From assembly GCA_000320545.1 (NCBI GenBank), contig ADNK01002376.1:1-36860 (forward strand): a stretch of 36,860 nucleotides of DNA. The letters run 5' to 3'. The notes under the pieces were generated by a model. The model was not told the DNA's origin. It saw only the letters and a list, made by a program, of their open reading frames with translations, and did not search any database. This DNA is from Bigelowiella natans CCMP2755. Taxonomy: Eukaryota > Protista > Cercozoa. How positions within the stretch are numbered: position 1 is the stretch's first letter; every line of letters begins with the position of its first letter. The translations under genes and the position numbers were made by a program. Below, piece after piece: positions 1 through 36,860 of the stretch.

Positions 1-6
1 TACAAA

Positions 7-7
<1 letters not shown>

Positions 8-70
<63 letters not shown>
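8..70. repeat. Compound (TA)n(TG)n microsatellite, representative of many in the window
   Basis: Similar (TA)n, (CA/TG)n, (GAT)n and (CTA)n tracts occur at ~1130, 3730, 4830, 5965, 16470, 20355, 20590, 21330, 21700, 21920, 22445, 31000, 33442, 35450 and 36395, mostly in introns. Confidence 0.95.
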
Positions 71-71
<1 letters not shown>

Positions 72-129
72 AAGTACAAAACGACGACCAAGGAGGATTA
101 GGTGTTGATCCAATTCACCACTTGCTCTG

Positions 130-1740
130 CTTTTGCCAGTAAGATCAATCTTATCGCTAAAACGCTGCTGCTGCGCCGCTGCAACCACTACTACTACTAC
201 TACTACTGCTGCTGCTGCTACTGCTATTACATATCATTACCATCTCTCTTGTGCTCTCCAACTTGATTAGTACCCTGAATGTCAGTTTTGATCATGAAGG
301 CAGTGATTTGCTATGCATTCGATGATTCTCAATATGGTGGTATGTGATTCAATATATATGATAATTTTGGTGGTATAATCCAGCGTGAGCAAATGCTTAA
401 TAAAAATTAAAAGCGCAAATATACACTCCGATCAATCACGGGTCCAACTGCCCGCAGCTAGATCTTTCATGTGCAACCTTCTCGGCGCGGTAAAGATTTT
501 CAAACTGGCCAGAAATGCGATGAACAGGCATTCCCCAAAACCAACATTTCCACAATTCAAAAGTAAAGCCGCAAGGGCCTCGGTGTGTGCATATACACAA
601 CATTCTGTGGTGGTGTGTTTGGTGGGCGTGCTCAACTTGCTAAAATGGTGCGTTGTTTGATAGGAGGAGTCTCTCGGTGTGTTTTTCTGGCACCACCACC
701 ACCACCACCCATTTGAACAGGGATGCATGCCACTGGATGCCACTATCTACTTATTACCTTGGAGGTTGTGTAGGCAAGGTGCCGCATGACATGCTTCGCA
801 GATTCGGACTTTCCTGCCCCACTGTGACAAAGTGAAGAGCATTATATCAGATTCTGCCAATTGATACTCGCAACTCCCTCTCCCAGCGGGGGGGGGGTAG
901 GGCACTTGGAAGAAAACTGCATGCTATGGTCTGAGCAGATTACCTTTCTCCACATACTATCATCGACTGATTGCTCTTTGTTTTGACCTGTTTCGTTTTA
1001 ATGGAAGATGGCAAGGAAAGAGAATCACAGGTAGTCCACCTCCGCAACCATTGTTAATTTACGTATATTTATATATATGTGCAAATGTTATTAAGTATGG
1101 TTATACCATATGGCGCGCGTGCACAAACGTGTGTGTGTGTGTGTGTGCGTGTGCGTGCGCGCGCGCATGCGCTACCAACTGTCTGTACGCGTCCTCGGCA
1201 GCGTTATAAACATGGGGTTCAGCCTTTTCGTGCTGAAAACAACATCGGTGTTAGAGTAGGGAGTGGAGCAGAATCAACCATGCGTACCCTTGCTTTGCTG
1301 GAGTACTTTTCCATATGAGCCTGAGATTGGACAGAAACAGAATGGTTCAGGTCTAACTCGAAAACCGTCATGGTGGGATGGGTAGATTGTGGAGTCGCAT
1401 AAGAAGACACCTACCTGTCCGTACAGTGGAAGCAACTGATACGGGTTCAAAGCGATGAGAATTGAAGAAATTCCTGAAAAAGAACAGGATCTCTTCACGA
1501 TAACACAAAGTAAAACGATATTAGGTTCATTACCCGTATAAATTTCGTTTTTGTCGTATCTGCACTTGAGGTTGTGGACCACATTCTGCATATCCAAGTA
1601 GAGCTGTGGAAGAAGGACAAGCAGTCATTAATGGCTGTATTGTTATCATTTCAAAATATGTGGCAAATTACGAGTTCCGAAAGGTCTGCCGCCCCATCTA
1701 ATTCTGGGGGGTTTGGCGTGTAGCCTTTGGAGTCACCCAT
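130..1740 (-). CDS. Myosin heavy chain, motor-domain N-terminal part (multi-exon; continues off the window or is degenerate)
   Basis: Spliced GT-AG exons read MGDSKGYTPNPPELDGAADLSEL / LYLDMQNVVHNLKCRYDKNEIYT / GISSILIALNPYQLLPLYGQ / AHMEKYSSKAR / HEKAEPHVYNAAEDAYRQL / VKTKSNQSMIVCGES / GAGKSESAKHVMRHLAYTTSK. These give the myosin motifs (IYT, ILIALNPY, PHVY, NQSMIV) and the P-loop GESGAGKS. Exons below ~750 are uncertain. Confidence 0.88.
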
Positions 1741-3200
1741 CTTCTTCTCAAATTCCGCAATATCTACAAATTAGACAGACAGACTAATGAACGGAGCACG
1801 TGACGAAGAAAGAATGTTAATTGGTGCAACCCATCCGCTGGATTGTATGAACAAAACTAACATGGTAGTATACACATGTATATAACAGCTGGAATTGTGT
1901 AGATGGGAGATCAATTTCAATTTTGCGCGTTAACACACAAATGAAGAGGCACAGGAATCGGATGTCGATTCAATCTAGGTGGGCTGCCTACACATTCAAA
2001 ACCCTAAGGAAATCGCTTACAACAATGATTCTATTTTATGATTCTATTTTAGTATTCCATTTCTCATTTCCCCCACCCTACCTACCGATGCTTACACCAG
2101 ATTTAGAGTTGATACTCAGGGCCCAAAATTTCAGCTCAACAACAGGGAGATAACGCAGGTGTAAATTCGGTTTTAAAAAGCAGCATAATTCATCGAATAG
2201 GAAATACTTTGGGGATATTTAGTTTCTACGACCTAAATTACAAACAAATATATGAAAGAATACGTCGAAAAGTAAGCCCCCAAAAAACAACTTATTTTCT
2301 GATATTCGAATTTGGAAGACACGGCGTTTCTTTTGAAGACATTCAAATTAACAGATATGGCTTTAATGCCTCTGTTGCCTTCTAATTTTTTGGAACGACA
2401 AATCGATAGTAAGCTGATACATTTTTATTTTCACCTTTTCTCATCAGCCGCCACACTTGAAAATTCTGAAATTCGGTCTTGTTGTTGATCATTTTCTGAG
2501 GCGCAATTCTGCCTGAAAGTCATTGCTCTCTCCTTGAAAAGCCTGGGATTTTGATACCCGGAAGGCACCCTCGAGCCAAAAAATGCATTTATTACACCAA
2601 AGGAAACTATAACAATTCTAAAAGTCGCGCGCAGTACAAAAATGACCCCGACTAGATCGACCGCGAGTGAAGAAAAAAAATTATAGCTTTCATCTAGATC
2701 TAGATCTACTGCTCGTTCACATTCTCTGAGCCGAGAAGGCTGCCGTTGAGAGAGGAGAAGGATCTAGCCGACGAAACTCCAACTTGCTACCTTGCGACTA
2801 GGAGCGAAATACAGGCGGACTTGAACTAGTGACATCTGGTTTTGCCGTGATTCGCTTTTTTTTAGAGCATGTTCGAAGGTAAGCACTGACACGTGCACAT
2901 AGGGTCTGGTGTAAAAAAGATTCCTTGCTGCCTGCGACAAACGGAGTCTGATGTCGCACTCGTGTGCAGACCGTACGAGCGCCCAATCTCACAAGTCCAA
3001 AAATTACACGGAAGTGAACCATATTCGGAACATCCACCACCTGGGCAACCAAATTGTCTTGGGTGAAGTTAATATTATTAGAGTTCATCTCATGTTAGAT
3101 AGAGAATTTTCATCGAGAATACATCCAAACAACAACAATAATACGAATTCCGTTCGTGACTGTCGAGTCCGCCTCCGCTCCTCGTTCACACAACACCACG

Positions 3201-3725
3201 ATGGAGCATGATGACGATAGTTCTTCCAACAGGCAGGCCATCCTCCGCTTCCAAGAGAGTTATATCAAGCCCATTGTCGAGGTAATTATTCTTAAATCAC
3301 CACCTTGAGTCCTATGGGACCAGAATGTGAGGATCGATAAGCGCACGCCAAACCTATAGCAGCAGTCTCGGTCTCGTCGCATGTTACATTTACATACCCA
3401 AAAATGCATCGTGCTTGGTGATAGATAATTTTACACCACAGCAACTGGTACTGATTTAATCCTCGTATCCCTCTTTGCGCCTAGATCAAGTACTTGAGCC
3501 GCGCGGGGCCATCTGTACAGGAGAAAAAGGATAGGACTGCTGAATCACCACGCTCAAAACAAAGCACAAAATATTCTGCCACCACTGTCGGAGGAGGGGG
3601 AGATATACCACCTTTAGACAAAGGGCAGATGGCTCCCAGCTTACTCTTGCCAACTTCCCAAGAGGACGAGCAGCAGGTTGTTCAAACCATCGGACAGCCG
3701 TGTTATCATCCTGCCCTTCTATATG

Positions 3726-3762
<37 letters not shown>

Positions 3763-4610
3763 TTATTTATATATAAACTACACCTATAATTTTACACTAA
3801 AATTATACTGTTTTAACGTTGTCAGCCTTCACCGATACGTACAAGAGAATTCTATGAGGTGCTATCCACTTTCGGAACCAATCTTTCTTTCGAACACTCT
3901 CAAATCCTTCCTCCTCCATCCACTTCTAGGGTGATCATGTTCAAATCCGGCTACTTAATAACCGACTCAAGAAGCACAGATCAACATGGTGAGAACTAGT
4001 GACAACTTTAAAATTGCTGCGATGACATTTCAACCTCTGTTCAGGCAACCTGGGATTGTGCGTGCTGTGGATCATAAGAAGTACCGTCTTCATCTTTGAA
4101 ATCCTTATTTTCACATTATCTCACCGTTGGATTTTATCAGTACATTCCCGTACAGGGTCGAAATAACAAAGAAAGCTGATAAAAAATATCGTGGCGAAGT
4201 GTTAGATACAAAAGCAGAGTTCTTGAAGCTACAGAGGTAATGCCTGCTGCGAGCCGACACAGCGTTTTAATTTTTCTTTCACATTTATACGATTCGGCAT
4301 ACTTGATACTGGTGTCTACCCGTTTGCATTTTATTTTTTTTGGTTTTTTAGAGGATCACCAACCTTACAAAGTCGTTCATCTCACCGACCGAAGCGAGCT
4401 GCTTTTGGCGTCCCCCCACCAGAAATGCCCCCACCAGATATGAGTATTGAGCTTCCAACGGATTGCCCAAGTTTGCAAAAAATGCAGAGTGTGGAACCTA
4501 CTGCTGGCTTGCCTTCACCAATGCAGAGTGTGGTTCCTACTGGCTTGCCTTCACCTTCTCAAAAAATTGAGAGGATGCAAAGTGTAGAACCTACCATAAT
4601 TTCACGGTGA
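3201..4610 (+). CDS. Hypothetical multi-exon protein with a possible Tudor/SH3-like domain and C-terminal MQSV(E/V)PT repeats
   Basis: ATG at 3201 (MEHDDDSSSNRQAILRFQESYIKPIVE|gt) splices into IKYLSRAGPS.... Exons at ~3930-4236 join to GDHVQIRLLNNRLKKHRSTWQPGIVRAVDHKKYIPYRVEITKKADKKYRGEVLDTKAEFLKLQ, which follows a Tudor-like GD..V...W.PG.V....Y.V pattern. Confidence 0.45.
4482..4596 (+). repeat. Three imperfect coding repeats (MQSVEPT/MQSVVPT/MQSVEPT)
   Basis: atgca[g/a]agtgt..[aa/tt]cctac occurs three times; the first two copies also share tggcttgccttcacc. Confidence 0.75.
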
Positions 4611-5665
4611 CTGTGACTTCGCAAATGATGATAGACTAAGTTTCTCCTCCAAAAATATGGACTGTTGTTCTCGCCGCGCCACGCACCAGCTGTCCCACAT
4701 ACACAGCATCGTACAGCATTATCATTGAATACAAGAAAGCTCGAAAAATGAGATGACATGCTGACAAAATTAATTATGATGCGGCCTCTTGCTTGTACGT
4801 GCACATGCTAAACAAGCGGGCCACACGCACACACACACACATATACACACATACACACACACACACACACACACAAAAATAAACACGATAGCGTGATATC
4901 GTTTGCACTATAGGCACGCCACGCACTTGCATGCTGCCACTATGCGACAAAATAAATCGCATGCTTGCATGCCGTCAGTGGAGCTGCGCGGTGTGTACAT
5001 GTACTGATGTACATTTTCCTCGATGCGCTTTGACTGCTATCTTCAATTGACCGTGCATCGATGTGTGCACATCTCTAGATGTGAGCATGCACATAGCAGG
5101 TACGCTACGATGGAACAAATGCGACGTGGTTTCGGTTTCCATCGCGCAAACCCTTTACCGCTCAGCGACACGCGCAGTGTGCAAAGAGCGTCTCGTCCCG
5201 GTTTGGCAGGTTGGCTCCTGTTCAAATCGGAGGTTTTCATGCCGCCGCTCAGACAGAGGATAGGTCACACCTCACATTTCTTTTCCCCATTATCGGCGGT
5301 AGCAAATATTGCGAAAATGCGTAACATGAAAATTTGCCTACTGACGACCTACTCTAGCACTGCTGAACTAAATTGCTAGAATGACATGATGAAAATCCTA
5401 GGCACATCACATGTCTCCGTCAATGCGCCATGGAATTGCATATGATCGCAAACATGAATTAACTCATTTTTAATGAAGAGGAACAACACGCAACATGCGC
5501 AACCTCTTTGTAAGCGATAAGATTACCAAAACCCTGAATGAAATGGCATGTTCATTATGCGTACAGTAACTATGTCTACACTGAAGGCTTAAAATATTGC
5601 ACATGGCAGGCACAATTCTTGATACATTCACAAGATTTTTAGATGGAAATGTTCTAAATCCCCCA

Positions 5666-5958
5666 TCAAACGATCGCAGCAGCACTAATAGGACCCAAAA
5701 AGGGCCTGCTTCCCGCATCATTCGAGTCGATGACTGCTTCGTTCTCCGCCATCTGCAACCATCATACAAAAAAAAATATTTACTTCTGAATTTGGATCAA
5801 GTGAATGTGCAAAGATTTCATTGTAATTGAACCAAAAGGCGAAGAAACAGCACACCTCAACGGCAACAATGCGAGCCTTGCTGATGATGAGCACATCTCT
5901 ATCTGCTTTTTCCTTTTTCTTCCGCCGCCGAAAACAAGCCAGGAGCTGATTATTGCAA

Positions 5959-6035
<77 letters not shown>

Positions 6036-8115
6036 TGATCAATAACATGCTCAAGCATCACTCGTAGCGAAATGAAATACTTACAATGCAACAGCAGCAG
6101 AGCATAAGCAGGACACCAGCACAAATTAAAACGAGGGCCAGCACCTGAGTGAACACAAAATCAAAGATTGTTAGACATATTGTCAGATTTAAAGGTTGCT
6201 CTCTTCCAGGCATTAAAAAAATGTGGGAAATGAAGCCATTCAAAACTAGTAAGCTATCAGCATATATGAAGAACACACAAAATTTCTCGTCACCGGTAGT
6301 CCCCCTCCATCCCCGGTTGTATCCTCCCCCGAGAGCGTTGAATTGGTGCTGTTTGCTATCGTTGGGCTTAGTGTGGGAGCCTAGGCATGTGCGTCCACGT
6401 AAATAATGTGGGAATTAGTATGGTGAGTGTGACTTCACGATATTTTCAGAGAAAAAGATGCTCGATTTCAAAAGCTGCGTATTCTAAAAAAAAGAAGTTA
6501 CATACCGCGGTTGTTGGTGCGTCTGAGAAGTAAGCAGCGGACGGCGCTTGAGTATTAGTACTTGGCATAAATGTCGGGGTTTGTGAGAGTATCGGCGTTC
6601 TGGAAGGACCCATCGTGGGGTTCACTGTTGGAATGGGAGATGGAGGAGATGATGGACTTATAGAAGGAGCAATTGTGGGGCAGAAAGACGGAGAGGCTGT
6701 GGGTAACATCGAGGGGCTAGTTGTGGGATTAAACGATGGAGAGGAGGATGGATTCATGGAGGGAGCGGCTGTTGGTCTATAAGACGGCGACGCTGTGGGT
6801 GCCATCGAGGGGTTAATAGTCGGACTAAGCGAAGGTGAGGCTGATGAATAGGGAGCGATTGTAGGACCGAAAGACGGTGACGCTGTGGGTGTCATCGAGG
6901 GGCTAGTTGTTGGATTAAGTGATGGAGAGGAGGATGGACTAGTTGAGGGAGCGACTGTAGGACCGAAAGACGGTGACGCTGTGGGTGTCATCGAGGGGCT
7001 AGTTGTTGGATTAAGTGATGGAGAGGAGGATGGACTAGTTGAGGGAGCGACTGTAGGACCAAAAGACGGTGACGCTGTGGGTATCATCGAGGGGCTAGTT
7101 GTTGGATTAAACGATGGAGAGGAGGATGGACTAGTAGATGGTGCCAATGTTGGTGATATTGTGGGGCTGATTGTAGGGGCACAAGGATCTGTCCCAAAAT
7201 TTGGAATCTGCGAAGATGTGAGGGCGCTAGAAGTTGAGAAGTCGTTATAAGTTAGTACATTGCCGACGCACCAGCCACTGAGATCCTAGATATGAACACA
7301 ACGAACATGTAATCGACACATCTTCTATACGTCTATCGCTTATAACGAAGAGGAAGGTAATGAGAGGGTGAGAAAGATAGGGTAGAGTAGAATGTGTAGG
7401 ATAAAAGTTACGCAGCGAGAGGGTTATGTGTTTGCCTAGTGCATCCCCCCTCTCAATGATGGCATTTGATTTGCATTACCTGACTAAAGAGAGTGGCTCC
7501 GTTGAACATGTGAGCCATATGCTGGCTCGCCTCAACGTTCCAACCAGATATATCTTGATTGAATGACGAGGCCTGGTAAAACATGCTTTCCATCGTAGTG
7601 ACTGAACTCACGTCCCAGCTACCGATGGGCCCATCAAACGAAGAAGCCTGGTAGAATGTTTTGTCCATTAAAGTGACTTTGCTAGTGTTCCAGCTGGCTA
7701 TGTTGCTGCCATTGAACGCGGTCGCTCCGTAGAATGTGCCCCTCATTGACGTTACTTTGGACGTGTCCCAACTGCTCAGATCTCTGTTGAACGAGCTGGC
7801 TCCCTTAAACGTTTGGTACATGCTAGTGACCTTCGATACATCCCACCCCGAGATGTCTTCGTTAAAGGTGCTCTTGCCGTGGAACACGTCAGCTAATGAA
7901 GTCACATCGCCAGTATACCAATCGACGATGTTCCCATACTGTGCTTCAGCGCCAGCCCTATATCCGACCCAGTAGCCTACTGCTGAAACTATATTGCTAC
8001 TGGTGATGGGGTCGCAATCCACATTGCCCGTGTTGGTAGTCGTACATGCGGAACAAGAAAGGAGGCAGAGGATTGTTGTGAGTGCCTGTAGCACAGAACG
8101 CCTCTGATGGAACAT
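5666..8115 (-). CDS. DUF285/BspA-like repeat surface protein with S/P/T mucin-like stalk, single TM helix and short cytosolic tail (type I membrane protein)
   Basis: Exon 8115-7480 has a hydrophobic signal-like N-terminus and repeats of type [38 protein letters not shown]. Exon from 7285 reads [10 protein letters not shown]...IPNFG, then the P/S/T stalk. Later exons read [13 protein letters not shown]..., [20 protein letters not shown] (TM), [11 protein letters not shown] (basic stop-transfer) and [10 protein letters not shown]...AAIV* (TGA at 5666-5668). Confidence 0.85.
6640..7150 (-). repeat. Coding tandem repeat with a 96-bp / 32-aa unit, about 5 copies
   Basis: Unit [32 protein letters not shown]; the central copies are nearly identical at DNA level. 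Confidence 0.9.
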
Positions 8116-8869
8116 GTTAATACCTCCTTTCGGTTATGAGCTCCGTGGTCTCCGGACTTGTGTTATTAGTAAGCCACAATCGTTCGATTGTCGCAGGAGG
8201 TCAGATCCTTTGGATTTTAGACTAGACTACGCTTGCACGTGCTCAACAACGATGCGCGTGCCTCCCTTGGTTTCTGATTCTTTTTTTTTGGCAGATTTCA
8301 CGTAAAGATGTCCTTAACACTTAACACTGCTGGGGCACTGCGTTTCTTGTTCGTTTCCTGCGTTTCTCGTTGCTTGGAGGCATGGCGACAAGCATTTTCT
8401 CTTTGTCGCAGCTGTCATTTGAACTGCCATCTTTCGGAAAAACTACACTTTTTGCGGGAAGTGTTCGAATTGTTCGGTGATTGTGTTGGATGCAATTTCA
8501 TCCTGTGCGATGCGGTGCTGACAAGTCCTCGCAACGACTGTTGTTGAGGCTCTGCTACATGCAAATGCCTGTCTCCCATGTGGTTCTGGCGCATGCAGAT
8601 TTGATCAATGCTTCATTCATTGTTCATTGTTCATTGTTCTTTGTGGATTTCACCTAGTCGCAGAAATTCGAATTTCATCCACTCATCTCCGAATGCCATC
8701 GACCGATCAGCCTGCACTGCACAGCACGTGCTTGTTGTGACGCGGTCCTCAGCTACCCACAGCTAGCTAGTTGAACTAGCTTCACACAACACATGTGCGC
8801 ATGAATGTTTTTTGTTGCAAATGACGACGGCAATCGTTGGTTCGGGATCAACAATTTGCTAGCTAGCTA

Positions 8870-9195
8870 TGTTGCGCGTAAGGTGTTCACAGGCCGAGGC
8901 GCTACGTGCACAAGTAGGCAGGGGGGGGGGAAGGCACGTTTGCTTCCTTTTGAAGAGTTGTGTTTATTTTTATTAAAGATTATATTTTTATTAAATCGTG
9001 CACTGCGTAATCATTCGCGAAGCTTTCGCGAATGCCGCCGCACGTGGGGCAGCACACTTCCGGTGTGCTGCCATGAGTCCCGCCGGAACCCACGTGCCCA
9101 TGCTGTATTAATATCTACGTTATCTATATTCTATATCCGCGACAACCCCTTTGTTGTCGCACGTGACTTGTGCCCGCGTAGTGGTACGCGCTACA
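8870..9195 (-). repeat. 3' LTR (326 bp)
   Basis: Identical by eye to 14260-14585. Termini tgttgcgcgta / tacgcgctaca form a 10/11 inverted repeat. On the element strand there is a TATA-like tract followed later by three AATAAA motifs. Confidence 0.97.
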
Positions 9196-9203
9196 CCTCC
9201 CCC
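9196..9203 (-). promoter_or_regulatory. Polypurine tract (GGGGGAGG) abutting the 3' LTR
   Basis: The minus strand reads ...gacttGGGGGAGG|TGTAG; a further purine run (ggaaggaaggag) lies just upstream. Confidence 0.85.
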
Positions 9204-9246
9204 AAGTCACGTTGCTCCTTCCTTCCTTCCTTATTCCCTTAGACCT

Positions 9247-12200
9247 TCATCGCTTTCGGAACTTCACCAACCACCAGGTAATAGATTCCTCTCTAACCTT
9301 ATCTCCTTTGTCGCTTACCCAGAACTCACCTTCGTCCTTAGGTTCGTGTCCATACCAGCCCTCTGCATCAAGGTCCCCCAGGACCTTATACCAGTGCTCA
9401 AAGGGTAAGTCGGGAACAGCTAGGTAGAGTAGCTGATATTTTCCGTCCTTTATTTTCATAGCTACCCTCTCCATATTTCGTAATCCAGGGTAGCCTAGAT
9501 AGACAATCTTCATGCGCCAATCGTCGTTCACCCTGACCTTATTGTTTCCATATTCCACATCGAACTTAGGTCGGGGTCCTAAACAAGGCATTGCTCGCTC
9601 CCACACAGTAGGGTTTACTTTAACATCCTCTAGGAGCTTCTCACCGATATCATAATTCTTTAGGTGACTGATGTGGCGCAAGGTGACCCTGTTCCCATCA
9701 TAGATGTAGTACTGCTTCCTCCCCTTCCTCTCGGTAACCTTTGCAACGCCACCCCAGAAGGGGTCTTGTTTATTTCTCGATCTCAGATTTACCTTGGCCC
9801 TAACATACTGTCCTTCCTTTAGAACTCGGCCATCGTACGGGACCTTCTCGTCTTCGCTCTCGGTATCGTCGTCGTTGTCGTCGCCTTCTTCCCTCTCCTT
9901 ATCCTTGATACCTCCCCCAGACGTGAAGGTGTCGTTTACTAACCCTTGTATCTTGTCTGGTGTGGTGCTATTTATCCTGCTTAGGTTGGCCAAGGTGCGG
10001 TGGAGTCGCTCTACCTTGGAGTTGGACTGGGCATAGTATACAGGTGAGGCATCAATATTAGGGTGTGGTAGCTGTAGAAGAGAGGTCTCATTATCCACAT
10101 GTAACTTCTTTGGTATCTTGTTTATGCTAACTTCATCAGGGATAGCCTGGAGCTCAGACTCCCAGGTACGGTAGCAGTTAGTAAGCCTCTGCTTATATAA
10201 GCCTTTGTTCTTCTTAGCAACGTTGACCTTGATAATCTTTTTAACCCAGCACTTTCCAGTGGCCACATCAACGAAGGTAAGGTAGTGATAGCCATCGTAC
10301 TTATAAACATCAATTTGCACGATATCTAAGAAGTTCCTTGCTTTGATTTTCTTAGATGCACGGCTCTTGCTGGACTCCTTGGTGGCGACGCCTGCCGCCT
10401 TCAAGCTGGAGCACCTGCAGCCACGCAGGTATGTCCTTATCTCTTTTAGCTTGTAGGGCCAGTAGTAATGGTAGAGTAGAGCAGTGATATGGTTTTCTCC
10501 TACGTGTGCAGGTCCATGGGCGGTAAAGAGAAGGGCTCCCCTGGTCCGCCGTGGCACGTAGGTACGCCTAACATTATTAGTGTATACATATATCCTATCA
10601 CTAAGTACCTCATGCTTGTGTTTGTATTTATCCAGGTGTTCTTGAAGGTGCTGGAGCTCCTCTGGCTCAGGCAGGAAGTCGCCGTCCTCGAAGGTAATCG
10701 CGTTAACCATAGGGGTGACCTGGGTAGGGACTTTCTTTTCGAACAGCCTGCTGAAATAGTCAGCAAGCTGCTTGTCTCCTGGTGCGTAGACCACTGTCCT
10801 CTTGTCCCTAAACTCTTCCGTGTCCGCCCTCATAGCTGCATACTCATCGTTAGGCGCTTCGAGCTTGCGGTCGATGCCTAGGAGGGGCTTGTGGTCAGTC
10901 ATTAAGGTGAAGCTGGGCACCGACAGCAGGTAGTATCTTAGTTTCCTCTGCGCCTCAGTCATGGCTTTATACTCTCCTTTTGTAGGGCTGTACTTGGCCT
11001 CAGCTGCTGTGCAGGCCCTGCCCCACACCCGTATGATCTGCTGGTCTTGGGTAAGTACAGCAGCCATACCTAGCTTAGACCAGTCTGTCCATAGGGTAGC
11101 TGGTCTAGTAGTGTCTAGCTTAGCATTCAATAGGGTGTTGCTGCATAACTTTATTAGGTTATCGAAGTGGGCATCAAGGCCAGCCTTGGCCCACACCTTA
11201 GCGAAGCTGAGGCCTACAGAGTTCTCCTTCCGGTAAGCAGTAGTAAAAGCAGCTGCAGTCCTAGCGTAGGTAGGGGAGAACCTACGTAGTATCCAAGCTG
11301 CAGTCTGCAAGAATGACTTTAACTCCTTTGCATTCTTAGGTTTAGGGGCTTGCTGTAGTGCTGCTACTTTCTCGGGGTTTGGGGTGATGCGGCCTTGCTC
11401 CAGGTAATATCCACACCACTTGATTCTTGTAGCTAGGAATGTACACTTCTGCAGTCTAATAGTAAAACCGAAGTGTGCAAACCTAATAAATATATTTTCC
11501 AGGAGGAAGATCTGAGCGACGACTGTGTTGGTACATATTATGTCATCATCCACATACACAAACACAAACACCCACAACACAGACGCCATCCCATCATGTG
11601 TGTATGCCCTGTAGTTCTGACTACTGAACGCATCCCCTGATATGCTTAGGCCGTAAGGGAATACGACGAAGTGCCACTTCCTGTGCCTGCTGGAGAACGC
11701 GGTAATGGGGCGGGAGGTTTTGTGGATGGGTGTCTGCATGTATGATTCATTTTTATCTAGGGAAGAGTAGTATTTGTATCCTATGACGTGTTCAATAACG
11801 TCATCTATCCTTGGTGTAGGTGTCTGGATCCTCTTTATTACTCGGTTGTGGCGGATGAAGTTGTGCGCCAGGCGGAAGAAAGGGTAAGTAGGTTTCTTAG
11901 CTAGCACATGTCTCACGTTCCATGGTGAGTTGCTTGGCTCTATCTTCCCTTCCTTTGCCCATTCATTGATCTGCCACTCTATCTTTTCCCAGTCCGCTTC
12001 CGGTCGCCTATGTTCTGGGTCATTGATGATGCACTCTTCGTATCCCTTCTTTAGCTCGATCTTTACTGGGGTAAGCTTGCTGGAGGGCTTCGTCGTCGGC
12101 TTGGTGATGTCAGAGTACTTCTCGTTTAATATTTTATTAATGTACTTTTTGCCTTTGTCGATATCCCAATCATCAGCTGGGGGGGTCTTGTCCAGTAGCT

Positions 12201-14220
12201 CCGTTATCTGTCGGATGGTCTTGCCGGGGTTCTTCTTCCGTAGCTCGGTAGGTGTAGGTAGCTTGTTGTCCGCTAGGTCCATAAACTCTAACGCATTAAC
12301 GCTTGACTCAGAGGTCCACTCGTCAAGCCGTATCATGTTCTGGCTGATGGTCCTGCCTGACTTCTTTGGCAACTTAGCAAAGTATATCTTGTGATTGTAG
12401 AATGATATGATCCCCCCTAATTTTTCTAGGGCATCCTGTCCGAGGAGTAGTTCCATGGATAAAGTCATGGCTACTCGGGTCTTGATTTGGGTCTCCGCGT
12501 CGCTGCCAGGTATCTGTAGCTTTAGCATTAGCTCACCGACGGTCTTCATGGAAGAGCTTCCGTCTGCTTGAGCATATTTACGTTCTTTCTTAGTCACTTG
12601 ATCCAATAGTCCTAACCTTCTTACTGTGCTTAGGCTTATGAAGGACTTCGGCATGCTGCCACTATCCCAAAGGGCAGGTAGTTTCTTGTAGTCTCCGTAG
12701 CTGTCTTTAACTTTAACCTTGGTCATAGCAACTTTGATAGTCCTGTTAGCGTCTTCGTCATTAATGTTGCATACTCCTAAGTTCTTTATGTCGTCTAGGG
12801 TCATGGGCTTGTCTTGGTCCTGCGTTGCTGGTACTGCTGTCTTCGTCGGCGCCTGCTTAAGGTGATCTAATATTCCGTTTATCTGCTGCTGTATAGCATT
12901 GATACTGTTCTGCTTTTTGTTCTTATATTTATTGTTCTTCCCGTTGTTGCTGCCTTGCCATTTGCTGTTGTTATATCCTTGTCCTCTGCCTTTCTTTCTC
13001 TTTAACTTCTCGTAGTGTTCGTTGAGCTGCCTGATCGTCATCCTGGGTCGTCCTTCTTTCCTGTCTCTGCAGTCTTTAGCGGTGTGTTTCCCTTTACGTG
13101 AGCAGTATCCGCAACGTCGGTTACCTTCCCTGTCCTTGTACCAGTCTCGCTGCGGCTTAATAGCGTTAATGTTTCCTATGCCAGGTACCTTAGGGCTGGT
13201 AAACTTGCGGTCCTGCTCCTGCTCGCGTAGGGATATAGCCTGCACTGCTGCCTCCATCGTGGTGTAGCCTTTCTCCGTAACGTAAGTGGATTCCTTTATC
13301 TTTAACTTGAACTCTTCAAACCTTGCCTGATCATCACCTGTGTTGTAATTAAAATCATGTAGTTCGTCGATCATATCCTGGAAGCGCGTGGCAAAGTCTC
13401 TAACAGGTTCTCTCTCATGCTGCATCATTGCTCTGTATTTTCTAATAGCCTGGGGTAGGGAGTTAGCATCCTGTTCATTTACAAAAGCCTTCATTATCGC
13501 CTCAACGTCTCGTAGCCCACTAACTGTAGTGTGTATTTTCTCTAGCTGCCTGATCCGGGTCCTGCCTGTCTCGTAAAGGTCCATGGCTTGCTTTATTATA
13601 GCTAGCCATTTGAGCTTGTCGTTTTCGGTGGGGTTAGGGGTAAAGTCGCAGAGTATACTCCTAGCGTTCTTCCACCACCTCCTTGCCTCACCTCTTTTCC
13701 CGTTGTATTTCGTTATCATAACCGGTGCTGTTTTAACAGACATGAACTGGGTGTTCCGCTGTACCGGCTGCTGCTGCTTGACGGTGCTCTGGGTCGTCCC
13801 CCGCGAGGCGCCCAGACCCCCGTCGTTCCTAAACAAAGCTGCCCACTCTGGAGGTAAGTCTGCTTCGTAATCCATGATGTCCTGCATGATAGCTGCCCAA
13901 ACATCATGTGTCTGATACTTGTATTCTATCGATACTTTCAGTTTGGCGTAGTTGCTCGCCCTGGGTCGCAAGGCTCGTAATGCCATTACGACCTTCTTGC
14001 TTTCGGCGGCCACGTCCTCGTCGTCCGCCTCGTAGAAGTTCTCCAGTGCCTCTGCTGCTGCATCTGCTTTCTTAATCCCGGGTGCTGGTCCCGGCGGTGC
14101 CTGTGGAGGTGTTCCTCCTCCTTCCTTAGCGTCCGTATCGCCCTTCCTTTCCTGTTTCTGCTCGTGCCCTTGCACGGCCTGCGAGCCAAAGTCCTGCTGT
14201 TCTTCTAGCTGCTGTGACAT
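9247..14220 (-). CDS. gag-pol: Gag-Pol polyprotein, 1657 aa: Gag with zinc knuckle, aspartic protease, RT, RNase H, integrase, GPY/F-like module, C-terminal MTase-like domain
   Basis: CGYCSRKGKHTAKDC (13069-13113); ALWDSGS (D at 12664-12666); SSLD, FPYGL and YVDD (11545-11556); RNase H LWTDWS...YSPTKGE...TDHKPL...ADYFSR; integrase HGPAH...CRC, IQ-region D (QIDVY), HVDNE, KVERLHRTL; LKEGQYV...PFWGG..KV. Confidence 0.96.
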   Translation of the reverse strand: MSQQLEEQQDFGSQAVQGHEQKQERKGDTDAKEGGGTPPQAPPGPAPGIKKADAAAEALENFYEADDEDVAAESKKVVMALRALRPRASNYAKLKVSIEYKYQTHDVWAAIMQDIMDYEADLPPEWAALFRNDGGLGASRGTTQSTVKQQQPVQRNTQFMSVKTAPVMITKYNGKRGEARRWWKNARSILCDFTPNPTENDKLKWLAIIKQAMDLYETGRTRIRQLEKIHTTVSGLRDVEAIMKAFVNEQDANSLPQAIRKYRAMMQHEREPVRDFATRFQDMIDELHDFNYNTGDDQARFEEFKLKIKESTYVTEKGYTTMEAAVQAISLREQEQDRKFTSPKVPGIGNINAIKPQRDWYKDREGNRRCGYCSRKGKHTAKDCRDRKEGRPRMTIRQLNEHYEKLKRKKGRGQGYNNSKWQGSNNGKNNKYKNKKQNSINAIQQQINGILDHLKQAPTKTAVPATQDQDKPMTLDDIKNLGVCNINDEDANRTIKVAMTKVKVKDSYGDYKKLPALWDSGSMPKSFISLSTVRRLGLLDQVTKKERKYAQADGSSSMKTVGELMLKLQIPGSDAETQIKTRVAMTLSMELLLGQDALEKLGGIISFYNHKIYFAKLPKKSGRTISQNMIRLDEWTSESSVNALEFMDLADNKLPTPTELRKKNPGKTIRQITELLDKTPPADDWDIDKGKKYINKILNEKYSDITKPTTKPSSKLTPVKIELKKGYEECIINDPEHRRPEADWEKIEWQINEWAKEGKIEPSNSPWNVRHVLAKKPTYPFFRLAHNFIRHNRVIKRIQTPTPRIDDVIEHVIGYKYYSSLDKNESYMQTPIHKTSRPITAFSSRHRKWHFVVFPYGLSISGDAFSSQNYRAYTHDGMASVLWVFVFVYVDDDIICTNTVVAQIFLLENIFIRFAHFGFTIRLQKCTFLATRIKWCGYYLEQGRITPNPEKVAALQQAPKPKNAKELKSFLQTAAWILRRFSPTYARTAAAFTTAYRKENSVGLSFAKVWAKAGLDAHFDNLIKLCSNTLLNAKLDTTRPATLWTDWSKLGMAAVLTQDQQIIRVWGRACTAAEAKYSPTKGEYKAMTEAQRKLRYYLLSVPSFTLMTDHKPLLGIDRKLEAPNDEYAAMRADTEEFRDKRTVVYAPGDKQLADYFSRLFEKKVPTQVTPMVNAITFEDGDFLPEPEELQHLQEHLDKYKHKHEVLSDRIYVYTNNVRRTYVPRRTRGALLFTAHGPAHVGENHITALLYHYYWPYKLKEIRTYLRGCRCSSLKAAGVATKESSKSRASKKIKARNFLDIVQIDVYKYDGYHYLTFVDVATGKCWVKKIIKVNVAKKNKGLYKQRLTNCYRTWESELQAIPDEVSINKIPKKLHVDNETSLLQLPHPNIDASPVYYAQSNSKVERLHRTLANLSRINSTTPDKIQGLVNDTFTSGGGIKDKEREEGDDNDDDTESEDEKVPYDGRVLKEGQYVRAKVNLRSRNKQDPFWGGVAKVTERKGRKQYYIYDGNRVTLRHISHLKNYDIGEKLLEDVKVNPTVWERAMPCLGPRPKFDVEYGNNKVRVNDDWRMKIVYLGYPGLRNMERVAMKIKDGKYQLLYLAVPDLPFEHWYKVLGDLDAEGWYGHEPKDEGEFWVSDKGDKVREESITWWLVKFRKR

Positions 14221-14236
14221 TGTTAGTCAAATCGTT

Positions 14237-14254
14237 TCCCGTGTGTGGAAGCCA
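14237..14254 (-). promoter_or_regulatory. Primer-binding site, tRNA-like (possibly tRNA-Glu)
   Basis: The element strand reads TGGCTTCCACACACGGGA, 5 nt after the 5' LTR. Its complement TCCCGTGTGTGGAAGCCA ends in CCA and resembles tRNA-Glu 3' ends. The tRNA identity is an inference. Confidence 0.75.
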
Positions 14255-14259
14255 AAGGT

Positions 14260-14585
14260 TGTTGCGCGTAAGGTGTTCACAGGCCGAGGCGCTACGTGCA
14301 CAAGTAGGCAGGGGGGGGGGAAGGCACGTTTGCTTCCTTTTGAAGAGTTGTGTTTATTTTTATTAAAGATTATATTTTTATTAAATCGTGCACTGCGTAA
14401 TCATTCGCGAAGCTTTCGCGAATGCCGCCGCACGTGGGGCAGCACACTTCCGGTGTGCTGCCATGAGTCCCGCCGGAACCCACGTGCCCATGCTGTATTA
14501 ATATCTACGTTATCTATATTCTATATCCGCGACAACCCCTTTGTTGTCGCACGTGACTTGTGCCCGCGTAGTGGTACGCGCTACA
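14260..14585 (-). repeat. 5' LTR (326 bp)
   Basis: Direct repeat of 8870-9195; followed on the element strand by the PBS and the gag ATG. Confidence 0.97.
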
Positions 14586-14977
14586 GCTAGCGCATGACTT
14601 GAGCAGTCAGGCTGCTGTGTGGGCTAGATGGGTGTCGGGTTATCTTTGTGCCATGCTAGCATGATGGACACACATCTAGACTTCTAGACATGGCCGCCGC
14701 AACAGACGACATAGCATTGGTTGTGGGCGTGTGACCACAGCTAGCTAGACAGGTTCAAAGGTGTCTGGTGCTAGATTTCACGCGCCAGTTAGCATTGTGT
14801 TTGGCGGATGCACACTGCTGCCAAACCACATAATCCATATTCACAGCAGGTTCGCGCAGGATTCTTTCGCAGCGAGACTAGACTTGACACATAGCATGCA
14901 ACATGTGACAGCAAAAACATCGTGTCAGACAGATTCATACCACTGCTAGACTGCGACTCAGAAAAATTTGAATTTGT

Positions 14978-17814
14978 TCATACAGTAGTTGGAGCCTTCC
15001 CTTCTCTGAGTAATAAAATATATTGCTTAGTATAAGATTGAGGTTGTCGGGAATATCTAAGAAATTCGTACCTGTTGACCAGAGATTTTTCTTCAATTTT
15101 AGTGCCTTCATCGATAGTTTTCCCTTCCAGAGACTTGATGCTACCCACAGAAGCTCGATTTTGCATTTCTTTCGCGTTCTGTACAAGAAAAAAATGGTTT
15201 TCACCTCTGAATGGGATCAACATCACCATCGTCGCAAAATCGTGCCCACCTTACGCGTCTTCGCTTTCTTGTCGATGTCCTCCTTGTCATGAAGGGTTGC
15301 CATTCTGCTGATGATGGTGTAGTAAGCAACCACGAAGATCGAAAGAACTCCAAGGATGATGAGCCCATGCCACCAGCGGTTTTTAGGCCAGTTATCTGTT
15401 GGTTCATCACCACCGTTCGTCGTCATCAGAGGAGCAATCACCAGTGAGACTACGCTCATGAGCTTTATTAGAATGTTGAGCGATGGCCCGGAAGTGTCCT
15501 TGAATGGATCACCTACGGTATCACCTACGACAACGGCCTTGTACTCATCAGTTTTCTTTGGATGCTTGGTCTCGGGGTGCAACATGCCTTTGCCGACATA
15601 CTTCTTGGCATTGTCCCAAGCCCCACCTGCGTTGGACATCATGACGGCAAGAAGAAACCCTGAAGAGATAGATCCCGCGAGTAGCCCAAGCAAGCACCTC
15701 GGTCCGATCATGAGGCCGACTACAATTGGCATAAATATGGCCAGAAGCCCTGGAATGACCATTTCCTTGACAGATTCTGTGGTGCAGATGTCGACGCACT
15801 TCTGGGAGTCGAGGGGGGTACTGTGTTCCCATTTCTCGTTGAGTTGGGATCGGCACTCGTACATGATCGCTTCCGCAGCGCTCCCGACGGAAAGCATGGT
15901 GAGGGCTGCGAACACAAAAGGAAGTGCCGCTCCGAGGATGATTCCAGGTAGAACGACTTCATCGAGCAAATTGACCTCCTGTAAGCCGACGGCATCTGCA
16001 AACGCGTTCATCAGAGCCAGGGCGGTGAGTACCGCACTTCCGATAGCAAATCCCTTTCCCGTAGCGGCAGTTGTGTTGCCTAATGCGTCGAGTGAGTCGG
16101 TTGTGTCACGAGTCTTGTCGCTCACTTCTTGAGACATTTCAGCAATGCCTCCTGCATTATCAGCCACTGGGCCGAAGGCATCTGTTGCCAGGGTCACCCC
16201 GAGGGTCGAGAGCATTCCGACGGCGCACACGGCAATCCCATATACTCCCATCAAGGCGTGAGCGGCAAGAATAGCAACCACGACGCAAAGCACAGGAGGC
16301 ACACAAGAAAGCATACCGACACCCAACCCCTGGATAATGACGGTTGCAGGACCTGTATACGACTTTTCGGCGATGGAGACAGTTGGTGGCTCGGTGTAGC
16401 TCGTTGCGTACTCCGTAGCAAATCCTTTAAGTGTAAGATAAACACGCATACACGATGAACACATGTGCACACACACACACACACACACAGGCTGCGAAAA
16501 TGTGAGATGGTGAAGTGAGTGTAATGTGTTGCGTTTGCTTGGCGCGCAATATTTGCTCACCAATAGAGTTTCCGCACAAGATTCCAATAAGCACAGTAAG
16601 GAAGAGCTTCCAGGCCTCGGAATTATCAGTACCGAAGGTAAGTCCAATAGCCACCCACGTCAGGCCGAGGACAACAATAGAAGATGCTATAATTGCAAAT
16701 CGGATCGACCAGAGCAGAGAGTTCAGCACAGCGGTAGCCTCTTTCAGTTGACTTTCCTTGTCGCCAACATTCTTTTTCACTGTCCGAGCGGTGCGGACTA
16801 GCATCGTGCCGATGATGGATGCAATCGACCCAAATCCAGCTAGCCAGAAAGGGAAGGCGATTCCAGCATTACCAAACTTCTCCACCCCGAGGGTAGCTGC
16901 AGCGATGATGGAACCAGCGTAAGATTCAAAGAGGTCGGCACCCATGCCTGCAACATCACCAACGTTATCCCCGACATTATCTGCAATTGTCGCGGGATTC
17001 TCTGGCGAGTCTTCCGGTAAATCTTCCTCCACCTTTCCCACTAAATCTGCACCGACGTCCGCAGCTTTCGTGTAAATCCCCCCCCCAACACGAGCGAAGA
17101 GCGCGACACTAGAGCCTCCAAATGCAAAGGCTGAGATCTGTTCCCAAATTTCCCTCCGATGGTCTGCATCCTTGTCCTCATCCTCAAACGAGATGTAAAG
17201 AATTGCGATGCCAATGAGAGCGCTGCTCACTACGGACAACGCCATAACCGATCCTGATTTGAAAGCTACCCGAAGACCTGCATTCAGGTCGCCAGGCTGG
17301 TCTGGGGATGGAGGCTCACACGCAATCGTGGTGAGGACATTCGAGTATGTAGCAACTGTCATTCCGATATATCCGGAAGTCGCAGAGAGGATTGCTCCGA
17401 ACCAAAACGACACCATCGATCTCCAGCCAAGCCCCGGCAGACCGAGGATTACCAAACCAACGACGAAGATAAATCCAAGCAGGAAAGAGTACTCTCTGTG
17501 TAGAAAAGCACGAGCACCAGCAGAAATCGCATCTGCAATCTTATATGTTTCTGGATACTTCTCACGGTCACGCGGCATAAATGAGAGCTACGCACAGAGC
17601 ACATCAAATGATCAGCCAGGGATTAAGATAGAAATTAAGCTGTGGGGTGACCTGAAGGGCGTAAATCGTTGCAAAGATAAGGGCAACACCTCCACCGATC
17701 CAAGCTGTAAAAAGAAATAATTAGCTCTGAGAATTCTGAAAAAAGGCGTGTTTAAAGGCCCGCTTTCGTAAATTACTGACCTCCCGAAGAATTGCTATAA
17801 CGGCCAAGGTCCAT
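14978..17814 (-). CDS. hppA: Membrane-bound ion-translocating pyrophosphatase (mPPase), K+-dependent, with Na+-PPase-type signature
   Basis: Motifs RVGGGIYTKAADVGADLVGKVE, DNVGDNVGD, GPVADNAGGIAEM, DALGNTTAATGKGFAIGS, GGAWDNAKKY and GDTVGDPFKDTSGPSLN. There is an intron at ~16560-16425, short 5' exons (MDLGRYSNSSG|AWIGGGVALIF...) and 3' exons ending ...EGKAPTTV* at 14978. Confidence 0.95.
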
Positions 17815-18804
17815 CCATCTGAAATCACCAAGGTCATCGAACTATGAATCAAGTTTCGAAGGATCTATACGAAGTAATTACCCGTCGTCGAACCGGTCGT
17901 TCAGGTCGGTCATTCTCAGCAACTTTGAAAGGATTTAGAAGACTCCGGGCTACTGTTTGTTCAAGGGGGAAGAAAGTTATCCAACTGAAGAGAAAGGAAA
18001 GATTTTTGAATAGACTCAAGCTAGACACATTTATGTAAGAATGGTAGATGAAGAAGATGGAGTAAGAGAAAGGATTGTGGCAGAGGAATCTCCCATGGTA
18101 CACACCTCTTTGGTAGGGAATGCGGGGTTGAACACCGCGCTGTTAGGGAAGTCGAAGCTCCGCAAAACGCAATCTTTGTGCGAATGGCGGGCATTTTTCT
18201 CCTCCTGGAGACTTCCTGTGCAACCATGTGGCAAGAAGGGCCCAAGATCTACTGATCGAACAAGCAAAATACAACCAAAGAGAAATCACCTGGCAAACGA
18301 AGAAAACAAGAGTACCCGATCTAAAAATCTACTGTCACCATTGGAGTACCCCTTCCTAAGGCTTTTATGATCGCAGAATTGTCCAAATGCAACCAGATTT
18401 AGTGAATTTTTGTTAGGGGTTTCCACTTGGATGCAAGTTCTTTTTTGGGCAAAAATTCCAGGTTTACAGAATTGATCTTGATCAAATGTACATGAATGCA
18501 CATGTCGAACAGAATGAATGAACCAACAAATTTGTTCACTGTTCTTCCGGTTTTGAACAGAGCATCAAATTTCACTTAAATTTAAAACTGCGGCAAAAGA
18601 AACTCGTTCAAATCAGGCAGATTTTTGTCAGGAGACTGCATTAATCTGGGTAATATCGGGTCGTAGTTTCAGCAATACCGGGATTTCTATACACACCACC
18701 TTGAGGCCACTGCCAGATGGAGGAACGGCGTTGCTCGCCGCGGTCGGCTTTCTCCTTCGTCTACCTTTGAACTTCCATGACTACTATGTACCGCATTTGT
18801 ATAG

Positions 18805-20352
18805 GATCCTGATTCTTGGCCCTGTAGCTTTATTTTTGGTCCTAGCTTTGACGCAGTCTAGTGTTTTCTCGGGATTCGACCAGAGTTCAGTGATCATTGG
18901 GTAGGCGTTACGAGTATGCGTTCACTACTCACTCTCTTGACTATTTGCTCTTGCACAAATGGCCTCATGTTATATCTCTTAGGGGTGTAACCAAACCTCA
19001 ATTCTCACCATTTCTAAATGGAAGTAGCTCCTCGCTGGGGTCCATGTTCTATAAGACGGTGATATGTCTCTGCCCGTCGCTAATTGCAACATCACTCATG
19101 ATGTACATATATTCCGTGTGTTATGATTTTAGAACATTTCGGACCTGCTTTCAAAATTGAAACAATCTCGTGAGGGGATGCAGGCAATTAAGAAGATGGA
19201 GAGATGGCTTGAGAGCCAGAAAAACAGCTCGCCGTCATCATCAACTCCATCGAATAATGATCAAAGCACCCCGCTTGCTCCTACCCCTACTACTCCTGTG
19301 GCCAGCCAAGGACAATACTGGCGATCTCTTAACAACACAATGAAGTAAAAATTGCACTACTCAATGTAACACCTACATGCGTTTTTTGCGAACGAAGCAG
19401 AGAAGCAATCTAGAGAGGAGATTAAAACCAAAGTGCAGCATCATGAACTAATGATGATTCCTTCTATCAGGGAAATTCTACGATTGGTGAGAAGGAATAT
19501 TCTGGATTCGCAGAAGCCAAGAACATTAATGTACTACTGCATGTAGTAATAAGAGCAGTGGCTCAGCGAGTGCATAGAGCATGTATACGCCACAATATTA
19601 CACTTGTGTACTACATTTACGCGTGTAGATTCATGTGTTTGTGAGTGTATTAACCTTTCATCATCACACTTCGTTCTTATGACTTTTGGTTTCCCGCCCC
19701 CGCGGTATGAAGCACGTATACTATGACGAACACACCTTGCACTCTAACAAACAGATCGGTCGATTCCAAAGTGTACGTCATCCACCCAGAGCGAGGAGAC
19801 GGCCATCTCTTGTACATGTATCACCCGTTTGTTCGCACCGTTCTTGAAGGTCTGGCTCCCGTCTTCTGCTGTTAGTGTTTCTCGACCACAGAAGATGGTG
19901 CAAATGAGTGCATGCATGTGTGCAGGTTTCGAGGTATTTGGTGTAAACGCTACTCATGTGTATGATCGTAACTACGGCAACGCTGTGAAGAGAATGACTG
20001 CTCAAGTCAAAGCAAACGATGCTGTCATTCTTGTTGGCTCTATAAGTAAGTTACGTGCGCACTGCATCACAATTAGGATTATGCGCTGGTAGCTAAAGGT
20101 TGTGGGGCTCCAAAAAGCAGAATATGTGACAAAACACACAAAAATGAGTGTGTGTTTGTTTGGAGGATACATGTTCGTTTTATCGAGATTTATTTGTTTT
20201 GACTCCTCCTCCTCCTTTCTCTCCACTGCAGGGCCAGATGGACGGATGATGTCGGCAATGAAAAAAAAGGGCGCCTACACGATACTCTATCAAACGGAAC
20301 CCCTTCTTATTGGCAATCCTGGTATCATGTGCTTGTATTTTGTCACTTCTAC

Positions 20353-20384
<32 letters not shown>

Positions 20385-20588
20385 GGACTTATTTTGTCCT
20401 ATTGTTCTTTCTCCTTCAAAGCCGCCTGTAGCCCTGCGCACTATACGTGGTTCTTCGACGAAATCTGGGACTATTCTCTTGCTCACATCGATATGTAATA
20501 AAAATGGGAAAACGCACACAAATGATGGTGCTAGTCAGCAATAGCCTTGAGTTTTTCCTTACTTTGTTAACACAAAACACCGCCCCAC

Positions 20589-20629
<41 letters not shown>

Positions 20630-21339
20630 ACAACGCATGAATGCATTTCAGTATGCACACGCATATATGTGGCTGTATGTATTGTTTCATCATCAGGTTG
20701 TGTCAGTGTGCTGGGCGAACGGCATTTCCGTTGATACGATACGTGCCTATAACGTACTGGAAGGACTCTCCTAAATTAAGTACTTCTAGTGCCATCACCA
20801 CAATAATTTCCTTAACTGCATTTGAGATTTCCCCCCCCCCTACCCGCTCCTCCCCCCCCTGTTGTTCCTTTGTTTTTACTGGTATTTCAGGATATGCACC
20901 CCCAAAAGAAACGAATAATAGCATGGGTAGAAATGGTAGCATAGTAGCGAAAATAGTAGCAGTAGCAAGAGTAGGTGATGGCACATGTAAACGGAAAATG
21001 AGCGTATTCTTCTCTTTTTTAAAATATTGTGTCGTTTGTTGTTTCGTTGAAAGTGAAAGGAAAAGCTCCTGCTATCACATCATCACCTTCGGTTTCCCCG
21101 ATAATATCATCGTCTTCGCCCACGCCCCAAACTCCCAAACCACCACCACCACTACCGCAGTCGCCGCCATCCCCCCCATCATCATCCTCAATTGCTTTCA
21201 ATCCAAAGCCATCGTTCCTGTTCTTCGGGGCTCCCTTTTACGGCCGCGAGGAGTGCTGGAAAAGGCTGAATCTCATCGGAGATATTGCCAAGGACCTTCG
21301 ATCTGAGTGATACCTACTAAGGAGTATATTATATATATA

Positions 21340-21376
<37 letters not shown>

Positions 21377-21695
21377 GTAGTATCTATTATATCGCATGTC
21401 GTTGTACAATCATGAGCACATGTATTGTCTCTCTCTCCTCTCTTCCAATTCCGTTCCATTTTGTCATGTCGCCATTGCTGTCATCGTTCTGACTAAGAAT
21501 TGCTTTAATAAGATACACCATCTGGTCTGCTCCCGCATTTGAGAAGTTCGTTAAAAGTTCGGATTCTGCCATATTTCTTAACATGCACAAGACCTGCATC
21601 CTAGGGAAGTCACACCCTACGGATTTCATCAACTTGGAACCGCGCGTTAGCATACTTATGAGTGCGCATGTAAGTGTGGATGTGTGTGCCTATTA

Positions 21696-21758
<63 letters not shown>

Positions 21759-21920
21759 ATTTGTTCGTATATTTTCATTCAGTTCATAGTGCCGAAAACC
21801 AACACAAAAAGAATGTATCACTAGAGAGATATAGTTGATGTTTTCAATTGTGTTTGATATTTTCAAATCTTCCATTAGTTTTATACTATATTGGCAACTG
21901 TACATACAAAGAACTTATGG

Positions 21921-21961
<41 letters not shown>

Positions 21962-22443
21962 TGTTTGTAGTCTTCTTATGCATGGTCGATAAAGTAGATA
22001 GTAAAACAACAATTTGGTTGAGCACGTGCACTTTTCCTGTGCAATTTTTATGACATATTGAAGGCTCTGATCGTGTCGTCCCATAGCTACTGGGATGATG
22101 AGGAGATGTGGAAGGTGTTTGCAATCCCATAAACATCAGCCATAGCGTCGACTAAGTAGTTTTAAGATAGGGACTTCAAATTTAGTCTCGCCACTCTTCA
22201 CACACACACACACACACATATTATATACGTATGTGTATATATAAATATAATTAATGAGTAAGAAATTAATAACAGCTACGTAAAATGTAGGGTATTATGA
22301 CGTTCACTGAGCAGGGCGAAGGCTTGGCAATAGAGTGCGTAGTTAACTTCCATATTTTCCTATAATTATTTATACTGCATATGCGAATAAATAATGCATA
22401 CATAAAATGCTGTCGTTACATTTACCCTGTCTATACACACGCG

Positions 22444-22506
<63 letters not shown>

Positions 22507-22741
22507 AGAGATGTGTGTGTGTGTGTGACGAAATCACAACTTTAAGCTAATGGATTCGTGAGATAACTAATTCTATCAATTTTTCCTATCTACAAGGTAC
22601 CGAAAATTTCGAAACTTATCGCCGGACGAACGACAGGCGGAGTCGGATCGCAGAGCGAAGCTCTTTGAGGAGCGATTCAATGCGAAGACAGTGTTCCAAA
22701 ACGCCAAAATAGATGTCCTTCTAGGTTTAAAAATTGTTTAG
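18805..22741 (+). CDS. Putative glycosyltransferase-like type II membrane protein (multi-exon; 5' end uncertain)
   Basis: N-terminal hydrophobic segment ILILGPVALFLVLAL and an S/P/T stem, then exons YTILYQTEP, FFDEIWDYSLAHI, IRYVP, FLFFGAPFYGREECW, AIFLNMHKTC...INLEPR and a last exon ...FEERFNAKTVFQNAKIDVLLGLKIV*. This motif order recalls GT-B-like putative glycosyltransferases (inference). Confidence 0.55.
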
Positions 22742-23421
22742 AACTTTAATTCTTAGTACATAGAATGTAATGCACCGAAACGAGCAGGCATGAGGCGAAT
22801 GTGATGGGCGAGTTAGACACTAAATGCCCTCATATCATCGACACATTAACTATGTGCCATCATTATAGTTTGCTTGCTTTTTGTTCATGCATGAGCGGGA
22901 GTTAGTATAGCTAGCTAGGCACAGAAACTACGCGCACGCAAATGACTTGTGGATCGCCCAGCACCCTCACGACGGCGGTGCTTGAAACGTTTTGCGGCCT
23001 CGATCCACACACAACTTCCACACGTGCTGCAGGGCATGTACATTGTGGCGCACGTAAGCTCCCTGCATTCTATGCTCTATAGCGCTTCGAACGTGCAGCA
23101 GTGCCCATCTGGCCACACAGGCATCATCATGCATGTACGTGCATGCACATGCATGAAACACATTGTGGCAGAAACCAACAGATGCAACATTAGCGCTGTA
23201 GCCGCTGCATTGCACAGCTACATCAGGATGACCATTGAAAAAATTTAATTCTTCATCACATCCGTCTCACATGCACATCAGTCATACCATATATATAATA
23301 TATATGATATTACTGTGTGTCTATTATGTAGACATTTAGCTGCGCATGATGCACATGCAATGTGATGCATGTCGACACATGTGCAGCCTCTGCTAGCTCT
23401 GACACAAACAAATATCAAGCT

Positions 23422-25823
23422 TCATTCGTCTTTGTTGTGCAGAGAGTGCGCTGCAGCAAAGTACTTGCGGGCCTGCTCTGCATGAAACTTGCCACTTTCT
23501 GTCGCCTCGACCACTTCAAGCTTCAAGAACTCCATCGTGTCCTCACTATCTTCATCCTCGTCATAATCGTCTTCATCTAGTTCATCTTCGCGATCTTTTT
23601 CATCAGCAAGCAGTTGCTTTTTCCAGGCCTTGTTCAAATCAATCACCTTACCTTTGTGACCACTACCCACATAATCATAAAAATCTTCCATGTGTTTCTT
23701 GATGTGCTTCTCTTTGATTTCAGGAAGCAAGTTTTTGGACTCCTCGTAATTGGCCATCTCGAACAAACGTGCATATTGGAGAGCAATGTCCTCATATTCT
23801 TCAACTACTTCTGCATAAGACAACTCCCGACACAAATCAGAAAGGTATAGGCCGCATTCAGTAAATTCCCCTGGCTCCATGGTCTCAAGAGCAGCTGGAC
23901 AGCCTTTCATGGTACACCGGACGATATATTTGTACGTATACTTGAGTATGCACTTGTGGTACAATTGCGCATTCTTTTTCGACAGCGTTTTCGATATATT
24001 TTCTGCATCAAGAAAAATACAACTCATATACCTCATATACCAACCATCGGAGTCGTTCCACGCGCACCACGCCCTTTCTAATTGTTGCTCCCATTCAGAG
24101 ATGTGCCCCACGAAATACTCTAGATTCTTTTCCCCAAAGATTCTTTTGGTACCCAGCGAATATAGGAAAGATCTATTATCAAATTTTAACGTCTTCACAA
24201 ATTTGGTTCTATTTGAAAAGCCGCCGAAGCTTAAGTAATTGAACAGTAAGAATTGGTGGATATCACTGTATTTTTGGCATCTATCCGCGATGCAACCAGC
24301 CAGGAAGATCAACTTGTTATGTATGACATCCGCCTACGCATAGGCACACCAAATATGTTAGCGAAAGCATATCATTTGAAAAATGGCACATTCCGGAACC
24401 CGCAGCCAATTTAACTACAAATGAGATTAACAGTTTCGGAAAAGATGAAAGTGACGATTGAGAAGTTCCGTAAGAAATCTACTAAAAATTAAAAAATAAA
24501 TGCAATGTGCTTTTCGTTGCATTTGCATTGAAGTACCTCTATCTCATCTTTTATCGAATTATCGCTTTGAGCTAACCAATGAGTCTCGGCCAACACTGAA
24601 TTGAAGCAACGAATAGCCATGTTAAGATTCTCTTCGCTGTGTCTCTTCTGCAACAACATCTGGCATCGCCCCAGCAGGCTACCATTCTTCATGGCTTCTT
24701 CCCAATTCGCTTTTTTCTCATTCCAGTCCTCGTTCTCGTTCTCGTCCTCGTCCTCGTCCTTGTCCTCGTTCTCGTCCTCGTCCTCGTCTTTCTCCATAAT
24801 ATACTTTCGGCCTTCAACGTCCTCGCATGCGACTAGGTACACGCGGTTCGCAACGAGTACGCACGACAACCAATATCTCATTGCAGGTGATATATCCTTC
24901 ATTAGTTGTATCACAAAACCCTTCACACGACAAAACTTTGCATAGGGGCGGGCCCAGCGCGCAACCGATTTTATGCCTTCGTCTTCTTCCTGGTTTAAGT
25001 CAGGTATCGAGGTGCTCGAAGAATTGTGCTGCAAAAACTCGGCCTTTTCGCATTGTATTTCGACTTCCTTTGCGTCAACTGCTCCTGATCCACTAACCTT
25101 TTCCTTGAATGTCTGTGGTGTGCCAATCGCATCCGTGTACTTGCGCAAGGCTGCCACCGCCTCTATAATCAGTTTCATCTTAGTTTCTGTTTCCTCCTTG
25201 TCTAAAAATCCGTCTGCAACAAGATCTTCGACTTTCTTAGCCTCTGATTCAGTGTCAGAGCTTATATCCATGTTTTTCCATTGAGCGACAGTCGCCTCCA
25301 ATTTCTTTGTGGCCGGTACGACTTCACTTTCATTGGTGGCAACGTTTGGCTGGCGGCAATGTTTTTGTTCCTTAATGTTCTTCTTAGTCTGTTCCTTTTC
25401 ACTAGAGGCAGGGTTTACCTTCTTTCCCTTTGCAAGTAGCTTTTGCTGCTGCTGCTGCAACTTCTCTTCCAACTCCCTCACCTTCTTCTCTAGCTGTTTT
25501 TGTAATTTCTCCTCTAGTTTTTTCACCTTCTTCTCTAATTCCTCCTTTTGAGTAGACTTTAAGACAGAAGTCTTGATTTCTGGAGGTCGCTCCTCTTGCT
25601 GTTGCTGTTGCTGTTGCTGTAACTTTTCCTCCAACTCCCTTACCTTGTTTTCAAGCTGTTTCTCCAACTCCCTCACCCTCTTTTCTAGGTGTTGCTCCTT
25701 AGCGTTGGGAATATTGCTTTCTGCTAATCTTTCCTGCTGCCGATGTTGCAATTTCTCCTCCAATATCTTTACCTTCCGCTCCAGCTCATCGTTGTTCCTT
25801 GGTGCACTGAAGCCTCCCCCCAT
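23422..25823 (-). CDS. Hypothetical ~732-aa protein with N-myristoylation motif, coiled-coil repeats and acidic tracts (2 exons)
   Basis: Exon 25823-24537 (429 codons) and exon 24333-23422 (304 codons including stop) join in phase 0 across a GT..AG intron. The N-terminus MGGGFS fits MGxxxS. LE(K/R/N)KV(R/K)ELEEKLQ is repeated about 5 times. Confidence 0.8.
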
Positions 25824-26534
25824 TAGCAGAGTTTGTCGATCGTCAGCGTCGGTTTCTAATATTTACGGATAATGCATCATAATACAACTTCCGTAAAATT
25901 CACGAAATTAGGCGTAAATTTGAAAAAGACATCCATATGGACATGTATTTAAATAAAATTCGTCTTCCAGATAGAAAACTATGCCACGAACGGTATCTAA
26001 ATCTAAAAAGACAGTAGAAGTTGGCAAAGATGAGACACAAAAGACAATATGAAACTAGGAACGGAGGAGTGGCTAGAATGCCATTCTTGGTTCTTTTTTG
26101 TTTCACTTTATGCATAAGCGCATAAGCCAGCATATGTTCGTAGCGAATGTCCTGGATGTTGCAACATTGTCACGGCGTCATGCCCAAAATTAGACCTCGC
26201 TAGATTTCTGATTTAGCTCGAGGCTTGTGCTAGATCTACGACAATCTAACCCTAATGAATACCACCACCACGATAAAAGGACGGATGATGCCAGGAAAAT
26301 GAATGCAAGATACAAAATCAGACCAGATCATTACGATAAGATATATCACGAAATGCAGGACAAAACACATTAAAGACACAGTAGTAGTACACGCTAGATT
26401 GTCGCACAAGGAAAGTTGAGGATCGGTTTCTTCCGTAACGGATCTGTAGATTAAAATCGTCCTTCCGAAATCAGCAGCCTGTCCCCTAAAGCCATCTCGC
26501 CGCACACACACAAATCACACGCCCATCCAACGCA

Positions 26535-27167
26535 ATGTCATTCGGATACGTCTTCTCTCCTTACGCTTTCCTCCCTCTCCACTTGGTGTTCATACCCATT
26601 CTCGGCGATGTGTATGCGGGCACATTGGGCAAAACGATTTCATACACATGGTTCACGTTCTTTGTTACAGTGCAATATCTTATAGAGCACTGGACACATC
26701 TGTTCCCAACTATCGGTAAAACATAGCTCTACTACTGCCATTATCATTATTATCATCCTAATGCTCATCTTCATAAAAATGTAGGTGTATTGAATGGCCC
26801 TTTCACGTTGTTTGGGCTTCTACAATTGCTGGGATTCCTGTATCTTACATACAAGAAGTCGGCTCCGATTACAAGCATTTTGAACATTGTGCTATATTTT
26901 GGAATGGTCGGCGTGGCGAAGGCATGTGATTTAGGATTTCCTAAGGACGATGCGGAGGAGCAGGTACACAACATACAGTAGATTGTGTAGTTGCTTGATA
27001 TGCAGTCATCATTCATCTCATGTTGTATCTCATATAACACACAGGTTGTAGCATTGCAGGATCCACACTACAGCGCTTGCCACATGATTTTCCACCTTCT
27101 TATCTCAGCACAAATGTTCTTCATGTACTACAGTGCCAAAAGTGATGTCAAGGCAAAATCAGCATAA
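26535..27167 (+). CDS. Small multi-pass membrane protein (~160 aa, 3 exons) with His motifs and a C-terminal KxKxx ER-retrieval signal
   Basis: Exons MSFGYVF...IEHWTHLFPTI|GVLNGPF...DDAEEQ|VVALQDPHYSACHMIFHLLISAQMFFMYYSAKSDVKAKSA* join in phase across GT-AG introns. Confidence 0.75.
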
Positions 27168-28135
27168 TTTGGTTTCAAGGACAGCAGCTGACGACGCACT
27201 CCAGCTTCATCATCATCCCTCGCTTGGCTCAATTTCTAATGAAATTGCATCATGAATGACAAATTGTTCATCTGCGAATGAACAAACAATTTCAAATTTT
27301 AATTTTCTGCGGCAGCACTGCCATACATGTCAGACACATTTTGTATATTCTGATGAGCTGTCCATGTTATCTTGGCACGCGATCTCCATGTGAAGTACGA
27401 AACAATGTGTGTGCGAGGGCACAATCCGGATTTTGTTAGTCATGATGACAACGAAGACAACCACCCACACCAGATGTTTACACATTACAGTATGCATGAA
27501 AAGCATTGATTACATGATTCTCGTACGATACTTGCGAGGAGACTCCCACCCGCCGCCCCCTCCCCTTGGCATCTAGCTTCACGACCACCTAGTCCCACTG
27601 ACGTCGCAGTAGTCAAAAGGGCACAGTCCTTCGGTTTATTTATTTCTTATTTTTTAATGTGTGGCTTACGTCACGCTGGTGGATGGAACACAAGGGTTGT
27701 CCCTGGAGGCTGCTAGGTAGCAAAAGGTAAGAGTACGGGTGGGTAAGCAACTAGACTAAGGCTACATGATCAACTGTGGAAACACTAAAGTTGACTGGGG
27801 TGTGCTGCACGAGTTTCGCCTAATTTGCTTTGCTTCAGGTACATGCAAGGGTATATTGAACATTAAGAATAACTCACCAACGTCGTTAGCGTATTAGAAG
27901 TTAAATAGCCGTAATCGTTTTGGCAACCATCCCCTCTAGTCTCGTTGGTAAAGCAGCTGTAGCAAACATGTAGTTCCGTCGCCTCCTTAACAGTAGCACT
28001 ACTCGCAGAATTCCTCTATAATAAACGTTTGTGATAAAAGAATAGCGCAAATGTATACACATTTTAAGATATTTGAATCATCGCATGCATTATACACAAC
28101 AAAGAACTCTGCACGCACATTCCGCAATCAATTTT

Positions 28136-29000
28136 CTAAGATACGAGCATTAATTCTATCTGAACGTTGTCCATTCCCTCTTCGTTGTCTCGTGCATCAT
28201 GTTGTCTGCAGTCTTTGTCGCTGTCACTTTGTGCGTTTTCCCACACGCCAAAGCCTACGATAAACTCAGGATTCACACGGTGTTGAATACATGTCTGCAA
28301 CAGCAAACATCTAGACCAACGACTACTAATGCTATCACTACTACTACTACTGCTCCGCTCCATTGCCGTATTCTGCTCTCGGACTGGATAGCTACCTCTG
28401 CTTCTCTCTGAGCTGTATGACTGTGTTCCTGATTGCTCTAAGCGCTAGTCGTAACTTTGGACAGGACTTGCGATTTAGCACTACCATATGCAGCGTCATC
28501 CTGTCACAAGAGAATCCGAGAATCTTCTCAATAGTGTCGTCAAAGCCTTCCAGTTGCGATTCTTCGTAGACATTGCACGTATCGTCCGAAATGACCACCG
28601 ACGGTGATGATTATGGAGGCGATATTGTGCATCCTTGCTCAACGCTGAGCAAAGATATTGCCAGGACCAGCAATCGATCCCTGCGTGACGCTGTTTTGCC
28701 GATATTACGCAATCAGAAGTACAATAGATAGCTCAGATGCATGCATTTGGCAATGTAAATGGTCGAATTTTCTTCAGCAATGTCATCATCACCACCATAT
28801 CTACCTGAGAATTACACCAGCAGCAGCATTGACTGGAAGCTAGTTGAGCGACAATGGTGTTTCTGCTGCTCCTGCTACGCTAACGACGTCAAAGAGCCAT
28901 TTTTATCCTCTTCCTCTGATATTAGCTGCTCAGAGAGAGGTAGCTTTCGTCTTCTTCTACTTTTTAGCCGTTTTCTCCGACGATACTACATCCGGCTCTA
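28136..29000 (-). CDS. Possible hypothetical multi-exon gene
   Basis: Protein-like stretches YEESQLEGFDDTIEKILGF...LRAIRNTVIQLRE and QHRVNPEFIVGFGVWENAQ.... It would be divergent from the LACTB2-like gene. No family recognised. Confidence 0.3.
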
Positions 29001-29290
29001 GGCACCCTCGGCTTGGCCCCGAGCCGGAGAAGGGCGGTGTGAACTACAGAAAAAGCCAGCAATCTCGGGCAATTTCATTCAGTCTAAAAAGGTCAACACG
29101 AAGTCGCAGGCTGAAATTCTAGGAGACCCCACACCGGCATCAGCGTCGTCGTGCAAAACGAATTTTGAATGCGCTCGACAAAATGCATCACGAAATGTAG
29201 GTCAAAACGCACCAAAGACATCTCAGCGTACAAGAAAATGTGTCTGAATTCGGCGACCAACATTTTCTTCTAGATTCCGAGACGGCAAGA

Positions 29291-30999
29291 ATGGCGTCCA
29301 AAGCCGCCACCCCCTTTTCGAAGCTGTCGGACTCCATAGGTAGTCTCCTAAGTTCTGTTCAATTATCACAGGAGTTCAGACTGGTTTTATAAATTTGATA
29401 ATTTCAGTGCGAGTGATGGGTATGAATCCTGGCCCCATGACCTTACAGGTAGTCGTAACTCGATTGTTAACTTTTATTCCTTTTCGATGTTAAGTAAACT
29501 TGAAAGTGCTCATTCATGATGTTATTAGGGGACTAATACTTACCTTGTGGGAAGGGGAACAAGTCGCATACTCATAGACACGGGCGAGGTTCTTACACAT
29601 TTAAGCGATGCATACATCACCAAAAGCAGAATTAACATGTCTCGAAGACTTTGCGTTAGCACGCAGGGACGCAGGAACACACACACACACACACACACAG
29701 GGCCGACCAGAGTACATAAGCAATTTGAAGGAGGCTATGACGAAGGGAAAATGCAAGAAAATCCAAATGGTTGTTGAGTACACCACGCATTCGACGGCAT
29801 TGTAGACACGACCACATATTAAGCACATACAAACACACTCTTACAGTTTTGCCATCATGATTCATACTACCACCCCCATCCATTCGTATTAGCGATATCA
29901 CATCACCATAATCCCCTTTCTGGTATTAGATTCTTCTGACCCACTTCCATCATGACCATGTGGGCGGCGTCTCTCAAGTGCTGTATATGATATAATTAAG
30001 TTATTGTAGATTGATAGTACAATCCAAACGCAGGTTGCTGTAAAACGACTCAATAATGCATGAAACATGCTGCCACGCAAAATAGTCCCAGAGTGTTCAG
30101 AACTATAAAATTCACTCCATTCCGTTGTACGATCGGCAAGATCTATGGACTTATTGATGCATTCTGCAGGTGAGAGAAGCCTTCGGAAAGTCAATACCTG
30201 TTTACAAAATGCCTGAAGACGCACAAGAGCGTAAAATGGACGCAGAAGCGCAGTTGATGGTACGACCTAAACCACCTCATGGGTTAAGTGAGACACAGTA
30301 GTCCTCACGATAATGAAGAAACGGGATTTAAGCTCCGTTGTGGTTGCCACATGTTCACTCCCCCAGAAGGAAATGGAAGATTCTAAGGCAGAGAAGGAGG
30401 AGAAGGAGAGGACAGATGGCAAGCAGGATGAAGATGATGGTAGTAGCTCAATCACAACACCAGCAAATCACAAATGAGTGAGGTCATCAACGTCGTTGTC
30501 AGGAAAGGAGAGAGAGATAGAAAAGGCGGCAGAGGAAGAGAAATGGCTTTCGATAACAGATGGTATGCTATTCAAGACAGAAGGTAGGTCCAATTCAGAC
30601 ATGCGCGTGCGTGCGCGGAGATTTGACATGCGGCACAAAACCACGAATGGCGTTTAGCTTCTCTGCCGTAAACTTGTTTTCTTCACGTACTGACAGGCGC
30701 GACAATAGAAGCCATGCATACACCAGGTAATCAATCAATGGTAGAAAGTTCATCCGTCGCGTGACTTCCTTCGACAACGACGGTGTGACGAAATGAGAAA
30801 CATGGGCGCTCATTATCATTATCATCATCATCATCATCATCATCATTATATTGTTTTCCTTGCTTCTACGTAGAGTAGACAATAATAACAACAACAACTA
30901 TCAGGGCATACTGGCGACCACATGGCTCTCTTCATGCAGGTTTATTATCACACCACCAGCCCTCTGGCACAGAAGCAGCCTTAACATTATAATACGTAA

Positions 31000-31040
<41 letters not shown>

Positions 31041-33236
31041 CTAGTACGCGCATAATGCATTTAATCTATGAAATAGGAAGAAAAAGCATTATTCTCAGGG
31101 GACTGTGTCCTTGGGAAGGGTAAGATAATCAAACCTACAATTCATAAGAGTGAGAAGGGGGGGGGGGATTGTTATTTGTTGTCACACCGTATTATTTGAA
31201 AAATGCAATAATGCGTGCTGCATGCAATACCTGGTGCAAGATGCTTGTAGAGAAGAACAAAGATCGTCATCGGAGGAGATTTCTTCGTCGAGTATTATTC
31301 GAAATTAAATTATTCGGAAATTAAGTCATTGGACGATCGAGCAGACACTACCATAGTCACCTACTAGCACTACTAATACTACTGCTACTACTGCTACTCG
31401 TTGTGATGATGCTCGTGCACAGGTACTACCGTCGTTGGAGACTTGGATGCCTACATGAAATCCCTCAATAAGTAATGATAACCACGATGCAGAGGACTAC
31501 AAACAATTAAACGTTGATCTTCACCTTCCGAACTGCTTTCTTGACCTAATCCCGCCCCCTTCTATACGGACAAAAACGTTATTTTGATCCAGGCATTTAA
31601 ATAAATATAAATAAAAGTATATAACACGGCGTGAGAGTCATCGCACTACTACTCCTCCACAAACGCAGCAGCACGAATTCGCTTCGACCAGACTTCTTCT
31701 TTCTTTATCTTCATTTTCCCTTCTCGTCGTATCTTCATTATTGCTTGATCCTATGCTTGAAAGGCTTCTGAAAGTAGAGGCCGCCTGCATCTACCCCGGT
31801 AGTAGAATACCATGGCGTCCATGATAATACATCCTATATTGTATATTTGTTTATTGTTTACGATGCAAAATCACTCATCAGGGCACGGTCCTGTCGTAGA
31901 GTCACCAGAGCAGAAGATTTTGGAGTACATTCAACATCGTAATAAGCGGTATGCTTGTGTATGCGTGAGTGTAAAAATGACTAGCAGCAAAGGAATCAAA
32001 TGCAGGAACAGATGTCTGGACAATGTCTGCACATGTGTGTTCGTGTCGAATGTAATGCATGTATGTAGAGCCTCTTGGTAGGGGAGCACAGTCTAAATTG
32101 CATCCTGGAACACTCTATAATTGGCAGCGAAAAGCAAATTCTAGAAGCTCTGCGGTCAATAGGAAAGCCGTGCACTTCGATGGATATCGTGAAGGTAGCA
32201 TTATCTCTAACAGCTATCTAAATGGTGAGCGAGCACAGAGATCGCACATTCAGAAAAGGAAGGGACATGCATGTATGCTCATTATCGTAAATAACATCCA
32301 TTAGATCGTGTACAGTGCTGTGTCGCCGACGTTATATCCAGCTGCTGAGAGAAACGTAATACAGCATTTGCGCAAGCTTAAGGTACTATGTTTACTTTCA
32401 CTATTTAGCGGGGTGGGGGGAGGGGAGGGATGTAAGGGAGTGCTAGCTAGCAAGAGAGAGAGCTGTTGACATAAGCAATGATTTTGAAAGCTGTGAAGAG
32501 AGTCGAAGTAACAGAAATCTTAATCTTGAGGATCTTGGTGATCTTGCTTTGAAGCTCTTTCTCAGAGGAGAAATCAGCAATGTTGTCGACACCATGTGTT
32601 GGATCTCACTGCCCATAAACATTATCTGGTTCTGCATATCGTAGGCAGAAGGACTAGTGTTTCTACAGACAAGTGACGAGAGTGGTAGTAACACGAACGA
32701 AGTAAATGCAAGTAAGGAACAGGCGAAAGAAGGACAAGGCACACTATTCTGGTCGCCAGCATCAAAGCTTTGATGTACGACATCTGATTACAGCGCAAAG
32801 TACACAGAGTACGGATAGTTTGCATTGCAATTTCAGATAAACCATGCGTGTTGCAATGCATCCTCATTTTTCTGAACGGATACAGCTTGATTCAAATGAC
32901 GTCATATGCTACATGCTAATTCATAATGGGCAGCATCGCATATCGAACCAAGCAGGTTTTCATTATTTGCGCAAAAGCTATTATCATGCCGTGAGTCAAA
33001 GCCTAACCCTAATGATAGCTTGTTGTAGCATTGCGGCTAGCAATGACTCCATGCATAATCACAGATAGCACACGAGTGTGTGATTCTTCTCAGATCTCAG
33101 ATATTACATGAAGCTATCATGTACATTATCGTTGCGTACAGTTCCAGTTTTATACACACAGGACGAGTTAATTTGGTGCATCGACCATTCGACACACATC
33201 AAAGAAAGAAGTCGCCCGATCGGATACTGTGAGTAG
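29291..33236 (+). CDS. LACTB2: LACTB2-like metallo-beta-lactamase-fold endoribonuclease (many short exons; 3' end uncertain)
   Basis: Exons MASKAATPFSKLSDSI|VRVMGMNPGPMTLQ|GTNTYLVGRGTSRILIDTGE|GRPEYISNL...|ILLTHFHHDHVGG (HxHxDH)|...MHTP|GHTGDH|...LFSGDCVLG|GTTVVGDLDAYMKSL|...IYP|GHGPVV...EYIQHRNKR|...IVYSAVSPTLYPAAERNVIQHLRKL. Confidence 0.9.
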
Positions 33237-33437
33237 CACACTGTGTATCGTGTATATTTTAGGCATACAGACATCGTTCGTATTTAATCGGAAGGGGCAA
33301 TAGGATTCTTTAGCATGAGGAAAGCATAGCTCTAAATACGTTAAGTATATTCATATTTAATTTCTTATCATTCTTCCATACAAGCGTAGATTAATGCTGA
33401 TACACTATAAGGTATAGTCCATAATCATTTTAACGTC

Positions 33438-33476
<39 letters not shown>

Positions 33477-33489
33477 TGCCGCATACCGT

Positions 33490-35449
33490 TCATTTTTTCT
33501 TTACGGATTGGTCTTTCACAATCTCTGTCTTCGGAAGAAGATTCTTTAGCTCTAAATCTAGCTCTTCTTGGTCAAAAGATGGCGGGTCAATCTTGATCTC
33601 ATTTCCCCAAATGTCTATATTCTTCCTTGGCATTGATTTCCTGGAACCCTCCTTATAGTAGCCTGTTCGCTGATCGATCGACAAGGAGTTATCACCCACA
33701 AATTTCGCGCTATCCCGAAAGATTGGCCTACCTTTCGACATTCTTCTTGGATGAATAAGTGGTCAGTTAGTATTCCAGCCAATCCCGCTAGGAGAAAAGG
33801 GACTTGGCGCAATTTCGGGTTTTTGGCTGTGTTGGGGGGAAGGGAAACGTCATCTGGAGTATGTTAATTGCACCATGTTACAAATCGCTACTTACTAGGG
33901 ACGAACATCATTGCAGGAATGCCAATTCCCATAGCAATAGCAAAGAAGCGAAATCCCTTGAAAGACGTCTGTTCTTGCTGCATGCATTGGTAAAAAGCGT
34001 CCTCACGGGACTTCTCTGCATGAGCACAAATAAGTTTTCAGGTCCATTATAAGTAGAAATAACTCACACTTCAACCCCCATTGTCTAGAAAGTTTCTATT
34101 AATATTATAGTTGTAATCGCTATTTTTTTGTCTGGCGGTTAGTCGTGTTGCTTCTCTCAATTTCTCGTCCTCAAAACCCCTCCCAAGTAGTACTTTCTTT
34201 GTTGCCATCCGCCATTTTTTCAGGAGAACAGCAACACAGACCGAAAATACTCTTTGTTGTAAAGCAGCGACAACATAAGTTTCATGTCGTAAAATAGAGA
34301 TCGTTACAAATCCGGAAGCCATTCCGGAACCCTCGATATTCTTTCTCGGCAAGGAGGTTTCTCATTTCAGACATTTTAATCAAGCTGCGGCATGGAATAA
34401 GATGTAAAATACTATTCGTTCTGATGGTGCGACTTATGCTCTTTGAGATCTTAGGGAATTAACGGGGTCGATGACGACAGCTGGTCGACGTGACAACCCT
34501 ACCCCAACAACAACCGCGCTTGCGCAAATCTCTCTCTCCCTCTTTCCACGGAGCTACTACATCTCGTGAACATGCTCCAAAAGCTCTACTTCGTACTCTT
34601 CAATCTCGTCTCAGCTGCAGGCTGGGCGTGGTGCTGGTGAGCTCACGGCCGAACCATGTCAGGGAGGAAAGGGGACAGTCGCTTATGCTTGATGTGTTCC
34701 ACCTGTTAGGTTCATCATCGTGTCCCATCTCCATGAATTCTCGGATCCCAATGGACCAAAGGTGTGAATTGGAATTTAAATCTTGAGCAAATGTCTCCAT
34801 ATGCGTGAGATAAGCCAGTATCATTTCATTTGAGGCAGAGAGACGTTTGTCGTTATAAATGCGTAACACGAGCTCATTGTATCTCATTTGAAACAAACAG
34901 AATCTCTGGAAAGAGTTGGGTGTCGTCTTGACCAACACGCAAAGTCTAGCTTTGCTTGAAGTTCTTCACTCTCTACTCGGCCTTGTACGTTGATTATCAA
35001 ATGGGATGCGCACTTGTACTGCTTGTGTGTGTGTGTGTGTGTGGGGGTGGATGGGGGGTGGATGTAAATTGAGGGAAATGTGTGTCGACATCATCATCAT
35101 TATTATCATCATCATCATCATCATCATTATCATACCTGTTGGTTCCTATTAATAGACGAAGTCGCCATTCATGCAAACAGCTTTACAAGTGGCTTCACGT
35201 AATTTCCAACTAGGAAAGGCGCTGAGAAATAGATAGAAAAGAGTCCGAGCAAAGAGGCATAATATTTCATCATACAATGTGCTGCCTTCAGCACCATGCA
35301 TTCACTTCTGTGATCTTTCATAGGCATTGGCCTCGTATATGGGATTACCTTACCTTCTGAGCAAGCACAAGCTCATTGGTAAAGTTGATGATCCCCTCAA
35401 TACCTTCCTTTTCTTCTGCTACCACTCAATTGCAGTATACAACACACAC

Positions 35450-35492
<43 letters not shown>

Positions 35493-36392
35493 TACATACA
35501 TACATACACGCATACACATCGCCACCACATTATGTGATGATAACAATAATGAAGAGAAATAAAAAATAGTAATACTGTGAAAACTTTCTCACGCTTTCCA
35601 TTGGAAATATCAGGTCTCTGTACTTGATGGCGCTATCTTGGGCCACAACGGAGGTGTTCCTCCAACACGTGCATGTCTTGTACATTATCCGTAACGATCG
35701 CGTATTGTATCGATGATCTGGATCTCTCAAAAGGATGCGAGATCATCGATAGAACTACGCCTGACCATGAAACTGTATTAACGACAATGGTGGTAGTAGT
35801 ATCGATGAACGTTTGGCTTCATTTCATTGCAGGTACCCCGCTATCTCTTCTACGCTTTCAAGCAAATCATGAACAAACCACCTGCGATTTTGTTCCACAT
35901 GCGTTACAGGTGATTGGTGGTGGGATGGGGGTTGGGTGGGTGTTCTTTTGACAATAATGAGCTTTTTCTTGGGTATGAGGATGATGACGTGCCACGAGGA
36001 TAGATCTACTTTATACTACCTGTAGCAGCCATGACAAAAGCCGCTTCATAAGCATCTTAATCAGAATTGTCATCATCACCATCGTCGTTATCCTCGCTTT
36101 TAATACTCACTCTTCTCTTCTCGTGGGACTGATTGTATTATTTTCCCTCTCTCCCCCTCCCCTCTCTGCAACACACAGTCTTTTCTACATCCTCTACCCA
36201 ACGGGTATTAGCGGTGAGGTGCTGCAAATGTTTTTCTCTCTCCCGCTCGCATTTCGCACATCGTGGCTGGCTGTTCTCCCGACTGGATTCCCAAATACTT
36301 GCATGGCCGATTGCGACAACTGCCAAAACAACGCTGGTAGGCTGCCTCGTTTATATCATCCTCTCTCTCTTTCTACTTGGGCGCACATCGTG

Positions 36393-36426
<34 letters not shown>

Positions 36427-36860
36427 TACTACTACCCAATATGTTCTTATTTGAAATACTTCGCTTCTTCTTCTTCCTTTTCCTGCTGCTGCTGCTGCTG
36501 CTATATCAGGATGCCTTGCTACAGTTGCGGTATTGTACATCTATGCGGTGGGGGGCCCCGTGATGGTCTTCCTCATGCATCTTACGCGCAAGGTAATCAT
36601 TACGATAGACACGACGAGGAATGAGGAGAGTAATAAGTCTTGTGGTGGCGAGCATGCTCGCCTCGCCCGTTGTTGTTTTCAGTTTTGAGAAAAGATCAGA
36701 AACAGAAATTCGGCCCTGCTACCGGCTATCGTCACTATGATTTATTATTTACCCGAATATGAGAACGAGGAAGAAGGGATGTCGTTGCAACCTGATTTTT
36801 GCCGGAATACGGTGTGGTGTGTTGTGTGTTTGTGAGAGAGAGAGAGAGAGAGAGAGAGAT
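33490..36860 (-). CDS. Hypothetical multi-exon gene (5' part probably beyond the window)
   Basis: A series of minus-strand GT-AG-bounded protein-like segments, e.g. NTSVVAQDSAIKYRDLIFPMESVRK, KEGIEGIINFTNELVLAQK, MRYNELVLRIYNDKRL...GHDDEPNR, and a last exon ...DQEELDLELKNLLPKTEIVKDQSVKKK*. No family recognised. Confidence 0.4.

Follow-up and report, generated by a model that had tools for sequence, protein, structure and literature searches.

The window analyzed here, a 36,860-nucleotide stretch of the Bigelowiella natans genome, carries a complete LTR retrotransposon whose single reading frame continues past the integrase into a domain with the predicted fold of a Dam-like N6-adenine methyltransferase. 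The parts of the element are as follows:

8870-14585, minus strand: complete LTR element, Ty3/Gypsy-type
14260-14585, minus strand: 5' LTR, 326 bp, TG...CA
14237-14254, minus strand: candidate primer-binding site, beginning TGG, 5 nt past the 5' LTR
9247-14220, minus strand: single gag-pol ORF, 1657 aa, in the order gag, protease, reverse transcriptase (RT), RNase H, integrase, tail
10000-10521, minus strand: integrase zinc finger and DDE core, D/D/E intact (Pfam Integrase_H2C2, E 0.002)
9652-9840, minus strand: SH3-type (GPY/F-like) integrase C-terminal domain, directly preceding the tail
9250-9645, minus strand: domain with the predicted fold of a Dam-like N6-adenine methyltransferase, likely without catalytic activity, forming the last 132 residues of the integrase
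9196-9203, minus strand: polypurine tract, adjoining the 3' LTR
8870-9195, minus strand: 3' LTR, 326 bp, 100% identical to the 5' LTR
8866-8869, plus strand: 4-bp target-site duplication GCTA, partner at 14586-14589, within a short GCTA run

Stop to stop, the gag-pol frame spans 9247-14226, with its ATG at 14220 and no internal stop. Direct TG...CA repeats, a 4-bp duplication, a candidate primer-binding site, a polypurine tract, and the order of protease, RT, RNase H, and DDE integrase are those of a Ty3/Gypsy element, and the solved structure nearest to the RT-RNase H region is that of Ty3 (E ~1e-24, versus ~1e-11 for retroviral RTs). No tRNA gene that might supply the primer was found within the window. 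The integrase D, D, and E columns are preserved in every relative that spans them.

The element is freshly inserted because its LTRs are identical, in agreement with the initial annotation, which had described it as having just transposed. All eight matches of a first homologue search are B. natans (Bigna1) gene models at 96-100% identity, so this chlorarachniophyte is likely its host. A further search returned 17 matches, and since 16 are B. natans gene models at 99-100% identity, the family is multi-copy and young. The element has been mobile while bearing the tail, as both the identical LTRs and the near-identical B. natans copies attest. Spread to other hosts was considered, but trace host DNA accounts for the data equally well.

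The reading-frame tail that the initial annotation had quoted at 9247-9624 was confirmed on the minus strand. The domain it saw there stands, although its start lies about seven residues earlier (~9645) and the word “degenerate” should read “replaced and conserved.” An AlphaFold2 model of the tail, built on an alignment of 29 homologues, predicts a five-stranded alpha/beta domain (pLDDT 96.6, pTM 0.89). Against viral models, Foldseek gave 14 matches at E<=1e-3 (3.9e-6 to 9.7e-4, probability 1.00, TM 0.60-0.66); seven of these carry names, six being phage methyltransferases and five specifically N6-adenine enzymes. Against the PDB nothing reached E<=1e-3, with methyltransferases mostly on top. 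The VIA structural ranking placed PCIF1/CAPAM first (Z 7.0, a middling score within the range the tool terms common; rmsd 3.4, 113 aligned), followed by KsgA/Erm (Z 5.4-6.4) and T4 Dam (Z 5.1). These results support a Dam-like fold after the integrase C-terminal domain. A chromo or SH3 fold in the tail would have spoken against this reading; in both the model and the structural matches the tail comes out as an alpha/beta methyltransferase, not as the chromodomain that marks a chromovirus, and the SH3 barrel is the preceding module.

At the sequence level, the tail alone has no match in Pfam, PHROGs, or PDB sequences; collagenase and ribosomal eL21 matches among the PDB sequences were judged to be chance or SH3-level likeness. 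The Pfam Dam family (PF05869) is matched by one of 33 relatives (E 0.032) and not by the window's tail. When that relative was used in tblastn, seven of 14 phage records were annotated as N6-adenine methyltransferase under the match at E 0.2-0.7, a tally by record that counts six so named plus near-identical unnamed ones. Alignment by hhalign to eight phage Dam-like proteins gave P 0.003-0.017, a score reached by one of 60 column shuffles, while global hhalign found no meaningful alignment. The likeness to methyltransferases is beyond chance at the level of the predicted fold and weak at the sequence level.

The best structural match of the SH3 module is the foamy-virus integrase 4bac (Z 8.3, rmsd 2.3, 64 aligned). 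Since this module is the integrase C-terminal domain, the tail occupies the slot that the chromodomain holds in chromoviruses. A two-domain model of SH3 module and tail (pLDDT 96.6, pTM 0.89) has no linker between them, and the Dam-like domain is predicted to pack rigidly on the SH3 domain as one unit.

Three stretches of the tail bear on catalysis:

9550-9564, minus strand: FDVEY, strand 1, the aspartate likely that of motif I in the putative register
9484-9495, minus strand: GYPG, aligned with catalytic motif IV (NPPY/F); the consensus in the family is G(Y/F)PG
9391-9417, minus strand: strand 5 loop, with invariant proline and tryptophan (39/39 each)

GYPG at 9484-9495 had been taken to replace NPP(F/Y), and hhalign against the phage Dam-like proteins bears this out by setting it on NPPY. 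The deletion proposed for the SAM-binding side is also borne out. Some 14 residues are missing relative to phage Dams: the strand-1 aspartate lies 14 residues from the tryptophan before strand 4, versus 28 in a phage Dam, and in the model strands 1 and 4 are joined without any intervening helix or strand. As for whether relatives keep NPPF, a question the initial annotation had raised, the motif IV of active N6-adenine methyltransferases, [DNSH]PP[YFW], occurs in 0 of 40 aligned rows; no row has NPP(F/Y), and most have G(Y/F)PG. By column the counts are G 28/35, Y or F 26/35, P 33/35, and G 31/36, with S-F-P-(L/F) in three rows, and the position of the base-stacking aromatic is glycine in 31 of 36 rows. 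The motif I aspartate is present in 24 of 32 rows, and a nearby asparagine is also kept (~70-75% of rows). Elsewhere, Pro78 and Trp85 are invariant (39/39 each), Trp97 (37/38), Trp109 (34/37), and Trp124 (37/37) are near-invariant, and an acidic loop motif after strand 5 is preserved at 30% identity, like G(Y/F)PG. A conserved cysteine (32/39 rows) is phenylalanine in the window's copy. Probably, the tail carries out no SAM-dependent methylation, and the family is likely a conserved pseudo-enzyme; with the motif I aspartate and the cysteine retained in most rows, some ligand binding or other chemistry is still conceivable.

How widely this state is shared was seen in a search of 1.84 billion representatives with the tail, which gave 46 matches at E<=1e-3: eight near-identical, one at 67% identity, and 37 at 28-42%. 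The 40-row alignment holds the window, the 37 divergent matches, P0061, and P0073. A 48% match, P0014, was dropped as a chimeric gene model with a short near-identical piece. The domain is retained in 39 divergent relatives, a count that covers tail-bearing members since the tail was the query. One of ten relatives belongs to another B. natans family, and the others come from metagenome or assembly contigs. No DNA of the divergent relatives was found in viral, genome, or metagenome contigs; the metagenome search gave only L003, an RNA-derived contig of the same element. Identity of the tail to 10 long relatives is 28-37%, compared with 25-37% for the protease, 21-27% for gag, 39-50% for the integrase core, and 42-45% for RT, and the tail is the end of the protein in 10 of 11 long rows. 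Trees of the tail and of the integrase both unite the same three relatives, with weak support elsewhere.

Conservation is uneven along the domain. In 32 rows, from which eight TpA-hypermutated-looking ones had been removed, columns at least 80% conserved number 0 of 23 on the SAM side (mean 0.36), 2 of 8 in the motif IV strand (0.68), 2 of 15 in the strand 5 loop (0.57), and 5 of 37 in strands 6-7 (0.47). Net charge is negative in 23 of 34 domains (median -5), and the preceding SH3 module is basic (+9). Because the motif replacement and the invariant columns are common to a deep, divergent family, the domain is not decaying. Neutral evolution, named at the outset as a finding that would count against the idea, is disfavored: the domain is full-length, keeps invariant columns at 28-42% identity, and is conserved about as well as the protease, all of which argues for retention under selection. 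A deep family has replaced its catalytic motif yet apparently kept the fold. That this happened in a mobile lineage suggests that a Dam-like domain can be useful beyond the writing of 6mA.

Dam domains in Gypsy elements are not themselves new, although the initial annotation recognized no integration-targeting module of this kind among described Ty3/Gypsy elements. Fernandez-Moreno et al. (bioRxiv 10.64898/2026.05.21.726589, May 2026) described them as DAM-LTRs in five lineages: chlorophyte, chloro-ochrophyte, ichthyosporean, Pyropia, and Euglena. According to the available text of this preprint, NPP is present in almost all DAM-LTR domains, and the role proposed for them is depositing 6mA; it is the sole paper found on Dam domains in LTR elements, and it explains them as 6mA writers. 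Even NPP-bearing eukaryotic DAMs, however, are reported there to have shown no activity in E. coli, so that in the reference class, too, the line between active and dead domains is not firmly drawn. The B. natans element is like the DAM-LTRs in being of Ty3/Gypsy type, with a Dam-like domain in pol, a five-stranded sheet with an N-terminal helix, and a unicellular host. It is unlike them in having G(Y/F)PG (NPP in 0 of 40 rows) where they have NPP, in having no chromodomain, in carrying the domain C-terminal to the integrase, and in being unlikely to deposit 6mA. The main text of the preprint contains none of the terms Bigelowiella, Rhizaria, chlorarachnio, and inactive, and its supplements may list Bigelowiella. 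The DAM-LTR screen used a Dam HMM at E<1e-5; the tail, without a PF05869 match and with its best relative at E 0.032, is far below this cut-off, and the screen would therefore likely miss the B. natans family. HMM screens likely undercount such elements.

Dam-like domains have also been noted in DIRS elements (De Mendoza et al. 2018, PMC5890265), and the tree in bioRxiv 10.64898/2026.05.21.726589 puts these in the same fold family. DIRS elements use a tyrosine recombinase, in contrast to the DDE integrase, LTRs, and target duplication of the B. natans element. The Dam comparisons reported here were made with phage sequences rather than DIRS ones and lend no support to descent from DIRS in particular. 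The phage N6-adenine methyltransferases (PF05869 Dam) are the top Foldseek matches with colinear motifs, but they keep NPP(Y/F)-type motifs and a longer SAM-side segment, and identity is 10-15%. The tail also resembles, in motif order, what we take to be the arrangement of the DIRS domain. With chromoviruses the element has in common an extra domain after the GPY/F-SH3 module, which is proposed to guide integration; here, however, that domain takes a methyltransferase fold with a predicted rigid attachment, and a targeting role would be argued by position and analogy. A literature search, thin on subscription journals, turned up nothing published on this element or on a Dam domain that ends an integrase and has lost catalysis. 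The novelty lies in a rhizarian lineage that is intact and recently mobile and whose dead motif is shared by the whole family; the class itself is known.

What the domain does can be approached from its position. The reading we prefer, and to which we give about an even chance, is that the dead Dam-like fold is kept in the chromodomain slot for binding, helping to anchor the integration complex on host chromatin or to steer integration. The SAM side would have been trimmed, with the catalytic asparagine and the stacking aromatic changed to glycine, while the old target-base side would have been rebuilt and conserved for binding. The rigid link to the DNA-binding domain of the integrase would place the tail within the integration complex. 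Given the neutral to acidic character of the domain, its partner would more likely be a basic protein, for instance one of chromatin, than DNA, whether naked or methylated. The roughly five LTR flanks available are too small a set to reveal a target preference. For a possible new integration-targeting module, the element is a test case that is intact and can be cultured.

The main rival, which we consider unlikely but deserving of serious weight, holds that the tail is purely structural, stabilizing the SH3 domain or the integrase multimer without binding any host factor. The linker-free domain pair (pTM 0.89) fits this, as does the pairing of a +9 SH3 module with a neutral-to-acidic tail, and the many invariant tryptophan, proline, and glycine residues may be mere core. 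However, Ty3/Gypsy integrases function without such a domain, and both G(Y/F)PG and the acidic loop after strand 5 are kept at 30% identity, which is likely beyond what packing needs.

It is improbable that the domain remains enzymatic with a changed chemistry or substrate, methylating RNA, a cap, an RNA:DNA hybrid, or protein. The top PDB matches are indeed RNA adenine methyltransferases (PCIF1/CAPAM and KsgA/Erm), the motif I aspartate and nearby asparagine persist in most rows, and the three rows with S-F-P-(L/F) are nearer to the canonical motif. But the polar first and aromatic fourth residues of motif IV are glycine in most rows, and the shortened SAM-side segment, predicted to lack secondary structure, is among the least conserved parts of the fold.

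The initial annotation had put forward a DNA or 6mA reader that guides integration, and this suggestion fared poorly: with the domain mostly acidic and the stacking aromatic of motif IV replaced by glycine, it now appears rather improbable that the tail steers insertion by recognizing 6mA or some short DNA motif, for example CTAG. The conserved half of the fold is the target-base half, the window's copy is inserted in a GCTA run, and AMT1 orthologues are reported in Rhizaria (PMC7145601, in its available text), all of which would suit a reader. Other LTR flanks, those in run X10, are unlike GCTA, though, and the literature search found no 6mA map of B. natans.

A decoy or inhibitor of an adenine-directed host defense, namely TpA editing, would fit with relatives being edited while the window's copy is TpA-rich, but the idea is pure inference, domain-bearing copies are edited anyway, and fresh insertion accounts for the intact TpA content, so it is very improbable. 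A neutral relic of an old fusion, for which the lost catalytic motif might speak, is scarcely credible for a full-length domain with few indels and invariant columns across 28-42% identity.

The opposite strand of the element is also transcribed, and its RNA is spliced:

9249-14346, plus strand: antisense RNA over gag-pol with 25 or more spliceosomal introns of 56-165 nt and variable splicing, ends uncertain
9278-9341, plus strand: antisense GT-AG intron inside the Dam-like domain (RNA run X15)
9405-9569, plus strand: antisense GT-AG intron across GYPG (RNA runs X15 and X16)
9608-9663, plus strand: antisense GT-AG intron at the N-terminal edge of the domain (X15, X16, and contig L003)

Plus-strand GT...AG joints, 26 in number, were found in three of four marine metatranscriptomes, and among the 15 listed, seven recur across two or three studies. 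Four DNA runs lack all of these joints, and in three of those runs a single contig covers the internal region. The JGI RNA-derived contig L003 has 13 GT-AG gaps, six of them common to the metatranscriptome joints. The sequence of a transcriptome protein, P0010, is exactly what an RNA with intron 9734-9822 alone removed would encode; P0010 had no usable match in the protein atlas. The union of introns, from which the joint 10281-10373 was left out for want of a fit to a single GT-AG intron, numbers 25 (24 GT-AG and one GC-AG), and a branch-point-like YTRAY is present in 19 of the 25 versus a background of 0.31 (p 4e-6). The strand was read from the intron ends, as the contigs give no strand, level, or transcript ends. 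The idea of a protein-coding gene on the antisense strand was rejected: once all 25 introns are taken out, 25-43 stops remain in each of the three frames, and the longest open stretch is 139 aa.

Codon choice in gag-pol may be tuned to this splicing. Donor-like GGTRR occurs 41 times on the antisense strand versus 25.5 +/- 3.7 in synonymous-codon shuffles (0/600), and versus 31.9 under a stricter shuffle (5/600), in counts from one element with a pattern picked after the donors had been seen. The sense strand shows no excess (16 versus 16.9 expected), nor does a host gene used as a control (9 versus 8.8). GGTAA, AGGTA, GTAAG, and CTAAC are within the top 15 of 1024 antisense five-mers, while an acceptor excess is gone under the stricter shuffle (101/600). 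The codon pattern suggests that synonymous sites have been selected for antisense splicing; cryptic splicing of a T-rich strand is also possible. In the available text of PMC2615633, the HeT-A and TART elements of Drosophila make multi-intron, non-coding antisense RNAs, which are alike in being retrotransposon antisense transcripts with several introns, variable splicing, and no long ORF. HeT-A is unlike the present case in being a non-LTR element whose mapped antisense introns are drawn against a boundary and 3' UTR region (PMC2615633), whereas the B. natans element has about 25 introns over 5 kb of coding sequence, with donors enriched at synonymous sites. Splice signals apparently written into codon choice across gag-pol offer a lead on how a retrotransposon copes with an intron-rich, DNA-editing host.

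One can put the two halves of the element together, although the joint proposal is doubtful: a Ty3/Gypsy lineage would have turned a captured methylase into a new targeting or chromatin module and, in addition, had its synonymous sites shaped so that transcription and splicing of the antisense strand resemble those of an intron-rich host gene. Persisting through reverse transcription, this arrangement would act as a disguise or a regulator and might protect new copies against silencing and TpA editing.

Such TpA hypermutation in B. natans has been described by Mettrop et al. (bioRxiv 10.64898/2026.01.13.699255, in its available text), and protein sequences show it reaching this LTR family as well. 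A B. natans copy of the tail, P0011, differs at 18 of 114 residues, and 16 of the differences are explained by single TpA transitions. Its non-synonymous changes fall on 16 of 34 possible sites at TpA versus 1 of 197 others (p 2e-14). Tyrosine is absent from P0024 (1243 aa) and P0028 (670 aa). The window's own copy is unedited and TpA-rich, with an observed/expected ratio of 1.13 versus 0.78-0.79 in the flanks.

The gag-pol gene of the element is covered in its entirety by a spliced RNA of the opposite strand, which carries at least 25 spliceosomal introns. The RNA was seen in metatranscriptomes from three studies, in a JGI contig and in a protein from a transcriptome.

Antisense RNA and neighbours of the element in the window
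9249-14346, plus strand: spliced antisense RNA (metatranscriptomes, JGI contig, transcriptome protein)
6446-8133, minus strand: DUF285 (BspA-like) ORF, then a Pro/Thr/Ser-rich repeat ORF
15223-17587, minus strand: membrane H+-pyrophosphatase (H-PPase) gene
about 8514-8645 and 14736-14753: short repeat pieces present in multiple copies, flanking the element on either side, from coverage in DNA sequencing run X10
23422-25862, minus strand: long ORFs of 303 aa and 457 aa, both acidic and coiled-coil-like

No long ORF was found in the antisense RNA, and the synonymous sites of gag-pol are enriched, on the antisense strand, in donor and branch motifs. In two of the studies, the RNA contigs stop at 14346, a point that lies 87 nt inside the LTR and is adjoined by an AT-rich box. 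This point may be a sense start site or the end of the antisense RNA.

On one side, about 740 bp from the element, the DUF285 and Pro/Thr/Ser-rich ORFs are likely exons of one surface-protein gene; on the other, the H-PPase gene and the 5' LTR are separated by about 640 bp. Many small contigs of run X10 fall on the two repeat pieces. A Pfam search with the ORFs of 303 and 457 aa gave no credible family match.

Codon choice in the element's ORF (9250-14217, minus strand) is unusual. CTA makes up 45 of its 124 Leu codons, compared to 6 of 71 in the adjacent H-PPase gene, and the observed/expected ratio of TpA is 1.13 compared to 0.78-0.79 in the flanks. Five relatives of the stretch 9250-9645 that belong to this family (P0011, P0024, P0028, P0048, and P0049) show TpA-to-TpG/CpA hypermutation, and neither P0024 (1243 aa) nor P0028 (670 aa) contains a single Tyr. 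TpA hypermutation in B. natans is already reported in a 2026 preprint (bioRxiv 10.64898/2026.01.13.699255).

Between 96% and 99% of the element's words (8870-14585) are also present in 14 DNA runs, which bear 11 coded organism labels. In three of the runs the element assembles into a single contig with 99.9% identity, whose 5420 nt correspond to a closed loop of LTR and internal region, and the host genes flanking the element had no coverage there. Its presence in these runs may equally reflect traces of host DNA, circles, or spread from one host to another. P0037, which is related to this eukaryotic element, is stored as a hypothetical protein in a bacterial metagenome bin, likely through mis-binning.
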